From the NCBI GenBank assembly GCA_963747695.1, contig CAVVFV010000002.1, positions 1 to 60,301 of the forward strand: DNA of 60,301 nt. Reading direction: 5' to 3'. Below are positions 1 through 60,301 of the stretch, one piece after another; within the stretch, counting starts at the first letter, position 1; each line of letters starts with the position of its first letter. A program made the position numbers and the translations under genes. Origin of the DNA: Candidatus Falkowbacteria bacterium (GTDB lineage Bacteria > Patescibacteriota > Patescibacteriia > Patescibacteriales > WJLG01). A model generated the notes under the pieces. It saw nothing but the letters and a program-made list of their open reading frames with translations. It ran no database searches and was not told the DNA's origin.

Positions 1-1
1 G

Positions 2-337
2 ACCGTGTTTGCCGATGAGGAGAAAGATGATTCAGAAAAAGAGGAAGCGGCTGCGCCCCAAGATGCTGAAACCGACGAAGAAGTCGAAGAAGAAACCGAT
101 CCGGTTGATCCGCCCGACGCCCCGACTGCCGCCGTTGCTGAAGCAGCAGCCGTTGAAACCGACGAATCAGCAGTCAGCGAGGAAACCGAAGAAGAAGCCG
201 AACCGGATTTTGAAGTTCCCGAAGAAACGGCAGAGCAGAAGCCGGCGGCGCCGAAAAAAAACAGAATTTTAAATTTGAAAAAAGGCAATAAATCTTTACC
301 CGACATCGAAGACGAAGGAATGTTCTTTTCCCGTTAG
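2..337 (+). CDS. C-terminal part of a highly acidic low-complexity protein (5' end upstream of window)
   Basis: The frame is open from the window edge to TAG 335-337. The translation is Glu/Asp/Ala/Pro-rich (EEEAEPDFEVPEETAEQKPAAPKK). No recognisable domain. Confidence 0.5.
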   Translation, partial: TVFADEEKDDSEKEEAAAPQDAETDEEVEEETDPVDPPDAPTAAVAEAAAVETDESAVSEETEEEAEPDFEVPEETAEQKPAAPKKNRILNLKKGNKSLPDIEDEGMFFSR

Positions 338-424
338 GTGATGGACCTTTTTTTGGGTAAGATAAAAGATAGTTAAATTTTAGGCTAATATTATTTATTA
401 GTGAGGAATTATAAGGTTATAATT

Positions 425-453
425 TTGACAAAAAACCTTAAAAGTGGTACTAT
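425..453 (+). promoter_or_regulatory. Sigma70-like promoter upstream of 499..846
   Basis: TTGACA (425-430), 17 nt, TACTAT (448-453). Confidence 0.5.
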
Positions 454-498
454 TTTACGAATAGCATATTTTCTTCTTTAAAAATATTTTTAAATTAT

Positions 499-846
499 AT
501 GAGTGACAATGATACGACAATTGATCTGGAGCCGGCCGATTTGGAAGCGGCGGCCAAGATCCAGGGCAGTAAACTGGGGATACTTTTGGCCGAATCGCTT
601 TTGCCGGATGAGCTGAAGGATGAACTGATCACCCTGAGCGAAAAAATGAGCGAGGAGCAGCTTGATGAATTGTCGGCCGTTTTAGAAGCTGAATTTTTAG
701 ACGAGGCGACCCGGGAGATCGACGAAAAATTCCAAAAGCGCTTGGAAAATTTGATGCTGAAATATCAAAGCGAAGATCAAGAAGATAAAAAAGAATGGGA
801 TAAACAAGCCGCGGCGATCGAATCGCTGGGCGACCAAAAAATATGA
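499..846 (+). CDS. Small acidic hypothetical protein (115 aa)
   Basis: ATG 499. The stop TGA 844-846 overlaps the ATG 843 of the next ORF (ATGA), implying translational coupling. Very acidic helical sequence with no signal peptide. Confidence 0.6.
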   Translation: MSDNDTTIDLEPADLEAAAKIQGSKLGILLAESLLPDELKDELITLSEKMSEEQLDELSAVLEAEFLDEATREIDEKFQKRLENLMLKYQSEDQEDKKEWDKQAAAIESLGDQKI

Positions 847-3800
847 CCAATAAAATAGATGCGAGTCAGCTTAATCAAACCGACGTTGCCGCGGAAGCGG
901 AAGTCGGCAAGATTTTTGCGCAGTACCAGCAAAGCACTGATGATGCCGCGAAACTCAAGCTTAAGTCCCAATTGAAAAAAGCGACCGGTCTGGATGAGGA
1001 TTTGGAGGCCTTGCTCGATGAGAGCGACACCGACTTGGAAGAAATAATGGAGGCGGTTAAAATGAAAAAAGATCTGGTGGCAAACTTTCAGAAAAAGTTC
1101 GGTTTGGCCGGGGGCGCGGAATTATTTGGCATTGCCGAGCTGGAAGGTAAGTTAGAGGAATGGACCACTAAAGCGCAGTTGAAAAAAGATGAATCCGTTA
1201 TTCCCTTGGAAATTCCGTCTCCGGCCAACGAAGCTTTGCCCGAGATAACCTCTAAAAATAAGGCAGAAATAGCTCAGCCAAACTCGACTGAAAAAAACGG
1301 AACGCTAGCCGATAAATTGATCGGTGATTTGGCCCGGCTGACCGCCAGTCAGGTTCCGGCGGAGCGGAAGCAAGCGGCGGAAATCTTATCTCATCTTTCC
1401 CGCGAGCAGACCGCGGCGATTCGCCCGAAATTGACCCCCGAACTCCGCAAACAGTTTAACGATTTCGAGGCAAAGGAATTTTCGCCGCGCGCTCCTCAAG
1501 CGGAAAAAAAGGAAACCAAGATCGACCAGCTGGTCGGCGATTTAGCCCGGCTGACCGCGAGCACAGTTCCGGTAGAGCGGAAGCAAGCGGTGGAAATTTT
1601 ATCCCATCTTACACCTGGTGAAGTTGCGGCGATGCGTCCGAAAATGACACCCGAACTACGGACTCAGGTTAATAATTTCGAAGTGAAGGAATTTTCTCAT
1701 CCTGCCCCGGAAAAGAAACCCAAAGCTAAGCTTTATCAAGTGAACAATACGCCCGGATTCGGCCGACAACCGGTAAAAAAGGAAAAACCGGACGCGCTGT
1801 TGGTTCAGGAGCGAGAGGCGATTGAGAAATTAGTCGGCAAGAGCAACGCAAAAAAATCGCGCCGGGATTATAATCCGGTCGACGATATCGTCAAAAAGTT
1901 GGACAAGCTGACCGAGTATGACGATCCTAAAAGCGATCGGGAAGCGGCTGAGATTATTAAACATCTGCTGCCGGAGCAGACCGCGCAACTGCCGGGAAAA
2001 ATGTCGCCGGAATTGATCAGAAGACTGATGTCGATTGAGGTTCCGCCGCCGGAATCGGCTCCCGCCCCGGAAAAAGGCCGCGAAAAAACTTCTGCCAAAC
2101 CGCGGACCAAAGCAGTGGAATATATCCGTTCTAAGCCGGCGGAAAAGCCGGTCGCGCCTGTCGGAGATACTGTTGCCCGAAAATCAGAAGCGGAAAAAAC
2201 GACAGTCAAACCGGAAAAGAAATCCTGGCAGCCGAAAGAGCACCACTGGTCAAGAGCCGAAATATTGGAAGTTGAGGCGATTAAAAAGCAGCGCCACGCT
2301 GATGAATTAAAAAAACATCTTTTGAAAACCGGCTTGGGGCTGGTCGCTTCTGTTGCCGGTTTAAAAACTTTTTCTGACTTGCCCGCCTACTTAAAAGACC
2401 AGCTTGGCGTTAAAGGAAATATTTTAGGCATCGGTCACGGCAAGGGTTTGGGCGGTTCGATCGAAGAATTGATGGCCGAGAGCCAAAAAGGTCACGCCAA
2501 AGGCCGGACGCAAGCGGATGAAGAGGGTTTTGCCAATGTTGAAATTAATTGGACTAAAGATCTTAACCAATCGCCGGTTATTCAGGCGATCAGGGATTTG
2601 GATAAAAGATTGGCGATGACCCGCGAAGGCAGCACTAAGAATTCTGAACAGCGTCAGTTGATCGCCAAGCTGCTGGCGGAAAATCGGCATAAAGAAATGC
2701 TCACCCGCGAAAAGCGGCAGCAAGAAATAAAAATAATTTTAGATGATTACACCACCACCAAGGTTACCGGCGTCCAGTTGACGCGCGATGTTTTGGATAC
2801 GGCCTGCGTGGCGATGACTATCCCCACCTATGGGGCGGCTTTGAAATTCAGATCATTGCTGTATATGCCGCTTTCGGCGCTGGATAAAGCCAATGAACTG
2901 AAAAAGAAAGCGCGGGTCGGCGCCCGAACCAGAGCCAATAATATCGATCAAAAAACCGGAACGGTGATGGGAGATAAAATGAGAGAAGAGATGGTGGCGC
3001 GGGCGGAAAAAAGGATGGGTTTGCTGGAGATGGCCAAGCGGAGCGCCAAGGAGACTTTTTTCAATCTGTTAAGAAAAGGAGAAGGCACCGGCTGGCAAAA
3101 GTCCATGAAACAGGCTTCGGCGATCGGGAATATTCTCCGTTTCGCCGGTATCGCCGCCACTTCATTTATTACGCCGGGCGGTTATGACAAGGCCGTCAAT
3201 CAAGTCCTGGAGGCATTGCGCCATTCGGAAACCTGGTCGCACGCCGGAAAGAATTTTCTGGAAGGCGCGATGAATCGCCTGACTTTCGGCGCCGCTTTCC
3301 ATGATCTGGCGACGGGAAAAACCGCCGCGGAATTGCCGTCGATGACCCACTCGGCCGGAACGGCGCCCCAGGGGGCGACCGGAAGTTTTGAGATGACTAA
3401 AAATCCGTCCGAGACCAATGCCGCTTACAACGCCGAACATTTGGCCGAAGCTCCGATTGGAAATAATGCGCATACGGTTTGGGTTGGATTGAAAGACCAA
3501 CTGATTGCCAAGTATGGCAAAGATTTTTCCGACTTGCCGAAAGATTCTCAGGATGAATCGATCCGGCTTTTGATCAACCGGATTTCGGCTGATCCGGAAG
3601 CCTATGGATTGCCGAAGGATTTGGATTACGCTAAATTGTCTCAGGAGCAGATCGATCAGATCCCTTGGGATAAAGTTTTGGCCGGCGAAGGAGAACCGAC
3701 CGCGGCCGTTCATAACCTGGGCAAGACTTTGGCCGAACCGGGCGATAATTTGAAAAATTTCGGCGGCGGGACGAGAGAATTGACGAACGAAGAAAGTTAT

Positions 3801-5564
3801 AATAATGCCGCGGATTTTTTTGAAAACAAGCGGATGAGCGATCGGCTGGCCGATCTTTCGGAAAAAGCTCGTCGTTGGCATGATGCATCGCTTCCGCCGG
3901 CTGAGAAGAATCGGATCATTGCGGAAATAAGCGAGATGAGAAAAACCGTGGAACGTCTGACCGGCGGCTTCTTGATCTATGATGATCGCAGCGGCGACTG
4001 GAATGTCCAGATGCCGGATAATCAGATCATCAATGTTTTTCACTCGCATTCGCCGTTGGCGATGAATGCGGCGGAGATTCAGGAAAATTTGCCGCCGGGG
4101 GAAGCGTCGTTTAACAATTTGACGGCGGACGAGGCGTCGCGGCTGGAAATAAAAATTCCGCCGCCGGGGCTGGAAGGGCACGAAGCGATTGCTCCGACTC
4201 ATCCTGAAGCCGGGCTTGAACAGCCGGCCGAGCCTGCCGCGCACGAAGCAGCGGCGAGCAATTCGGATGAGGACAGTTTCAGTAAAGCGATTCAGGATGC
4301 CGAGGCAAAAAAAGTTCCGGAAATTAATTTGGCGGATACCCAGAATATCAAAGGCGATTTGGCTGACGGGGAGATCGCCCGGCATTTAGCCGAGCGGCCA
4401 GGCGCGCTGACGCTTAATTTACAGAACGTGACTTCGGTTACTCCGGCCGCTTTGGAAGCGATGTGCGGGAAAACCAACGGCTATATAATTTTGACGGGGC
4501 TCGATGCGCATAAAATGAACGATGACGCTTACCAGGCTTTGGCGCACTTGAAGCAGAGTTGCACGGTCGGCACGAATGATGCGGTCGAAAAGGGTTTTGC
4601 CGCTTGGCAAAATGAGCATAGCAGTGCCGATCTTTGGGCAGTCGATGAGAATCACGTCCCCGCGCCCCACGAGCAAGCCGCTGCCCTTGCGGAAAATGCT
4701 CCGGAGATCCCGACCAAGGCCGCGGCCGACTTTGCCGCCCAGGCGCACGAAAATCCCTACGGAATTTTTCACGAGGTCAAACCGGATTTTGCCGATAAAT
4801 ATTCGCCGGCGCAGCAGGAAAATATTACCGCTTACCTCAATGCCGAGATCAAAGAAAGAAATGAGTTATTGAATGTGCTTAAGGAATATCAAGATAAATA
4901 TGGCGACCGGCCGGAGCAATTGGCCGCTTTCCGCCTCCTGTTGGAAAACCATGTTACCGAACAAAACAATAATCTGGAGGCTAACTTGAAAGGATTGACT
5001 GACCCGAATCAGGACTTCAGCCATAATTTTGAAAAATTATCCGGAGACCCGCTGGTCATGGCGCACGCCAATGCGGCGCACGAGGCCGAGAAACTGGCCG
5101 GGAAAGCCGGTCTGATCTTGCCGGGCGAGCAGGTCGGCAACAGCAGTGATGAATTGGCAGACCGGGTGGCAGCGCATGGCGGCCCCAAAGTGCTTACCGC
5201 CGCCGACCTCCATAAGATCGTCGGTTCACATGCGGAAGTTCGCGAGGAACACGGCGAAGTTAAAGGTAGCGGGGGAAATTATGAGGTTTTCACTGCTGCC
5301 GAAATGCGCGGCACCGGCGAAGAGAATCTGAATATGGAAGTGGTTAACAAACTGCATCTGACGCCGATGCAAATGGAAGCCTTGAAAACGGAATCGGATC
5401 GCCTGTCGGCCTTGGGGGCGGAGTTGGAAAAGCATGAACCCCGTTCCCCGGAAGCTTTGGCTATTATCAAGGTGATAAAAAATACGATGGAACAAGGGAA
5501 GAAAACATTCGGAACCGATGCAGTTTTTTCTCGAGCTGTCCGACAAGTGGCTGAAGTGGAATAA
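843..5564 (+). CDS. Giant hypothetical protein (1573 aa) with internal tandem repeats and an LRR-like module
   Basis: Uninterrupted 4.7-kb ORF. It has two ~71-aa tandem repeats (LxGDLARLTAS.VP.ERKQA.EILSHL...) plus a degenerate third. A module at nt ~4344-4610 is shared with the next gene. No signal peptide seen. Confidence 0.8.
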   Translation: MTNKIDASQLNQTDVAAEAEVGKIFAQYQQSTDDAAKLKLKSQLKKATGLDEDLEALLDESDTDLEEIMEAVKMKKDLVANFQKKFGLAGGAELFGIAELEGKLEEWTTKAQLKKDESVIPLEIPSPANEALPEITSKNKAEIAQPNSTEKNGTLADKLIGDLARLTASQVPAERKQAAEILSHLSREQTAAIRPKLTPELRKQFNDFEAKEFSPRAPQAEKKETKIDQLVGDLARLTASTVPVERKQAVEILSHLTPGEVAAMRPKMTPELRTQVNNFEVKEFSHPAPEKKPKAKLYQVNNTPGFGRQPVKKEKPDALLVQEREAIEKLVGKSNAKKSRRDYNPVDDIVKKLDKLTEYDDPKSDREAAEIIKHLLPEQTAQLPGKMSPELIRRLMSIEVPPPESAPAPEKGREKTSAKPRTKAVEYIRSKPAEKPVAPVGDTVARKSEAEKTTVKPEKKSWQPKEHHWSRAEILEVEAIKKQRHADELKKHLLKTGLGLVASVAGLKTFSDLPAYLKDQLGVKGNILGIGHGKGLGGSIEELMAESQKGHAKGRTQADEEGFANVEINWTKDLNQSPVIQAIRDLDKRLAMTREGSTKNSEQRQLIAKLLAENRHKEMLTREKRQQEIKIILDDYTTTKVTGVQLTRDVLDTACVAMTIPTYGAALKFRSLLYMPLSALDKANELKKKARVGARTRANNIDQKTGTVMGDKMREEMVARAEKRMGLLEMAKRSAKETFFNLLRKGEGTGWQKSMKQASAIGNILRFAGIAATSFITPGGYDKAVNQVLEALRHSETWSHAGKNFLEGAMNRLTFGAAFHDLATGKTAAELPSMTHSAGTAPQGATGSFEMTKNPSETNAAYNAEHLAEAPIGNNAHTVWVGLKDQLIAKYGKDFSDLPKDSQDESIRLLINRISADPEAYGLPKDLDYAKLSQEQIDQIPWDKVLAGEGEPTAAVHNLGKTLAEPGDNLKNFGGGTRELTNEESYNNAADFFENKRMSDRLADLSEKARRWHDASLPPAEKNRIIAEISEMRKTVERLTGGFLIYDDRSGDWNVQMPDNQIINVFHSHSPLAMNAAEIQENLPPGEASFNNLTADEASRLEIKIPPPGLEGHEAIAPTHPEAGLEQPAEPAAHEAAASNSDEDSFSKAIQDAEAKKVPEINLADTQNIKGDLADGEIARHLAERPGALTLNLQNVTSVTPAALEAMCGKTNGYIILTGLDAHKMNDDAYQALAHLKQSCTVGTNDAVEKGFAAWQNEHSSADLWAVDENHVPAPHEQAAALAENAPEIPTKAAADFAAQAHENPYGIFHEVKPDFADKYSPAQQENITAYLNAEIKERNELLNVLKEYQDKYGDRPEQLAAFRLLLENHVTEQNNNLEANLKGLTDPNQDFSHNFEKLSGDPLVMAHANAAHEAEKLAGKAGLILPGEQVGNSSDELADRVAAHGGPKVLTAADLHKIVGSHAEVREEHGEVKGSGGNYEVFTAAEMRGTGEENLNMEVVNKLHLTPMQMEALKTESDRLSALGAELEKHEPRSPEALAIIKVIKNTMEQGKKTFGTDAVFSRAVRQVAEVE
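1308..1733 (+). repeat. Tandem duplication (2 x ~213 nt, 71 aa) inside the giant ORF
   Basis: ggtgatttggcccggctgaccgcc at 1323 matches ggcgatttagcccggctgaccgcg at 1536, an offset of 213 nt. A degenerate third copy lies at ~1878-2075. Confidence 0.85.
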
Positions 5565-5615
5565 TATAAAAAAAGAGATCGTGGCGTGAAGATAACGGCC
5601 TAGCCGCCGTATTAA

Positions 5616-7430
5616 ATGAATTTTGTTATGTCCATCTTTGATAGAATATTCGGCCGGGGTTTTGGCAAGGCTGCCGCCGAGGCGGAGGCGCCGGAAAAAG
5701 AGCCGGTCGAGACAATTACTCCGAGCGGTAAGGCATTGCCAGCCGGAATGGAGCGACCGAGCAGGGAAAGCGAGGCGAAAAAAAAGGTTCGCAAGAATCC
5801 CGATGTTTTTTATTTGCATAAATCCGGAAAAAAGCTTTCGGTCGAAGAATTTGCCACCTACCGGGAGGCGATCCGCCAGCGCAATCGGCTGGATCTGAAA
5901 AAGATCCGCGAGGACTTGAAGATGTATCAAGCGCCGGAAGCGGAACCGGAAGAGGAACCGTCCTGGAATGTGCAGCCCGAAGAGATCGTTTTTGCCAAAA
6001 TTTCCGGAGGGGAAATTGAAGCCGGCTGGCAAGTGGATCAGGTCGAGGGCGGGACAGTATCGTTGTCCAGACGCGATCCGGCTGAACCGGAACGGAAGTT
6101 GGCGATGACAGCCACCCGGGAAGAATTGCAAAAAATAAACGAGCGGGGCAAGATTGATTTCCTCCAGGCGGAAAATTGGTCCGATTTATATAAATTGATT
6201 ATCCGTAACGGCATCGTGGCCGGAGCGACGGCGGAATATCGACCGAAAAAAATAAAAGCAATGGTTGACCGGGTCAGAAGCCGGAAATTAAGTCCGCGGA
6301 ATATCACCGCGGCGAATAATCTGCGCCAGGCAGTCGAGAATATTTTAGCCAAAGAACCGAAGTTTGAACGGCCTAAACCGGAGGTCATTGCCGTTGAGAA
6401 AAATCATCCCGTTGCCGCCGAAATTAAACCGGCCGGCATTATTGCAGCCGAGCCTAAAACTCCCGAAGTATTTGAAACGACCCCGGCTACTGCTGCGGTC
6501 GACGCGGAAAATTCTTTGCTGGAAAGGGCAAAGGAAGAAAATGAATTGAAAGCGTTGAAACTGAAAGATTTGGCCGCGCAGTCCGCCGCCCTGGACCAAG
6601 AGCTGGCCGCGGCGGCTCCGGTTACGGACAATCCGGATAATTTTTCTCCGGAAGAATTGAAAAAAATGCGCCACCTTGATCCGGGAAAAATGGCGGCGGA
6701 ATATTATAGCGTTCCGGAGAAAAAAATCGATACCGAAGCGATTGAAAGATCGGTCAGGGAACAGCGCGAGGCGAATGAAGCAGCCCTTCAGCTGGAGGAA
6801 GTTAAGGCCGAGCAAGCGCGGGCGGCTGAAGCGGCAGAAAAAAAACAGGCCGCAGCCAGAGCCGCGGAAGATTTGGCTTTCGTCAACGCGGCCAAGAACC
6901 GAGCAGCCGTCGAAGCCTATCAGCGTAGATTCGCGGTAACCGCGGCTGATCTGAAAAAGATCGAAGAGTTCGAGAAATTATCCCCGGAACAGCGGCTTTT
7001 TGTGGTGAAAGATTTGCGGCAGAATGTTTTTAGCCGTTTTGCGCAAAAAGCGGCCGCGAAACAAGCAGAGGCCGTAATTTTTCCGGCGGCTCATGAGGTC
7101 AAAGGAGATTTTGCCGACGCGAAGATCGCCGAACATTTGGCCAAGCAGCCGGGTTCGCTTGATCTGCGGAATGTCACCTCGCTTTCCAAAGAAGTATTGC
7201 AGGCGCTCTCGGGCAAGACTGATGAGGGTGTGATAAATCTGGTCGGGCTGAAAGCGGAAAATATCAGAGAAGAAACTCTCAGAGGCCTGGTCCAGCTGAA
7301 AACCGGATTTCTTCTGAACGACGAGGCGCTGCGGCGGATCGAGAAAATGGACCGGAGGAATTTAGTGGAAGATCCGACCCGGAATGCCAACGAAGAAAAA
7401 CGTCCGGCGGTTCCCATTGAAGAAAAATAA
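5616..7430 (+). CDS. Large Ala/Glu/Lys-rich coiled-coil-like hypothetical protein (604 aa)
   Basis: Long ORF. Its C-terminal segment EVKGDFADAKIAEHLAKQPGSLDLRNVTSLSKEVLQALSGKT... parallels NIKGDLADGEIARHLAERPGALTLNLQNVTSVTPAALEAMCGKT... in the preceding gene. Confidence 0.75.
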   Translation: MNFVMSIFDRIFGRGFGKAAAEAEAPEKEPVETITPSGKALPAGMERPSRESEAKKKVRKNPDVFYLHKSGKKLSVEEFATYREAIRQRNRLDLKKIREDLKMYQAPEAEPEEEPSWNVQPEEIVFAKISGGEIEAGWQVDQVEGGTVSLSRRDPAEPERKLAMTATREELQKINERGKIDFLQAENWSDLYKLIIRNGIVAGATAEYRPKKIKAMVDRVRSRKLSPRNITAANNLRQAVENILAKEPKFERPKPEVIAVEKNHPVAAEIKPAGIIAAEPKTPEVFETTPATAAVDAENSLLERAKEENELKALKLKDLAAQSAALDQELAAAAPVTDNPDNFSPEELKKMRHLDPGKMAAEYYSVPEKKIDTEAIERSVREQREANEAALQLEEVKAEQARAAEAAEKKQAAARAAEDLAFVNAAKNRAAVEAYQRRFAVTAADLKKIEEFEKLSPEQRLFVVKDLRQNVFSRFAQKAAAKQAEAVIFPAAHEVKGDFADAKIAEHLAKQPGSLDLRNVTSLSKEVLQALSGKTDEGVINLVGLKAENIREETLRGLVQLKTGFLLNDEALRRIEKMDRRNLVEDPTRNANEEKRPAVPIEEK

Positions 7431-7469
7431 AAAAAGACGGCTATTGAAGAAAATAAAAAAAAGACGGCT
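7416..7469. repeat. 27-bp tandem duplication spanning a stop codon
   Basis: attgaagaaaaataaaaaaagacggct (7416-7442) is followed by attgaagaaaataaaaaaaagacggct (7443-7469). Confidence 0.9.
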
Positions 7470-7485
7470 CGCGAGTCGTCTTTTT
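7462..7485. terminator. Bidirectional intrinsic terminator between convergent genes
   Basis: agacggctcgcgagtcgtct is a near-perfect palindrome. It is flanked by an A-run and TTTTT. Confidence 0.8.
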
Positions 7486-7489
7486 GTGA

Positions 7490-7930
7490 TCATTTTTTCG
7501 GAACCAGCCGCCAATATCTGGCCTGATCGATCAGAAAATAACCATCGGTTTTGGTGATCCGGCGCGGCGGCAAGAATTTTTGCCCGTTTTGATCGACGAG
7601 CTCAAGCCGCAGGAGATTGAATTCCAGGAATGTTCCGGAGCAGCTGTCATGGATGGCCGAGATAAGGAACGAGGTGTCAAGATAGGTCATTGCTAAGCCA
7701 TTGGGGCAAACCCGCAAGGCTTCGACGTTCATCCGGCTGAATCTACTCTCATAGAAATACGGCAGCCGTATTTCAACGTGGATCGAGTCCTCATTATAAT
7801 AGCCGGCTTTTTTGACTGAAAAATAAATGCCATCGCCGACTAGGCTGTCAGCTGGTTGGCAGTCGGATGATCCGGCCTGGGAAAGGAAGAACGGCCCGAG
7901 CAGGAACAGGTAAAGCAGGGAGAATTTCAT
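7490..7930 (-). CDS. Small secreted hypothetical protein (146 aa)
   Basis: ATG at 7930 is preceded by GGAGG (7936-7940). N-terminus MKFSLLYLFLLGPFFLSQAGSS looks like a signal peptide. The 224-aa version in the ORF track has no RBS. Confidence 0.7.
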   Translation of the reverse strand: MKFSLLYLFLLGPFFLSQAGSSDCQPADSLVGDGIYFSVKKAGYYNEDSIHVEIRLPYFYESRFSRMNVEALRVCPNGLAMTYLDTSFLISAIHDSCSGTFLEFNLLRLELVDQNGQKFLPPRRITKTDGYFLIDQARYWRLVPKK

Positions 7931-8084
7931 AACAACCTCCAGTGTTTTAAGGATCAGTTTAGGCGAAAAAGCTTTCCTCGAATACTCCCATATTAATAAA
8001 AAAAAGTCAAAATAATCTCTTGAGTGAAAAAAAATAAAAAGGCGACTTCGCAAAGCCGCCCCTTTTTCTCTGCCGGAATTCCGG

Positions 8085-8492
8085 TCAGTTTTTCGCGAAC
8101 AGATATCCTTTATGCCAGAAATGTCGGGCAAGGACGATGCAGTTCGCAGGATTGTTTCGGTCAAAGATCAATTCGGCGCTGTCGGGCGTTTCGGCAAAAT
8201 GGCGGTTAAGCATGGTCGCCAGATCAATGATCACTTCGGTGGTGTCGCCCAGCGGAAGCAGCGTATAAGAACTGTCTTCGAGCGTGACTTTTCCGGCCGG
8301 GGTGACAACCTCGAGCTGTAATTTATTGTGTTGATAAAGATGGGGGTTTTTCAGCGGGATACGGATCCACAAGATATTGGCGCTGTCGAAATTGACCGTG
8401 TCTTTGTGGGTGAAATGAATCACGTCGGCCGCGCTGACCATTGTCGGCAGGATTAACAGCATACTGATGAGCCCAAAGAGCGATTTAAACAT
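8085..8492 (-). CDS. Small secreted hypothetical protein (135 aa)
   Basis: ATG at 8492 is preceded by GGAGG (8497-8501). N-terminus MFKSLFGLISMLLILPTMVSA looks like a signal peptide. Confidence 0.7.
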   Translation of the reverse strand: MFKSLFGLISMLLILPTMVSAADVIHFTHKDTVNFDSANILWIRIPLKNPHLYQHNKLQLEVVTPAGKVTLEDSSYTLLPLGDTTEVIIDLATMLNRHFAETPDSAELIFDRNNPANCIVLARHFWHKGYLFAKN

Positions 8493-8653
8493 ACGACCTC
8501 CTGGTGGATTGTTGACGTTGAAAAGGGGAGTGACGGATTTAGACGATATCACGTTATCAAGGAAAAGTCAAGGATAACGAAATTGAACAATTGAAAAAAA
8601 TTGTAAATGGAAAAGGCAACCCGGGTGAGCTGCCTTTTTCGATGGATGGCTGT

Positions 8654-9073
8654 TTAGTTCTCCAGTCGCCAGTTTTTCCCCTTGACAAGAAGATCATTGA
8701 TATCCTCTCTAGAGAATATTTGCTCGGAAAAAATTGCGTCTTTTCGCTGTTTCGACCAGTTTCTCAATAGTCCGGTCAGGGAGAAGAAAAGGACTGTTGT
8801 GGGGTATTTATCCCCCTCGATTTTCGCAATCGCTCTGACTTTGATGGTTACGCCTTCATACTCGACAGCCACTTTTACGCTGTCGCTGTAGAATTTCGTT
8901 CCCGGGATTTCGGCGCGAATTCCGACCTGGTCTTTGATCTGAACGAAGCTGTAATGCGCTTCGAATCCATAAAAATACATCTTCGAATCCGAAAGCGAAA
9001 AATTATTCTCTTCTGCCGGCACTGTTGCCATTGCCGCTGAAACCAGCAATGCAAGGACGATAGAACGGAGCAT
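8654..9073 (-). CDS. Small secreted hypothetical protein (139 aa)
   Basis: ATG 9073 is preceded by GGGAGG (9080-9085). N-terminus MLRSIVLALLVSAAMATVPA looks like a signal peptide. Confidence 0.7.
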   Translation of the reverse strand: MLRSIVLALLVSAAMATVPAEENNFSLSDSKMYFYGFEAHYSFVQIKDQVGIRAEIPGTKFYSDSVKVAVEYEGVTIKVRAIAKIEGDKYPTTVLFFSLTGLLRNWSKQRKDAIFSEQIFSREDINDLLVKGKNWRLEN

Positions 9074-9183
9074 AACAAACCTCCCGTAAAATGTGGTTAA
9101 TATTGTTGTTTCTGGTTATTTTCAATGTTCATTTTCGCACTTCTATAATAGCATATTTTATATAAATTGTCAATAATAGCCGG

Positions 9184-9211
9184 TTGACACTAATGGCTGA
9201 TTTGCTATAAT
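9184..9211 (+). promoter_or_regulatory. Sigma70-like promoter of the MBL-fold hydrolase gene
   Basis: TTGACA (9184-9189), 16 nt, TATAAT (9206-9211). Confidence 0.65.
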
Positions 9212-9322
9212 ATTAGTAGGCAAAATGAGTGCCTCTTTTTCATTTATTATCGGTAAAATCGTGTCTAAATTTCATTCAACTTTTTAACCTTTAACTTTAA
9301 AACTTTATAAATTTATATCTAT

Positions 9323-9973
9323 ATGACCATAAGTTATTTAGGCCAATCATGTTTCAAACTGCAGGATAAATTAGGTCCGGAGGGCGTGACGCTGGTCACC
9401 GATCCATTCGGCAAAGAGTTGGGTTTTAAGGTCCCGAACTTTGAGGCCGACATCGTAACGGTCAGCCATCAGCATCTTGATCATAACAATTCCGGCGCCT
9501 TGCGCGGCAATCCTTTCGTCATCGATACTCCCGGAGAATACGATATCAAGAATGTCATGGTGCAAGGCGTAGAAACTTTCCACGACGCCAAAGGCGGCGC
9601 CGAGCGCGGAAAAAATATCGTTTATCGCATCGAGATGGACGACCTGACTATCGTTCATTTGGGCGATTTGGGGCATATCCTTACCGACGAACAATTGGAG
9701 CAGCTCGATGACGTCGATATTTTATTTATTCCGGTCGGCGGCAAAGTGACCTTGGACGCCAAGATGGCGGTCGAGGTGATCGGGCAATTGGAACCGAGAA
9801 TCATCATCCCGATGCATTTTAAATTCCCCGGCTCTAAATTTGAACTCGAGCCGGTGGAAAAATTCATCAAGGAATTGGGCGTCCAACCCCGCAAGGAAGA
9901 AAAATTGAAAATCGCCAAAAAAGATTTGCCGCAGGAAGGGATGGAATTGGTAATTTTAGAGATTGCGGTTTAA
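9323..9973 (+). CDS. Metallo-beta-lactamase-fold metal-dependent hydrolase (UPF0173-like)
   Basis: HQHLDH (HxHxDH) motif, the conserved start MTISYLGQSCF and a length of ~216 aa. A sigma70-like promoter lies at 9184-9211. Confidence 0.8.
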   Translation: MTISYLGQSCFKLQDKLGPEGVTLVTDPFGKELGFKVPNFEADIVTVSHQHLDHNNSGALRGNPFVIDTPGEYDIKNVMVQGVETFHDAKGGAERGKNIVYRIEMDDLTIVHLGDLGHILTDEQLEQLDDVDILFIPVGGKVTLDAKMAVEVIGQLEPRIIIPMHFKFPGSKFELEPVEKFIKELGVQPRKEEKLKIAKKDLPQEGMELVILEIAV

Positions 9974-10085
9974 ATTGCTATTGGGCATGCCCCCAGAAGT
10001 TGTTCACTTATAAATAATAATGCAAAATTAAAATCTCAAATTGAAAAATAATTTTACATTTTGAGATTTTAATTTTTAATTTCTG

Positions 10086-10418
10086 ATGCCCAACCAGGAG
10101 GAAAAAAAACCAGCCGCGCCTGCAGTTCTGCCGACAGAAGAGAAAGACAAGCATAACGCTTTGCTGGCCGGAGTTATTTTTTTCATGCTGCTGATCATAA
10201 TTCTCTGGGTGATGAATTTGGGAACGATGATGAAAAGTCCGGCGCCGAAAGCGAGTGATCAGCTGAATATCGACCAAGTCACTAGTGATTTTCAAAACGC
10301 TTTTAATCGGGTCGGGGCGGAAATGAGCGATCTGAAAAATATCGATACTACCGGCTTGCAGAAATACGCGGCGAATCTGGCCAGCAGTTCCGCTGCTTCG
10401 ACTACGATCGAAAGATAA
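10086..10418 (+). CDS. Small single-pass membrane protein (110 aa)
   Basis: One hydrophobic helix (LLAGVIFFMLLIIILWVM) follows a charged N-terminus. No SD seen, so coding status is moderate. Confidence 0.5.
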   Translation: MPNQEEKKPAAPAVLPTEEKDKHNALLAGVIFFMLLIIILWVMNLGTMMKSPAPKASDQLNIDQVTSDFQNAFNRVGAEMSDLKNIDTTGLQKYAANLASSSAASTTIER

Positions 10419-10472
10419 GAATCGGGCGTTAAGTCCTTAATCCTTGATTCCTAACTTTTAATCGATTGCGAT

Positions 10473-13121
10473 ATGCCAAAAAATAAGAAATCCCTTAAGG
10501 CGAAACAGCCCAAGGACAAAGATAAGAAAATTGCGACACCGCCGGAAAAAATAAAAGCAGACAAGGTGCAGCCCAAGCTGGAAAATCCTGTCGAACCCTC
10601 CTCCACAAAAGCGGAGGCCAAGGGCGAAATGGTCGGACTGTCGCCGCAAGCCGGGATGGGGCAATCGCGCACTATGTACGGCTTGGTCCAGGCCCAGCCG
10701 ATCGTCGAAGAGATGAGCCGGTCATATTTGGATTACGCGATGAGCGTCATCGTTTCCCGCGCCTTGCCCGACGTCCGCGACGGCTTGAAGCCGGTGCACC
10801 GCAAAATATTATACGCGATGTGGGATATCGGTTTGCGCGCCGGCGGAAAATTCCGCAAATCCGCCACCGTCGTCGGCGAGGTTTTGGGTAAATATCATCC
10901 GCACGGCGATACGGCCGCTTACGAATCCATGGTGAGAATGGCGCAGGATTTCTCGATGCGTTATCCGCTGGTCAAAGGCCAGGGAAATTTCGGTTCGATG
11001 GACGGCGATTCGGCCGCGGCCATGCGTTATACTGAAGCCAAACTTTCGGCGATTTCCGAGGAGATGCTTTTCGACATTGATAAGAATACCGTGGATTTTA
11101 TTCCGACTTACGACGGTTCGCATCTTGAGCCGAGCGTTTTGCCGGCCAAATTGCCGCAGCTTTTGCTGAATGGTACGATGGGCATCGCCGTGGGCATGTC
11201 GACGGAAATCCCGCCGCATAATCTGCGCGAATTGACTGACGCCATCGCGCATTTGATCGCCAATCCGGAAGCGACCGTGGAAGATCTCTGCCAGTTCGTT
11301 AAAGGTCCGGATTTCCCGACCGGCGGCGTCATTTACAATCAGAAAGACATTGAGTCGGCTTATGGCACGGGTAAAGGCGGGATTGTGATGCGCGGCGTCG
11401 CCGAAATTGAAGAGATGAAAGGCGACCGATTCCAGATTGTCATTTCGGAAATTCCTTATCAAGTCAATAAAGCGACGCTGGTGGAAAAGATCGCCGAGCT
11501 GGTCACGGAAAAGAAAATCGACGGCATTAAAGATTTGCGCGATGAATCCGACCGCGAAAAAAGCGTCCGGATCGTCATTGAATTGAAAAAAGACGCCTAT
11601 CCGAAAAAAGTTTTGAACGCTTTGTTCAAGATGACCGCTTTGCAGTCGACCTTTCACGTCAATATGCTGGCTTTGGTCGACGGCATCCAGCCCAAAGTTT
11701 TAAATTTGAAATCAATCCTCGAAGAATATATCAAGCACCGCGAAGTGGTGGTCAGACGCCGGACGCAATATGATCTGGACAAGGCGAAAGACCGCGCCCA
11801 TATTTTGGATGGCTTGGTCATCGCGCTGGAGAATATCGATGCCATCATCAAAGTGATCAAAGCTTCGAAAGATAAGGATGACGCGAAAATAAATTTGATC
11901 AAGAAATTCAAGCTGACCGACCGGCAGGCCGTGGCGATCCTGGAAATGAAACTTCAGCAATTGGCCAATTTGGAAAGATTGCGCGTCGAGGAAGAATTGA
12001 AAGAAAAGAAAAAATTGATCGCCGAACTGGAAGCGATCCTGAAATCGAAATCCAAAATTTTAAGCATCATCAAAACCGAATTGAAGGAAATCGCCGATAA
12101 ATACGGCGACGAGCGCCGGACCAAAGTGGTGGCTAAGGGCGTCAAGGATTTTTCCATCGAGGATCTGGTACCCAACGAAGAAGCGATCGTGATGATGACC
12201 CGCGACGGCTACATCAAGCGGATGTCGCCCGACACTTTCAAAACCCAGGAACGGGGCGGCAAGGGCGTGATCGGCCTTTCGACCAAGGAAGAAGATACGG
12301 TGGAATTTATGTTCACGACGATGACTCATACCGATTTGTTATTCTTCACTACCAAGGGCCGCGTCTTCCAGTTGAAATCTTATGAAATACCGGTCGCCTC
12401 GCGGACGGCCAAGGGTACGCCGATCGTTAATTTCTTGCAATTATTGTCCGAGGAGAAGATCACTTCGACTTTGCCGTTGGATAAAATCGTCGGCGCGGAA
12501 TATTTATTTTTCGCCACTGAACAGGGCTTGGTGAAAAAAGTTAAGCTGGAAGCTTTTGCCAACGTCCGCCGTTCCGGTTTGATCGCCATCAAGATCAAGG
12601 GCGATGATAAATTGATCTGGGCTAAGCCGACCTCTGGCACCGACGAGATCCAATTGATTTCGGCCGAAGGCCAGTCGATCCGTTTTTCCGAAGATGATGT
12701 CCGCGAAATGGGCCGCAATGCCGCCGGCGTCCGCGGTATCCGCCTCAAGGGCAAAGACGTGATGGTCGGCATGGGCGTGATCTCGACTGACAAGGAAAGA
12801 ATCAAAAAATACCAATTGATCAGCATTATGGCCAACGGGTTTGGCAAACGCTCGCCGCTTTCCCTCTATAAGGTCCAGGGCCGCGGCGGTTCCGGAATCC
12901 GCACCGCCCATGTCACCGACAAGACCGGCAAGCTCACCAACGCTTTCGTGGTTAACGTCGAAACGATGGACGACCGCGATCTGATCATCATTTCCGAAAA
13001 AGGCCAGGTGATCCGGCTGCCGTTCAAACAGGTCAACGAGCTCGGCCGCGACACTCAGGGCGTCCGCGTGATGCGTTTCAAGGAAGAAGGCGATAAGGTC
13101 GCCTGCGTCACCTGGGCCTAG
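10473..13121 (+). CDS. gyrA: DNA gyrase subunit A
   Basis: [38 protein letters not shown], the AAMRYTE active-site Tyr motif and C-terminal beta-pinwheel repeats. The ~70-aa Lys/Pro-rich N-terminal extension may mean the true start is an internal Met (e.g. ~10629). Confidence 0.95.
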
Positions 13122-13177
13122 ATCAATTAAAAATTAAAAATGCAAAATTAAAAATATTTGTCGGGATAATGAAAAAA

Positions 13178-13200
13178 GGACGGATTTGTTTCCGTCCTTT
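13178..13200. terminator. Bidirectional terminator after gyrA / 13208..14092
   Basis: GGACGGA-tttgtt-TCCGTCC, flanked by AAAAAA and TTTTT. Confidence 0.85.
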
Positions 13201-13207
13201 TTAGTAG

Positions 13208-14092
13208 CTAGAAGCCTTCGCCCCCTTTGATCAAAATTTGGGTCCGTCTTTTTTCTTCCTTGCTGCTTCGCTGTTTAATAATTTTGGTGCCCTGGTAAAA
13301 CAGAAAAATTATTATTCCGCTGAGCAAGCTGGTCAACCAGTAGCGACCAAAAAGGAAAAAAGCGGCATAAAGTACGATACCGATTTGTAGCCAGTTAAGA
13401 ATTGCCGAATAAAGTTCTAAGGCAGGATCGGCGGCTTGACGGGAATAAGATCGGTACAAAGGACGTTCGATCAGGAAGATGAGGAATCCCGCGACCAGCG
13501 TGCTGATTAGGAGTAAAACTTTGAGTGTGCCCCAGGAAAAAATCAGATTAGGCGGGCAATGTCGCAAGCCAAGACTGTAAAGCCCGATCATTAAGCCGTT
13601 GCCGATAAGGATAACCGCCAGAAAATCGTAAAGCCATTGCCTGATCAATTTGAAAAAACGCAGCGCCACGACCAAGGAAACCAGGCCGATAAAGATGAGA
13701 TAAAGACGGTGGCGGTAATCAGGAAAAGTTTCATCTTTAGGCGCTTCGGTATGGGAAGTGATTTTGACGCAGGTATCCAGAGCGCGCTTCGCGACCGTAT
13801 CGATTCTTTTCCAATCCGTGGCGATAATTTCTCGCTGATAGTTCCAGCCCCAAAAACCAACCGGATCATAGGTCGTATCGAACTTAGCGTCTGACCTAAG
13901 TTGATAGATTTTCATGGTCTGTTTTTCCTCTAACGGCGAGTTGACGATCTGATGGAGGGCGCGATAAGGGCGGTACACTCCCGGGCGGAGCGTGACAAAG
14001 ATCAGACTGTCGGGTTCTTCCGCTTGGATGTTGATGACAAAGGCCATAATCAAGGCGATGACGGCCAAGAAATTTTTAGTTAAGGTGTCCAC
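13208..14092 (-). CDS. Polytopic membrane protein with N-terminal signal sequence and ecto-domain
   Basis: GTG start at 14092, 7 nt after AAGGAG. A signal-like N-terminus is followed by a ~120-aa soluble part and then several hydrophobic helices. Confidence 0.65.
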   Translation of the reverse strand: MDTLTKNFLAVIALIMAFVINIQAEEPDSLIFVTLRPGVYRPYRALHQIVNSPLEEKQTMKIYQLRSDAKFDTTYDPVGFWGWNYQREIIATDWKRIDTVAKRALDTCVKITSHTEAPKDETFPDYRHRLYLIFIGLVSLVVALRFFKLIRQWLYDFLAVILIGNGLMIGLYSLGLRHCPPNLIFSWGTLKVLLLISTLVAGFLIFLIERPLYRSYSRQAADPALELYSAILNWLQIGIVLYAAFFLFGRYWLTSLLSGIIIFLFYQGTKIIKQRSSKEEKRRTQILIKGGEGF

Positions 14093-14219
14093 GGTTCAAC
14101 TCCTTTTGGTTTAGTTTAATATCAAAAAGGACAGAAACATTTCGTTTAATGTTATGACTTTTTTAGTTTGATGTCAACAAAAAAGGAGCGGAAAGTTTCC
14201 GCTCCGGTGGGGGATTGGT

Positions 14220-15053
14220 TCAAGCCGGAATTTGTTTGATCCGACCATGTCTTTTGCAGAAGTATTTCAGATAGATCGTTGCCGCGCCGGCTAAGATGAC
14301 CAGCAGCGACGGCAGCAGACAGGGGAAAAGGGTGATTTTTGCGGCAACCAGCGCGGCAAAAAAAATAATCCAGAAGATCGCCTGATGGCCGCGGTAAAAA
14401 GCGAGGCTAGCGTAGAATTTTTTATTCAGCATGAGCAGTGCCGCATACGACAAGGCGGAAAGTTCAATCAGCGCCAGCGTCAAGCCTTTGAACTCCACCG
14501 GATGGCGTAAGACGCCGGTGTTGCAGACCAAGATCGCGTAGATCAAGCCGGCGATGGCCAGCCAGTCAAAGATCACCGTCGACTGGTTGAAAAACTCCGA
14601 ATGCTCTTTCCATATCTGTTCCTCAAAAAGCGGGATTTTCAGCTCATAGCCAATGGCAATGAAAATTATGAAAGCCAAGAGGATGAAAAAAACCATTTTC
14701 CCGGCGGAGTTGGGAATTTTTAGCTGACCGCGCCGCGCCGGCAATTTTTTGATGGTTTTTCCCACGAGCAGGAAAGTGTTGGTGTCAATCAGACAAACCG
14801 TGGTGAATCCGAAAAAACCGGACGGTTTTTGGGAAATATTCGTGCAGCGCTCCGCCTGCTTGTTGAAGTAAACCGAACTGGCCAGGGAAAGCTTAATTTT
14901 TTGATCTTCGGAATAGATACTGTCAAGGCGTTGGTTGACCAGAAAATGACCGCCGCCGAGCTCTTGTAAAGCGATACCCTGCTTGGAGAAAGCGGCGGCC
15001 GCGGTGCACAGCAATCCAGCGGAAAGAATCAGCCAAAAGTAAATCTTTTGCAT
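14220..15053 (-). CDS. Polytopic membrane protein with N-terminal signal sequence
   Basis: ATG 15053 lies 7 nt after GGAG (15061-15064). MQKIYFWLILSAGLLCTAAAAFS looks like a signal peptide, and there are multiple TM helices in the C-terminal half. Confidence 0.65.
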   Translation of the reverse strand: MQKIYFWLILSAGLLCTAAAAFSKQGIALQELGGGHFLVNQRLDSIYSEDQKIKLSLASSVYFNKQAERCTNISQKPSGFFGFTTVCLIDTNTFLLVGKTIKKLPARRGQLKIPNSAGKMVFFILLAFIIFIAIGYELKIPLFEEQIWKEHSEFFNQSTVIFDWLAIAGLIYAILVCNTGVLRHPVEFKGLTLALIELSALSYAALLMLNKKFYASLAFYRGHQAIFWIIFFAALVAAKITLFPCLLPSLLVILAGAATIYLKYFCKRHGRIKQIPA

Positions 15054-15176
15054 AGGCACACTCCTGTTAAAGGTTTGTTTTCAAAGGGCGGGCAGTTCAA
15101 ATGATATTACGATTTCCGCTTCATTTTGTCAATTTCGGGACTTTGGGTTTTAAAGATGATATAATAAAATATAATG

Positions 15177-15326
15177 CGAATACGCTGATTCGTCTGCCGC
15201 GCTACGAATGCGGCTCATGCGAATTGGTAATAATGTATGCGAATACAGCGAATAATTTAACGAATTTTGATTCGGTTCGCGGAGTTCGCAGTAATCGCGT
15301 ATAATTCGTATATAAACATATCGAAT
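15177..15326. repeat. CGAAT/ATTCG-closed mini-hairpins and ATGCGAAT direct repeats in an AT-rich spacer
   Basis: CGAAT-N6-ATTCG (15177-15192), CGAAT-N4-ATTCG (15261-15274) and ATTCG-N13-CGAAT (15304-15326). ATGCGAAT occurs at least 3 times. Confidence 0.7.
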
Positions 15327-15349
15327 AATAAAATTAAGCAATATTTTTT

Positions 15350-16285
15350 ATGAAGCATTTCTTTATCTTTCTGCCGGCGTTCTTAATTATCATCATGCTC
15401 GCGGTTTTCAATCTGAGCCTGATGTTCGGAGAAACTTTTTTGTTCCCGGCTAACGCAACGCTCGGCCAATGGCGGCCCAACCATATTCCCGCCCTGATGT
15501 GCGCCGGAAATCCGGCTTCCTGCGTCTTGCCTGGCGCCTCAACAACTCCGCCGACTGCCGACAATGTTGCCGCGGAAATAAAAATCGATTCTCCGTCATC
15601 CAATCAAGTTATTTCCAGCCCGTTGGAAATAACCGGCCAGGCGTTGGGCAGCTGGTTTTTTGAAGCCGTCTTCCCGATCAAACTGGTCGGCGAAAACGGC
15701 CAAGTTCTCGCCCAGGGCCAGGCGCAAGCAACCTCGGACTGGACCACGGCAGATGTTGTCCCGTTCAAAGCTGAATTAAAATTCGCTGCCGGGTCTTCGA
15801 CGATCGGGATGCTGGTTTTCGCCAATGACAATCCGAGCGGGCTGCCGCAAAATGAAAAACAGTTCGGCGTCCCGGTCCGCCTCAGCGCCGTCCAACAGAT
15901 TCCGGTCAAAGTTTATTTCGGCAACACCGAATTGGCCGGCAGCTCCAGCGATTGCAGCCTGGTTTATCCGGTCGAGCGTTTGATTAGTAAAACTCCGGCC
16001 ACGGCCCGCGCGGCCTTGGAGCAGCTGCTTGGCGGCACCAATGCCGAAGAAAAGACTCAAGAATATTTTTCCTCGATCAATTCGGGTGTAAAGATAAATT
16101 CCTTAACGATCGATAACGGCACCGCCAAAGTCGATTTTGATTCGCAACTTGAAAATCAATTGGGCGGTTCCTGCCGCGTGACAGCGATCCGCGCCCAGAT
16201 CACAGAGACCCTGGAACAATTTCCTTCCGTGCAGAATGTGATTATTTCGGTGAACGGCAGTGTCGAGGAAGCATTGCAACCGTAA
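15350..16285 (+). CDS. Gmad2 Ig-like / GerMN domain protein, membrane-anchored
   Basis: N-terminal TM helix. IKIDSP..VISSPLEITGQALGSWFFEAVFPIKLV resembles Gmad2. VKVYFGN...CSLVYPVER...ALEQLLGG...CRVTAIRAQITETL resembles GerMN. Confidence 0.7.
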   Translation: MKHFFIFLPAFLIIIMLAVFNLSLMFGETFLFPANATLGQWRPNHIPALMCAGNPASCVLPGASTTPPTADNVAAEIKIDSPSSNQVISSPLEITGQALGSWFFEAVFPIKLVGENGQVLAQGQAQATSDWTTADVVPFKAELKFAAGSSTIGMLVFANDNPSGLPQNEKQFGVPVRLSAVQQIPVKVYFGNTELAGSSSDCSLVYPVERLISKTPATARAALEQLLGGTNAEEKTQEYFSSINSGVKINSLTIDNGTAKVDFDSQLENQLGGSCRVTAIRAQITETLEQFPSVQNVIISVNGSVEEALQP

Positions 16286-16287
16286 AT

Positions 16288-16900
16288 CATGATATTTTGA
16301 AAAAAATAATCAGACAAAAAGCGAAAGACGAAAACGCTCTTTGGCTGATTGAAGAAATTATCAACAGTTTCAGCAGTTCAAACGATATCATATCAGAGAG
16401 AGAGAGAGAGTAAAGAGAGTTTTGCGCGCGGACTGCCAATCGGCAATCTAACCTCGCAACTGTTCGCCAATATTTATTTAAACGAGCTGGATCAATTTGT
16501 TAAGCAGAAGCTGAAAATAAAATATTATACCCGCTACACCGACGATTTTATCATTGTTTCAACTGACGAAAATTTTTTAAAAATTGCTTTGGAGAAAATC
16601 AGGATTTTTCTGCAAGAGAAGTTAAAATTGGAATTGCATCCGGATAAAATATTCATCCGCAAATATGGCCAAGGCGCGGATTTTCTCGGTTATGTCGTCC
16701 GGCCGAGCCATATCTTATTGCGGACGAAAACCAAAAAAAGAATTTTTAGCAAAATGCGCCGGAAAGCGGAAAAATTGCGGCAGGGGCTTATTGAAGAAGA
16801 TAAATTTATGGAATCGCTTAATTCATATTTGGCGGTTTTATCGCATGCCGACGGCTATGAATTAAGCGAAAAACTAAAAAACATCATTTATTTCGAGTAG
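16288..16900 (+). pseudogene. 5'-truncated, frameshifted reverse transcriptase remnant (DGR-type motif 4)
   Basis: Frame 1 (16288-16413) reads HDILKKIIRQKAKDENALWLIEEIINSF..., ending at TAA just after an (AG)8 tract. Frame 2 continues GLPIGNLTSQLFANIYLNELD, YTRYTDDFIIV (YxDD) and a C-terminal SYLAVLSHADGYEL. RT motifs 1-3 and any start codon are missing. Confidence 0.75.
16395..16410. repeat. (AG)8 dinucleotide microsatellite at the RT frameshift
   Basis: Sixteen nt of perfect AG repeat. One extra AG unit would join the two RT reading frames. Confidence 0.95.
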
Positions 16901-17013
16901 ATAGTTTGTCTTGACTTTTGCCGACAATTCAGATAGTATATTTAAAGTTGATAAAAATCGTTTAAAAGTCAATTTTTATTAGCTTATTTATTTTATTATA
17001 ATCATTATTTAAC

Positions 17014-17514
17014 ATGTTAGTAATCAGATTAGCCAGAATCGGCACGAAGAATAAGCCGACTTATCGCATTATCATCGCCGAAAAAGGCCGGGACAATTAC
17101 GGCAAGATTTTGGAAAATTTAGGCACCTACAACACTTTCACCAAGGAGCTTAAAATTGAGGCGGAAAAAATCAAGGGCTGGATCGCCAAAGGCGCGCAAT
17201 TATCCGCCACCTTGAATAATCTCTTTATTGATAAAGGCATTATTAAGGGTGACAAGATGAAATCGCGCCGGATGAATACGGAAAAATTGGTGAAAGGCCG
17301 CGCGGATAAAGAAGCCGCGGAAAAGAAAAAGGTTGAGGATGATAAGGCCGCCGCCGAAGCAGCGAAGGCCGCTGAACAGGCCGCAAAAGAAGCCGCTGTC
17401 ACTGCTTCCAAAGCTGCGGAAGAGGCCGCTAAGGCCGAATCTGCCGCGCCGGTGGCCGAAATCCCGGTTGCTCCCGCTGCGGTTGAAGCTGCTCCAGTTG
17501 CCGAGTCCAAGTAA
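17014..17514 (+). CDS. rpsP: 30S ribosomal protein S16 with Ala/Glu/Lys-rich C-terminal extension
   Basis: MLVIRLARIGTKNKPTYRIIIAEK... is the S16 core (~85 aa). A low-complexity tail of ~80 aa follows. Confidence 0.93.
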   Translation: MLVIRLARIGTKNKPTYRIIIAEKGRDNYGKILENLGTYNTFTKELKIEAEKIKGWIAKGAQLSATLNNLFIDKGIIKGDKMKSRRMNTEKLVKGRADKEAAEKKKVEDDKAAAEAAKAAEQAAKEAAVTASKAAEEAAKAESAAPVAEIPVAPAAVEAAPVAESK

Positions 17515-17602
17515 AAAAAGTTACAAAAATAATGATATTTCTATGGGAGACCCTACCGAGGAATAAATGGCTTAAATAGCTGGGCTAATGTTAGCTTAAC
17601 TA

Positions 17603-17630
17603 TTGACAAATTTAGCCAGCGTGCTATAAT
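17603..17630 (+). promoter_or_regulatory. Sigma70-like promoter of the KH-domain gene
   Basis: TTGACA (17603-17608), 16 nt, TATAAT (17625-17630). Confidence 0.65.
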
Positions 17631-17688
17631 TTATACAGTAATTAATTTTTCCTGCCAAGGAAGAGTTAATATAATTAATGAAATCTTG

Positions 17689-17712
17689 CGAATAAGGTTT
17701 AAACCTTATTCG
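17689..17712. repeat. Perfect 24-nt palindrome in the 5' UTR of the KH-domain gene
   Basis: cgaataaggttt|aaaccttattcg. It lies between the promoter (17603-17630) and ATG 17731. Confidence 0.9.
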
Positions 17713-17730
17713 GTGAGAAGAAACACTACT

Positions 17731-18057
17731 ATGGCAGACCAAGACAAGGCGTTTTTAGAAATGATTGTTAAGTCCATCGTGGGCAAGCCGGATGCTGTCC
17801 AAGTTGACCGCACAGTCGACGAAATGGGAGTCCTCCTGACTCTCAAGGTTGATCCGACCGATATGGGTTATGTCATCGGCCGCAAGGGCCAGACCGCTCA
17901 AGCGATCAGAACTCTCTTGAAGATTGTTGGCGCGAAGAATAACGCCAGAGTCAACTTGAAGATCTATGATCCGGAAGGCGGCAACCGCCCGCGCCGGATG
18001 GAATCTTCTTCCTCTTCCGAGGTTGATACCTCCGCTGTCGATGATTTGAAGATCTAA
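17731..18057 (+). CDS. KH-domain RNA-binding protein (YlqC/UPF0109 family)
   Basis: LEMIVKSIVGKPDAVQV...LKVDPTDMGYVIGRKGQTAQAIRTLL contains the GxxG KH motif. The position after rpsP is typical. ATG 17731 was chosen over the longer TTG ORF (17686). Confidence 0.85.
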   Translation: MADQDKAFLEMIVKSIVGKPDAVQVDRTVDEMGVLLTLKVDPTDMGYVIGRKGQTAQAIRTLLKIVGAKNNARVNLKIYDPEGGNRPRRMESSSSSEVDTSAVDDLKI

Positions 18058-18086
18058 ACCAAAACAACTTCAAATAAATTCCAAAA

Positions 18087-18116
18087 CCACCCCGAACCGG
18101 GGTGGTTTTGTTTTTT
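18087..18116 (+). terminator. Intrinsic terminator after the KH-domain gene
   Basis: CCACCCCG-aac-CGGGGTGG followed by TTTTGTTTTTT. Confidence 0.9.
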
Positions 18117-18118
18117 GT

Positions 18119-18192
18119 CGTAGGAACGCAATATTTTGCGTTCCCGAGAATTCCTAATTACTATTTTAGAACGCAAGATATTGCGTTTCTGC
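18119..18192. repeat. Pair of GGAACGCAA-N4-TTGCGTTCC-type palindromic units (locus 1)
   Basis: cgtaggaacgcaatattttgcgttcc (18119-18145) and the degenerate tagaacgcaagatattgcgtttct (18167-18190). Each is followed by a similar AATT..TAT tail. Confidence 0.85.
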
Positions 18193-18301
18193 GAATTATC
18201 ACTATTTATGTTTTTATGCTATAATATAAAAAGATTAAATATTTCAAATTAAATATTCTTGTTTGGGCTCTTGCAAGGAGGACAAACAAGAAGCATATTT
18301 T

Positions 18302-19321
18302 ATGTTTCTCTATCGCGACATCTTAAAAAAATCACTGTCGATCACCTTTACCCACAAGAACCTGTGGTTCTTCGGCATCTTTGCCGGACTGATCGGCGGC
18401 GTCGGCCAATATACTATGTCGATCAGCCAGTCGCCGGCCGACTGGACGATTAATTTTTTTTCCGGCCTGGCCATCCTTTTCGGACAGACGGCCAGCGGCG
18501 GCGCCATTGGCAATTTCATCCGGCTTTTTAAATCGGATTGGGTTTTCGCCTCCGTTTTTGCGGCCTTCATCCTGTTCGTCATTATCGTTTCTTTGTTCAT
18601 CCTATGGCTGGCGGTAGTTTGCCAGGGCGGCTTGGTCAACAATGGCGCCGTGATCATCAAAAATAATAATAAGAAAGAAGGTGTGCCGATCAAGGACGGA
18701 TTTTCCCGCGGCATCAATAAATTTTGGCCGGTAATCGGTCTGGATCTGATCGGCGCCGCTTTGACTTGTTTTCTGGCCGCTTTAGTCGGCGCGCCCCTGG
18801 TCTTTATGACCGCCCAGGCTGATCAGTGGGTTTTTCTGCTTTACGTTCTGCTGTTCGTGATTTTCATCCCGGTGTCGCTGATAATTTCTTTCGTGATCAA
18901 GTACGCGGTCAATTATTCGGTGATCAAAGAACACCGCTTCGTCGATGCTTTCGTCGCGGCCTGGAAATTGTTCGGCAAGTATTGGCTGATCTCCATCGAA
19001 ATGGCGCTGATCCTCTTTATGATCGATTTCCTTTTTGTTTTCGTTTTGGCCTTGGTGATACTGGCGTTGGCTATTCCTTATCTGTTTTTGGCGCGCATCG
19101 TTTCGCTCGCCTTCTTCATGGTGGTCGGCGTAGACAGTTTCTTCACGATCGCCTCGACGGCCGGCTTGTATCTGGCGATCGCGATCGTCATTTTGGGCAG
19201 CGCGATGATCACAGTTTTCAAAACCGTGGCTTGGACCGATATCTTCATCAATCTGGTGGAGAAGAAAGGCGGCGTGGCCAAACTGGAAAGAATGGCGGCC
19301 GGACTCAAAAAGCAGAATTAA
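18302..19321 (+). CDS. Polytopic membrane protein (hypothetical)
   Basis: At least 7 hydrophobic helices. The start is ambiguous: ATG 18302 (MFLYRDILKK) was chosen, and the track ORF begins at TTG 18263. Confidence 0.65.
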   Translation: MFLYRDILKKSLSITFTHKNLWFFGIFAGLIGGVGQYTMSISQSPADWTINFFSGLAILFGQTASGGAIGNFIRLFKSDWVFASVFAAFILFVIIVSLFILWLAVVCQGGLVNNGAVIIKNNNKKEGVPIKDGFSRGINKFWPVIGLDLIGAALTCFLAALVGAPLVFMTAQADQWVFLLYVLLFVIFIPVSLIISFVIKYAVNYSVIKEHRFVDAFVAAWKLFGKYWLISIEMALILFMIDFLFVFVLALVILALAIPYLFLARIVSLAFFMVVGVDSFFTIASTAGLYLAIAIVILGSAMITVFKTVAWTDIFINLVEKKGGVAKLERMAAGLKKQN

Positions 19322-19434
19322 GAATTAAGAGATAAGAGAGCATAAGAGGGCTTTTAAACAGCTCTTTTATTATTGGCAAAAATGAAGTAAATAAGTTATA
19401 ATTAGTGTATCGAGCGATCGAGAATGGGTTTTTT

Positions 19435-19456
19435 TCTTATCTCTTCTCTCTTAATT
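19435..19456. repeat. 22-nt CT-rich repeat, copy 1
   Basis: tcttatctcttctctcttaatt is identical to 40534-40555. A partial inverted partner, aagaattaagaga, lies at 19320-19332. Confidence 0.85.
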
Positions 19457-19468
19457 CTTATCTTATAT

Positions 19469-22400
19469 ATGGCTAATTCCAAATCAATCGAAGAACTGAT
19501 CAAATCTTCCCAGGGCAAACCGATGGCGGACGAATCGGCCGAGGCCAAATTCGCCAAAAAGCAGGAGGAGATCAAGATCAAAGAAATCGAACACCAAACC
19601 GCCGAGCGCGCCGCCGCCGCCGGATTGCCTTATATCGATCTTTTCGGTTTTCCGGTCAGTCCGGAAGCGATCGCTTTGATCCCGGAGGCCGATGCCACCC
19701 GATTGCAGATCATTTGTTTTTTTTATGACGGCAATGACGCGCGCATCGCCGTGATGGATCCGTCCTTGCCGGAGATCGGGCCGATCGGAGAAAGGATCGC
19801 CCACGATTACCATGTTAAGGTGGCGTTTTATATGATCTCTTCGCATAGTTTTGATTATGCCATCAAAATCTACGATACTTTGCCTAAGATCATCCGCCAA
19901 AATCGGGGAGTCGATATTACCGAAGAAGAATTGGATAAATTCAAAACTTATATCGAGGATTACCGGAGTTTGGGGCAGAAGGTCAACGAGGTCAACACCA
20001 CCGATGTCATCACTCTGATTCTGGCCACGGCTTTGAAAATGGATTCGAGCGATTTGCATATCGAGGCCGAGGAAAAAGGGATCGCGGTGCGCGTCCGTGT
20101 CGACGGAGTCTTGTACGAAGCGGCGGTGATCGACAAGGAAAAATGGAAACAGATAATTTCCCGCTTGAAGCTTTTGGCCAGAGTCAAAATCAACATTACC
20201 GATAAGCCGCAGGACGGCCGGTTCACGATTTTCTTGACCAAGGAAAAGATCGAAGTGAGAGTTTCTTTCCTGCCCACCAATTACGGCGAGAGCGTCGTCA
20301 TCCGCCTGCTGCGGCCCGGGTCGATCAGCGTCGGTTTTGAAAAATTAGGTTTGCGCCCCAAGGCCTGGGAAATTTTGGAAAGAGAGATCAGCAAACCGAA
20401 CGGTATGGTGCTCGCCACCGGACCGACCGGTTCGGGTAAAACCACCACGCTTTACGCGATCTTGCGGAAGATTAATCAGCCGGGAATGAAGATCATCACT
20501 CTGGAAGACCCGATCGAATATCAATTAGAAGGGATCAACCAAAGCCAGATCGAACCTTCGAAAGGCTACACTTTTGCCAGCGGTCTGCGGTCGATCTTGC
20601 GCCAGGATCCGGATGTGATCATGGTCGGCGAAATCCGCGATCTGGAAACGGCCGAGACTGCGATCCAGGCCGCCCTGACCGGACATATGGTTCTGTCGAC
20701 TTTGCATACCAACGACGCCGCCGGCGTGCTGCCCCGGCTGATCGATATGGGAGTCAAACCTTATTTTATGACGCCGTCGATCAATTGCATCATCGGCCAG
20801 CGCTTGGTGCGCCAGCTTTGTCCCGAATGCCGGATCGAGCATCTTCTTAATGAAGAAGAAAAACAGAAATTGGAAAAGATCCTCGCCGTCGTCTCGGCTA
20901 AATCCGGCGAAGACATCCCGACGGTGCTCCCTAAGATCTATCAGGCCGGCCCCGGTTGCAAGGCTTGCAACGGCATCGGCTATAAAGGCCGCCTGGGAAT
21001 TTACGAACTTTTGACGATGACCGAGTCGATCAAACAATTGGCGACGGACAATGCCCCGGCTTTCAAGATTTTGGAAGCGGCGATCGAGGATGGCATGCTG
21101 ACCATGCTGCAAGACGGCGTCTTCAAAGTTCTCGACGGTCTGACTTCTTTGGATGAAGTTTATCGCGTCATCGGCAAAACCGATTACATCGACGCGCTTT
21201 ATGATATCGTCATTTCCAAAACTTTCGGCCACGGCATCAAAGTTACCGAGGCGGATATGGCGCGAGTCGACGAGATCGCCGCTGATCCGGCGACCATGAA
21301 TGCCAAAGCCGGCCGCGTTCCCTCCAGCGAAATTCTCAATCTGGTGATGGCGCTGGCTCTCAAAGACGACGCCGGTGATGTGCATATCGAGCCGACCGAA
21401 GGCGACGTCAAGATCAGATTCCGGATCGATGGGATCCTCCATGATGTTTTCAGCTTGTCCAAGGAACATTATTTGCCGCTCTTGTCGCAAGTAAAAATTT
21501 CTTCCGGCTTCCCGACCAATGTCAAAAAAGCCACCTGGGATGGCCGCTTCGGCATTTTCCTTAAAGATAAAAAAATCGATTGCCGCATTTCCATAATTTC
21601 GGGAGGCTACGGCGAGACGGTCGTGATCCGCGTTTTGGCAGCCCAGGCGGAAAGCCTGGATCTGGAAAAATTGGGTATGCGGTCGTATGCGCTTGATCCG
21701 GTCAAACGTTCGATGGCCAAGACCAAAGGCGTGATCATCAACACCGGTCCGACCGGTTCGGGTAAAACCACCACGCTCTACGCAATTCTGAACGCTTTGA
21801 ATAAACCGGACGTCAAAATAATCACGGTCGAAGATCCGATCGAATATCATCTTCCCGGCGTGATGCAGACGCAGATTGATCCGGAACAAGGCTATACTTT
21901 TGCCGCCGCGATGCGCTCCCTTTTGCGCCAGAATCCGAACATCATGATGATCGGCGAAATCCGCGATGAGGAAACCGCCAAGATCGCCATCGAGGCTTCG
22001 CTGACCGGTCACTTGGTCTTATCGACTATCCATGCCAACACGGCGGCGACCGCGATTTCCCGCTTTGCCGGGCTGGGAGTCGGCGCGCAGATGCTCGCTT
22101 CAGCGGTGGAATGTACGATCGGCCAGCGCCTGGTCCGGAAAAATTGTCCCTTTTGCAAAGCGGAAATAAAAATATCGGCGGAGCAAATGACGGAAGTAAA
22201 AAAGATCCTGGCTTCGATCTCGCCGCTGGCAAAAATAAAAATCCCCAAAGAATTGAAATTCTATCAGGGCCAGGGCTGCGCCAAGTGCAACGGTCTGGGC
22301 TATAAAGGAAGATTGGGAATTTACGAGACGATCGAGATGATTCCGGAGATGCAGAAAAAGATCCAGGAAACGAACGTCACCGCTTTTGATATCGAGCAGG

Positions 22401-22501
22401 AAGCCATCAAGCACGGCACGGTAACGATGATCCAAGACGGCGTCCTCAAAGCGCTCGATGGCGAGACGAGTATTGAGGAAGTATTCCGTGTGGTTGAATA
22501 A
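19469..22501 (+). CDS. Tandem-fused type II/IV secretion (GspE/PilB-family) ATPase with two complete ATPase modules
   Basis: An N-terminal MshEN/T2SSE_N-like region is followed by two copies of Walker A GPTGSGKTTTLYA (nt 20420-20446 and 21746-21772). There are also two Walker B/Asp boxes (VIMVGEIRD, IMMIGEIRD), two His boxes (TGHMVLSTLHTN, TGHLVLSTIHAN) and two tetra-Cys motifs (CPEC..CKACNG, CPFC..CAKCNG). The start could instead be ATG 19424. Confidence 0.9.
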   Translation: MANSKSIEELIKSSQGKPMADESAEAKFAKKQEEIKIKEIEHQTAERAAAAGLPYIDLFGFPVSPEAIALIPEADATRLQIICFFYDGNDARIAVMDPSLPEIGPIGERIAHDYHVKVAFYMISSHSFDYAIKIYDTLPKIIRQNRGVDITEEELDKFKTYIEDYRSLGQKVNEVNTTDVITLILATALKMDSSDLHIEAEEKGIAVRVRVDGVLYEAAVIDKEKWKQIISRLKLLARVKINITDKPQDGRFTIFLTKEKIEVRVSFLPTNYGESVVIRLLRPGSISVGFEKLGLRPKAWEILEREISKPNGMVLATGPTGSGKTTTLYAILRKINQPGMKIITLEDPIEYQLEGINQSQIEPSKGYTFASGLRSILRQDPDVIMVGEIRDLETAETAIQAALTGHMVLSTLHTNDAAGVLPRLIDMGVKPYFMTPSINCIIGQRLVRQLCPECRIEHLLNEEEKQKLEKILAVVSAKSGEDIPTVLPKIYQAGPGCKACNGIGYKGRLGIYELLTMTESIKQLATDNAPAFKILEAAIEDGMLTMLQDGVFKVLDGLTSLDEVYRVIGKTDYIDALYDIVISKTFGHGIKVTEADMARVDEIAADPATMNAKAGRVPSSEILNLVMALALKDDAGDVHIEPTEGDVKIRFRIDGILHDVFSLSKEHYLPLLSQVKISSGFPTNVKKATWDGRFGIFLKDKKIDCRISIISGGYGETVVIRVLAAQAESLDLEKLGMRSYALDPVKRSMAKTKGVIINTGPTGSGKTTTLYAILNALNKPDVKIITVEDPIEYHLPGVMQTQIDPEQGYTFAAAMRSLLRQNPNIMMIGEIRDEETAKIAIEASLTGHLVLSTIHANTAATAISRFAGLGVGAQMLASAVECTIGQRLVRKNCPFCKAEIKISAEQMTEVKKILASISPLAKIKIPKELKFYQGQGCAKCNGLGYKGRLGIYETIEMIPEMQKKIQETNVTAFDIEQEAIKHGTVTMIQDGVLKALDGETSIEEVFRVVE

Positions 22502-22506
22502 AAACA

Positions 22507-22542
22507 AATTAGTTCTAATGCTAATTTTCGAATGATGCGAAT
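22507..22542. repeat. Left arm of palindromic repeat (filled copy)
   Basis: aattagttctaatgctaattttcgaatgatgcgaat matches 35944-35979 at 35 of 36 positions. Confidence 0.9.
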
Positions 22543-22550
22543 CCGCGAAT

Positions 22551-22989
22551 TCCAGTAGAAGCATTTTTGCGGATTAGCAAGTTGGATATATGTTAAGGAG
22601 GGACATTATACACAAAGATCTTTCATATAAGATCTACGGTTTATTGTTTGAAGTTCATAATGCATTGGGAAGATACAGAAAAGAAAAGGAATACGGTGAT
22701 TATTTTGAATTTCTTTTGAATAAAAATAATATAAAATATAAAAGAGAGTTTCGAATCGACAATATTTTAGACGGTGAAAAATACGATTGCCGGAATATAT
22801 GCGATTTCGTAATAGAAGATAAAATAGTTTTAGAATTTAAGAATGATACTTTCATAAGCAAAGATGATTACTTGCAGACACAAAGGTATTTAAGCGCGCT
22901 GAAATTAAAATTGGGCATCTTGGTTAATTTCAGGCAGAAAAGTTTAGTGCCGAAAAGAGTAATAAATCACGAAATAAATTAAACAAATA
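22551..22989 (+). mobile_element. 439-bp AT-rich insert carrying the GxxExxY ORF, located at the dyad centre of the palindromic repeat
   Basis: This segment is present between the two arms here and absent between the same arms at 35980-35988. Confidence 0.45.
22590..22982 (+). CDS. GxxExxY-family protein (PD-(D/E)XK nuclease fold, PDDEXK_3-like)
   Basis: KIYGLLFEVHNALGRYRKEKEY... and DFVIEDKIVLEFK (D...ExK), 130 aa. It is visibly more AT-rich than its surroundings and is flanked by inverted 36-nt repeat arms. Confidence 0.75.
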   Translation: MLRRDIIHKDLSYKIYGLLFEVHNALGRYRKEKEYGDYFEFLLNKNNIKYKREFRIDNILDGEKYDCRNICDFVIEDKIVLEFKNDTFISKDDYLQTQRYLSALKLKLGILVNFRQKSLVPKRVINHEIN

Positions 22990-23025
22990 ATTCGTAGATT
23001 CGCATCATTCGCGAAATTAGCATTA
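22990..23025. repeat. Right arm of palindromic repeat (filled copy)
   Basis: attcgtagattcgcatcattcgcgaaattagcatta matches 35989-36024 at 36 of 36 positions. It ends 6 nt before ATG 23032. Confidence 0.9.
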
Positions 23026-23031
23026 TATTTT

Positions 23032-23607
23032 ATGTTGAACAAACAATTCATCGCCAAATTAAAGGAGGATTATCAGAAGTCGCAGTCGGAGCGCCGGCAG
23101 ATCATTTCTATTTCCAATGAAATCCTGCACGATTCGAAAAAGACCATTTTCGCCCTGCACCGGGGAGAAATCAAACAGGCCGAGGAAACTTTTAAGGCCA
23201 TCGAGGAATCGCTCGCGAGAATGGAAAAAAATTTCGGCTTCAACCGCAACGAGGACGAGGGGTCTTATAAGGCGGCGGTCGAAGAATACGTGGAGGCTAA
23301 GATGTTCTATTATTATCTTTCCGGAGCGAAGATCGACAAGATCAGCGAAGTCAATCTGGATTATGACAGCTACATCGGTGGCATCTGCGATTTTACCGGC
23401 GAGATGGTGCGCTATGCCACCAATCAGGCGGCGGCAGGAAATTTCGAGAAAGTCGCCGAAGTGAAAGAAGCGATCAACCTGGTGATCGGCGAGCTGATCG
23501 ATTTTGATCTGGGCGGCTATCTGCGGACCAAGTATGATCAGTGCCGGTCGAATCTAAGGAAGATCGAAGAAATGGCTTATGAGGTAAAATTAAAAACCGG
23601 AAAATAA
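23032..23607 (+). CDS. Translin-family-like protein (COG2178-type predicted RNA/ssDNA-binding protein)
   Basis: All-helical, 191 aa, with IFALHRGE...A, EEYVEAKMFYYYL, YIGGICDFTGEMVRYA and LRTKYD...LRKIEE, which resemble the translin signature. By-eye call only. Confidence 0.5.
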   Translation: MLNKQFIAKLKEDYQKSQSERRQIISISNEILHDSKKTIFALHRGEIKQAEETFKAIEESLARMEKNFGFNRNEDEGSYKAAVEEYVEAKMFYYYLSGAKIDKISEVNLDYDSYIGGICDFTGEMVRYATNQAAAGNFEKVAEVKEAINLVIGELIDFDLGGYLRTKYDQCRSNLRKIEEMAYEVKLKTGK

Positions 23608-23628
23608 AAATTTGACAATAACAAAAAC

Positions 23629-23649
23629 GCGGGCAACACCCGCTTTTTT
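23629..23649 (+). terminator. Intrinsic terminator after the translin-like gene
   Basis: GCGGG-caaca-CCCGC followed by TTTTTT. Confidence 0.75.
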
Positions 23650-23744
23650 GTTTTGTTTTATCCAATTGACTGGGAATTATTATTTTGTTAAGATACGGGG
23701 TCGGTTGGTCCTTTGTCAACAAACTTTAACGGAAAGGTTAGCTA

Positions 23745-24953
23745 ATGAAAAAGAAAGAAACGTCGGTCGATTTGTATGCCAAGCTGGGAGTCGATTCGGG
23801 AAAAGGCAGCGTGCGCAAGGCGTTCAAAGGGATCATTCATAATGAATTCCCCGGCGCGTTCTGCAATATCGTCTCTGATCCTCTGAAAAAGGGCTGGGTG
23901 ATGACCCAACATGGCGACGGCGATGGCAGCAAGATCGTTGCCCGGATAATCCATTATCTGGAAACCGGCAACGCCGAAATTATCAAAGGTATGGTCGATG
24001 ACGGGATGACCATGAATTACGCGGATGTGGCCGCCGCCGGTTTTGTCTACGGCTATTCGGTGATTACGGATACGATAAATATGGGTCTTCCTCCGGAGCT
24101 GAAAAAAGTAGTTATGGAGGCAATCTCCGCGCGAATCGCCGAACTGATCAATTTGTACGCCAAGCACGGTATTGACCGGATCTATTTCTTGGGCGGCGAA
24201 ACAGCCGATCTACCCAACCAGGTCTGTTCTGCGGTGTTTGATATTACAGTCAATGCGCATATGCCGCGAGTAAAAGTCATCAAGGGAAATGTCAAACCGG
24301 GCGACATTATTTACGGTTTGGCAAGCGGCGGCCAAGCGTGGTGGGAAAATGCGATAAATTCCGGGATAATGGCCAACGGCATGACACTCGCGTCTTCCTG
24401 TCTGCTGCACGAGTCCTATAACCAAAAATACCGGGACATCCTGCGCAATGAAAAGTGGTTTCAAGGGCGTTTCCGGATCGGTGATGTTCCGGAGGGACTG
24501 GGCTGCGAGGTGAGCGAAGCGCTGCTCTCTCCGACAAGACAATGGGCGCTCTTCATCCGCAAATTTTTGAATTATCTGGATCGCGAGGGCTTCAGCGAGA
24601 TGTTGCACGGCATCAGCGTCAACACCGGCGGGGGAGCCACCAAGATTCTCCATGTCGGCCAGGGCGGCATCCGTTATGTCAAACAAATGCCCCAACCCGG
24701 ACCGATCTTCCAACTGATTCATGAAGAGTCGGGCCAGAACTGGCGCAATATGTTTAAGACTTTCAATTGCTCCGTCGGACTCGACATTGTCGGCGAAGAT
24801 GACCCGGAGTTTCGCGGCGCCATCAGTAAAATGACTTCCTTATACGGCATTGATCTTTTCCGGCTGGGCTATTGCGAAGCCAAGCACGGGAAGAATGACG
24901 TGGTGCTGAAAACTGCCTATGGCACTTTCGACGACTACACGAAGAAAAAGTGA
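23745..24953 (+). CDS. PurM-like (AIR synthase-related) protein
   Basis: Colinear with PurM landmarks: YAKLGVDSGKG, HGDGDGSK (cf. TDGVGTK), GGETADLP (cf. GGETAEMP), LLSPTR, VNTGGG (cf. HLTGGG) and MFKTFNCSVGLDIV (cf. MYRTFNCGVGM). Confidence 0.6.
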   Translation: MKKKETSVDLYAKLGVDSGKGSVRKAFKGIIHNEFPGAFCNIVSDPLKKGWVMTQHGDGDGSKIVARIIHYLETGNAEIIKGMVDDGMTMNYADVAAAGFVYGYSVITDTINMGLPPELKKVVMEAISARIAELINLYAKHGIDRIYFLGGETADLPNQVCSAVFDITVNAHMPRVKVIKGNVKPGDIIYGLASGGQAWWENAINSGIMANGMTLASSCLLHESYNQKYRDILRNEKWFQGRFRIGDVPEGLGCEVSEALLSPTRQWALFIRKFLNYLDREGFSEMLHGISVNTGGGATKILHVGQGGIRYVKQMPQPGPIFQLIHEESGQNWRNMFKTFNCSVGLDIVGEDDPEFRGAISKMTSLYGIDLFRLGYCEAKHGKNDVVLKTAYGTFDDYTKKK

Positions 24954-24973
24954 ATCACGGCTCAATAAGCAAG

Positions 24974-25003
24974 CGGGTATGGCATCAGAGCATACCCGTT
25001 TTT
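24974..25003 (+). terminator. Intrinsic terminator after the PurM-like gene
   Basis: CGGGTATG-gcatcagag-CATACCCG followed by TTTTT. Confidence 0.85.
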
Positions 25004-25088
25004 AATTTGCAAAAAATTAATCAAAAAAAATGAGAACCGGGAAAAAGTCGGTTCTCAACTGGCGGGGCAAGACGAACGTCTTGCATTT

Positions 25089-25418
25089 TTAAACAATGGG
25101 CTGGGTCTTGATCAGATCCAAGAATCTGCGGAAATCTTTCCGCTTGTCGGATTTCCATAAATCCTGATATCTGTCGGCCGGCTTTTGCCCGTCGTTTTTT
25201 TCAATGGTCTTATCGCCCTCGACTTTGTTGCCCGAATCGTCCGGAACGGTCTGGGGGGCTGGGTTGGTGGAATCTTTGGGACAAATATTGGGGCTGGAAG
25301 TAGAATGATTATTTTTTGGTTGAGAAGGAGCTTGATTGGTTTGGGCGTTGGCGATGAAAAAGAGAGAGGAGATTAAAAGGACGAGTAGAGAGAGGATGAT
25401 CGGGTTTGGTGTTTTCAT
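25089..25418 (-). CDS. Small secreted low-complexity protein (109 aa)
   Basis: Signal-like MKTPNPIILSLLVLLISSLFFIANA, followed by Pro/Ser/Asn/Lys-rich sequence. Confidence 0.55.
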   Translation of the reverse strand: MKTPNPIILSLLVLLISSLFFIANAQTNQAPSQPKNNHSTSSPNICPKDSTNPAPQTVPDDSGNKVEGDKTIEKNDGQKPADRYQDLWKSDKRKDFRRFLDLIKTQPIV

Positions 25419-25701
25419 AGGTGCCGCCTTTGCTATGGCGAAAATAGGGTGGAAGAAGAAAGAATATTAAAGCCCTCGCGGGCGCCCCAACGGGCTACTT
25501 TCTAACTTGAAATTACCACCAAGCCGATTATTTGTCAAGGGGGCGGTTTTTTGGCGGCATTTTTGTCCAAAAGGCAAAAAAAATAGCCCTTCCTGATTGA
25601 GGAAGAACCGTTTTAAAGATAGAGAATAAATTATTTTTGGCAAATTGAAAGGGGACCGATTGTCTGGGTCCCCTTTTGGTTACATTGTGAGTTGGTTGTC
25701 C

Positions 25702-26109
25702 TTACTGGACGTTGGCGAATTCCGCCGTTGTTGCTTCGTGCGCGCTCTTTTGATAAGCGCTGGCTATTTCCGCCAGATACATCTGCTTGACGACTTCCAG
25801 CGCCGGCACTTTGCCATAGGCAATTTCGTGCACGAGCGGTTCGTTGTTGCAAATGATTGTGCGGAGAGCCGGAAGGGCGCAGTTCGCATCGGGTGCTGTG
25901 GCCTTGCGAACCAAGATGGCCTTCTGAATGCTGTCATAGCTTGTCTTGTAGGTGGCGACATCAGCGTCCGAGATGAGCGGAGGGGGAAGTGTGCACGTAT
26001 CGGTCATTGAAAAGTAGCCGCGCATCGACGTGGAAGCTGAGTCCTGGGCGGAAACCGAAAGGGAAAGAGCAAGAGCGATGACGGCGGCGGCGATAGTGGA
26101 ACGAATCAT
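25702..26109 (-). CDS. Small secreted hypothetical protein (135 aa)
   Basis: AAGGAG RBS before ATG 26109. Signal-like MIRSTIAAAVIALALSLSVSA. A terminator hairpin GGGGACC..GGTCCCC lies at ~25648-25672. Confidence 0.7.
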   Translation of the reverse strand: MIRSTIAAAVIALALSLSVSAQDSASTSMRGYFSMTDTCTLPPPLISDADVATYKTSYDSIQKAILVRKATAPDANCALPALRTIICNNEPLVHEIAYGKVPALEVVKQMYLAEIASAYQKSAHEATTAEFANVQ

Positions 26110-26497
26110 GACAGACTCCTTTGTTGTGCCCCTTTCTTTCGATCAGGGCGGGTGTATTTGATTTTGAAAGAATGTGCTGGTTTATCTTCGATGACTATAT
26201 CATAGCATAAATATAAAATTGTGTCAAGAGTTTTGGCAAGAAAAAATGGTAAAATTATGGTATTAAATATTTAAAGTTAGCCAATTATATATAAATGACT
26301 GGCTAATATTAAATAAGAAACATTATAGATATATTGTCAATTTTATTGGTTATTTAATGCTATATTAGCGTCGCAGTTCCGAAGCGGCTTGTCCCGAGTT
26401 TACCGAGGGAAGACTGCGGCGGCGCAAATTTTTTTTAAAATAAACAATCTCTGATATAATGTAAGTAATAAGTTACTTCCACAGACGTTATAACTTT

Positions 26498-27082
26498 ATG
26501 GCATCCACCGAAGCATTTTTAGAAAATGAAGCCGAACTCGTGGAAAAAGCCAAGGTCGATGACCAGGCTTTTAGTATTCTTTACCAGCATTATTTTCCCA
26601 AAATTTACGGCTACGTGCAGAAGCGGGTGGGCGGGCGGGAAACGGCGGAAGATATCGTCTCCCAGGTTTTCTTGAAGGCCTTCGGCCATCGGCAAAATTA
26701 TCAAAGCCGCGGTTTTTCTTTCGGCGCTTGGCTTTACCGCATCGCCACCAATGCTTTGACGGATCATTATCGCCGCCAGGGAACGCACGAGGAAACGGCG
26801 ATCACTGATGATCCGGCGCAAGAACCGGCCGGAGAAAATTTGACCGTCGAGCTGATGCAAAAAAGCGACCGGGCGGCCATCGAAAAGGTGTTGAAGAAAA
26901 TGCCGGAACGTTACCGCCAAGCGGTTCAGCTGCGTTATTTCGCGGAAATGGAAATCTTTGAGATCGCCGAAACTCTGCAACTCCCCAAAACGCACGTCTC
27001 GGTGATTTTGCATCGGGCTCTGCAATGTTTTCGGCAGCAGGCGGATAAGGCCGGGATAAAATTTTATCTCATCATTTTTTGA
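26498..27082 (+). CDS. RNA polymerase sigma-70 factor, ECF subfamily
   Basis: Region 2 (FPKIYGYVQKRVG..AEDIVSQVFLKAF, FGAWLYRIATNALTDHYRR) and region 4 (RYRQAVQLRYFAEMEIFEIAETLQLPKTHVSVILHRAL). Confidence 0.9.
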   Translation: MASTEAFLENEAELVEKAKVDDQAFSILYQHYFPKIYGYVQKRVGGRETAEDIVSQVFLKAFGHRQNYQSRGFSFGAWLYRIATNALTDHYRRQGTHEETAITDDPAQEPAGENLTVELMQKSDRAAIEKVLKKMPERYRQAVQLRYFAEMEIFEIAETLQLPKTHVSVILHRALQCFRQQADKAGIKFYLIIF

Positions 27083-27090
27083 TCGGCGGC

Positions 27091-27168
27091 CGTAGGAACG
27101 CAAAGTATTGCGTTCCTGCCAATTTGTAAATATATCGGTGAACGTAGGAACGCAATATTTTGCGTTCT
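27091..27168. repeat. Pair of GGAACGCAA-N4-TTGCGTTCC-type palindromic units (locus 2)
   Basis: cgtaggaacgcaaagtattgcgttcc (27091-27116) and cgtaggaacgcaatattttgcgttct (27143-27168). They lie between the ECF sigma stop and the A2M-like start. Confidence 0.9.
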
Positions 27169-27185
27169 AACAATTTTGAAAATAT

Positions 27186-30100
27186 ATGACTGAACAATTT
27201 AAACAAACAGCCGGGAGTGAGAACGAAACCGAGCGTAATAAAGCTGAAGCTGAGGCGTTATCAAAAGCAGAGGCCAAGATTAAAAACCTCGCTTTTAAAG
27301 ATGAGCCGGCCGCACCGAATTTCCGGGAAGGTTTAGCCAATCGGATCCTGGCGGCACGCCATCAGCATTTTTCTATGTCCGAATTTTTCGCCAAGCTCGC
27401 CCGCGGTTTGATTTTTATGTTTGACGCCAAGGCTTTTGTTCCAGCCGTGGTCACTTTTTTGATTCTTGCCGTCGGATTGGGCTTGGTCTATTCTCATCTG
27501 CCGCTGCCGCAGGTAGCCGTCAGTAATCCCTGGGGGAAAATTTCCCAGCTGCTTATCAACCCGGCTTACGCCCAGGATGATTTTTCCGCCGTGGCCACTA
27601 TTTCCGACAGCCTGGGCGTGGCGGCTGACACGGCCTTTATCGTCAAAAGCAAAGAGGTGATTGATGAACAGACGCTTAGAGCCAATCTCACCCTGCAACC
27701 GGCGACGGATTTCACTTTGACTAAGATCGACGACAATACATATAAAGTAACGCCCGCGCAAACCCTGGCGCAAAAGAAAGTTTATACTCTTAAGATCGCC
27801 AGCGCTTATATCGATCAAAGCGGCGCCACGGTCGAGCGCGATTATTCCTGGGCTTTCCAGATAAAAGATATCTTCAAGGTCTTGAGTTCGATTCCGGCCA
27901 ATCAAGCCACCGCTGTTCCGCTGGATGCTGGCATCGAAGTAACTTTTTCCGATGAAAATTTCACCAACTACGAACAGGCGTTCAAGATCGAACCGGCCGT
28001 CTCGGGCCATTTTGAAGTCCACAAACGGACTTTGGTTTTCGTTCCCAAAGCATTGGCCGCCGGGACGATCTATACCGTAACTATCGATAAGGACGCCTTG
28101 AAAGTTACGGGCAGCGAGGCCAAATTGGCGGAAAATTATGTAATCAAATTTGAAACCGATCCGGCCGGCATTAAGCGCGGCGAGTATTCCGAATTCAATT
28201 GGCAAAATTCTTTTAATGAAGTTTATACCGACCGCCAGCCGGCGCTGGCCGTCAACATCTATAATATCAATCAAGCGCAATTCCCCATCGAAGTCTATGC
28301 TTTTGCTAACGTCGATGATTTTGTCGCGGCCCTGCAAAAATCCGAAAAAGTCCCTTATTGGGCCGAGTATAATCGTACCGTTTACAATACCGATGTTTCG
28401 TCTCTGACCAAGGTTGCATCGTTTTCCGTGCCGCTGTCGCCTTACGGCTATAATCAATATTTGGTTTTCCCCGACCAATTAAGCAAAGGTTTTTACGTGG
28501 TGCAGGTCAATATCAACGGCGTTAAGATCCAGACCTTCGTGGAAGTTTCCGATCTGACCGATTACACTTCGGTGACCGATAACAATACCCTGGTCTGGTT
28601 GAATGACATCCGCACCAAAAAGCCGGTCGCGGGAGCGAAAGTGGAAGTTATCGGTTCGGACAAACAGGCTGTCACCGGCAAAGACGGCACGGCTGTCTTG
28701 CCGACTTCCTGGCTCAACACCGGCGAGGATGCTAACCGCAATTATTTATTGATTGACGCCGGCGACAAAACTATCGTGCCGCTCGATTTCAATTGCCAAG
28801 ACTGCGCTCCGCAGGGCGTGGCGCGGACTCCTTCCGGCGCCGATTATTGGAATTATTTTTATACGGACCGGATGACTTACGAACCGGGCGATACGGTCAG
28901 CTATTGGGGATTTATCCAGCCGCGGGCCGGAGCGGTGAGCACTTCGACGGTCACGCTTAAATTATTCGGCGGGCAAGATTATTATGATTATTATGACAAC
29001 CCCATTCCGCTTTTACAGACTTCGGCGGCGATTGGCGCTGATTTCACTTTCAGCGGCGCGATTCCCTTGAGCACCCTGTCGGTCGGCTATTACCATCTGC
29101 AATATTATATCGGCGATAATGAGATCGGCAGCCGGGATTTCGCCATCGAAACATACGTTAAGCCGCCTTATAAATTAGTCGCCACCACGAGCCGGCAGGC
29201 TGTTTTCGCCGGCAGCAGCGAAACCATCACGGTGGCGGCCAACTTTTTTGAAGGCACGCCCGTGCCGAATCTGGCCTTGCAGGAAACGGGCGATACCGGA
29301 CAACTCAAGACTGATAGCCAGGGCAAAGTCGTAAAAACTTTTTCCGTCAATCGCGTCTCCGGCGATTACGGCAGCAATTGCAATTATTTTTATCCGGTCG
29401 CGTCCGAAGAATCCGATATCTCCACTTACGCTTGTTATACCGTTTTCAATTACAGCGTCGTTCCGCAAGGCGAATTGGCCAAGGTCGACGGTACCAACCA
29501 GGAAAAACTGCAGTTGACCGTGAAGAAAGTCGATCTCGCCGCGGCCAACGTCGCCGGGGCGACCGAGGATCAATTCTTGCACGAAGCGGCGCCCGGACTT
29601 GCCTTAACCGGGACCATCACCGAAATTTCCTATCAAGCCGTCGATACCGGCCAATACTATGATTTTGTCAATAAGGTGGTGCGCCATACTTATAGTTATA
29701 ATCCGGTCAGCACTAATATCGGCTCCTTCACCGGGACGACTGATTCGTCCGGCGGTTTCCAATATTCCTTTGCCGCTCAGCCGCAGCATAGTTACGTGGT
29801 TGATGTCACCATCAAGAATAGCGACGGCCAAGAGATCAGTGAAAAGTACGAATCTTATTACAGCCAGTATAGCTTTGATAATCAAGGCGACTATTATAAT
29901 CTGGCTTTCAAAGATCCAAAGCAGACGGCCTTTTCCATCGGCGATCACGTGGCGATCCAGTATTACAACAAGGACCAGGTTTTGCCGGATGGCGCCGGCC
30001 AATTCCTTTATTATCGGCTGGCCAACGGTTTGGTCGATTATCAGATCAGCGGCAGCGCCGAATATGATTTTAATTTTGAACAGCGTTTTCTGCCCGGCGT

Positions 30101-32765
30101 TTACGTGATGGGGGTTTATTTCGACGGCGAGACTTATCATCGGCCCGGGTCGGCGGATTATTGGTCGGGAATGTCCTCAGGGCTTTACGTTCCCTTTAAG
30201 AAAACCGACCGGCAATTGAAAGTCGAAGTGACGCCGGATCAGGATAAGTATCAGCCCGGCGGCGAGGTTAAACTTAACGTCAAAGTTTCCGATCAGCACG
30301 GAAAACCGGTGGCCGCCGCGGTCAATCTCAATCTGGTCGACGAATCTTATTACGCGATTTATCCGGAAAGCGTTGATCCTTTGGGAGGATTGTATGGCAA
30401 TGCCGTCGAGAGCGGCGAATTGACTTCCTATATTTCCAATCCGGCGCCCAACATCGGTTCCGAGGGCGCGGAACGGGGCGGCTGCTTCCTGGGCGGCACC
30501 AAGATAACCATGGCCGATCACTCGGTAAAAAATATCGAAGATATCAAGGTCGGCGATGAGCTACTCACTTTTACCAACGAAACGGCGAAGAGTTTGGTCC
30601 CGGAAAAAGTAACCAAGACTTACGCTTATGAAGTCGACGAATATCTGGTGATCAACGATAAATTGAAGATTACGCCGGTCCATCGCGTTTTTTTGAACGG
30701 CCAATGGCAGATGATCGGCCAGGCCAAGGTCGGCGACTGGCTGCTTGATGAAAATGGCGAAAAAGTGAAGATTACCAAGATCGAAGATAAACGCGGCGTG
30801 TTCAAGGTTTACAATTTGACCGTCGAACCTTATCATACTTTTTTTGCCGAAGGATTCTATGTCCATAACGACAAAGGCGGCGGCGTCCGTTCGCTATTCG
30901 TGGACACGGCGGTGTTCTTGAACGTAAATACCGGCGCCGACGGGATGGCCACCGCCGATTTTAAATTGCCGGATAATATAACTTCCTGGCGCGTCACCGC
31001 GCAGGCGCTTACCGGCGGTCTATCCGCCGGTTATAAAGTCATTGATCTCAAATCGTCCTTGCCCGCCTTCGTCAATACCACTTTTGCCCATGAATATCTG
31101 ACCGTGGATAAACCGGTCGTGAAAGCGCGGGCTTTCGGCGATGCGCTGCATAATGCCGATCCGGTGCAATTCAAGATGGAGGCGCCGACGCTGGGATTTT
31201 CCAGCTCGACGACCGGCCAGGCTTTTACCGCCGCTTATTTCCAATTGCCGCAATTATCGGCCGGCGAGCAATCAATCACTACTTCGATCGCCGCCGATGG
31301 CTACCAGGACGCGGTTTTGGAAAAAATAAATGTGCTCGATACGCGTTTTCGGGAAACAAAAACCAACTTCTATGCTCTCTCGGCCGCTCTTAAGCCGGCC
31401 GGGGCGAGCGACGGCCAAACTGATCTTTTCTTCAGCGACCAGAACCAGGGCCGGTTCTATGACCAGCTTTCTTATTGCTATTATTGTTCGGCCGGCGACC
31501 GCGTCGATCAGAAATTGGCGCGGGTAGTTTCAGCGCAATTGCGGCAAAAATATTTCGGCGAAGCAAATCCCGCTCCGGAAAATTTCGACGGCTCGCTTTA
31601 TCAGACCGATGACGGCGGCATCGCTTTGCTGCCTTACGCTTCTTCGGATCTGGAATTATCGGCTAAAGTCGCTTTCATCGCCGGCAGTTACTTCGATCAG
31701 GTCAGATTGACCAATTATTTTTACCAGATCCTTTCGGCCGACGATTCGACGGGCGAGCAAGTGGGCATCGCCCTCTTCGCCTTGAGCGGTTTGGGTGAAC
31801 CGGTTTTGACGCAGGCGGAAAATTACGCCGCTTTGCCCGATCTCACCGTCAAAGAAAAATTGTATATCGGCATCGCCCTGGATCAGCTGGGCGACGCGGA
31901 AACGGCCCGTGATATTTATCTCGGCGTGATGAAAGATTATGGCGAAAAATTAGATCCCTATCTGCGCTTGAAAGTTTCCAATGACAATGATGAAATTTTG
32001 GCGGCGACCTCTTTGGCGGCAATTCTCGCCGGCAGCTTGGGGATTTCCGATCATGAGCAGCTCTGGAATTATGTGGAGAATAATTATGCCCAAGAGACCT
32101 TGATCGATCTGGAAAAATTGATCTATGTCCAGGAAACTCTGCCTAAGCTGACCCCGGGCACCGCTTCCTTTACCATCAATCTTCCCGGGCAAAAGATCGA
32201 CAAATCCCTCGCCCACGGCGAAAGCTTTCATCTCTCCGTCAGCCCGGCGGAACTGGCGGCGATTTCTTTCAGCAACATCAAGGGGCAGATCGGTTTGACC
32301 AGCTCTTATGAAGAACGCGAGACCAATATCGCGCCTCAGAATAATTCCTATGTTTCGCTCCAGCGGGAGTATTACGTCAACGGAGTTAAGACCGATACTT
32401 TCCACGACGGCGATCTGGTGGAAATCAGGATGACCCCGTCTTTTACGGCCGGCGCGCTTAATTCCGATTATCAGATCACGGACCTGCTTCCTTCCGGACT
32501 CGCTTTGATGTCCAATCTTTATACCCGCGGCGGCAGCTATTCCTGCAATGATTATTTCCCATATGAGGTCGACGGCCAGACGGTAAAATTCTCGATTGGC
32601 AAGGATTGGACCAGTTATAACGGCTGCCATAATGATTATTTCAGCTATTTCGCCCGCGTCGTCAATCCGGGCGAATATAAAGCCGAACCGGCGGTGATCC
32701 AGTCGTTTGAATCGGCTGGCGTCAAGAATTATACCGGTTCGGACACGGTCTTGATCGAAAAATAA
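27186..32765 (+). CDS. Giant membrane-anchored alpha-2-macroglobulin-family protein (no thioester motif) containing a Hint module
   Basis: An ~80-aa cytoplasmic N-terminus and one TM helix (VPAVVTFLILAVGLGLVY) come first. Then SbsA/Big_5-like Ig domains and an MG2-like LKVEVTPDQDKYQPGGEVKLNVKV. The A2M-domain signature FLNVNTGADGMATADFKLPDNITSWRVTAQAL and a C-terminal ITDLLPSGLALMSN (bMG10-like) follow. No CxEQ found. Confidence 0.8.
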   Translation: MTEQFKQTAGSENETERNKAEAEALSKAEAKIKNLAFKDEPAAPNFREGLANRILAARHQHFSMSEFFAKLARGLIFMFDAKAFVPAVVTFLILAVGLGLVYSHLPLPQVAVSNPWGKISQLLINPAYAQDDFSAVATISDSLGVAADTAFIVKSKEVIDEQTLRANLTLQPATDFTLTKIDDNTYKVTPAQTLAQKKVYTLKIASAYIDQSGATVERDYSWAFQIKDIFKVLSSIPANQATAVPLDAGIEVTFSDENFTNYEQAFKIEPAVSGHFEVHKRTLVFVPKALAAGTIYTVTIDKDALKVTGSEAKLAENYVIKFETDPAGIKRGEYSEFNWQNSFNEVYTDRQPALAVNIYNINQAQFPIEVYAFANVDDFVAALQKSEKVPYWAEYNRTVYNTDVSSLTKVASFSVPLSPYGYNQYLVFPDQLSKGFYVVQVNINGVKIQTFVEVSDLTDYTSVTDNNTLVWLNDIRTKKPVAGAKVEVIGSDKQAVTGKDGTAVLPTSWLNTGEDANRNYLLIDAGDKTIVPLDFNCQDCAPQGVARTPSGADYWNYFYTDRMTYEPGDTVSYWGFIQPRAGAVSTSTVTLKLFGGQDYYDYYDNPIPLLQTSAAIGADFTFSGAIPLSTLSVGYYHLQYYIGDNEIGSRDFAIETYVKPPYKLVATTSRQAVFAGSSETITVAANFFEGTPVPNLALQETGDTGQLKTDSQGKVVKTFSVNRVSGDYGSNCNYFYPVASEESDISTYACYTVFNYSVVPQGELAKVDGTNQEKLQLTVKKVDLAAANVAGATEDQFLHEAAPGLALTGTITEISYQAVDTGQYYDFVNKVVRHTYSYNPVSTNIGSFTGTTDSSGGFQYSFAAQPQHSYVVDVTIKNSDGQEISEKYESYYSQYSFDNQGDYYNLAFKDPKQTAFSIGDHVAIQYYNKDQVLPDGAGQFLYYRLANGLVDYQISGSAEYDFNFEQRFLPGVYVMGVYFDGETYHRPGSADYWSGMSSGLYVPFKKTDRQLKVEVTPDQDKYQPGGEVKLNVKVSDQHGKPVAAAVNLNLVDESYYAIYPESVDPLGGLYGNAVESGELTSYISNPAPNIGSEGAERGGCFLGGTKITMADHSVKNIEDIKVGDELLTFTNETAKSLVPEKVTKTYAYEVDEYLVINDKLKITPVHRVFLNGQWQMIGQAKVGDWLLDENGEKVKITKIEDKRGVFKVYNLTVEPYHTFFAEGFYVHNDKGGGVRSLFVDTAVFLNVNTGADGMATADFKLPDNITSWRVTAQALTGGLSAGYKVIDLKSSLPAFVNTTFAHEYLTVDKPVVKARAFGDALHNADPVQFKMEAPTLGFSSSTTGQAFTAAYFQLPQLSAGEQSITTSIAADGYQDAVLEKINVLDTRFRETKTNFYALSAALKPAGASDGQTDLFFSDQNQGRFYDQLSYCYYCSAGDRVDQKLARVVSAQLRQKYFGEANPAPENFDGSLYQTDDGGIALLPYASSDLELSAKVAFIAGSYFDQVRLTNYFYQILSADDSTGEQVGIALFALSGLGEPVLTQAENYAALPDLTVKEKLYIGIALDQLGDAETARDIYLGVMKDYGEKLDPYLRLKVSNDNDEILAATSLAAILAGSLGISDHEQLWNYVENNYAQETLIDLEKLIYVQETLPKLTPGTASFTINLPGQKIDKSLAHGESFHLSVSPAELAAISFSNIKGQIGLTSSYEERETNIAPQNNSYVSLQREYYVNGVKTDTFHDGDLVEIRMTPSFTAGALNSDYQITDLLPSGLALMSNLYTRGGSYSCNDYFPYEVDGQTVKFSIGKDWTSYNGCHNDYFSYFARVVNPGEYKAEPAVIQSFESAGVKNYTGSDTVLIEK
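30483..30869 (+). other. Hint (intein-like / BIL-type) domain embedded in the A2M-like ORF, 129 aa
   Basis: CFLGGTKITMADHS (block A, Cys1), ITPVH (TxxH, block B), VYNLTVEPYHTFFA (block F) and GFYVHN (block G). The next codon, 30870-30872, is GAC (Asp), not Cys/Ser/Thr. Confidence 0.8.
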
Positions 32766-32796
32766 ATTGAGATAGTTTGTAACCATCTCATCTCTT

Positions 32797-34731
32797 ATGC
32801 CGGCTAGAAAAAAGTTTATCATTTTAGTTTCTGCTCTATGCGCATCGGCGGTCATTTTGGCCGCCGGTGCGTTTGTCTTGGAGAAGCAAACTCGTCCCGC
32901 GCCGCAGGCCGCCGCGGAGATCATCCCGGTGGCGGAGACGGTCGATACTTTTCCCTATGATCACGATCTTTTCAACGAGGTGATCAGTAAGAATTATGCC
33001 GACCGGATGGCGACGAGCGGCCCGGTGGTGGCCGGACTTGTCCCGCATCATGATCTGGCCGGATCGCTCGCGGCGGAATTTTTTTCTTCGTTGGCGCAAA
33101 AACAAAAGGTCAAGAATTTTATCATCATCGGCCCGCTGCATTCCGACCAGTCCCTCGCCCCGATCATTTCCGGTCATTTTATTTGGGATGCGGGCTTCGC
33201 GCGCGTCGAAAATAATTATGCTATTCTCGACGAGCTGGTGAAAAGCGGTCTGGTCGTCTACAATGATCCGGCCGTTAAAACCGAGCACTCGCTTTATAAT
33301 ATGGTGCCGTTCATCGCCCACTATTTCCCGGAGGCGAAGATCGTGCCGATCGCTTTGACTTCGCATAATTCGCCCGAGCAATGTTTCGCCTTGGCGACCG
33401 CCTTGCAAAAATATCTGAAGCAAGGCGACACGGTCGTCGTCGCTTCGATCGATTTTTCCCATTATCTTCCTTCCGACCAGACGCCGGCCAAGAACGCCCG
33501 GATGATCGAGCTGATCAATGACCGCGATTATCAGACGATTTCCGGTTTGAAGAATGATTATTTGGATTCGCCGCCTTCGCTGATCACTCTGCTCCAAGCC
33601 GCGGATCTCTCCGGCGCGAGAGTTAATATTTTGCAGTCGACCAATTCCGGAGAGATCACCGGGACGCCCTATCTTTCTTCAACGAGTTACGTCAGCGCTT
33701 TTTTTGCCGCCCCCCTCCTTTCCAAGGAGGGGTCTCTCGGTGGTTCGGCAACGGGAGTACCGGGAGACAATTCCACAAGTGCGTTCCTGCCGACTGCCGC
33801 TAATAATCCGCTCAAGCTGCTTTTTTTCGGCGACATCATGCTTGACCGCCACGTGGGTGAAAAGATCAAAGCCGCGGGAAATTTGGACTGGATATTTTCC
33901 GCCCTGGATCGGGCCGGTATTTTTGCCGGCAACGATCTGGTTTCCGCCAATCTGGAAGGCGCGGTAACCGATAACGGCGCGCACTATCCGCCGACCTTGT
34001 CGATTGATTTTGCCTTTACGCCGGCACTGGTCGGCCAATTGGCCAAATATGATTTTAACTATTTCAATATCGCCAATAATCATTTAGCCGATCAGGGCAA
34101 AAATGGTATAATAGAGACAGAAAAAAATTTGGCCGATCTGGGTTTTGCTTTTGCCGGTTGTGCTGACCGGCAAATCGGTGATTGCACTTCGAAGATCATC
34201 CAGAAAAACGGCCGCCGGATCGGACTCGTCGGCGCCAGCATGGTTTACGGGTCGCTCGATGAAAAAGCGCTGCTTAGTCAGGTTAAAGAATTGGCGAGTA
34301 CGACCGATTTGGTCGTTGCGCAAATGCACTGGGGCACGGAATATCAGCACGCGGCCAACAAAAATCAGATCAGTCTGGCGCATCAGTTGATCGATGCCGG
34401 CGCCGATCTGGTTATCGGAACGCACCCGCATGTTGTCGAAGGCATTGAGATCTATAAAGATAAACCGATTTTTTATTCCTTGGGCAATTTCGTCTTTGAC
34501 CAATATTTTTCTACCGATACCCAGCAAGAATTGGGCGTGCAGATTACCGCTGATGGCAATGATTTTAAAATCGATCTCTTACCGATCGAATCCGAAGCTT
34601 CCCAGCTGCGCTTAATGAATGATCAAGAAAAAAATAAATTTTTATCCGAACTGGCTGGCTGGTCAATCGGCAGCGAAGATTTAAAAAATGAAATAAGAAG
34701 CGGTATAATACAAGTAAAAAGTAATAAGTAA
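32797..34731 (+). CDS. Membrane-anchored fusion: MEMO1/AmmeMemoRadiSam-B-like domain + CapA (PGA_cap metallophosphatase-like) domain
   Basis: N-terminal TM helix. The Memo-like part has GLVPHHDLAG, IIIGPLH, TEHSLYNMVPF and SIDFSHY. The CapA-like part has LLFFGDIMLDR, ANLEGAV, NIANNHLAD, AQMHWGTEY and GTHPHVVEGIE. The junction carries a palindromic element (33712-33732). Confidence 0.75.
   Translation: MPARKKFIILVSALCASAVILAAGAFVLEKQTRPAPQAAAEIIPVAETVDTFPYDHDLFNEVISKNYADRMATSGPVVAGLVPHHDLAGSLAAEFFSSLAQKQKVKNFIIIGPLHSDQSLAPIISGHFIWDAGFARVENNYAILDELVKSGLVVYNDPAVKTEHSLYNMVPFIAHYFPEAKIVPIALTSHNSPEQCFALATALQKYLKQGDTVVVASIDFSHYLPSDQTPAKNARMIELINDRDYQTISGLKNDYLDSPPSLITLLQAADLSGARVNILQSTNSGEITGTPYLSSTSYVSAFFAAPLLSKEGSLGGSATGVPGDNSTSAFLPTAANNPLKLLFFGDIMLDRHVGEKIKAAGNLDWIFSALDRAGIFAGNDLVSANLEGAVTDNGAHYPPTLSIDFAFTPALVGQLAKYDFNYFNIANNHLADQGKNGIIETEKNLADLGFAFAGCADRQIGDCTSKIIQKNGRRIGLVGASMVYGSLDEKALLSQVKELASTTDLVVAQMHWGTEYQHAANKNQISLAHQLIDAGADLVIGTHPHVVEGIEIYKDKPIFYSLGNFVFDQYFSTDTQQELGVQITADGNDFKIDLLPIESEASQLRLMNDQEKNKFLSELAGWSIGSEDLKNEIRSGIIQVKSNK
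33712..33732. repeat. GC-rich palindrome CCCCTCCTT-TCC-AAGGAGGGG inside a CDS (domain junction)
   Basis: Nine-bp arms, translated in frame as PLLSKEG. Homologous to 48085-48105. Confidence 0.9.
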
Positions 34732-34778
34732 AAAGTAAAAAACCGTGTTTAATTTTTTTTACTTTTTACTTATTACTT
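34719..34778 (+). terminator. 24-bp perfect-stem AT-rich hairpin overlapping the stop codon of the Memo-CapA gene
   Basis: aagtaataagtaaaaagtaaaaaa (34719-34742) pairs with ttttttactttttacttattactt (34755-34778). The left arm encodes the last codons and the TAA. Confidence 0.7.
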
Positions 34779-34793
34779 CTTACTTAATTTTTT

Positions 34794-35930
34794 GTGTCAA
34801 AAAATTACATTCTCGCCATTGCCACTTTGTTCGGCGCGATCACCGGCGCCGGGTTTTTCGCCGTGCCTTATGCGATCGCTCATGCCGGGATGGTGACCTT
34901 TTTGATTTACTTGCCGATCCTGGTGGTGATTCAGATTTTTTTGCATTTGCTTTTTGCCCGGCTGATCCTTTCCACCAAGACCAAACATCGCTTGCCCGGA
35001 TACGTGGAGATTTACGCGGGAAAGAAATACAAAAGCGTCGTTTCCTTTTTTTCTCTGATTTCCGGGTACGGAACTTTGCTCGCCTATGTTATCTTGGGCG
35101 GAATTTTCTTGTTCGGTTTGCTGGCGCCGCATTTCGGCGGCAGCCTGATCTTTTATTCGCTGGTATTGTTTTCCATTGAAGGGCTGATTGTTCTGGCCGA
35201 TATCAAGTTGATCTCGGGCGCCGAACTTGTCTTGAACGGTTTTTTGATCGTCGTGGTGGTAATGATCGCGATCAAGAGCTTCTTCCATCTGGACGTCGGT
35301 AATTTTTTAACGCTCAATTGGCGCCAAGTCTTGCTGCCTTATGGACCGATTTTTTTCGCCGTCGGCGGCGATGCGGCTATCCCCGAAGTCTGCCGGCTGC
35401 TTAGCAAAGAAAAACAAAATATCAAAGGGGCGATTATTTGGGGCACTATTTTGCCGGCCGTGATTTTATTGCTTTTTGTCCTGACGATGGTCGGCGTCAC
35501 CGGCGCCAACACCTCGGCTGATACTTTGTCGGGATTGCGCAGCGTTTTCAGCGACGGCGTGGTCACCCTGGCTCTGATTTTCGGCGTTCTCAATATTTTT
35601 ACGGCCGCCCTGGTGATGATGCAAGCGGTCAGGGAGATCTTTTGGTGGGATTTTAAGATCAATAAGAATCTGTCCTGGGCTTTTGTTTTTGCCTTGCCGA
35701 TAATTTTGTATCTTTTCAATTTCACCAACCTCACCGCCGTAGTCAGTATTACCGGCGCGGTGATGGGCGGCATCTTGGGCGTGGTCTTGGTCCTGCTCTT
35801 TCCAATTATGGAAAAAAGGCCGGAACAACATTCGGTTTTACGCACTTCGATCTCCCGTCCCTGGGCGATCGCTCTCTGTTCGCTCTTCATCCTCGGTTTG
35901 ATCAGCGAGCTGGCAAGATGGTTATTTTAA
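34794..35930 (+). CDS. Amino-acid permease-like membrane transporter (Trp/Tyr permease, HAAAP-like)
   Basis: GTG start. About 11 TM helices. N-terminal ILAIATLFGAITGAGFFAVPYAIAHAG resembles the HAAAP/Trp_Tyr_perm signature. Confidence 0.6.
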   Translation: MSKNYILAIATLFGAITGAGFFAVPYAIAHAGMVTFLIYLPILVVIQIFLHLLFARLILSTKTKHRLPGYVEIYAGKKYKSVVSFFSLISGYGTLLAYVILGGIFLFGLLAPHFGGSLIFYSLVLFSIEGLIVLADIKLISGAELVLNGFLIVVVVMIAIKSFFHLDVGNFLTLNWRQVLLPYGPIFFAVGGDAAIPEVCRLLSKEKQNIKGAIIWGTILPAVILLLFVLTMVGVTGANTSADTLSGLRSVFSDGVVTLALIFGVLNIFTAALVMMQAVREIFWWDFKINKNLSWAFVFALPIILYLFNFTNLTAVVSITGAVMGGILGVVLVLLFPIMEKRPEQHSVLRTSISRPWAIALCSLFILGLISELARWLF

Positions 35931-35943
35931 TTTTAAAAATGCT

Positions 35944-36024
35944 AATTAGTTATAATGCTAATTTTCGAATGATGCGAATTGCGCGAATATTCGTAGATTC
36001 GCATCATTCGCGAAATTAGCATTA
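35944..36024. repeat. Complete 'empty' palindromic repeat (both arms, 9-nt centre)
   Basis: The arms at 35944-35979 and 35989-36024 form an imperfect ~27-bp stem (aatgctaattttcgaatgatgcgaat / attcgcatcattcgcgaaattagcatt) centred on cgaat|attcg. The element ends 8 nt before ATG 36033. Confidence 0.9.
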
Positions 36025-36032
36025 GAATTTAC

Positions 36033-36524
36033 ATGAAGATTGCCATAATCTCCGACATCCATGACAATTTGGTTAACTTAAGAAAATGCTTGGCTTGGTG
36101 TGAGAAAAATAATATCGAAAAAATAATCTGCTGCGGCGACGTGACTAACGGCGAAACGCTCGGCATTTTGGCGGAAGAATTCGGCAAAGAAATCTTTTTA
36201 GTCCGCGGCAATTTGGAGATTTATGAGGAAGAAGAGATTGAACCGTATAAAAATTATACTTATGGCGGGCGGACGGCGATTTGGGAAATCGGCGGCAAGC
36301 GCGTCGGCGTCTGCCACGAACCGTTTTTGATCGACCAAGTACTGGCTAAAGGTAAGTGTGACATAGTTTTTTATGGCCACACGCATCAACCTTGGATCGA
36401 AGAAAAAAAAGGTATTCAGATCGTCAATCCTGGGACCTTGGGCGGCGTATTTACGCAAGCGACCTTCGCGGTCTGGGATACGGCCAGCGGAAAGCTGGAG
36501 TTAAAATTATTGAATAGCTTATAA
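36033..36524 (+). CDS. YfcE/MJ0936-family metallophosphoesterase
   Basis: MKIAIISDIHDN, CCGDV, RGNLE and YGHTHQP motifs, 163 aa. Confidence 0.85.
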   Translation: MKIAIISDIHDNLVNLRKCLAWCEKNNIEKIICCGDVTNGETLGILAEEFGKEIFLVRGNLEIYEEEEIEPYKNYTYGGRTAIWEIGGKRVGVCHEPFLIDQVLAKGKCDIVFYGHTHQPWIEEKKGIQIVNPGTLGGVFTQATFAVWDTASGKLELKLLNSL

Positions 36525-36544
36525 CGGTACAAATTTCACAAGAT

Positions 36545-38920
36545 ATGCCCGATCAAAATTATTCCGGATTATCATCGCTTGAAGCTCAAGCTCGATTGGA
36601 AAAATACGGTTTGAATGATGTCCAGGAAAGGAAAATCGGCTTGGTGAAGAAATTCCTGGCGCCGCTCTATTCGCCGATCTCTTTGATGCTTTTGGGTGCG
36701 GCGGTTTTATCGTATTTCAATGGCCGGGTTTTTGATTTTTATTTCATTATCGCTTTATACTTCGTAAATTATTCAGTGCAAAGATGGCAGGAATTCAAAG
36801 CCGATAAAGCGATTAAGGAATTGCAGAGCAAATTATCTTTTGATGTTTGGACCTGGCGCGACGATAAATGGGATTACGTCAATGCTAAACAGCTGGTGCC
36901 GGGCGATCGGATCCGGCTCGGCCTGGGCAGCATCATTCCAGCCGATGGCACTGTTTTATCGGCGAAGAATTTGTCGGTGAATGAGGCGGTGCTGACCGGA
37001 GAATCATTGCCCAAAGATAAGATTGCCGGCGACAAGATCTATTCCGGATCATTTACCGCCGCCGGAAATTTTGAAGCGGAAGTAACCGCTACCGGCAAGA
37101 ATACGGATTTCGGCAAAACGATCTTTTCCATCGAAGAGCGGAGCGAGAAAAGCATTTTGGAAAAAGATATTCTTCGGATCACCAGATTTCTGACCATCGT
37201 GAGTATCGTGAGCGTCATTATCCTTTCGATAGTTTTTTTGTTCAAAGGATATTCGATCACCGATCTTTTGACGCTTGATTTAAGTTTGGTCATTGCCGGC
37301 ATCCCGATCGCCTTGCCGGCGGTAATGGCGATCATCTTGAGTATCGGCGCCGCCGGTCTGGCCAAGAAGAACGTCGTAGTCCGGCGGCTTTCCGCTCTGC
37401 AGGACCTCGCCAACGTTAATCTGCTTTTAACCGATAAGACCGGAACCCTAACCAAGAATGAAATCAGAGTAGCCAATGTCATTTCTTATCAACCGGGTCT
37501 AAGTTCTGATGATCTGATTGAGCTCGCCAATTATGCCGCTTCGGCGGATATTCCCGACGCGATTGATTTGGCGATCACTGATAAATTCAAAGAAACCGGC
37601 CGGCCTGCCAGCACGGCCCAGATTTTACATTTCACGCCTTACGATTCGGATCGCAAGCGCTCCACCGCCTTAGTCCAAAAAGGCGAGGAAAAAATTTTGA
37701 TCAGCGTCGGCGCGCCGCAGGTGATCATCGGTTTTGATGAATTCGGCGCCAAGGAGACGGCCGATAAATTCGCCAAGGATATCAAAGATGCCGCCGCCGA
37801 AGGTTATCGGGTTCTGGCCGTGGCCGCCAAGAAAGACGGCGAAGAGGAAAAACATATGAAGATCGCCGGGCTGCTATTCCTGGCCGATCCGCTCGACGAG
37901 ACTTCCAAAGAAACTTTGCAGTTTATGCGGCAGAACGGCATTGCCGTCAAGATGCTGACTGGCGACAACATCATCATTGCCGAAAGGATCGCCAAAGAAT
38001 TGGAATTCTCCGGCGAGGTTTTAGTCGCCGCTGAAGCCAGAAAACTCTACGAAAAGAAGAAAAATTTCCAGAAAAAATTAAATGATATCGCGGTTTTTGC
38101 CGAAATTTTACCCCAGGATAAATACGAGATCGTCAAAACTTTCAAGAAGAAATATATCGTGGCGGTAACCGGCGACGGGATCAATGATCTGCCGGCGCTG
38201 AAGATTGCCAATGTCGGTATCGCCGTTTCCAACGCGGTCAGCGCTTTGAAAAGCCTAGCCGACATCGTGCTCTTGGGAGAAGGCTTAACCGTGATCCGCG
38301 ACGCGATCATCGAATCGCGGAAAATTTTCGTTCGGCTTTATAATTATACGGTTTACCGTATTTCCGAAAGTTTCCGCCTGATCATCACTATTTTAATTTT
38401 AGGTTTGTGGTATGGCGCTTACCCGCTCGAGCCTTTGCAGATCATTCTGCTTGCTTTCTTAAACGATATTCCGATCATTTCTTTGGCGTTCGACCGGGTA
38501 AAGATCGCGGCCAAACCTTCCGAAATTCAGGCCAAGCAGAGGCTGGTCTTGAGCATCTTGTTCGGTTCGGTGGGAACTCTGAACAGCCTCATCTTTTTTT
38601 TCCTGTTGACCAGCGTGATCCATTTCTCGCCGCCGGCGATTATGACGATGTTTTTTCTCAAGCTGACCGTTTCCGGCCACGCGCTGATCTTCGTCGCTCA
38701 CACCAAAGAGCGCTGGTTCAAATTTTTGCCGAGCAAGCAAGTGATCATCGCCACAGTGACGACCCAGATTATCGCGACGATTCTCGCCTTGACCGGCTTT
38801 ATGATGCCGGTGGGAATCTCGATCGTCTCGGTGATCTTTGTCTGGGTTTGGGCGGCTTTTTGGATGCAGATTAGCGAATTGATGAAAGATTTGCAGGCTA
38901 AATATATTAAAATAAAATAA
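36545..38920 (+). CDS. P-type cation-transporting ATPase, likely type IIIA (proton-efflux-like)
   Basis: DKTGTLT phosphorylation site, MLTGDN, FAEILPQDKYEIVK and VTGDGINDLPALK, with ~10 TM segments. The length and the DKYEIV motif resemble H+-ATPases. Confidence 0.85.
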   Translation: MPDQNYSGLSSLEAQARLEKYGLNDVQERKIGLVKKFLAPLYSPISLMLLGAAVLSYFNGRVFDFYFIIALYFVNYSVQRWQEFKADKAIKELQSKLSFDVWTWRDDKWDYVNAKQLVPGDRIRLGLGSIIPADGTVLSAKNLSVNEAVLTGESLPKDKIAGDKIYSGSFTAAGNFEAEVTATGKNTDFGKTIFSIEERSEKSILEKDILRITRFLTIVSIVSVIILSIVFLFKGYSITDLLTLDLSLVIAGIPIALPAVMAIILSIGAAGLAKKNVVVRRLSALQDLANVNLLLTDKTGTLTKNEIRVANVISYQPGLSSDDLIELANYAASADIPDAIDLAITDKFKETGRPASTAQILHFTPYDSDRKRSTALVQKGEEKILISVGAPQVIIGFDEFGAKETADKFAKDIKDAAAEGYRVLAVAAKKDGEEEKHMKIAGLLFLADPLDETSKETLQFMRQNGIAVKMLTGDNIIIAERIAKELEFSGEVLVAAEARKLYEKKKNFQKKLNDIAVFAEILPQDKYEIVKTFKKKYIVAVTGDGINDLPALKIANVGIAVSNAVSALKSLADIVLLGEGLTVIRDAIIESRKIFVRLYNYTVYRISESFRLIITILILGLWYGAYPLEPLQIILLAFLNDIPIISLAFDRVKIAAKPSEIQAKQRLVLSILFGSVGTLNSLIFFFLLTSVIHFSPPAIMTMFFLKLTVSGHALIFVAHTKERWFKFLPSKQVIIATVTTQIIATILALTGFMMPVGISIVSVIFVWVWAAFWMQISELMKDLQAKYIKIK

Positions 38921-38922
38921 AT

Positions 38923-39708
38923 ATGAATATCGATCATCAAATCAAACAAATAGCGATCACGGCGGCTAAGAAAGCCGGCAAAGAGCTTGCAGCGGAATAT
39001 TTTCGCTTCAATCGTAAGGACGTCCAAATGAAATCGCGTTTTGAAATTTTGACCCGCGCGGATTTGTTGAGCGAAGAGATTATTTTAAAAGAAGTGAGGA
39101 AAAATTTTCCCCATCATCATATTCTTTCCGAAGAGACCGGCGATAATAAAGTTGAGTCTGATTATTTTTGGATCATCGATCCGCTCGATGGTACGACTAA
39201 TTTTTTCATCCATGATCCGATCTGGTCGATTTCCATCGCCGTGGCCTATCAGGGCGAATTGATCCTGGGAATCGTCTACGCTCCGATCTTGGACGAATTT
39301 TATTTGGCGGAAAAGGGAGAAGGCGCGACGCTGAACGGCCGGGCGATCAATGTTTCGACCATCGCTAAAAATCAGGTGCTGAATTTATTCTGTCACGGGC
39401 ATAACGAGCCAGGGATAAAAAAAGCCGTGAAATATTATGCTTACCAGAAGCTGCGCGGTTTTGACTGCCGCCAATTAGGTTCGGCCGCCTTGGAATTGGC
39501 TTATACCGCGGCCGGCCGAGTCGAATCGATCGCCATTGCCGGCGCTGACGTTTATGATGTGGCCGCCGGAGTATTGCTAGTCAAAGAGGCGGGCGGCAGG
39601 GTTACCGATTTAAAAAATGTTGACTGGAATATTGCGAGCATGGATATGATCGCCTCTAATGGCAAAATTCATTCGGATATTTTAAGCGTTTTTAGGAAAT
39701 TAAGGTAA
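38923..39708 (+). CDS. Inositol monophosphatase family protein (SuhB-like)
   Basis: ILSEE, WIIDPLDGTTNF and the typical C-terminal GG.V.D motifs, 261 aa. Confidence 0.85.
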   Translation: MNIDHQIKQIAITAAKKAGKELAAEYFRFNRKDVQMKSRFEILTRADLLSEEIILKEVRKNFPHHHILSEETGDNKVESDYFWIIDPLDGTTNFFIHDPIWSISIAVAYQGELILGIVYAPILDEFYLAEKGEGATLNGRAINVSTIAKNQVLNLFCHGHNEPGIKKAVKYYAYQKLRGFDCRQLGSAALELAYTAAGRVESIAIAGADVYDVAAGVLLVKEAGGRVTDLKNVDWNIASMDMIASNGKIHSDILSVFRKLR

Positions 39709-39712
39709 GGTC

Positions 39713-39741
39713 TTGACAGCGCCGGCGAATTATCATATCAT
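39713..39741 (+). promoter_or_regulatory. Consensus-like sigma70 promoter with no protein gene downstream
   Basis: TTGACA (39713-39718), a 17-nt spacer, then TATCAT (39736-39741). The next convincing CDS downstream is on the opposite strand. Confidence 0.5.
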
Positions 39742-39747
39742 TCTTTA

Positions 39748-39837
39748 CACTTGGTTGTTCTCTTCCCTGTAAATGACTAGGGGACTGGACATGGGCCTTG
39801 TTGAACGAACGATCGTTTGGCAAGGCCTCTTTTATTT
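39748..39837 (+). ncRNA. Candidate small RNA 1 (promoter to terminator, ~90 nt)
   Basis: Begins ~7 nt after the -10 at 39736-41. Ends in hairpin GGCCTTG...CAAGGCC (39794-39827) plus a U-rich tail. The 3' 37 nt are paralogous to 40045-40082. Confidence 0.3.
39794..39837 (+). terminator. Terminator T1 in the non-coding cluster
   Basis: GGCCTTG (39794-39800) pairs with CAAGGCC (39821-39827), followed by TCTTTTATTT. The loop contains the palindrome AACGATCGTT. Confidence 0.6.
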
Positions 39838-40071
39838 GCTATGATTATTTTGGTTCCTTAACCTCTTTTCTGAATAGGAAAAGAGAAATCAGCATTTCAA
39901 CCCCTTTAACCAGGAGTGGATTATGCGTCAATTTACCATCGGCCAAAATATTGGCCCCCCGGCGATCCTTATCGCCCAATCAAGCGCACGGTAAAAGAAA
40001 AACGCCGTGGAATTGCTTATCGGGCTTTGCCAAAGACGAAGGAATCGTTTTGGCAAGGCCCCTTATTTTTT
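39838..40071 (+). ncRNA. Candidate structured RNA 2 (~230 nt) with five stem-loops
   Basis: Perfect hairpins at 39863-39885 (8 bp), 39941-39956 (6 bp), 39961-39976 (6 bp) and 39987-40009 (5 bp). A 13-bp terminator stem lies at 40022-40061, followed by a T-run. It contains a 23-codon ORF (39923-39994) with AGGAG, but that ORF is spanned by the hairpins. Confidence 0.35.
40022..40071 (+). terminator. Terminator T2 in the non-coding cluster
   Basis: Thirteen-bp stem GGGCTTTGCCAAA/TTTGGCAAGGCCC (one G-U) with a 14-nt loop, followed by CTTATTTTTT. Confidence 0.8.
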
Positions 40072-40377
40072 GCTCATTATTAAAATTAGTTCAAAGATTA
40101 TCCCCTCTAAAAAGGGGCGTTAGCCAAATAAACCTCCCACTTTCAGCTAGAAAGGACAGCCGTCTATGATTGCGAAAATCGTAGCCACAAGGACGCAGTC
40201 CCCATCGCGCGCATGCGCATGAAGCAAACCGGCATTACTAATGAAAGGAAGGTTACGGTGAGACGCAAACTCCCGCCGTCGAGGGATTCCCCGCCAGAAT
40301 AATAGTTTCGGGCAATATCCGATAATCAGTCGGAAGCCAGCGGAAGCAAGACACCATGTTTGCTTCCGTTTTATTTT
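40072..40377 (+). ncRNA. Candidate structured RNA 3 (~300 nt)
   Basis: Hairpins at 40102-40117 and 40163-40183, and a GCGCATGCGC palindrome. A terminal 9-bp stem CGGAAGCAA/TTGCTTCCG (40341-40368) is followed by TTTTATTTT. Only 14-18-codon ORFs are present. Confidence 0.25.
40341..40377 (+). terminator. Terminator T3 in the non-coding cluster
   Basis: CGGAAGCAA-gacaccatgt-TTGCTTCCG followed by TTTTATTTT. Confidence 0.8.
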
Positions 40378-40400
40378 ATAAAAGTCGTGGTATTGACAGA

Positions 40401-40499
40401 TTTTTAAATATCCAATATCAAATAATAAATATCCAAAAAATATTATAATATTTAAATATTTTTTAAAATATTGGTTATTTGATATTGGATATTTAAAAA
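40401..40499. repeat. Large AT-rich inverted repeat with perfect 25-bp arms
   Basis: tttttaaatatccaatatcaaataa (40401-40425) pairs with ttatttgatattggatatttaaaaa (40475-40499). The loop is 49 nt and the motif AAATATCCAA recurs. Confidence 0.9.
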
Positions 40500-40523
40500 C
40501 GCCGGCATTACGCCAGCGTTTTA
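40495..40523 (-). terminator. Terminator after uvrA (usable in both directions)
   Basis: AACGCCGGC-attac-GCCAGCGTT (1 mismatch), flanked by AAAAA and TTTT. Confidence 0.7.
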
Positions 40524-40533
40524 TAATTTAAGC

Positions 40534-40555
40534 TCTTATCTCTTCTCTCTTAATT
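40534..40555. repeat. 22-nt CT-rich repeat, copy 2 (overlaps uvrA stop codon)
   Basis: tcttatctcttctctcttaatt is identical to 19435-19456. Confidence 0.85.
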
Positions 40556-43429
40556 TATTATCTTACTTAGGTATTGCCCGGTATAGCTTTTCTTCACTTT
40601 AGCCACCTGGACCGGCGTGCCTTGCGCGACGATCTCGCCGCCTTTGTCGCCGCCTTCGGGGCCAAGGTCGATGATCCAGTCGACTGATTTGATCACTTCC
40701 ATATTATGTTCGATGATCAAGACCGTATTGCCGCGGTCGACCAGTTTATTCAAGACTTCCAAAAGATTCTTGATATCGTCGAAATGCAAACCGGTGGTCG
40801 GTTCGTCCAAAATATAAAGCGTGCGGCCGGTAGCGCGGCGGGATAATTCGGTAGCCAGTTTGACGCGCTGCGCTTCGCCGCCGGATAAAGTCGTAGCCGA
40901 TTGGCCGACTTTGATATAACCCAAGCCGACTTCGTTCAACATCGCGATTTTTTGGTAGATCGCCGGGACGTTTTCGAAGAAAGTCATCGCTTCCTCAATC
41001 GTCATATCCAAGACATCATAAATATTTTTGCCTTTGTAATAAATTTCCAAAGCTTCCTTGTTGTATCTTTTGCCGTGGCAGACTTCGCACTCGACATAAA
41101 CGTCGGGCAAGAATTGCATTTCGATCTGCACCATCCCGTCGCCGGCGCAGGCTTCGCAGCGGCCGCCCGGAACATTGAAAGAAAATCTTCCCGCATTGTA
41201 GCCGCGGATCTTGGCTTCGGGGAGCGAAGCGAACAGATCGCGGATCGGCGTGAAAGCGCCGGTATAAGTAGCCGGGTTGGAGCGGGGCGTTCGGCCGATC
41301 GGCGACTGATCGATATCGATAACTTTATCGATCGCATGCAAGCCTTCGATCCGGTCATATTTGCCCGGTTCTTCTTTGGCGCCGTAAAAGAATTTGGATA
41401 AATAACGGGCGAGGATATCGTTCATCAAAGTGGATTTGCCCGACCCGGAAACTCCGGTGATGGCGATGAATTTGCCGAGCGGGAATTCCACGTCGATATT
41501 TTTCAGATTATTTTCCCGGGCGCCGATGATCTTTAATGTCTGGCCGGAACCGTGCCGGTATTTTTCCGCGACCGGAATGAATTTCTTTCCCGATAAATAT
41601 TGGCCGGTCAAGGACTTGGGATTGGCTTCGATCTGGGCGGGCGTTCCCACGGCGATGATTTCGCCGCCGTGAATGCCGGCTCGCGGGCCGACATCGACGA
41701 CATAATCGGCGGAGCGGATCGTCTCTTCATCATGCTCGACGACGATCACGCTATTGCCCAAATCGCGCAGTTCTTTCAGGGTGCTGATCAATTTGGAATT
41801 GTCGCGCTGATGCAAGCCGATCGAAGGTTCATCGAGGATGTACAGAACTCCGACCAAGGCAGAGCCGATCTGCGTCGCCAAACGGATGCGCTGGGCTTCG
41901 CCGCCGGATAAGGTCATCGCGGCGCGGTCAAGCGTCAGATAATCCAAGCCGACATTGGACAAGAATAACAGCCGGGCGCTGATCTCTTTCAAGATTTGCG
42001 CTGAGATTTTTTTGTCTTTGGCCGTCAGGTTTTTGGAAATCAATAAAGCGCTGAAGAATTTTTTGGCTTCGTCGATATTCTTGACGGAAATGTCGTTGAT
42101 ATTCAGACCCTCGATCTTTACGCCCAAAACTTCCGGTTTCAAACGCTTGCCGCCGCAGGTGGGGCAGACCAAGACGCGCATATATTTGCCGATCTCTTTG
42201 CGGACATAATCAGAATCAGTCTGCTGATAGCGGCGTTCCAGATTGGGGATCACGCCTTCGAAATTGGTGACCAGTTCGCCGGAAAAACGATCGGATTCAT
42301 AATCCATCCGGTAATCTTTCTTGCCCGTGCCGTATAACAAAATATCCAGTTGATTCTTGGTAAAATCCTTGAGCGGCGTATTGAGATCAAAACCATATTC
42401 TTCGCCGACCGTGCCCAAAATGCGCAGCAGCCAAGTCTGCGGACCGTTGATGGCGTGCGACATCGGCCGGATCGCTCCTTGCGCCAGAGTCAGATTCTTA
42501 TTGATGATCGTATCGGCGTCGATTTCCAATTTTGTGCCGAGCCCATCGCAGGAAGGACAAGCGCCGTGCGGCGTATTGAAAGAAAAATTGCGCGGCTCCA
42601 ATTCCACCATGGAGATGCCGCAATCGGGGCAGGCGAATTGTTTGGAAAAAATCCGTTCCTCTTCCGGCCGGACATGGTCATTCTTGTCATAGGGCGCGAT
42701 GATCACCAAGCCATTCGACATATCCAGCGCCTTCTCGACCGATTCGGTCAGGCGCGCGGTCTCTTCCTTGCCGGCTTCGACTTTGATCTTATCGATGACG
42801 ATTTCCACCGAATGTTTTTTTTGTTTGTCGATTTCCATATCTTCCAGATCTTCCAAGGTGTAAATTTTTCCATCAAAGCGCACCGAACCGAAACCGGCCT
42901 TGGCGATTCCCTCGATGATGTTGCGATGTTCGCCCTTCTTGTCTTTGACGATCGGGGAAAGGATCATCGCCAGCTGTCCGACATAATGTTTGTCGATCTG
43001 CTCGACAATTTCATCGACCGTATATTTTTTTACTTTCTTACCGCAGATCGGGCAATGCGGGACGCCGATGCGGGCGTAAAGCAATCTCAAGTAATCATAA
43101 ATTTCCGTCACCGTGCCGACGGTGGAGCGGGGATTGTGCGAAGCGGTTTTCTGGTCGATGGAAATGGCCGGCGAAAGTCCGTCGATCTGATCGACATCCG
43201 GCTTGTCCATCAAGCCGATGAATTGGCGGGCGTAAGCGGAAAGCGATTCGACATAGCGGCGCTGGCCTTCGGCATAGAGCGTGTCAAAAGCCAAACTCGA
43301 TTTGCCCGAGCCGGAAAGTCCGGTGATGACGACCAGTTTGTCGCGCGGAATTTCCAGTGAGACATTTTTTAAATTGTGAACGCGCGCACCCTTGATCTTG
43401 ATGACTTTATTGTTCTGCGGCTTACTCAT
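40550..43429 (-). CDS. uvrA: Excinuclease ABC subunit A
   Basis: Two ABC modules ([18 protein letters not shown]; LSGGEAQR twice) and CxxC zinc modules. Start ATG 43429 ([22 protein letters not shown]); an alternative GTG lies at 43450. Confidence 0.95.
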
Positions 43430-43575
43430 AAATTTAATTGAAATTTTCACTCTCGTCCGAGCGGAGCGGCGCGAAATTGAGAGTTAAGGGGTTATTTACT
43501 AAATGGTTAGTATATACCAAAAAGGCGGTTGGCGCAAGAGCGCCGACAGCTTTGAGCCGTTAAAATGACCAAGGA

Positions 43576-43604
43576 TTGACAAGTATCGCCTTATTTGTTA
43601 TGGT
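43576..43604 (+). promoter_or_regulatory. Sigma70-like promoter of 43652..44317
   Basis: TTGACA (43576-43581), 17 nt, TATGGT (43599-43604). Confidence 0.55.
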
Positions 43605-43651
43605 GTGAAGCGGCTCTTTTTTTCACAAATTCTTCTTAGAAGGAGTATCAG

Positions 43652-44317
43652 ATGAATATTTCCTCGATTAAGAACGCGTACGAGCTTACCCGGCAAGATC
43701 AGCGGACTGGCTTGATATTGTATCGCGCTGTCCGGCATCATTATCCCGGGATCGGCTCGGCGGTCGAAGAATTAACGGTTTTACGCAAGATCAATGACGA
43801 AAGCCGGTGGCCTTTCTTTGAAACCAAATTTCCCCGGCTGGTCAATCTGCGCCATGACCGATGTTCGTTCATCGTTCATCGCAAATGGCTGGAAACCGCA
43901 TTCATCGCAAGCGATAAAACAATCCGGTTTATCACGAACGTGGTAGTCGAGTCCGCCGGATTGATCGATCCGAAATTGACGCTCACGGCATTCATTTGCC
44001 CGTCCGACCGGCGATATGGTTATTGGAATTCGTCTGAGGATCGCGACGGCTTGTTGCCGATTGAGGCGATCAAGAAGATGATTGTCAAAGAGTTCTATCA
44101 GCCGGTGATCGAAAAATTGATTTTGAATCACGACCTGCAGATCCTTTCCGCCGACATTCATGAGCTCGTCAACGATTTTTTGGCCGGAATCGCGGATAAA
44201 CGGGCGGGGATGCAAAGTTTCTCCCGCCAGGTATTCGAAACGGCCAAGGATCTGGAAGGCTTGGCCGTGAAGGTAAAAGAAAGCTACCAGGAAGATCCGG
44301 AACCGGTAACCCGTTGA
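43652..44317 (+). CDS. Hypothetical cytoplasmic protein (221 aa)
   Basis: Promoter at 43576-43604 and AAGGAG RBS before ATG 43652. No recognisable motif. Confidence 0.65.
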   Translation: MNISSIKNAYELTRQDQRTGLILYRAVRHHYPGIGSAVEELTVLRKINDESRWPFFETKFPRLVNLRHDRCSFIVHRKWLETAFIASDKTIRFITNVVVESAGLIDPKLTLTAFICPSDRRYGYWNSSEDRDGLLPIEAIKKMIVKEFYQPVIEKLILNHDLQILSADIHELVNDFLAGIADKRAGMQSFSRQVFETAKDLEGLAVKVKESYQEDPEPVTR

Positions 44318-44372
44318 AGCGAATCGTTTGATTTTATTTCCCGCTTAAGCCGATTAACCAAGGGAGGGTGTC

Positions 44373-44804
44373 GTGTCTCAAAAAATCAGCCGGACGTTGT
44401 CCTTGATCAAACCCGACGTTTCCTTCGATCCGGAAATCTGCGCCAAGATAATTATGCGCTATACGAGCCGGGGTTTGCTGATGCGTCAGATGAAATGCGT
44501 CGAAATGGGGGAGTTGCTTTTCGTCCAGCTCTATGGCGAATACAAGGGGAAACCGTTTTATGACAAGATGAGGGAATTCTATCTTTCCGGGCCGATGTTC
44601 GCTTTCGTCTGGGAAGGGGAAAACGCCGTTGCCTCGGTCCGGTATATAAATGGCCCGACTGATCCGAACGAGGGAAAGCCCGGCGAGATCCGCTATGATT
44701 TTGGCAATCATGATCACGAACCGGGTATGTTGTTTGAAAATGCCGTTCACGGTTCGAAGGATGACGTCGAAGCCGAGCGGGAGATCAAGATCTTTTTCGA
44801 CTGA
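44373..44804 (+). CDS. ndk: Nucleoside diphosphate kinase
   Basis: RTLSLIKPD, NAVHGSKD (active-site His) and a GTG start after GGGAGG. Confidence 0.88.
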   Translation: MSQKISRTLSLIKPDVSFDPEICAKIIMRYTSRGLLMRQMKCVEMGELLFVQLYGEYKGKPFYDKMREFYLSGPMFAFVWEGENAVASVRYINGPTDPNEGKPGEIRYDFGNHDHEPGMLFENAVHGSKDDVEAEREIKIFFD

Positions 44805-44974
44805 GCAAATTGAGCTACGAATAACACCCGCGCGGATTGTATGATCCGCGCTTTTTAATTGACAATTTTATATTTTTATGCTAATTTTAAAAAGTCGATG
44901 AAAGGCCGAAAAGGCCGTTTATCTTGTTCGTTTTGTTAATAATAATTTTAACAACGGCTAAAAAGGAGGACGGG

Positions 44975-46606
44975 ATGAAGGCAATCGGAATATTTTGGGT
45001 GGTCGGTTTATTGTTTGTCAGGGTTTTTGCCCTGACCGGACGGATTGTCGATGATTGCGGGAATGATTTGCCGCTCTGCGAAATTTGGGTCGACGGAATC
45101 AATAGCGGCGAAGTAACGGCGGCTGACGGATCATTTTCCGTTTCCAATCCGGTTGATGCTGTAAAAAATTCACGGCCATCCGGAATTATCGCCAAAACAT
45201 CAGTGCGGGAAATTTTTTCTCCGGACGGAAAGAAGATTGATGCCGCCCGGGAATTTTTTTTGTCGCGCGGGATTTATTTCGTCAAGACGGCGCCGGGCGT
45301 TTATTCGCGGATCGTGGTTGATAATCGGAAATCGATCGCGAATGTCACGCAAGCCGCCGGCTCGGTTCGCGGGCTCGGTAAAAAGGCAGCTCTCTGTCAT
45401 GATGTTGAATTCATCTGTCTGAGGCACGAAACTGTTTTGCTATCGCTCTCCAATCTCGACACGGCCGTTAACGCCGAATTGAGAGAAACGAAAACGGTTT
45501 TTATTTCGCCTTTGCAAAAAGATAAGATCAGCTATTTTGTGACCGGAACCGATTCGGCGCGGAGATGCTTCTTCTATCTTTTCAAGGACGGGATTCAAAC
45601 CTATTCAATTTTTGCCGGAGACACGATCAGGATCTTCGAATCCGGTTCGTATGTGGTCAAATTTGCCAAGATCGATACGACTGGCTCGCGAGTCTCCTAT
45701 GTTTTGCCGCACTCGTGCAATCAAGGCTGGGATACGATCGCGTTCAGCATCAAACAACCGCCCGTAACTGAAACGGCGAATTTCGCGATCAAGGATGATC
45801 CGCTCGGCTTCGGCAAGATTGTGGAGTATCAAAAGATCTTTTCGCCGAACGGGAATGATACTTCTTACTTGTCGGAGATCTTTGTGCGGCAATCGCGGAA
45901 AGTATCCGTAACTTTGCGCAAAGCATTCTTTGATCCTAAGGAATGCGACACTTTTGTGACGGTTAGCGGGACGATGCCTCATCCTGATTGCGAGTATTTC
46001 CATTTTGGTAATCCGAATGGCAAGAAAGTCTTGGCCGTTTATTCCTATGATTTTACGCCGAGCTATGTCCCCGGTGTTGATTCGGAGGCGTTTTTCGAAG
46101 ACGATCTGCTGGCAACGCCGCAATCGATCTTCGAATCACGGGACAGCGCCGGAACGCTGGATACTCTGCCGCAGCAGAAAATCGATCCGACAACCCAGGA
46201 TATTTATGTCTGTGTCGCTAAAACGACGGCGGCATTTATCCAAGGGATGTATAATTTGCCGATTTCAGGAAAAGTCGATTTGTTCTTTTTTTCCGGGCAC
46301 GGCGATTCGGATAAAGTCGTTTTCGGCTTAAGGAGCGGAGAATATCTGGTTCGCAGCCGGCTGTTGTCGCTTAGCGCGGATACGGTGGCGCAGCTGCAGA
46401 GCAAATTTTCGCCCAATTGCCTCGGTTATTTTTCCGCCTGCAATATCGCCGATAATTACACGGCGGGCAAATGCTGGGCGGACGTATTTTCCGATGTTTT
46501 TCAAATGAGTTTTTATGGCGCATCCACCGAAGTCAGCAGCTCTTATTACTGTTTCTTCGGACTCTATCACTTAATCACCCCGGCAATGTATCGTCCGGGT
46601 TCGTAA
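44975..46606 (+). CDS. Secreted protein: N-terminal carboxypeptidase-regulatory-like domain, C-terminal possible clan-CD (caspase-like) peptidase fold
   Basis: AGGAGG RBS before ATG 44975 and signal-like MKAIGIFWVVGLLFVRVFA. GRIVDDCGNDLPLCEIWVDGINSGEVTAADGSFSV resembles CarboxypepD_reg. LFFFSGHGDSD followed ~48 aa later by GYFSACNIAD resembles a His-Gly / Ala-Cys catalytic dyad. Confidence 0.6.
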   Translation: MKAIGIFWVVGLLFVRVFALTGRIVDDCGNDLPLCEIWVDGINSGEVTAADGSFSVSNPVDAVKNSRPSGIIAKTSVREIFSPDGKKIDAAREFFLSRGIYFVKTAPGVYSRIVVDNRKSIANVTQAAGSVRGLGKKAALCHDVEFICLRHETVLLSLSNLDTAVNAELRETKTVFISPLQKDKISYFVTGTDSARRCFFYLFKDGIQTYSIFAGDTIRIFESGSYVVKFAKIDTTGSRVSYVLPHSCNQGWDTIAFSIKQPPVTETANFAIKDDPLGFGKIVEYQKIFSPNGNDTSYLSEIFVRQSRKVSVTLRKAFFDPKECDTFVTVSGTMPHPDCEYFHFGNPNGKKVLAVYSYDFTPSYVPGVDSEAFFEDDLLATPQSIFESRDSAGTLDTLPQQKIDPTTQDIYVCVAKTTAAFIQGMYNLPISGKVDLFFFSGHGDSDKVVFGLRSGEYLVRSRLLSLSADTVAQLQSKFSPNCLGYFSACNIADNYTAGKCWADVFSDVFQMSFYGASTEVSSSYYCFFGLYHLITPAMYRPGS

Positions 46607-46615
46607 CAGAACTTT

Positions 46616-46652
46616 ACCGTGATTTTGCTTTCAAGCAAGATCACGGTTTTTT
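46616..46652 (+). terminator. Intrinsic terminator after 44975..46606
   Basis: ACCGTGATTTTGC/GCAAGATCACGGT (1 mismatch) followed by TTTTTT. Confidence 0.85.
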
Positions 46653-46860
46653 ATTCCTTAAATCGTCCCATCGCCGCGATAAAAAAATTACTAAAAACTT
46701 TACACCGAAGTTCGTTGTGTTGTCAGTAATAAAATTATTAACGATATAAATTTATCCGCTGCCGAGGCCATAAAAGTTGTTTCACCCTTTACAAACTTGC
46801 CGGTTAAGGCTATATTAAAACAAATAATAATCGAAAATAACCTTAAAAAAGGGGGGAATC

Positions 46861-47358
46861 TTGCACATTTTTATCCTTATCCGCCACGCGCAAATAATCA
46901 TTAATGATGTAGAAAGAGAGGATCTTGATACTTTGGACGAAGAAAACTCCCTTGAAATTAGAAAGAATTTTAAAGACTTTCAGCAGGGGTTTGTCTTGCC
47001 CGTTGAAAAGGTTGAAGTTTGGACCTCATCTACGGCGAGAACGAAGCTGACCGGAAATATCATTGGCGAAGTTTTCGGAGTCAAGGCGAATTATTCAGAG
47101 TTTCTTGATACGAAACGCCGCCCCGATATTAATCGTTCAACTGCCGAGCTGATCGACTTCGTATGTAAAAGAGGAAAAGAGGTGGGGGTTTTGCTTGCGG
47201 TTGCACATTTGCCGGAAATTCTAAATTTCATCGGCAATCTTCCTTTCGGAGTTAAATTTTCAGACTCAAAATTTCTAAAGGGCTCTGATTACTGGAAGGG
47301 TGAAGGGGTCATCGTCGATTTTGACGCCAAAACCGCGAATCCTTTTCCGCGGCGATGA
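46861..47358 (+). CDS. Histidine phosphatase superfamily protein (SixA-like)
   Basis: TTG start after GGGGGG. ILIRHAQ (RHx), TSSTARTKLT and LLAVAHLPE motifs, 165 aa. Confidence 0.55.
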   Translation: MHIFILIRHAQIIINDVEREDLDTLDEENSLEIRKNFKDFQQGFVLPVEKVEVWTSSTARTKLTGNIIGEVFGVKANYSEFLDTKRRPDINRSTAELIDFVCKRGKEVGVLLAVAHLPEILNFIGNLPFGVKFSDSKFLKGSDYWKGEGVIVDFDAKTANPFPRR

Positions 47359-47469
47359 ATAATTATTGAAAAGAATCAAATGAAACACCCGCCCCGATAT
47401 TCAGGGCGGGTTTTTTGCAAGCGAATCGAGTCTTGCTTTTCCCGGTGAATCAAGGTAAATTATATTATT

Positions 47470-48585
47470 ATGATCATATTTTTATATGGCGAGGACGATT
47501 TCCGCGCCAAGAAGAAAATCAGCGAATTGAAGGATAAATTTCTGCGGGAAGTGGACAAATCCGGCGGCAGCATCGAATCTATCGACGGCAAGACGGCGGA
47601 TTTGCGCGAGATCAACGAGAAGGCGGCGACGGCTTCGCTTTTGGCGTCCAAGCGGATGATCATCATCGAAGATATTTTTTCCAACCGCAACAAAGAATTA
47701 CTGCCCGAGGTCGCGGAATATTTTCAGGCCAAAGAAAAGAATAAATGGGAAAATATTGTTATCTTCTGTGATAACTCGATCAAGGCCAAAAGGAAGATGG
47801 GCGGCGAAGAGATCGTTAAAGCCGATGCCGAGGGTCGCGATAAACCGCTGGGAAAAAAAGAAAAAGAATTATTTGTTTTTTTGGCTAAGCAAAAATTTGT
47901 TCAGGAGTTTAAAAAATTAAATAACACTGATCTGGGCGCTTGGATAAAAAAGGAAGTCGAAGCTCGCGGCGGCGCGATTTCCAGCCGCGCCATCCAGACC
48001 TTGATCGGCCTAATCGGTTATGATCTTTGGCAGATCGACCGCGAGATCGATAAATTGATCAATTATAAAAGCGGCGAGAAATCCCCCCTCCTTTTCAAGG
48101 AGGGGCAGGGGGTGGTTAATAATGAATTCCCCTCCCCGGGAGGGGTGCCGAGCCCGGCGAGGCGGGGTGGGTTTCCAATTGAAGTTGACGACGTGGATAA
48201 ATTAGTCAAAGGTAATTTCGACGATAATATTTTCGCCCTGACCGACGCGATCGGCGCGCGCAACAAAGCCGCGGCCGCGCAGCTTTTGGAAGAGCAATTC
48301 GAATTGGGCGCCAACGAAATTTATTTGTTAACGATGATCACCCGGCAGATAAAAATAATCCTGCAAGTTCGGCAAGCGCTGGATCTTGGCCAGTCATCGC
48401 GGCAAATAATTTCCGAATTAAAATTAAATCCATATGTGGTGCAGAAGGCGATCGAGCAAGCTCGGCACTTCAGCCTCAACGCTTTAAAAATAATTTTTGA
48501 CAAGTTAATCGAGATTGACTTCAAAATAAAAACCGGCCAGGGCGAAGCGGCGGCATTGATCGAGCTTTTGATCGCTAAATTTTAG
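47470..48585 (+). CDS. holA: DNA polymerase III delta subunit with an in-frame palindromic-element insertion
   Basis: MIIFLYGEDDF..., NIFALTDAIG, ...YLLTMITRQIK and LNPYVVQKA are typical of HolA. About 32 aa (SPLLFKEGQGVVNNEFPSPGGVPSPARRGGFP) are encoded by GC-rich palindromes at 48085-48145. Confidence 0.8.
   Translation: MIIFLYGEDDFRAKKKISELKDKFLREVDKSGGSIESIDGKTADLREINEKAATASLLASKRMIIIEDIFSNRNKELLPEVAEYFQAKEKNKWENIVIFCDNSIKAKRKMGGEEIVKADAEGRDKPLGKKEKELFVFLAKQKFVQEFKKLNNTDLGAWIKKEVEARGGAISSRAIQTLIGLIGYDLWQIDREIDKLINYKSGEKSPLLFKEGQGVVNNEFPSPGGVPSPARRGGFPIEVDDVDKLVKGNFDDNIFALTDAIGARNKAAAAQLLEEQFELGANEIYLLTMITRQIKIILQVRQALDLGQSSRQIISELKLNPYVVQKAIEQARHFSLNALKIIFDKLIEIDFKIKTGQGEAAALIELLIAKF
48085..48145. 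repeat. GC-rich palindromes inside holA (CCCCTCCTT-TTC-AAGGAGGGG and CCCCTCC-CCG-GGAGGGG)
   Basis: The palindromes lie at 48085-48105 and 48129-48145. They are translated in frame as PLLFKEG...PSPGG. Confidence 0.9.
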
Positions 48586-48587
48586 TA

Positions 48588-48616
48588 TTGACAGATTTAA
48601 TTTTTTATGCTAGATT
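48588..48616 (+). promoter_or_regulatory. Sigma70-like promoter of the lipoprotein gene
   Basis: TTGACA (48588-48593), 17 nt, TAGATT (48611-48616). The GTATTGACAGATTT block is shared with 40391-40404. Confidence 0.55.
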
Positions 48617-48673
48617 ATCAAGTCGATTATTGCTAGATCTTTTGATAATATAACCTTTAAAAAGGGAGTCTGT

Positions 48674-49573
48674 ATGAAGTTGTTTCTGACATTCGCTGTG
48701 GCAGCTGTTTTTTTGGCGGTTGGATGCAGTCGTCCGACCGGTGTAACCCAAATTATGATGAGCATTCAGCCTGCAACCCATTTGGGAAAATCTTCCCAAG
48801 ATACGATCTCAAAAATACGATTCAGCCTTTCCGCGCCCGGCGAAAAGGGCATTGTGGATTCAATGCGCATTAACCCCGTTGAAAGCGCAAAGATGATCGC
48901 GGGATTGCTGAAACAAGGAGTGCCGGAGTATAGGCTGAAAGCCAATAAAAAATGGAATTTTTCAGCGGAATGCGTTTCTCCTTCGGGAAACTTACTGTAT
49001 GGCGGTCAGACTGAGCTGTCAGTTACGCCATGCAAAGATCCGATGGCGGAAGAAGACCATCTCTCTTCCGCGGACGTAATTTTGCAGCCGCCGCTGATAA
49101 TTCATGTTGGCTCACTAAGTGACATAAAACTCGAACATTCAGATTCGGTTTCGACTAGGAAAGTCAAAGGGCAGTCGGCCGATTCAACCGCAACCGGTTC
49201 AGTTGAGATTAACATTGTTGTGCCGACGCTGGATTTTTTGGGTAAGAATATTCCGGTTAAGCTCAAGGAGATTCACTTGTCGCTTAGCGCCAAAGGCGAA
49301 AAAACCAGGTCGGACACGATTCCTCTCGAAAGTGATGGTCGGAGTGCGATAATGATACCCAAAGAGTATCTGAATCTGGCGGCTTCAACTTGGGATCTGT
49401 ATCTCGAGTACGTGGATCGGCACAATTTTCCTTTCTACATCGCTACCGACAAGGTTGAAGTCGATTCCCACAAAGAAACTACTATTAATGCTGTTGTGGG
49501 GCTTAATCCTTCCATTGCGATAAAATATAAATGGAAAGGTCCGATCACGGCAGAACGCAAGCAAATAAATTGA
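48674..49573 (+). CDS. Lipoprotein (hypothetical, 299 aa)
   Basis: Promoter at 48588-48616. MKLFLTFAVAAVFLAVGC carries a lipobox (AVGC). Confidence 0.7.
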   Translation: MKLFLTFAVAAVFLAVGCSRPTGVTQIMMSIQPATHLGKSSQDTISKIRFSLSAPGEKGIVDSMRINPVESAKMIAGLLKQGVPEYRLKANKKWNFSAECVSPSGNLLYGGQTELSVTPCKDPMAEEDHLSSADVILQPPLIIHVGSLSDIKLEHSDSVSTRKVKGQSADSTATGSVEINIVVPTLDFLGKNIPVKLKEIHLSLSAKGEKTRSDTIPLESDGRSAIMIPKEYLNLAASTWDLYLEYVDRHNFPFYIATDKVEVDSHKETTINAVVGLNPSIAIKYKWKGPITAERKQIN

Positions 49574-49589
49574 AGACCATAAATCTTCG

Positions 49590-49621
49590 GCTCGAATGGT
49601 GCAAATCATTCGAGCTTTTTT
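49590..49621 (+). terminator. Intrinsic terminator after the lipoprotein gene
   Basis: GCTCGAATG-gtgcaaat-CATTCGAGC followed by TTTTTT. Confidence 0.9.
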
Positions 49622-49623
49622 AT

Positions 49624-49653
49624 CAAAAAAAACGCCCCGCGAGTGCGAGGCGT
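49624..49653 (-). terminator. Intrinsic terminator after glyQS
   Basis: ACGCC.CGC-gagt-GCG.GGCGT stem, preceded on the plus strand by an A8 run (a U-run for the minus-strand transcript). Confidence 0.8.
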
Positions 49654-49658
49654 TTATT

Positions 49659-51047
49659 TTATTTCAATTTTTTTTCAAAGTATTTTTTCAGTTCGGCGGT
49701 TTTTATCCTTTCCTGCTGCATCGTGTCGCGGTCGCGGACCGTGACCGTATCGTCTTTTTCGATCGTGTCGAAATCCACGGTGACGCAGAACGGCGTGCCG
49801 ATCTCATCCTGGCGGCGGTAGCGTTTGCCGACGTTCCCGTTATCGTCAAATTCACAGGTAAAATCTTTTTTCAGTTCATTAAAAATCGATTTAGCTTTTT
49901 CCACCAGCGCCGGTTTGTTTTTCAAAAGCGGGAAGATGGCGATTTTCACGGGCGCGATCTTGACCGGGAATTTCATGACGACGCGGGTTTCAACTTCGGT
50001 GGCGCCTTCGGCTTTGGGCAATTCTTCTTCCGTATAGGCGGCGGCCAGTGCGGCTAATAGAGCGCGGTCAACGCCGGCGCTCGGTTCCAAGACGTGCGGC
50101 ACGAATTTGCGGCCGGTGGTGGAATCCGTCCACGATAAATTCTGGCCGGACAATCTGGCGTGCGCCGATAAATCAAAATCCGTGCGGTTGGCCAGCCCGG
50201 AAAGTTCGCTCCAGCCGAACGGGAAATTATATTCCAAGTCCACGGTCTTTTTAGAGTAATGGGAAAGTTTTTCTTTGGGGTGTTCAAAGCGGCGCAGATT
50301 TTCTTGCTTGACGCCCAGGGCGTAATAGAATTCTTCTTGAAGCTTCAACCATTGGTCGAATAATTCTTCCCATTTGGCTTCCGGATCGAAAAAATACTCG
50401 ATTTCCATCTGCTCGAATTCGCGGGTGCGGAAAATAAAATTGCGGGCGACGATCTCGTTGCGGAAAGCTTTGCCGATCTGGGCGATACCGAACGGAATCT
50501 TGACGCGGGTGGAATCGCAGACATTCTTGAAATCGACAAAGATCGCGCCGGCGGTTTCGGGCCGCAGATAGATCGGGCCGTCAAAGCCGTTCATTTCCGT
50601 TTTGAACATCATATTCAAGAGGCGCACTTCGGTCCAGCTGGATTTGCCGCAGGCCGGGCATTTTTGGCCGGCGAGCGCTTCGGTCATTGCCGATAAATTT
50701 CCTTCCAAATCTTTGCCGGTTAATTCTTGGACCAAATGGTCGGCGCGGAAACGCTTCTGGCATTCTTTGCAATCGACCATCGCATCATTGAAGCCGGAAG
50801 TATGGCCGGAAGCTTCCCAAAGTTTCGGATGCAACAAGATCGGCCCGTCGATACCGACGATATCTTCCCGTTCTTCGACGAATTTTTTCCACCACAGATC
50901 CTTGATATTCTTTTTCAACTGCGCGCCATACGGCCCATAAGCGTAAGCCGCGGAAAACCCACCGTAGATTTCGCAAGCCGGCCAGACAAACCCGCGCCGT
51001 TTGCACAGCGATACAATTTTTTCCATCAAATCATTTTGTTCCGCCAT
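49659..51047 (-). CDS. glyQS: Glycine--tRNA ligase (homodimeric class II type)
   Basis: IVSLCKRRGFVWPACEIYGG, RPETAGAIF and a C-terminal anticodon-binding domain, 462 aa. Confidence 0.93.
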   Translation of the reverse strand: MAEQNDLMEKIVSLCKRRGFVWPACEIYGGFSAAYAYGPYGAQLKKNIKDLWWKKFVEEREDIVGIDGPILLHPKLWEASGHTSGFNDAMVDCKECQKRFRADHLVQELTGKDLEGNLSAMTEALAGQKCPACGKSSWTEVRLLNMMFKTEMNGFDGPIYLRPETAGAIFVDFKNVCDSTRVKIPFGIAQIGKAFRNEIVARNFIFRTREFEQMEIEYFFDPEAKWEELFDQWLKLQEEFYYALGVKQENLRRFEHPKEKLSHYSKKTVDLEYNFPFGWSELSGLANRTDFDLSAHARLSGQNLSWTDSTTGRKFVPHVLEPSAGVDRALLAALAAAYTEEELPKAEGATEVETRVVMKFPVKIAPVKIAIFPLLKNKPALVEKAKSIFNELKKDFTCEFDDNGNVGKRYRRQDEIGTPFCVTVDFDTIEKDDTVTVRDRDTMQQERIKTAELKKYFEKKLK

Positions 51048-51053
51048 ATTGGT

Positions 51054-51152
51054 TAATTTTTAAATTTTATAATTTTTAAAGAATTTTTAATGATTAAATT
51101 TTAAAAATTAAATTTTATTTAAAAATTACAAAATTATAAAAATTAAAAATTA
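51054..51152. repeat. AT-only low-complexity imperfect inverted repeat between argS and glyQS
   Basis: taatttttaaattttataatttttaaag pairs with aaaaattacaaaattataaaaattaaaaatta (~24/27 complementary). It probably serves as the argS terminator and the glyQS promoter region. Confidence 0.6.
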
Positions 51153-51155
51153 CGA

Positions 51156-52892
51156 TTACATTTCCTCCACCGTTTCTATCCCCAATAATGCCAAGCCGTT
51201 ATGAATGACCTGTGCTACGGAACTTAAAAGCGCCAGTCGGGCTATTTTGATTTCTTCCTCGGCCGCTTGTAGAACCGGGACGGCATGATAATAATCGTTC
51301 AACATTTGGGCTACCTCATAAATATATTTGGCGATCACCGATGGATCATATTCATTCCCCGCCGCTTCGACGATTTCCGGATAAACCGCCAATTTTTTAA
51401 TCAAAGTAATTTCCTTCTCTTCAATCAATTTTTCAAAATTAATCTTTTTATCTCTTCTCTCTTCTCTCTTAACTTTCCGTAAGATGCTTTGTATTCTCGC
51501 ATAAGCGTACTGGATGTAAGCCGAAGTATAGCCTTCCAGCGACAGAGCCTTTTCGATATCAAAAGTGATAATGCTCTTGGCGCCGACTTTGAGCATTTCA
51601 AATTTGGCCGCGCCCAGGCCGACCTTAAAAGAATTATTTTTGATTTTTTCTTCCGGCCAGTCGTCGTGGCGTTTTTTAGTTTCCGCTTCGCATTTGGCCA
51701 GCAGTTCTTCTTTTAATTCTTTATAAGTGATGACATTGCCGGTGCGCGAAGCCATCATTCCGGAAGGAAGTTTCACGAAATCAAATGGCAGATGGATTAA
51801 TTTTTCTTTGAAGCCGGAAGCCGCTAAAATTTTGAATAATTGCCGGAAATAAAGCTCCTGGCGGATGTCGACCACATAGATCGATTGTTCCGGATGGTAG
51901 CGCCGGTGTTTTTCTTCAGCCAAAGCCAGATCGGCCACCGCGTAAGTTGCCGTGTTATTGGAACGCATCACCACCAAAACTCCCAAACCGCAATTTTCCA
52001 AGTCGGCGATGATCGCGCCCTCGGATTCGCGCAAGATTCCTTGTTTCAATAATTCTTGAACTTTGGCTTTGCCGCGTTCGACAAAATCGCTTTCATATAA
52101 TATATCGTCGAATTTGACGCCGAGATCGCGGTAGATCGCATCGAATTGAGCGATGCTCCAGAGCCGGGTTTTCTGCCAGAGCTTGAATTCTTCGCCGGTC
52201 CGCGCTTCGATCTTCTGTTTCCAGCCGCCGATCATCTGCGCGGCCACCGGATCGTCTTTTTCTTTGCCCGAAGCATCGACATACATTTTTCCCAGCAGGA
52301 ATCCGCGCTCCTCGATGGGCAGATCTTCCATTTTTTTGCCGTTCAATTTTTCTTTGCTGAACGCCTCATAATCCCAAAGCGCTTTGGCGACGTGGATCCC
52401 GAAATCGTTGACGTAAGAAATCGGGATTGCGTCGAAGCCGTTGGCTTGCAAAATTTTGGTGACCGCGTCGCCATAACAGATATTGCGCAGATGGCCGATA
52501 TGATATTCCTTATGAGTATTGACGTTGGAAAATTCCAAGACGATCTTTTCTTTAGCTCCCGTTTTGTTTCGGCCGAATCCCGCCTCTTCATTATCGATAT
52601 CGAGAATAATATTTTGGGCGAGATTCTTCTTGCCGAGAAAAAAATTCAAATACGGCCCCGCGGCTTTGGCGCCGATGATCGTTTCGTTGAATTTGATGCC
52701 GTTCAAAATCGCGTCGCTCACCTCGTTTGGCGTTCGGCCGGTTTTTTTGGCCAAAGCAAAAAGGGCGATGCCCAGATCGCCGAATGATGGATTGGGCGGA
52801 ATGATCAGATCGTCCGCAACAGCCAACTTTTCTCCCAGAACACTATTAATATTGGTAACTATTTCCTCTTTGATTTTTTCCCAAGCGTACAT
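51156..52892 (-). CDS. argS: Arginine--tRNA ligase
   Basis: EFSNVNTHKEYHIGHLRN (HIGH), MASRTGN (KMSK-like) and a C-terminal DALR anticodon-binding helix bundle ending ...ETVEEM. Confidence 0.93.
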   Translation of the reverse strand: MYAWEKIKEEIVTNINSVLGEKLAVADDLIIPPNPSFGDLGIALFALAKKTGRTPNEVSDAILNGIKFNETIIGAKAAGPYLNFFLGKKNLAQNIILDIDNEEAGFGRNKTGAKEKIVLEFSNVNTHKEYHIGHLRNICYGDAVTKILQANGFDAIPISYVNDFGIHVAKALWDYEAFSKEKLNGKKMEDLPIEERGFLLGKMYVDASGKEKDDPVAAQMIGGWKQKIEARTGEEFKLWQKTRLWSIAQFDAIYRDLGVKFDDILYESDFVERGKAKVQELLKQGILRESEGAIIADLENCGLGVLVVMRSNNTATYAVADLALAEEKHRRYHPEQSIYVVDIRQELYFRQLFKILAASGFKEKLIHLPFDFVKLPSGMMASRTGNVITYKELKEELLAKCEAETKKRHDDWPEEKIKNNSFKVGLGAAKFEMLKVGAKSIITFDIEKALSLEGYTSAYIQYAYARIQSILRKVKREERRDKKINFEKLIEEKEITLIKKLAVYPEIVEAAGNEYDPSVIAKYIYEVAQMLNDYYHAVPVLQAAEEEIKIARLALLSSVAQVIHNGLALLGIETVEEM

Positions 52893-53068
52893 AGCCGTTT
52901 TTACAGTTTCTTGAATTATAGCTTAATTTTACGGGAATTATGGGGTTTTGGCAAGGATATTTATAATGATAAAAGATAGATGATAAATGATAAATTGGTG
53001 TCCATACATCCTTATTGCTATAATTTAGGCATACATCTATCATTTATCATTAATCATTTATCATTGAT

Positions 53069-53710
53069 ATGAACGATACTCTTATCACTTTCGTCCGGCA
53101 CGGGAAAAACAAGATAGGCACCGATACCACGCCGTGGCACGCCGGGCCGGGTTTGAATCCGGAAGGGCGGAAACAATCGGACAAGACCGGCCGCTATCTC
53201 CGCCATTTTGCTTTTGATTTGGTTTTATCATCCGATATGAGCCGGGCCGCCGAAACCGCCAAGATCATCTGCTGCTACCAGAAAAAGATCACGCCGGAAA
53301 AAATAATTTTTGTCCGCCAATTGGCCGAACACGACGAAATTGTCTATGGCTATACCCATAAAACCAAGATCACGCCGGACGGTGAATGGGATAAGGCCCG
53401 GACCACGGTCAAGTTTTTCCAGGACGTTTTGAAAAAATACCGCGGCAAGAAAATCCTGATCATCACGCACGGCAACGTTATCCGCGCTTGCTTGGGCGCG
53501 GCGCTCGGTTACCCGCTGCACTATTCGCCGGAAATAAATTCTTTCACCTGTTCGCTTACCACCATCGCTTTGCGCGGCGCCAAGCTGCGGGCGATCTTCC
53601 ATATCAATCATACCGATCAGCTTGGCGAACTGCCGTTCCTCAAGCGCCTGGAATCGGTGCAATTCATTTCCGATTATTCCAAATTGGTCGAAGACGCGGC
53701 GGTTTTTTAA
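53069..53710 (+). CDS. Histidine phosphatase family protein (phosphoglycerate-mutase-like)
   Basis: ITFVRHGKN (RHG), SSDMSRAAETA and IITHGNVIR motifs. Confidence 0.8.
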   Translation: MNDTLITFVRHGKNKIGTDTTPWHAGPGLNPEGRKQSDKTGRYLRHFAFDLVLSSDMSRAAETAKIICCYQKKITPEKIIFVRQLAEHDEIVYGYTHKTKITPDGEWDKARTTVKFFQDVLKKYRGKKILIITHGNVIRACLGAALGYPLHYSPEINSFTCSLTTIALRGAKLRAIFHINHTDQLGELPFLKRLESVQFISDYSKLVEDAAVF

Positions 53711-53832
53711 TCAATGGTTGACTTTCGGTCAGTTAAGTCTTAAGCTGATTTGTCACCCCCCGATCAATCAATAACTATGCATAAGTCGTAGCTTAGATTG
53801 ATTAACAAACCGTCAACCTTAAGGAGGCCAGT

Positions 53833-54159
53833 ATGTCGGATCGCTTGGCAGTGATCATTCTCGAGAGTTTTTTCTTGACGACCTTCATCGTCCTTTCGCT
53901 CTTCATCATTTTCGGCAAGCGCGGAGTTTTCGCCAGAGTTCTCGCAAATAAAACTCGTGATTTAGTGATGTTCCTGGTTTCGGCCCAGATCGTCCTTACC
54001 GCATTTATGGCGCGCGTCTGGGGAGTCGTCTTTGTCAGCGGTTTCGAAAAATTCGTCAATTTTGTCTCGGCTAACATCTTTCCGGTCATCGCCGTAGTTT
54101 TTCTCACGCTCTTGATCATTCATCTCTGGCGCGATATCCGTTCCTTGCTATCGTCGTGA
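53833..54159 (+). CDS. Small 3-TM membrane protein (108 aa)
   Basis: AAGGAGG RBS and three hydrophobic helices. Confidence 0.65.
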   Translation: MSDRLAVIILESFFLTTFIVLSLFIIFGKRGVFARVLANKTRDLVMFLVSAQIVLTAFMARVWGVVFVSGFEKFVNFVSANIFPVIAVVFLTLLIIHLWRDIRSLLSS

Positions 54160-54185
54160 ATGTTCCGGCGCGGGGCAGCCAGGGA

Positions 54186-54214
54186 TTGGACAAAAAGAAA
54201 ATCCGCAGTATAAT
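54186..54214 (+). promoter_or_regulatory. Sigma70-like promoter of 54284..54802
   Basis: TTGGAC (54186-54191), 17 nt, TATAAT (54209-54214). Confidence 0.6.
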
Positions 54215-54218
54215 ATAG

Positions 54219-54249
54219 ATAACAAGGAAGCCAGCCTTGTTATTTTTTT
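54219..54249 (+). terminator. Intrinsic terminator after 53833..54159 (overlaps the next promoter's start site)
   Basis: ATAACAAGG-aagccag-CCTTGTTAT followed by TTTTTT. Confidence 0.8.
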
Positions 54250-54283
54250 ATCATTTCGCTCTTCAACAACGAGGGAGGTCAAA

Positions 54284-54802
54284 ATGCCTGACAAGAATTT
54301 GAGCGATTTGTTTGCCGATGCCTTGCTGCTGGAAAAAGAAAGTAAATATCCTCATGGGCGGGGAATCCTGGTGGTCGATCGCCTGGAAAATTTTTTCGAA
54401 GCGCGGCTGAATTGTTTTTTGCTGGAAAAAGAAATGATCGAAGAGGATCTTTTCCTGTGTGCCGGTTACATCGCCAAGACACTGGCCGGTTTCATCCGCG
54501 AGGCCCCGAAAAGGATGGCTGCCGCCGAATTTTTAAATTCATATCTCGAATGCCGCCGCCAGCCTGATTCGCCGATCCGGCCGGAAGATTATCTGGCTCG
54601 CGGCGGTCAAACTTGCTTCATGATCTGCGTGTTCTTGCCGATTTTTCATCTCCGTCGTTTGGTCGATGAAAAATATTACACGGAAAAGGGCACGACGTTC
54701 TTTTATCAGCTATTCCTGGAAACAGGAAAGCCGGTGGCCTGCCATATGGCCGAACATTTCGAGGAACTCGTTCCGATTACTCGGGAAGTCATCAAGGAAT
54801 AG
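54284..54802 (+). CDS. Hypothetical cytoplasmic protein (172 aa)
   Basis: Promoter at 54186-54214, GAGGGAGG RBS and a terminator at 54808-54836. No recognisable motif. Confidence 0.65.
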   Translation: MPDKNLSDLFADALLLEKESKYPHGRGILVVDRLENFFEARLNCFLLEKEMIEEDLFLCAGYIAKTLAGFIREAPKRMAAAEFLNSYLECRRQPDSPIRPEDYLARGGQTCFMICVFLPIFHLRRLVDEKYYTEKGTTFFYQLFLETGKPVACHMAEHFEELVPITREVIKE

Positions 54803-54807
54803 ATCTT

Positions 54808-54836
54808 AACACTGTCGCTTCAGACAGTGTTTTTTT
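54808..54836 (+). terminator. Intrinsic terminator after 54284..54802
   Basis: AACACTGTC-gcttca-GACAGTGTT followed by TTTTTT. Confidence 0.9.
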
Positions 54837-54913
54837 GCCGGTAATTATTCTCGATTATCGCCGCTCGATCGGTTTGAAGCTGTCCGGTGTTTTTTCATTA
54901 TTTTAGTTTTTTG

Positions 54914-54987
54914 TGGTATAATATAGATGTCCCCAGCCGGTCGGGTTGCCGCCAAAATGGCAGAAGCAAATCACCGGCAAATTTTTT
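54914..54987 (+). promoter_or_regulatory. Extended -10 promoter followed by a terminator-like leader upstream of the receiver gene
   Basis: TGgTATAAT (54914-54922). A bulged stem follows, GCCGGT (54936-41)/ACCGGC (54973-78), with inner GCCA/TGGC and TTGC/GCAA pairs. Then AAATTTTTT (to 54987). The ATG is at 55026. Confidence 0.45.
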
Positions 54988-55025
54988 CATTTAATTATTT
55001 TAATAGCAACAAGGAATTATTTTTT

Positions 55026-55412
55026 ATGCCAAATCAAGGTAAATTGTTATTGGTCGAAGACGATCCGATGGTGATCAAAATGTATCAAAGAAAATTGAAC
55101 ATGGAGGGTTTCGAGCTGGCCTTGGCTTACAACGGCGAAGAAGGATTGGCGGCGCTGAAAAAAGACCGCCCCCAGCTGGTCTTGCTGGATATTATGATGC
55201 CCAAGATGGACGGTTTTGAAATGCTGAAAATCGTCAAAACCGACCCGGCGCTCAAGGATATCCCGGTGGTGATGCTCACCAACCTGGGCGACCGCTCCGA
55301 AGACATCCAGAAAAGCAAAGAGCTCGGCGCTGATGATTATTGGGTGAAAGCCAATATGCCGCTCAACGAATTGATCGAGAAAATAAAAAAGATTTTAGAT
55401 AAGAAAAATTAA
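55026..55412 (+). CDS. Stand-alone response-regulator receiver domain (CheY-like)
   Basis: KLLLVEDDP, LVLLDIMMPKMDG, PVVMLTN and KANMP, with no output domain. ATG 55026 was chosen; the in-frame ATG 54927 would add 33 non-receiver residues. Confidence 0.85.
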   Translation: MPNQGKLLLVEDDPMVIKMYQRKLNMEGFELALAYNGEEGLAALKKDRPQLVLLDIMMPKMDGFEMLKIVKTDPALKDIPVVMLTNLGDRSEDIQKSKELGADDYWVKANMPLNELIEKIKKILDKKN

Positions 55413-55430
55413 TAAAATAAAAAAAATCGT

Positions 55431-56771
55431 ATGACCAACAAAAAAACATTGCTCACGGTCTTGATCACCGTGGTCATCGTTTTGATCATCGGCGGCGGAG
55501 TAGGCTACTACTACCTGCAGACGCACAAAGCGAAAACGGCGGCCGCCCCGGCGCCGAAGCAGGAGATCGACGCGCTGACTTTTTATGACTGGTGGACTTC
55601 GCCCGGAGAATCGGCGGCGCTCAACGCCTTGGTTAATCTTTTCATTCAAAAATATCCGACGACGGCCGTCATCCCCACTTCAGTGGTCGGCGGAGCCGGT
55701 TACTCGCTTCTAGGCATCATCAAACCTTTGGTAACGGCCGGACAGGCGCCGGATGCGTTCCAAATGCATGCCGGTTACGAAGGAATGCCCTATTACCAGG
55801 CTGGTCTGTTGGATCCGATGGACGATATCTGGGCTAAGGATAATCTGGCGGCGGTCATTCCGAGCGTCGTGCAGGATATGTGCAAGTTCAATGGCCATTA
55901 TTATACCGTGCCGGTGGATATTCATCGGGCGAATTTGATCTGGTACAACAAAGAGCTGTTGGATAAAAATAATATCAGTACCTCAAGCCTTACCACCTGG
56001 GACGGTTTCTTTGCCGCTTGCGATAAATTAAAAGCCGCGGGGGTGCAATATCCCATCCAAATGGGCGAATCGTGGACAGCCGCTCAGGTTTTTGAGCAGA
56101 TCATCGCCGGCGAAGGGATCGACTTCTATCAGGATTGGGTCAACGGAAAAGTCCTTGATCCGACCGATCCGCGCGTCGTGAGCGCTTTCGAAACTTTGAA
56201 AAAATACGTCAGTTACGTCAATCCGGATAACGCCAAGCTGACCTGGGACGGCGCGACCGACCGCATCATCAGCGGCCAGTCCGCTTTCAACCTGATGGGT
56301 GATTGGGCGAACGCGGAGTTTAAGACGGCCAAAAAAGTTTACGGCGTCGACTATGGCGTCATTCCCGCTCCCGGCACCGCCGATGTTTACGGATTGGTGA
56401 TCGATACTTTCCAACGGCCGAAGAATATTCTCCATCCGACCAATGCCAATCGCTGGCTGGATCTGGTTTCTTCCAAGGAAGGCCAGGATACTTTTAATCC
56501 TTTGAAAGGTTCGATTTCCGCGCGGACCGATGCCGATGTTTCCAAATACGACGCTTATCAGCAATCGGCTATTGCGGATTTCTGGAAGGCGAAATATATG
56601 TTCCCGAGCGTGGTCCACGGTTCCGGCGCGCCGCAATCATTTAAGATCAAATTGGAAGATATCATTGCCGATTTCGTCATCAATCAGGATGTGACTACTT
56701 CGGCGACCGCCATGACCAACTACTCGGCGGTGATCAGCGACGAATACACCATCAACTGGTCGCTAAAGTAA
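55431..56771 (+). CDS. Extracellular solute-binding protein (family 1, sugar-type), membrane-anchored
   Basis: N-terminal TM anchor LLTVLITVVIVLIIGGGVGYYY. About 400 aa of SBP-like sequence (WWTSPGE..ALNALV, MGDWANAEF). No permease or ATPase genes are adjacent. Confidence 0.75.
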   Translation: MTNKKTLLTVLITVVIVLIIGGGVGYYYLQTHKAKTAAAPAPKQEIDALTFYDWWTSPGESAALNALVNLFIQKYPTTAVIPTSVVGGAGYSLLGIIKPLVTAGQAPDAFQMHAGYEGMPYYQAGLLDPMDDIWAKDNLAAVIPSVVQDMCKFNGHYYTVPVDIHRANLIWYNKELLDKNNISTSSLTTWDGFFAACDKLKAAGVQYPIQMGESWTAAQVFEQIIAGEGIDFYQDWVNGKVLDPTDPRVVSAFETLKKYVSYVNPDNAKLTWDGATDRIISGQSAFNLMGDWANAEFKTAKKVYGVDYGVIPAPGTADVYGLVIDTFQRPKNILHPTNANRWLDLVSSKEGQDTFNPLKGSISARTDADVSKYDAYQQSAIADFWKAKYMFPSVVHGSGAPQSFKIKLEDIIADFVINQDVTTSATAMTNYSAVISDEYTINWSLK

Positions 56772-56810
56772 AAATTGCTCCTCCTCCGGGCGGGGCAGTA
56801 ATAAAAAACG

Positions 56811-58607
56811 ATGAATTTGTTTCTAAAAATTTTCTTCAAATCGCTCGCGACGAAGATAATTTTGCTCACCTCGCTGCTCTTGGTGGTGATTCTTGGCGTC
56901 CAGACTTTTCTCTACGTGCGGACGGAAACCAAGAATATGGAAGACATTTTGGTCAATAACAAAAAAGATTTTGCCGAACTTTTGGCGATAAATTTCGGCG
57001 CGGCGCAGACGGTCGGCGGCTTCGCTTTCCAATCCCAATTGATCGAGGACGCCGGCAATACCGGAGACACGGTTTACGTCAGGTTCGTCAAACCGACCGG
57101 AGAAATATATCTGTCCAACATCACCGCCGAGCAGGGCCAATTAGTCAAAGATGCCGCCATCGATACGACCCAGACTATCGTCAAAGATGCGGTATATGGC
57201 GGACAGAATATCAAAGTCGTGGTGGCGCCCAGTCCGGGCGGCTATACGACCTGGCTGGGTTTTTCCCTTAAGTCAACCCAGGACGCGGTCAACGCGACGA
57301 TCGCTTCGCGGGTTACGCTTTCGGTCATCATCTTGCTGGGCGGCGCGATCTTCGCCTTGCTCTTGGCTTTATATCTGACAAGGAATATCCGCGTCTTGAA
57401 AAATGCCGCCGATGAAGTTACCAAAGGCAATTTGAAAGTTCAGGCGAATATCAATACCCGGGACGAGATTGGCGATCTGGCCAGAAGCTTCAACCATATG
57501 ACCAAAAGATTGCTGGAATCGCGCAACAGCCTGGAAGGCAAGATCAAAGAACTGGCCGACGAACATGGCCGGATGTCGTCCTTGGTCGAAAGCGTCAAAC
57601 TCGGCGTGATCATGGTCGACTTGAGCCTCAACGTCATTTTGGCCAACTCCGCCGCCAAGAAAGTGCTGGGCAAGGAATCGATCAACAACATCACTTTCCG
57701 GGATCTGGCGGAAAAGATCAAAGGCAGCGTCGATATTTCCCAGGCCTTGAGTTATTATGTCCACACCGGCACGCCGCTTAATATCCAGGAAGCGATGATC
57801 GACGACCGGTATTTCCGCCTCTTTATGTCGCCGGTTCGCGATATCGTCGAACAGGTCTTTATCGGCGCCGTGATCGTGATGGAAGATATCACCGATCAGA
57901 AAAAATTGGATAAGATGAGAACCGAAATCGTTTCCATCACTTCGCACCAGCTGCGCACGCCTTCGACGATCATCAAGGGCAACCTGGAAATGGTTTTGGG
58001 CGGCGAAGTCGGCGAGCTCAATAAGGATCAGCGTGAGTTGCTTGATGATACTTATCTCGGCAATCAGCGGATGATCCGGCTGATCAACGATCTGATGGAT
58101 GTGGCCAAGATCGATGAAGGAAAATTCAAGCTGGCGCTCGAACCGGAGCAATTCGAGGACGTGGTCAAAGATGTGTTGGTGGCGATCGCCAATCTGGCCA
58201 AAGAGAAGAAAGTTACCGTAGCTTTTGATTATCCGCCTACTCCGTTTCCGCCGGTAAAGATCAACCGCCAAAGAGTGACGCAGGTCGTCCAGAATATCAT
58301 CGATAACGCCATTAAGTACTCGAGCAACGAGGATAAGGGCCGGGTGGAAGTCAAGATCCAGGAAGGATCGAAATTTTTGGAATTGATCGTTAAAGATAAC
58401 GGCATCGGCATTCCCGAAGACGAGCAGGACAAGATGTTCGAACGTTTCTCGCGCGGTTCCAATACCACCAAGCTTGATCCGGGCGGCGGCAGCGGCCTCG
58501 GCCTCTACATCGCCAAAGCGGTGGTCGAGCAGGGCGGCGGCCGGATCTGGTTCGAATCCAAATTAAACTCCGGCACGGTTTTTCACGCCACTTTCCCTTA
58601 CGTCTGA
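56811..58607 (+). CDS. Sensor histidine kinase (TM - ecto-domain - TM - HAMP - PAS - HisKA - HATPase_c)
   Basis: HAMP (RDEIGDLARSFNHMTKRL), H-box SITSHQLRTP, N-box QNIIDNAIKYS, and G-boxes DNGIGIP and GGSGLGLYI. Confidence 0.9.
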   Translation: MNLFLKIFFKSLATKIILLTSLLLVVILGVQTFLYVRTETKNMEDILVNNKKDFAELLAINFGAAQTVGGFAFQSQLIEDAGNTGDTVYVRFVKPTGEIYLSNITAEQGQLVKDAAIDTTQTIVKDAVYGGQNIKVVVAPSPGGYTTWLGFSLKSTQDAVNATIASRVTLSVIILLGGAIFALLLALYLTRNIRVLKNAADEVTKGNLKVQANINTRDEIGDLARSFNHMTKRLLESRNSLEGKIKELADEHGRMSSLVESVKLGVIMVDLSLNVILANSAAKKVLGKESINNITFRDLAEKIKGSVDISQALSYYVHTGTPLNIQEAMIDDRYFRLFMSPVRDIVEQVFIGAVIVMEDITDQKKLDKMRTEIVSITSHQLRTPSTIIKGNLEMVLGGEVGELNKDQRELLDDTYLGNQRMIRLINDLMDVAKIDEGKFKLALEPEQFEDVVKDVLVAIANLAKEKKVTVAFDYPPTPFPPVKINRQRVTQVVQNIIDNAIKYSSNEDKGRVEVKIQEGSKFLELIVKDNGIGIPEDEQDKMFERFSRGSNTTKLDPGGGSGLGLYIAKAVVEQGGGRIWFESKLNSGTVFHATFPYV

Positions 58608-58694
58608 AGCGGATAAAAATATTTAATTAAAATTTATTTAAAAGTTTGCGGCGGGGAAATTTTTTTCGATTCCCCGGCAAACCTGAATGATAAA

Positions 58695-59072
58695 ATGCCA
58701 GACGCGCCCAAAAAAATTCTGATCGTAGAGGACGAGAGACTGATCACCAAGCCCTTGGCCAAGAAATTGACTTTTGCCGGCTTTGCCACCAAGGAAGCCT
58801 ATGACGGCGAGGAAGCCCTGGCGATGTTGGAAGCGGAAAAGTTCGATCTCATCTTGCTGGATCTGATGATGCCGCGGGTTGACGGTTTTGACGTACTCGC
58901 CAAGATGAAAGAACGAGGAGATCAGACGCCGGTGATCGTCGCCACCAACTTGAACCAGGAAAAAGATGTTTCCCGGGTTTTGGAATTGGGCGTGACGAGT
59001 TATTATGTCAAAGCTGACACGACCTTGGAAGAGATCGTCGATCACGTCAAAAGCGCGCTGGGCATGGCTTAG
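58695..59072 (+). CDS. Stand-alone response-regulator receiver domain (CheY-like)
   Basis: KILIVEDE, LILLDLMMPRVDG, PVIVATN and KAD, 125 aa, with no output domain. Confidence 0.88.
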   Translation: MPDAPKKILIVEDERLITKPLAKKLTFAGFATKEAYDGEEALAMLEAEKFDLILLDLMMPRVDGFDVLAKMKERGDQTPVIVATNLNQEKDVSRVLELGVTSYYVKADTTLEEIVDHVKSALGMA

Positions 59073-59100
59073 TTGTTTTGGTAAAATCCACAGAAATATA

Positions 59101-59129
59101 AAATCCGCGGACGCTGCTCCGCGGATTTT
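59101..59129 (+). terminator. Intrinsic terminator after the second receiver gene
   Basis: AAATCCGCGGA-cgctgc-TCCGCGGATTT followed by TAGTTT. Confidence 0.8.
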
Positions 59130-59233
59130 AGTTTAATCCTTGCCGCCATCTTATTAAAAATCCCGTTTTCGTGTTAATATAAAGCCGGTTCTTTAATTAC
59201 GAAATAGAATAGTCAACAAAAAGGAGTGGTGAA

Positions 59234-60301
59234 ATGAACATCCTATTGATTTACCCGAAATGCCCGGATACGTTCTGGGGATTTAAGCGGGCGCTGCGGT
59301 TCCTGTCCTGGTTTTTTTTCTTCCGGATCAAAGCGGCTTTTCCGCCGCTCGGCTTATTGACCGTTGCGTCAATGCTGCCGCGATCCTGGGAAAATAAACC
59401 GGTTCACAAGAAACTGGTCGACTTGAATGTCCGGCGGCTCAGGGACAAAGATATCGCCTGGGCGGATATGGTGATGCTCAGCGCGATGATCATCCAGAAA
59501 GATAGCGCGCAAGAGATCATCGATCCGTATCCAAGGCGATCAGGGAAAAAACAAAAAAGCCGATCATCATTGTCGCCGGCGGGCCGGTGTTTACCACCAG
59601 CCGCCATCTTTTTCACTGGCATCGATCATTTTGTCCTCGGCGAGGCCGAAATAACCTTGCCGCTTTTCCTCAAGGATCTGCGCCATAACGTTCCGCGGGA
59701 AGTTTACGCCACCACAGAAAGGCCGGATCTGTCGCTCGACTCCGATTCCGGATTGGTCGTTGATCAGGCTGAAAGATTATTCGACGATGATGGTGGAGAA
59801 TTCGCGCGGCTGTCCGTTCGATTGCGAATTCTGCGATAACTCGACACGCTTCGGTCGGAAAGTCCGGGTGAGACCGATCTCCCGGTTTATCGCCAATGTG
59901 GAGGCGATCAGGAAAGCGGGCTGGGTCGGCAGTTTGTTCATCGTTGATGATAATTTCATCGGCAATATTCCCAAGGTGGTAAGAATGCTTCCTGTCTATA
60001 TTGAGTATCAAAAGAAGCATAATTATCCCTTCCGGGGATTGATCCAGGCCAGCGTTAATCTGGCGGGCCGGTCCGATCAGCCGGACGAGCAGATGGATAA
60101 TCTGATGAAATTGATTGTCGAAGCGAATATCGATCAGGTTTTTTTGGGCATTGAGACCGCGGATGTCGCCAGCCTGAAAGAATGCGGCAAAATGCAGAAT
60201 ACCAAGATGGATCTGGTCGAAGCGGTAAAAAAAATCCAGCGCGCCGGCCTGCGAGTGCAGGCGGGATTCATTGTCGGTTTCGATAATGACACGGAAAAGT
60301 C
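59234..60301 (+). pseudogene. B12-binding-domain radical SAM gene (DUF4070-type) disrupted by at least three frameshifts; 3' end beyond window
   Basis: Family-like sequence is spread over three frames. Coordinate frame 2 gives MNILLIYPKCPDTFWGFK...AAFPPLGLLTVASMLP and GIDHFVLGEAEITLPLFL. Frame 1 (59524-59613) gives KAIREKTKKPIIIVAGGPVFTTSRHLF. Frame 0 (from 59739) gives TPIPDWSLI...SRGCPFDCEFCD (CxxxCxxC)...FIVDDNFIGN...FLGIET...GFIVGFDNDTEK. Confidence 0.75.

Follow-up and report, generated by a model that had tools for sequence, protein, structure and literature searches.

A Hint domain of 129 residues is built into the bait loop of a thioester-less, membrane-anchored alpha-2-macroglobulin (A2M)-like surface protein encoded in the window (the whole analysed stretch of DNA, 60,301 nucleotides long), and a large protein family of Patescibacteria, spread over many CPR lineages, shares the arrangement as a conserved trait. 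The explanation favoured here, which the sequence makes probable, is that the insert is a domesticated, catalytically competent type-A bacterial intein-like (BIL) domain, which would excise itself after export and so open the bait loop. An earlier sequence-only reading had described the combination as an oddity of one protein; the arrangement is real, but its singularity did not survive the survey of relatives. The features are collected in Table 1.

Table 1. Features of the A2M-like gene and its neighbours (positions in the window)
Feature	Position	Strand	Basis
ECF-type sigma-70 factor gene, directly upstream of the A2M-like gene	26498..27082	+	Pfam
Thioester-less, membrane-anchored A2M-like protein gene	27186..32765	+	ORF, 1859 aa; Pfam, AF2, Foldseek
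Predicted cytoplasmic N-terminal tail (aa 1-82) and single TM helix (aa 83-102/103)	27186..27494	+	hydropathy; N-in/C-out
A2M_BRD match, aa 913-1057	29922..30356	+	PF07703, 34.5 bits, cut-off 22.7
Disordered linker N-terminal of Hint, aa 1080-1099, with A-E-x-G-G end	30423..30482	+	pLDDT, alignment
Hint domain, apparently of type-A BIL kind	30483..30869	+	129 aa; Pfam, NCBIfam, AF2, Foldseek
C-flank Asp1229-Lys1230-Gly-Gly-Gly, short disordered linker	30870..30884	+	alignment, AF2
VRxxFxDxAxF motif and start of A2M domain	30885..31082	+	PF00207 matches 1241-1299 from profile position 1
Helical TED-like domain without thioester	31446..32147	+	eleven helices, model residues 722-955
C-terminal MG domain, bMG10-like	32355..32705	+	PF17973, E 0.0038, sub-cut-off
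Membrane-anchored Memo-family and PGA_cap fusion gene, downstream	32797..34731	+	Memo 87 bits, PGA_cap 199 bits (Pfam)

Translation of positions 30483-30890 gives CFLGGTKI...ITPVH...VYNLTVEPYHTFFAEGFYVHN, then DKGGGVR, the Hint segment corresponding to residues 1100-1228 of the ORF. Its catalytic residues are Cys1100 (Cys1), Thr1163 and His1166 (block B, TxxH), Asn1210 (block F) and the terminal His1227-Asn1228, while the following residue (+1) is Asp1229 (codon GAC, 30870-30872); all the motifs, coordinates and the +1 Asp quoted by the sequence-only reading were found in place. As that reading said, the module has all its catalytic blocks and no +1 nucleophile. The profile searches which had been proposed bear out its identity, since PT-HINT (PF07591; E 7.8e-16, 59 bits, cut-off 27.7) and Vint (PF14623; 34.5 bits, cut-off 27) from Pfam and intein_Cterm (TIGR01443; 29.4 bits, cut-off 15.6) from NCBIfam exceed their cut-offs on the segment, as A2M does on the host, and the Hedgehog Hint profile PF01079 stays under its own (17.7-19.2 bits). 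The AF2 model of the domain has a pLDDT of 89-98, and the Foldseek match best by E-value is BIL2 (6Y75; TM 0.80, rmsd 2.1 A, 31% identity), together with BIL 2LWY (TM 0.85, rmsd 1.8 A, 30% identity); mini-inteins and the Hedgehog Hog domain reach TM 0.7-0.8. The nearest solved sequences are again 6TMM/6Y75 (E 1e-11, the best) and 2LWY (E 1e-8), with canonical mini-inteins ranking beneath the BIL domains. The segment is thereby confirmed as a genuine Hint domain, a chance match being ruled out. Profile scores past the cut-off and the modelled Hint fold assign it to the HINT superfamily, and the sequence and fold comparisons place it on the BIL/PT-HINT side; with Cys1, TxxH, His-Asn and a +1 residue other than Cys, Ser or Thr, it has the sequence features expected of a type-A BIL. 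A canonical class 1 intein is contradicted by the Asp at +1 where Cys, Ser or Thr is required, by the disordered Gly-rich loop in which the domain sits and by its 129 aa, too small for an endonuclease. A Hedgehog/Hog autoprocessing domain was likewise rejected, given the terminal His-Asn, the A2M domain that follows at once and the low PF01079 score.

The host protein matches Big_5, A2M_BRD and A2M of Pfam past the cut-off, and MG2, bMG3 and bMG10 under it. When the AF2 model of residues 700-1859 (pLDDT 84.7) was searched with Foldseek, ECAM (5A42, E 5e-39) and Salmonella A2M (4U48) came out on top, and A2ML1, CD109, TEP1 and C5 matched it, as these two did, with probability 1.00. Moreover, the family profile matched A2M among PDB sequences with E 3e-34, and covers the C-terminal region of ECAM in alignment. 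By its profile matches and its model, the host is a member of the A2M/TEP superfamily, with MG, bait-region, A2M, helical TED-like and C-terminal MG domains. The CxEQ thioester motif, searched for over the entire 1859-aa protein, is absent, in agreement with the thioester-less A2M fold proposed earlier; among 103 family members its sole instance lies at residue 12 of one protein, an irrelevant position, whereas 12/17 distant TED-bearing A2Ms (P0104-P0120) keep it. The thioester-containing (type I) class was therefore rejected for the host and its family. The Hint-less relatives likewise have no CxEQ. Near the start of the TED-like domain stands G-D-R-V-D-Q, with Arg1439 kept in 101/103 members, Asp1441 in 94/103 and Gln1442 in 81/103. 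The TM helix is the Kyte-Doolittle maximum of the protein (aa 83-102), and 13 Lys/Arg precede it, against 1 in aa 104-140; from the single helix and the N-terminal positive charges we infer an N-in/C-out orientation, which would place the Hint outside the cell. A motif F-x-E-x-L-x3-IL, N-terminal of the helix, is conserved among CPR homologues, and a Pfam search with the N-terminal tail gave no match.

The loop in which the Hint is inserted aligns to ECAM residues 945-959, a stretch within the ECAM bait region that contains Arg956 in the profile alignment and adjoins Arg923-Leu942, the segment found disordered following elastase cleavage (PMC4498604). With this alignment, the proposal that the module occupies the A2M bait region is supported. 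Compared with the Hint-less relatives, the domain is a clean insert between AExGG and GGG-VRxxFxD, and those relatives retain AExGG and close the loop as AExGG-GGG-VR. The preceding linker (aa 1080-1099) has a pLDDT <50 in both models and ends in Gly1099, the -1 residue; in its final motif, Ala is conserved in 46/49 proteins, Glu in 47/49, Gly-2 in 46/49 and Gly-1 in all 49. On the other side, the +1 residue across the 49 proteins is D24/E16/Q6/S2/A1, which means D, E, Q or A in 47/49, and +2 is Lys in 49/49; in the GTDB loci, Lys stands at +2 or +3 in 80/80. This invariant lysine had no part in the sequence-only account. Arg1235, Phe1238 and Asp1240 of the VRxxFxDxAxF motif are each kept in 49/49, the motif aligns with the ECAM sequence just after the bait, and the Pfam A2M match starts from 1241, as was to be expected from the A2M domain that had been read directly after the module. 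The upstream segment LKVEV...NVKV (aa 1011-1034), which had been called MG2-like, is real, but it lies inside the A2M_BRD match and its MG2 identity was not sustained; by analogy with ECAM, it would belong to the bait-hosting MG domain, distinct from MG2, and the strands on both sides of the bait loop would share one such domain.

The survey of homologues that had been suggested shows how widely the arrangement is distributed. At least 579 relatives were found among GTDB species genomes, and the best 80 of these were examined for the Hint and its flanks; all 80 carry the Hint at the same loop, and Hint-less relatives also exist. The named genomes among the 80 are all Patescibacteria, across many CPR classes. 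Gly-1, Cys1, the block-B Thr and His and the terminal His-Asn are kept in 49/49 homologues, at identities down to 31%, and the catalytic residues are also kept in the 80 loci, one of which had a failed C-terminal profile alignment. In the 43 single-Hint representatives tallied, out of 87, Cys1 and His-Asn are each present in 43/43. The mean identity is 49% for the Hint versus 37% for the host, and Hint divergence follows host divergence (Pearson 0.79). In a crude NJ tree, a few Hint-less proteins are nested within the Hint-bearing ones, with exact insert boundaries. Some homologues bear the JGI label 'YfaS (alpha-2-macroglobulin family)'.

As regards the neighbouring genes, the upstream one matches Sigma70_r2 (68 bits), Sigma70_r4 (43 bits) and Sigma70_ECF (21.8 bits) of Pfam. 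A sigma gene, which often runs into the start of the A2M gene, stands at the same place in the P0018 and P0039 loci and in about 36/80 GTDB loci (the best 80 of at least 579 relatives). The Memo-family gene follows the A2M-like gene in Hint-bearing and Hint-less relatives alike, and in about 55/80 of the same loci, which makes it a conserved partner. The ECF sigma, A2M-like and Memo-family genes define a three-gene module, in which gene adjacency suggests that the cytoplasmic tail of the host might act as an anti-sigma.

In the A2M family all action follows from cleavage of the bait loop, and cleaved A2Ms and complement C3 remain one piece. On the favoured explanation, the Hint has become fixed in the bait loop of the thioester-less A2M-like surface proteins of Patescibacteria and is inherited vertically with it. 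The identity of the domain, its place in the fold and its conservation are observed, whereas the chemistry of processing and what becomes of the flanks are inferred. The host would be exported, its N-terminus staying cytoplasmic and the remainder folding outside. There, Cys1100 would attack the Gly1099 carbonyl (an N-to-S acyl shift) to give a thioester, cyclisation of Asn1228 would break the Asn1228-Asp1229 bond, and the Hint would depart, leaving the bait loop opened without an outside protease. Since the host has no Cys, Ser or Thr at +1, processing should yield chiefly two chains, the membrane-anchored 1-1099 and 1229-1859, which would be held together by the bait-hosting MG domain, on the ECAM analogy; some or possibly all molecules might be relinked via Lys1230 or the new alpha-amine of Asp1229. 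The sequence-only reading had instead seen the C-terminal half of about 630 aa released. Its size is right (631 aa follow the Hint), but its release finds no support: in ECAM the bait-region domain sits within an MG domain (PMC4498604). Proteins of the A2M family are known not to fall apart after cleavage, so that a two-chain molecule is the likelier outcome. Equally, to place the cut where host proteases normally act is to assume a protease-inhibitor role for a thioester-less family. That BILs mostly cleave, as the sequence-only reading had stated for background, is borne out by the literature: type-A BILs have Cys1, a C-terminal His-Asn and no +1 nucleophile, and their products are chiefly those of cleavage, with some splicing (PMC4031507, PMC7664689). 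Nevertheless, two observations weigh against self-excision by cleavage. The Hint-less relatives have an unbroken loop, so that the mature function need not obviously involve a break, and simple cleavage leaves the invariant Lys at +2/+3 unexplained, whereas ligation fits it better.

This lysine makes lysine-directed ligation a serious alternative to plain cleavage, although we consider it the less expected outcome. Within the molecule, the epsilon-amine of Lys1230 would resolve the Gly1099 thioester, or else the alpha-amine of Asp1229 would do so after Asn1228 has cyclised. The Hint would be gone and the halves rejoined, either by an isopeptide branch between Gly and Lys or by an ordinary peptide bond, giving a mature protein of one chain with the loop as in the Hint-less relatives. 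The constancy of the lysine while +1 varies (D, E, Q, N, S, A) argues for it, as do the Hint-less loop, which in the printed alignments is nearly Lys-free, unbroken and of the size expected after ligation, and the related tandem-Hint proteins, where Lys at +1 is common (HN|K). Amine attack can splice type-A BILs (PMC4031507); moreover, residues -3 to -1 of the host, RGG, align with BIL2, for which PMC8616854 (section 2.4) reports a K(epsilon-NH2)-C-terminus isopeptide formed via a nucleophilic lysine of the downstream domain. Cleavage does, however, predominate in those type-A BILs that have been tested (PMC4031507, PMC7664689), the drift of the lysine between +2 and +3 is loose for a precisely placed nucleophile, and plain self-removal offers no evident benefit that would account for retention in 80/80 loci and high conservation. 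It is improbable that the Cys1100 thioester serves instead as a warhead, captured by an amine or a hydroxyl group on another molecule (a host-cell protein, an attacking protease, cell-wall or lipid amines), to which the anchored 1099-residue fragment would be attached via its C-terminal Gly, standing in for the missing CxEQ. The whole family lacks CxEQ, but formation of a thioester in the bait loop is inherent in the Hint, and the invariant Gly-Gly at -2/-1 is an unhindered acyl donor; BIL2 is reported to conjugate its N-terminal flank to proteins such as Ras (PMC8616854), and CPR bacteria are described as epibionts with large surface proteins (PMC8080830). On the other hand, the Hint is no simple thioester substitute, since the Hint-less relatives lack the motif too, the invariant His-Asn is unneeded for transfer to another molecule, the thioester would be unshielded and untriggered, unlike that of a TED, and would hydrolyse, and the acceptor is hypothetical. 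A broader proposal, in which the Hint acts as thioester generator and lysine-directed ligase within an A2M from which the classical CxEQ thioester has disappeared, passing the anchored 1099-residue fragment, activated at Gly1099, to Lys1230 as an isopeptide 'branched splice' or to lysines of foreign proteins, is put forward tentatively as an unlikely one; this system may be linked to the adjacent ECF sigma via the cytoplasmic tail.

The pattern of presence and absence in the NJ tree, with its exact boundaries, would also be the footprint of a splicing intein. A selfish mini-intein remnant, which invaded the loop, splices harmlessly, serves the host in no way and is gradually disappearing, would in addition fit the G+C content of the Hint (45.7%, under the 53-54% of the flanks) and the members with Ser at +1 (P0056, P0059; L035, L037), which would permit canonical splicing. 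We regard this as doubtful, since no homing endonuclease is present, the insert lies in a flexible loop, not in a conserved active site, of an extracytoplasmic protein that is non-essential, about 95% of members are without a +1 nucleophile, the Hint is better conserved than the host and occurs in all the best 80 GTDB loci across many CPR classes, and a search of the window for a second Hint domain found none. Finally, a polymorphic-toxin pre-toxin HINT releasing a C-terminal toxin is suggested by the top Pfam family, PT-HINT, and by the NCBI name of four homologues (P0002, P0029, P0034, P0037), 'polymorphic toxin-type HINT domain-containing protein'. It was rejected as highly improbable: the Hint is followed by 631 residues of conserved A2M, TED-like and MG10-like sequence, which is not variable and which the Hint-less relatives have too, and the next gene is the conserved Memo and PGA_cap fusion and no immunity gene.

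BIL/Hint domains and A2Ms have each been well studied separately. Our literature search for a paper combining a BIL/Hint domain with A2M found none, and the one CPR paper found to touch on surface proteins with A2M domains says nothing of a Hint. The A2M bait loop here carries its own putative self-processing enzyme. If cleavage is true, a protein of A2M fold would bring about its own activation or maturation; ligation to Lys would be isopeptide-forming protein splicing in a bacterium, a ciliate BIL being the only case reported so far, and transfer to foreign proteins would provide CPR epibionts with covalent capture or adhesion, arisen independently of the TED thioester. Either cleavage or ligation would be a rare functional clue to the giant proteins on the surface of uncultured CPR bacteria, and would moreover supply protein engineering with a compact Hint domain of 129 aa.

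Among known systems, the C. thermocellum BIL (2LWY) resembles the present domain in its Cys1, TxxH and His-Asn, the lack of Cys, Ser or Thr at +1, a length of about 130 aa, the absence of an endonuclease and its occurrence in a secreted or surface bacterial protein. Unlike type-A BILs, however, the Hint described here is fixed throughout a whole superphylum at a single site in a single protein family, that site being the A2M bait loop, with flanking Gly-Gly at -2/-1 and the invariant Lys at +2/+3. In the Tetrahymena thermophila BIL2 (BUBL1 polyubiquitin-like locus; 6TMM, 6Y75), His residues reportedly bind zinc. Its N-terminal flank ends in RGG, as here, and a downstream lysine is implicated as nucleophile (PMC8616854), the host likewise having a downstream Lys at +2/+3; BIL2 is eukaryotic and cytoplasmic with ubiquitin-like flanks, whereas the present Hint would be extracytoplasmic with A2M flanks. 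The type I A2Ms ECAM/YfhM and Salmonella A2M share with the host the MG ring, the bait-region, TED-like helical and C-terminal MG domains, and all are membrane-anchored and extracytoplasmic; the host differs by the missing CxEQ, the Hint in the bait loop, an N-terminal TM helix in place of a lipoprotein anchor, and sigma factor and Memo neighbours in place of PBP1c. YfaS and Pseudomonas MagD (type II) have, like the host, an A2M fold without thioester, and to our knowledge no Hint domain has been reported in them. The host family has an N-terminal Big_5. The type II operon genes yfaP/Q/T/A or mag, known from PMC5764988 and general background, were not seen beside the host gene, whose neighbours are sigma and Memo. 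Complement C3, C4 and C5 are cut by furin and convertases and carry a thioester, whereas the thioester-less host has a built-in domain. The opening of the chain at the bait-equivalent place, the chains staying together, is nevertheless common to complement and the proposal made here, and the VRxxFxDxAxF of the host resembles the RxxFPExW that follows the bait/ANA region.

Translation of 30483-30890 gives CFLGGTKI...ITPVH...VYNLTVEPYHTFFAEGFYVHN, 129 residues, followed by DKGGGVR, and every motif quoted in the sequence-only reading was found where it had been placed. The identification of this segment as a Hint domain was also borne out by profile search, with an E-value of 7.8e-16 and 59 bits for Pfam PT-HINT (cut-off 27.7), together with 34.5 bits for Vint and 29.4 bits for NCBIfam intein_Cterm, scores which exceed chance by far. 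When the whole window was scanned, no second Hint domain was found. The G+C content of the segment is 45.7%, versus 53-54% in the 500 bases on each side and 50.9% in the whole gene, which may reflect a Lys/Ile/Asn-rich composition or a foreign origin.

Features of the A2M-like (alpha-2-macroglobulin-like) gene, its product and its surroundings
Feature	Window position	Residues of A2M-like protein	Remarks
Type II/IV secretion ATPase	19424-22501		1025 aa; two T2SSE matches; P-loop regions ~aa 320-368 and 766-803
ECF sigma factor gene	26498-27082		directly upstream of A2M/Hint gene
A2M-like protein (ORF)	27186..32765 (+)		1859 aa
Cytoplasmic tail with TM helix	27186-27494		tail of 82 aa
Hydrophobic helix		83-102	
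AlphaFold2-modelled part	29283-32762	700-1859	
A2M_BRD (Pfam)		913-1057	
Hint domain	30483-30869	1100-1228	
Hint linkers		1080-1099 and 1229-1235	
A2M domain (Pfam)		from 1241	
TED-like domain	31446-32147	1421-1654	helical in AlphaFold2 model
Memo-family gene	32797-34731		fused to PGA_cap (CapA-like) domain; N-terminal membrane anchor

As regards the kind of Hint, the closest solved sequence is BIL2 from the BUBL1 locus of Tetrahymena (6TMM/6Y75, E 1e-11), whose alignment begins already at RGG/C (slashes marking the junctions), followed by the bacterial intein-like (BIL) domain of C. thermocellum (2LWY, E 1e-8). These two also gave the best superpositions on a dedicated model of aa 1080-1248, which reached a pLDDT of 89-98 across the Hint domain (TM 0.80-0.85, rmsd 1.8-2.1 A, 30-31% identity), while mini-inteins ranked under them at 15-27% identity. 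Type-A BILs are recognised by Cys1, a C-terminal His-Asn and the absence of a +1 nucleophile (PMC4031507), and judged on its sequence the window Hint has all of these traits. The canonical-intein reading was rejected because of the Asp at +1, and the polymorphic-toxin reading because of the domain content. Database names for homologues include 'polymorphic toxin-type HINT domain-containing protein' and 'YfaS'; the toxin label is contradicted by a C-terminal part that is conserved and not a toxin, and by the lack of an immunity gene. The closest Hint relatives outside the A2M-like proteins (database homologues P0127-P0263, e.g. P0130, P0146, P0157 and P0131) are proteins either secreted or on the surface, each with an array of 2 to 12 Hints in tandem, parted by K-G(1-4) alone (...GGG/C...HN/KGG/C...HN/K...); some arrays directly follow an apparent signal peptide, and some of these proteins bear a Tim44-like domain or a pilin-type N-methylation motif.

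The site of the Hint was located by aligning 103 family members. It is a clean insertion into a conserved Gly-rich loop, which reads ...GAE[GRK]GG-GGG-VRxxFxDxAxF in Hint-less relatives and ...GAExGG/C...HN/[DEQ]K-GGG-VRxxFxDxAxF in Hint-bearing members. When the 48 aa preceding the Hint and the 177 aa following it were used as single-sequence queries against the PDB, nothing matched; a family profile was required, and it placed the loop on LRFGGDGDELKRGGK of the bacterial A2M ECAM (residues 945-959 of E. coli K-12 YfhM, with CLEQ at 1187). The bait-region domain of ECAM is located within MG8, and, once the bait has been cut, its Arg956 binds the C-terminal MG domain (PMC4498604). Taken with these data, the alignment puts the Hint in the bait region, as the sequence-only reading had held. 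Its 'MG2-like' label for aa 1011-1034 had to be given up, since these residues fall within the Pfam bait-region-domain match and would, by analogy with ECAM, form part of the bait-hosting MG domain. In both models, the Hint linkers are the only low-confidence parts nearby.

The A2M/Hint arrangement is a family trait rather than a one-off. A full-length search yielded about 50 homologues with the Hint, 1714-1927 aa long and with identity as low as 31%, the named ones being Patescibacteria (Uhrbacteria, Magasanikbacteria, Nomurabacteria), together with a sister set that lacks the Hint and measures about 1600-1750 aa. A word-index search with the Hint only returned 6 proteins and was uninformative; an exhaustive HMMER search, used instead, gave 292 cluster representatives at E < 1e-30. 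Among its top 150, a single Hint was present in 87 newly listed proteins, 86 of them A2M-like with the same flanks. In addition, a GTDB scan with one genome per species found at least 579 relatives, of which the 80 best have the Hint without exception; the names among these 80, with a few records apparently mislabelled, cover Parcu-, Uhr-, Magasanik-, Morani-, Falkow-, Peregrini-, Collier-, Portnoy-, Dojka-, Gracili-, Kerfeld-, Doudna-, Sacchari- and Peribacteria. Named members of a subgroup with a YWNP motif belong to the CPR too (Levybacteria, Parcubacteria). Gly-1, Cys1, Thr1163, His1166, Asn1210, His1227, Asn1228 and Lys+2 are kept in 49 of 49 aligned proteins, the +1 residue being Asp in 24, Glu in 16, Gln in 6, Ser in 2 and Ala in 1. 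Mean identity is 49% for the Hint versus 37% for the host protein, the divergence of the former follows that of the latter (Pearson 0.79), and in a crude NJ tree a few Hint-less proteins are nested amid Hint-bearing ones. One 165-aa database entry, P0121, is a fragment of a close relative (83% identity) with unrelated sequence at its end; it has ...GAKRAFSSLGGTKITMADHS... versus ...GAERGGCFLGGTKITMADHS... in the window, and probably arose by frameshift or misassembly, giving a copy without Cys1.

The invariance of the catalytic residues on both the N-side and the C-side argues that both junction reactions are under selection, and the sequence is that of a Hint which would excise itself. Type-A BILs mostly cleave, and some splicing occurs when an amine attacks the thioester (PMC4031507, PMC7664689). 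Given this behaviour and the lack of a +1 nucleophile, the favoured outcome is a self-excision that would open the bait loop and leave a two-chain protein. A2M-family proteins stay one particle after cleavage. Moreover, an MG domain of ECAM encloses the bait-region domain (PMC4498604). On both counts the two chains should stay together, and release of the 631-aa C-terminal part, as earlier proposed, is unsupported.

The chief competing explanation differs in what becomes of the flanks, which could be religated through a lysine or transferred to another protein. Lys at +2 or +3 is invariant in Hint-bearing proteins, including 80 of the 80 best GTDB loci, whereas the same loop is almost Lys-free in Hint-less relatives according to the printed alignments. 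Furthermore, Lys is common at +1 in the related tandem-Hint proteins, and for BIL2, the closest characterised homologue, a K(epsilon-NH2)-C-terminus isopeptide product is reported (PMC8616854). These observations make lysine-directed religation or transfer a real possibility beside the favoured opening of the bait loop into two chains.

With regard to the host protein, 13 Lys/Arg precede its lone hydrophobic helix and 1 follows it, a distribution pointing to an N-in/C-out protein whose A2M body and Hint would lie outside the cell. The AlphaFold2 model, built from 43 sequences, has a mean pLDDT of 84.7, and its top Foldseek matches are E. coli ECAM 5A42 (E 5e-39), Salmonella A2M 4U48, A2ML1, CD109, TEP1 and C5. 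The same model is less alike to the native A2Ms 5A42 and 4U48 (TM ~0.25) than to protease- or methylamine-activated ones (4RTD, 4ZIQ, active CD109; TM ~0.40); the family may rest in an 'activated-like' state, or this may be a modelling artefact. Near the start of the TED-like domain stands G-D-R-V-D-Q, with Arg1439 in 101 and Asp1441 in 94 of the 103 family proteins, which suggests, from sequence, that an Arg/Asp pair replaces the Cys/Gln thioester pair. The motif lies roughly where G-C-x-E-Q would be expected in thioester A2Ms. A motif search confirmed the absence of CxEQ from the whole host protein; in the alignment, 0 of 103 family members have a relevant CxEQ, while it is present in 12 of 17 distant A2Ms bearing a Pfam TED domain. 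Since the absence is family-wide, with or without the Hint, the latter is not a simple thioester substitute.

The sigma factor gene often overlaps the A2M gene start in relatives, including Uhrbacteria, and was detected in about 36 of the 80 best GTDB loci. Just ahead of the transmembrane helix, the cytoplasmic tail carries the conserved motif F-x-E-x-L-x3-IL, and Pfam gave no match in the N-terminal 138 aa; from the adjacency and the conserved motif, the tail may be an anti-sigma element, the giant protein doubling as an anti-sigma factor. On the other side, a Memo-family gene comes next in the examined Hint-bearing CPR loci and in the one Hint-less locus examined (P0069), and follows the A2M-like gene in about 55 of the 80 best GTDB loci. 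At the locus of homologue P0056, whose +1 residue is Ser, radical SAM genes flank the A2M-Memo pair. The secretion ATPase of the window, given its two T2SSE matches and two P-loop regions, has the appearance of a double ATPase, in tandem or fused.

In the literature searched, no combination of alpha-2-macroglobulin with a Hint domain or intein in this sense was found, and the Vampirococcus genome paper, which notes membrane proteins with an A2M domain and a comparable length (1895 aa), says nothing of a Hint. The BIL domain and the A2M fold are each known; what is rated as new is their conserved and mechanistically suggestive combination.

What the first reader, a model, noticed from the sequence alone, without database searches (positions are those of the whole stretch)
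39713..40377. Orphan promoter, three intrinsic terminators and a chain of perfect hairpins in a 650-nt ORF-poor region: candidate structured-RNA cluster
Seen in the sequence: after the IMPase gene there is a consensus-like promoter (TTGACA-17-TATCAT). The next convincing CDS is uvrA, on the opposite strand. The interval contains three plus-strand terminators (39794-39837, 40022-40071 and 40341-40377). The 3' ends of units 1 and 2 are paralogous: atcgtttggcaaggcctcttttatttgctatgattat versus atcgttttggcaaggccccttattttttgctcattat. Unit 2 carries four further perfect stem-loops (39863-85, 39941-56, 39961-76, 39987-40009). The 123-aa ORF in the track (39798-40169) starts at TTG, crosses two terminators and has an implausible composition. 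Only 14-23-codon ORFs have SD-like sequences (39923-39994 MRQFTIGQNIGPPAILIAQSSAR; 40166-40222). I could not match RNase P, tmRNA, SRP or 6S signatures by eye. Inference: this is a set of small structured RNAs and/or micropeptide genes of unknown function.
Basis: seen in the sequence. Interest (0 to 1): 0.62.

Follow-up and report, generated by a model that had tools for sequence, protein, structure and literature searches.

The report
Small RNA and micropeptide gene cluster
The 650-base gap between two housekeeping genes of a tiny uncultured (Patescibacteria) bacterium holds real but ordinary mini-genes found only in its closest relatives: a roughly 90-base small RNA, a gene for a 23-28-residue peptide, and a third, less conserved RNA.

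Summary

**What is there**
- The spacer between the IMPase and uvrA genes holds three plus-strand units. Each ends in a strong intrinsic terminator (-16 to -26 kcal/mol).
- The promoter and terminators are kept in five relatives from the same genus-level group, with different stem sequences.
- Unit 1 is a candidate ~90-nt small RNA with a conserved 5' end (ACACTTGGTTGTTCTCTT).
- Unit 2 is an mRNA for a peptide of 23-28 residues (39923-39994). Four species keep the core [GS]PPA[ILS][IL]xA[KQM], mostly through third-codon-position changes. One relative has lost an internal hairpin region, apparently by an in-frame deletion, yet keeps the reading frame. The ribosome-binding site and start codon are paired in a 5' hairpin.
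- Unit 3 (~300 nt) is conserved in blocks. Its small ORF shows no amino-acid constraint.
- Terminator 2 with its weak promoter looks like a duplicate of the terminator 1/promoter 2 module.

**What it is not**
- No Rfam, Pfam or NCBIfam family matches, and the long ORF has no protein homologue.
- The 123-aa ORF is spurious.
- The cluster was found only in the genus-level group.

**Limits**
- The function is unknown.

This is a modest finding: new, lineage-specific members of known kinds.

The parts
39713..39741 (+). Promoter P1 (TTGACA, 17-nt spacer, TATCAT), directly after the IMPase stop codon
   Evidence: It matches 11 of 12 consensus positions. TTGAC and the -10 region are kept in all six relatives despite different spacers. 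Genome-wide, sites of this quality are about four times more common than in shuffles, and 72% lie in the 14% of the genome that is non-coding.
39747..39837 (+). Unit 1: candidate ~90-nt small RNA. It has a conserved 5' end ACACTTGGTTGTTCTCTT (39747-39764), a variable hairpin, and terminator T1.
   Evidence: The 5' motif GG[TG]TGTTC[TG]CTT lies 8-20 nt after the -10 box in G000, G001, L085, L086 and L087, and occurs once in the own genome. The fold has z = -6.2. The start site is inferred from the -10 position, not measured.
39793..39837 (+). Terminator T1 (16-bp stem plus T tract). It probably also ends the IMPase transcript.
   Evidence: Seen. A hairpin plus T tract is present in all six relatives at -20.6 to -25.1 kcal/mol. 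L087 has a quite different stem sequence.
39817..39845 (+). Promoter P2 (TTGGCA, 17-nt spacer, TGcTATGAT). Its -35 box lies inside the 3' arm of T1, forming a composite terminator-promoter.
   Evidence: It matches 10 of 12 positions with an extended -10 TG. Relatives keep a -10 box here: TATAAT in G001 and G002, TACGAT in L085, TATAAT in L028.
39852..40071 (+). Unit 2: ~220-nt mRNA carrying the small ORF. It has a 5' hairpin at 39863-39885, and a hairpin at 39892-39926 that pairs the SD and AUG with an upstream CU-rich stretch.
   Evidence: The same architecture is predicted independently in G000, G002 and G001. Pair probabilities are 0.73-0.93 for the SD/AUG hairpin. The 5' hairpin is 0.98-0.99 in G000 and G002 but only 0.30 in G001. 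Its stem sequence differs between species while remaining paired. The 5' end is inferred.
39923..39994 (+). smORF1, a 23-aa peptide: MRQFTIGQNIGPPAILIAQSSAR. The SD AGGAG sits 6 nt upstream.
   Evidence: Orthologues of 25, 25 and 28 aa exist in G002, G001 and L085. A test of BLOSUM score against re-placed substitutions gives P = 0.005, 0.06 and 0.002 in this frame only. The nine-codon core against L085 differs at 11-13 of 27 nt, 7-8 of them at third positions, with P = 0.0005-0.003. L085's ORF is shorter before the PPA core and still open, consistent with an in-frame deletion of the hairpin region.
39941..39976 (+). Two perfect hairpins inside smORF1 (39941-56 and 39961-76)
   Evidence: They are real in G000 and G002. 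The first is absent in L085 and the second is altered in G001. They are therefore not the conserved entity.
39982..40018 (+). Hairpin H4, with an A-rich loop that holds the smORF1 stop codon
   Evidence: The stems are CACGG/CCGTG in G000, CGCGCA/TGCGTG in G002 and GATCGG/CCGATC in G001, each with an A-rich loop. L085 has a different small hairpin at this place.
40022..40071 (+). Terminator T2, followed by a degenerate promoter-like tail (TTGGCA...TGcTCATTAT). It looks like a duplicate of the T1/P2 module.
   Evidence: It is a 17-bp hairpin of -26.2 kcal/mol with a T tract. G002 keeps it with a different stem. It shares 22 nt at 86% with T1. It is missing in G001 and L085.
40072..40377 (+). Unit 3: ~300-nt RNA with conserved blocks. 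These include the hairpin CCCCTCTAAAAAGGGG (40102-40117), an SD-like GAAAGGA, and the mini-ORF at 40166-40222. It ends at T3.
   Evidence: It is 70% identical to G002, alternating conserved and variable blocks, with 4 compensatory pairs out of 54. L085 has a shortened version and G001 lacks it. The mini-ORF shows no amino-acid-level signal (P = 0.19). Its own promoter is uncertain.
40339..40377 (+). Terminator T3
   Evidence: Seen. It is kept in G002 and G001 with a different upper stem, and L085 has a different hairpin in its place.

Best explanation
The spacer between the IMPase and uvrA genes carries a cluster of small, separately terminated genes on the plus strand. The cluster was found only in the genus-level group.

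**Unit 1.** Promoter P1 drives a ~90-nt RNA with a conserved, CU-rich 5' end, a variable hairpin and terminator T1. This is the usual anatomy of a base-pairing small RNA. T1 probably also ends the IMPase transcript.

**Unit 2.** Promoter P2 has its -35 box inside the T1 stem. It drives a ~220-nt mRNA with a 5' stem-loop, and its ribosome-binding site and AUG are paired with an upstream CU-rich stretch. The mRNA encodes a 23-28-residue peptide with the conserved core [GS]PPA[ILS][IL]xA[KQM]. I infer that translation is held back by that hairpin and is conditional.

**Unit 3.** This is a less conserved ~300-nt RNA. In L085 it sits on the same transcript as the peptide gene. In G000 and G002 it has been split off by what looks like a duplicated copy of the T1/P2 terminator-promoter module (T2).

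**Shown here:** the signals, their conservation, and amino-acid-level constraint on smORF1.

**Inferred:** transcript ends, translation control, and any regulatory role. The biochemical function of the peptide and the targets of the small RNA are not known.
For: **Signals**
- The promoter and terminators are present and kept in six relatives, some with changed stems.
- Sites as good as P1 are strongly enriched in non-coding DNA genome-wide.

**Conservation above the neutral level**
- Unit 2 has a mean column identity of 81% over G000, G002 and G001, and unit 3 is 70% identical between G000 and G002.
- Four-fold degenerate sites are 47-53% identical in IMPase and 66-74% in uvrA.

**smORF1**
- The SD, the AUG and an open frame of 23-28 codons are present in four species.
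- Amino-acid constraint appears only in this frame.
- The codons for the PPA core vary synonymously: CCC CCG GCG, CCT CCG GCG, CCC CCG GCA, CCG CCC GCC.
- L085's ORF lacks the hairpin at 39941-56 and is 5 codons shorter before the PPA core, yet stays open, consistent with an in-frame deletion.
- SD/AUG pairing is predicted independently in three species.

**Unit 1**
- The conserved 5' motif is present in five relatives and occurs once in the genome.
Against:
- Only four to six closely related sequences are available, so covariation is weak and the statistics rest on short alignments.
- G002 has a diverged unit 1 5' end.
- L086, the closest relative by IMPase identity, has a different gene after T1 before its contig ends.
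- No significant target complementarity was found for the unit 1 seed: 2198 hits against about 2560 in shuffled genomes.
- Hfq was not found in the genome.
- The smORF1 N- and C-termini vary a good deal.
Confidence: 0.6

Rival explanations
1. The units are purely non-coding structured small RNAs. The ORF at 39923-39994 is incidental, and its apparent conservation reflects RNA hairpins.
For: The units fold better than shuffles. Hairpins lie inside the ORF, and the GGCC...GGCC stem coincides with the G-x-x-x-G residues. The SD and AUG are base-paired.
Against: L085 lacks the first internal hairpin yet keeps an open frame. The PPA core varies at third codon positions, and only frame 0 shows constraint. 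Covariation is negligible. No Rfam family matches.
Confidence: 0.12
2. smORF1 is a leader or arrest peptide. Ribosome pausing at Pro-Pro, dependent on EF-P or proline supply, sets read-through of terminator T2 and so controls expression of unit 3.
For: The PP motif is invariant in four species. In G000 and G002 the ORF is followed by a hairpin and a terminator. EF-P is encoded in the genome.
Against: G001 has no T2 and no unit 3, and L085 has no T2, yet both keep smORF1. I did not see a convincing alternative antiterminator pairing by eye (reading). The stop codon lies about 28 nt before T2, too far for a terminating ribosome to cover it. No protein gene lies downstream; uvrA is convergent.
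Confidence: 0.1
3. This is a type I toxin-antitoxin-like module. Unit 2 encodes a small toxic peptide whose translation is blocked by its 5' structure, and the unit 1 RNA is the antitoxin.
For: A small RNA gene sits next to a structured small mRNA with a sequestered SD and AUG. The units are tandem, partly duplicated and lineage-specific, and lie in an intergenic spot.
Against: The peptide is not hydrophobic: I estimate an average hydropathy of about 0.1 by hand from the sequence, and it has a Pro-Pro in the middle. It therefore has no transmembrane helix. The unit 1/unit 2 duplex energy is no better than shuffles (z = -0.1 to -1.2), and the predicted sites differ between species. There is no antisense promoter.
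Confidence: 0.07
4. This is non-functional debris: remains of a decayed gene, or of inserted repeats that happen to carry promoter- and terminator-like sequences.
For: The spacer is a hot spot for repeat insertions. G002 and L087 carry extra MITE-like elements, and an AT-rich palindrome with about two dozen copies abuts the region. Spacer length varies from about 420 to about 1960 nt.
Against: The long ORF has no protein homologue, and no Pfam or NCBIfam family matches. Apart from the palindrome, the region is unique in its own genome. Its conservation is well above that of IMPase four-fold sites, though unit 3 is no higher than uvrA. smORF1 is under amino-acid-level constraint.
Confidence: 0.06

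Closest known systems
Stand-alone bacterial small-protein genes and dual-function small RNAs (for example SgrS/SgrT, RNAIII/delta-haemolysin, SR1/SR1P)
   Same: These are short transcripts with their own promoter and intrinsic terminator. They carry an SD-led ORF of fewer than 30 codons and have structured untranslated parts.
   Different: There is no sequence similarity to any of them, and no known target or partner. The cluster was found only in one genus-level group of Patescibacteria.
Base-pairing small RNAs with a conserved 5' seed (for example RybB, OmrA/B)
   Same: Unit 1 has a conserved single-stranded 5' end of about 18 nt, a variable middle part and an intrinsic terminator.
   Different: No Hfq was found in the genome. 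No enriched or conserved target site was found. No Rfam family matches.
Type I toxin-antitoxin loci (ibs/sib, tisB/istR, zor/orz)
   Same: These are tandem small intergenic units in which a peptide mRNA has its ribosome-binding site locked in structure and a small RNA gene lies next to it.
   Different: The peptide is not a hydrophobic membrane peptide. No complementarity was found between the two RNAs.
Leader-peptide attenuators and proline-dependent arrest peptides (mgtL/mgtP, the RAPP-type arrest peptides ApdA/ApdP); comparison from my own knowledge
   Same: A short ORF with an invariant Pro-Pro lies upstream of a terminator hairpin.
   Different: There is no regulated downstream gene. Two species that keep the ORF lack the terminator.
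TIGR arrays of TIGR-Tas systems (PMC12045711), which are frequent in Patescibacteria
   Same: These are non-coding stretches with several short hairpins, ended by a rho-independent terminator.
   Different: This region has no periodic repeat units of about 36 nt. No Nop-domain (Tas) gene was found in the genome.

Membership tests
Any Rfam family (including RNase P, tmRNA, SRP, 6S) | The covariance-model score reaches the family's gathering threshold | tested here: not met
   In 39000-41000 at E<=10, every hit scored well below its gathering threshold (best 25 bits against 65). The same holds for the relatives' spacers. RNase P RNA and tmRNA lie elsewhere in the genome.
Sigma-70-type promoter | -35 and -10 hexamers at 16-18 nt spacing, kept in relatives | tested here: met
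   P1 matches 11 of 12 positions and P2 matches 10 of 12 plus a TG. P1 is kept in six sequences. Such sites are enriched genome-wide in non-coding DNA. Activity was not measured.
Intrinsic (rho-independent) terminator | A stable GC-rich hairpin directly followed by a U tract | tested here: met
   T1, T2 and T3 have 14-17 bp and -16 to -26 kcal/mol, followed by T-rich tails. The orthologous hairpins in relatives have 11-17 bp and changed stem sequences.
Protein-coding small ORF | SD and start codon kept, frame open in relatives, substitutions biased towards synonymous or conservative changes | tested here: met
   For smORF1 (39923-39994). For the second ORF (40166-40222) the feature is not met: P = 0.19.
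Protein-coding small ORF | Evidence of translation (ribosome footprints or detected peptide) | not testable with these tools
   No such data were available.
Type I toxin-antitoxin | A hydrophobic, membrane-spanning toxin peptide | tested here: not met
   The peptide is MRQFTIGQNIGPPAILIAQSSAR. I estimate an average hydropathy of about 0.1 by hand, the longest hydrophobic run is 6 residues (AILIA plus flank), and there is a Pro-Pro in the centre (read from the sequence).
Type I toxin-antitoxin | An antitoxin RNA complementary to the toxin mRNA | tested here: not met
   Unit 1/unit 2 duplex z-scores are -1.2, -1.0 and -0.1, and the predicted sites differ between species. No minus-strand promoter was found.
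Leader-peptide transcription attenuator | A terminator and a regulated gene downstream of the leader ORF, kept together with it | tested here: not met
   G001 and L085 keep the ORF but lack T2. No downstream coding gene lies on this strand.
TIGR array (TIGR-Tas) | Tandem units of about 36 nt with edge and loop repeats, next to a Nop-domain tas gene | tested here: not met
   No such periodic repeats were found. PF01798 was not found in the genome. The definition is taken from PMC12045711.
Hfq-dependent base-pairing small RNA | Hfq present, and conserved seed-target complementarity | tested here: not met
   Hfq (PF17209) was not found. Seed complements are not enriched. A conserved 5' seed-like end does exist, so an Hfq-independent small RNA remains possible.

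The most novel reading that the evidence does not exclude
The locus may show how new mini-genes arise in these reduced genomes. A composite terminator-promoter cassette, with its -35 box inside the terminator stem, can duplicate, as T1/P2 appears to have done to give T2. Such cassettes, together with pyrimidine/purine palindromes that carry an SD-like arm, could turn spacer DNA into new transcription units. Under this reading smORF1 would be a young, possibly de novo, peptide gene already under purifying selection. Its invariant Pro-Pro-Ala core might act on the ribosome or on a partner protein.
Probability: 0.12. Interest if true: 0.55.

Novelty: new member of a known kind. Interest (0 to 1): 0.3.

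Why it matters
Patescibacteria (CPR) genomes are annotated almost entirely by protein homology. My two full-text literature searches turned up no systematic description of their small RNAs or micropeptides. This locus provides one well-delimited candidate small RNA and one micropeptide gene with comparative support for translation. Standard gene callers miss both: the peptide is under 30 residues, and the ORFs that gene callers or a simple ORF listing report here instead are spurious long ones. The locus also shows a compact terminator-promoter design and how repeat insertions and module duplication reshape a spacer. On the other hand, the cluster was found only in one genus-level group, its function is unknown, and nothing about it challenges current ideas.

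Tried and rejected
1. **Housekeeping RNAs.** Rfam found nothing in the region. RNase P RNA and tmRNA lie elsewhere. No tRNA or tmRNA is in the window.
2. **Decayed protein gene.** Pfam and NCBIfam gave nothing. A search of the 123-aa ORF against 5.8 billion proteins found no hit.
3. **Phage or mobile origin.** No phage or viral match was found. The region is unique in its own genome except for the adjoining AT-rich palindrome.
4. **Wider distribution.** None of the following found anything convincing outside the genus-level group:
   - DNA search in 40 relatives;
   - peptide profile in 200 genomes of the order;
   - covariance model R1 in 150 genomes;
   - promoter-plus-seed pattern in 300 genomes.
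   The weak R1 hits turned out to be the widespread CCCCTCCTT...AAGGAGGGG palindromes.
5. **Unit 1 as an antisense partner of unit 2.** Not supported.
6. **Targets of the unit 1 seed.** No enrichment was found.
7. **TIGR array.** Rejected.
9. **Extra sequences.** The first genome-contig scan found nothing. The second returned only G001's own contig. The metagenome scan added L027 (the same sequence as G001) and L028. Three further relatives (L085-L087) came from looking up IMPase homologues.
Full report
**Context**

The window is contig C2 of a 1.46-Mb, 14-contig genome that is 99% complete. Its relatives are labelled "Patescibacteria group bacterium" in public records. The finding covers most of the 841-bp spacer between the IMPase gene (38923-39708, + strand) and the 3' end of uvrA (40550-43450, - strand).

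**Checking the observation**

- Promoter TTGACA-17-TATCAT lies at 39713-39741 and matches 11 of 12 positions. A second promoter-like site, TTGGCA-17-TGcTATGAT, lies at 39817-39845.
- Terminators at 39793 and 40339 were found by the scan.
- The scan missed the terminator at 40022-40071, which it would read as 13-bp arms with a 14-nt loop. It folds as a 17-bp hairpin of -26.2 kcal/mol followed by a T tract.
- The four perfect stem-loops are in the minimum-free-energy structure with pair probabilities of 0.93-0.99.
- The 3' ends of units 1 and 2 share 22 nt at 86% identity.
- The three units fold better than dinucleotide shuffles, with z = -6.2, -4.8 and -3.3.

Locally, the promoter and terminator counts do not exceed shuffles. 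Genome-wide the picture is different. Sites matching 11 of 12 or better number 131 against about 31 in shuffled genomes, and 94 of them lie in the 14% of the genome that is non-coding. A site like P1 in a spacer is therefore very probably a real promoter.

**Known families**

- Rfam gave nothing in the region or in the relatives' spacers.
- RNase P RNA and tmRNA are elsewhere in the genome.
- No tRNA or tmRNA lies in the window.
- Neither the peptide nor the long ORFs match Pfam or NCBIfam.
- The 123-aa ORF has no homologue among 5.8 billion proteins.
- There is no phage or viral match.

**Relatives**

The region is unique in its own genome apart from the adjoining AT-rich palindrome at 40401-40499. 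That palindrome has about two dozen copies and is the subject of another finding.

Homologous spacers, all between IMPase and uvrA, exist in two species of the same genus:
- G002 (locus L022);
- G001 (L023, the same sequence as L027 and L042).

Three metagenome contigs reached through IMPase homologues add to these:
- L085 (IMPase 81% identical);
- L086 (88%);
- L087 (81%).

Nothing convincing was found outside this genus-level group, by any of four searches:
- DNA search;
- peptide profile in 200 genomes of the order;
- covariance model in 150 genomes;
- promoter-plus-seed pattern in 300 genomes.

More distant IMPase genes are followed by a Memo/AMMECR1 gene instead.

Conservation is mostly above the neutral level:
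- Unit 2 has a mean column identity of 81% over G000, G002 and G001.
- Unit 3 is 70% identical between G000 and G002.
- Four-fold degenerate sites are 47-53% identical in IMPase and 66-74% in the uvrA C-terminus. Unit 3 is therefore above IMPase but no higher than uvrA.

The spacer varies from about 420 nt (G001) to about 1960 nt (G002). The variation comes from insertions and deletions:
- G002 carries a 150-nt and a 200-nt MITE-like repeat, each with many copies in G000.
- G002 also has a private unit of about 650 nt, running from a promoter to a terminator.
- L087 has an insertion of about 190 nt with inverted ends.
- G001 lacks T2 and unit 3.

**Unit 1**

P1 is kept in all six sequences. 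TTGAC and the -10 region are invariant while the spacers differ. About 6-8 nt after the -10 box comes ACACTTGGTTGTTCTCTT. The motif GG[TG]TGTTC[TG]CTT is present in G000, G001, L085, L086 and L087, and occurs once in the genome. G002 has diverged here.

A variable hairpin follows, then T1. T1 is a hairpin of 14-17 bp plus a T tract in all six, and L087 has a quite different stem sequence. This is the anatomy of a base-pairing small RNA with a 5' seed. Because T1 lies 85 nt after the IMPase stop codon, it probably ends that transcript too.

I could not find targets. Seed complements are not enriched, with 2198 hits against about 2560 in shuffled genomes. The duplex with unit 2 is no better than shuffles. 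Hfq was not found.

**Unit 2 and the peptide**

P2 has its -35 box inside the 3' arm of T1, so the two form a compact composite terminator-promoter.

The transcript carries four predicted elements in G000, G002 and G001:
- a 5' hairpin;
- a two-tier hairpin that pairs the SD and the AUG with an upstream CU-rich stretch;
- the small ORF;
- a hairpin whose A-rich loop holds the stop codon.

The SD/AUG hairpin is predicted independently in all three species, with pair probabilities of 0.73-0.93. The 5' hairpin is 0.98-0.99 in G000 and G002 but only 0.30 in G001.

The ORF encodes these peptides:

| Species | Peptide |
|---|---|
| G000 | MRQFTIGQNIGPPAILIAQSSAR |
| G002 | MLHFTIGQNIGPPAIIVAKKTARIK |
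| G001 | MFHLTYGLTLGPPASLSAMPRRKIG |
| L085 | MTTLHSPPALISAKIDKNPNAKKAAIAV |

I tested for amino-acid constraint by re-placing the observed substitutions at random positions and comparing BLOSUM scores.
- In the ORF frame the test gives P = 0.005, 0.06 and 0.002 for the three pairs.
- It gives nothing in the other two frames, which hold the 123-aa and 55-aa ORFs and contain stops in relatives.
- Against L085, the nine-codon core differs at 11-13 of 27 nt, 7-8 of them at third positions. P is 0.0005-0.003, again only in frame 0.
- The PPA codons read CCC CCG GCG, CCT CCG GCG, CCC CCG GCA and CCG CCC GCC.

L085 lacks the first internal hairpin (39941-56 in G000). Its ORF is 5 codons shorter before the PPA core and remains open, which I read as an in-frame deletion. 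In G001 the second hairpin is altered. The reading frame, not the chain of hairpins, is therefore what selection keeps.

The long ORF that JGI called in L085 lies in a different relative frame from the 123-aa ORF of G000. Both are spurious.

**Unit 3**

G000 and G002 share alternating conserved and variable blocks with a few local hairpins. Only 4 of 54 predicted pairs are compensatory.

The mini-ORF at 40166-40222 keeps its SD-like GAAAGGA, its start and its stop. The length difference between the two species is one codon. Its amino-acid signal is not significant (P = 0.19), and in L085 it is only 9-10 codons long.

In L085 there is no T2, so smORF1 and the unit 3 remnant lie on one transcript. 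In G000 and G002 they are separated by T2. T2 and its tail look like a duplicate of the T1/P2 module, but the -10 box in G000 is degenerate (TCATTA(T)). Whether unit 3 has its own promoter is therefore uncertain.

**Rival readings**

| Rival | Why I rank it lower |
|---|---|
| Pure structured RNAs | The loss of the hairpin in L085 with the frame kept, and the codon pattern, argue against it. |
| Leader-peptide or Pro-Pro arrest attenuator | Two species keep the ORF but lack T2, and there is no regulated gene downstream. EF-P is present. |
| Type I toxin-antitoxin | The peptide is not hydrophobic, and the RNAs are not complementary. |
| TIGR array (PMC12045711) | There are no periodic repeats and no Nop-domain gene. 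|
| Debris | Conservation and the amino-acid constraint on smORF1 argue against it. |

**Verdict**

What is there is a lineage-specific trio:
- a candidate small RNA;
- a micropeptide mRNA with a locked ribosome-binding site;
- an accessory RNA.

These sit in a spacer that is also a landing site for repeats. Their function is unknown. I take the peptide gene as likely (about 0.75), the independent small RNA as more likely than not (about 0.55), and the overall picture at 0.6. This is a modest finding: new members of known kinds.

Noticed in passing
Whole genome G000: No SRP RNA (RF00169 best hit 13.9 bits; RF01854 none) and no 6S RNA (RF00013) were detected in a 99%-complete genome, although RNase P RNA and tmRNA score well. 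The SRP RNA may be divergent or unassembled.
   Followed up: partly
L022 2095-2762 (G002, between T3 and the AT-rich palindrome): This is a unit of about 650 nt with a consensus promoter (GGTATTGACA...) and its own terminator. It has no plausible ORF and no Rfam hit. It has no homologue in G000 or in 40 relatives, so it is private to that species. In G000 the same promoter (40393-40421) runs straight into the palindromic repeat.
   Followed up: partly
L022 1356-1510 and 2918-3125; L087 1133-1300: MITE-like repeats are inserted in the relatives' spacers. The two G002 elements have 10 to 30 copies each in G000. The L087 insertion has inverted ends, AACCCATCTCAAAAA / TTTTTTGAGATGGGTT.
   Followed up: partly
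window 40401-40499: This AT-rich palindromic element has about two dozen further copies in the genome. It is kept at the same place in G002. It is the subject of another finding.
   Followed up: partly
L048 (G006), L028, L046/L047 (G007/G005): spacers downstream of IMPase in family-level relatives: These spacers also hold promoter/terminator units with tandem tiny SD-led ORFs. Paralogous pairs differ mainly at synonymous sites: MIFTTGFL / MFTTGFT in G006 (P = 0.001) and MGKKIPLARGP / MGRMIPFARSP... in L028 (P = 0.007). G007 and G005 share MIRDPPM / MIRAPPR... with the SD in a hairpin.
   Followed up: partly
window 48084-48115 and 33713-33735; L073, L075, L077: Palindromes of the type CCCCTCCTT-loop-AAGGAGGGG are widespread. 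Their 3' arm is a perfect SD sequence. They occur in genes and in spacers across the order, and they caused the weak covariance-model hits. The SD/anti-SD hairpin of unit 2 resembles a degenerate copy.
   Followed up: no
L042 (DATJQC010000082.1): The public record of G001's contig is titled 'Candidatus Nanoarchaeia archaeon'. It nevertheless carries bacterial uvrA, sigma-70-type promoters and an IMPase 78% identical to this Patescibacteria genome. This is probably a taxonomic mislabel.
   Followed up: no
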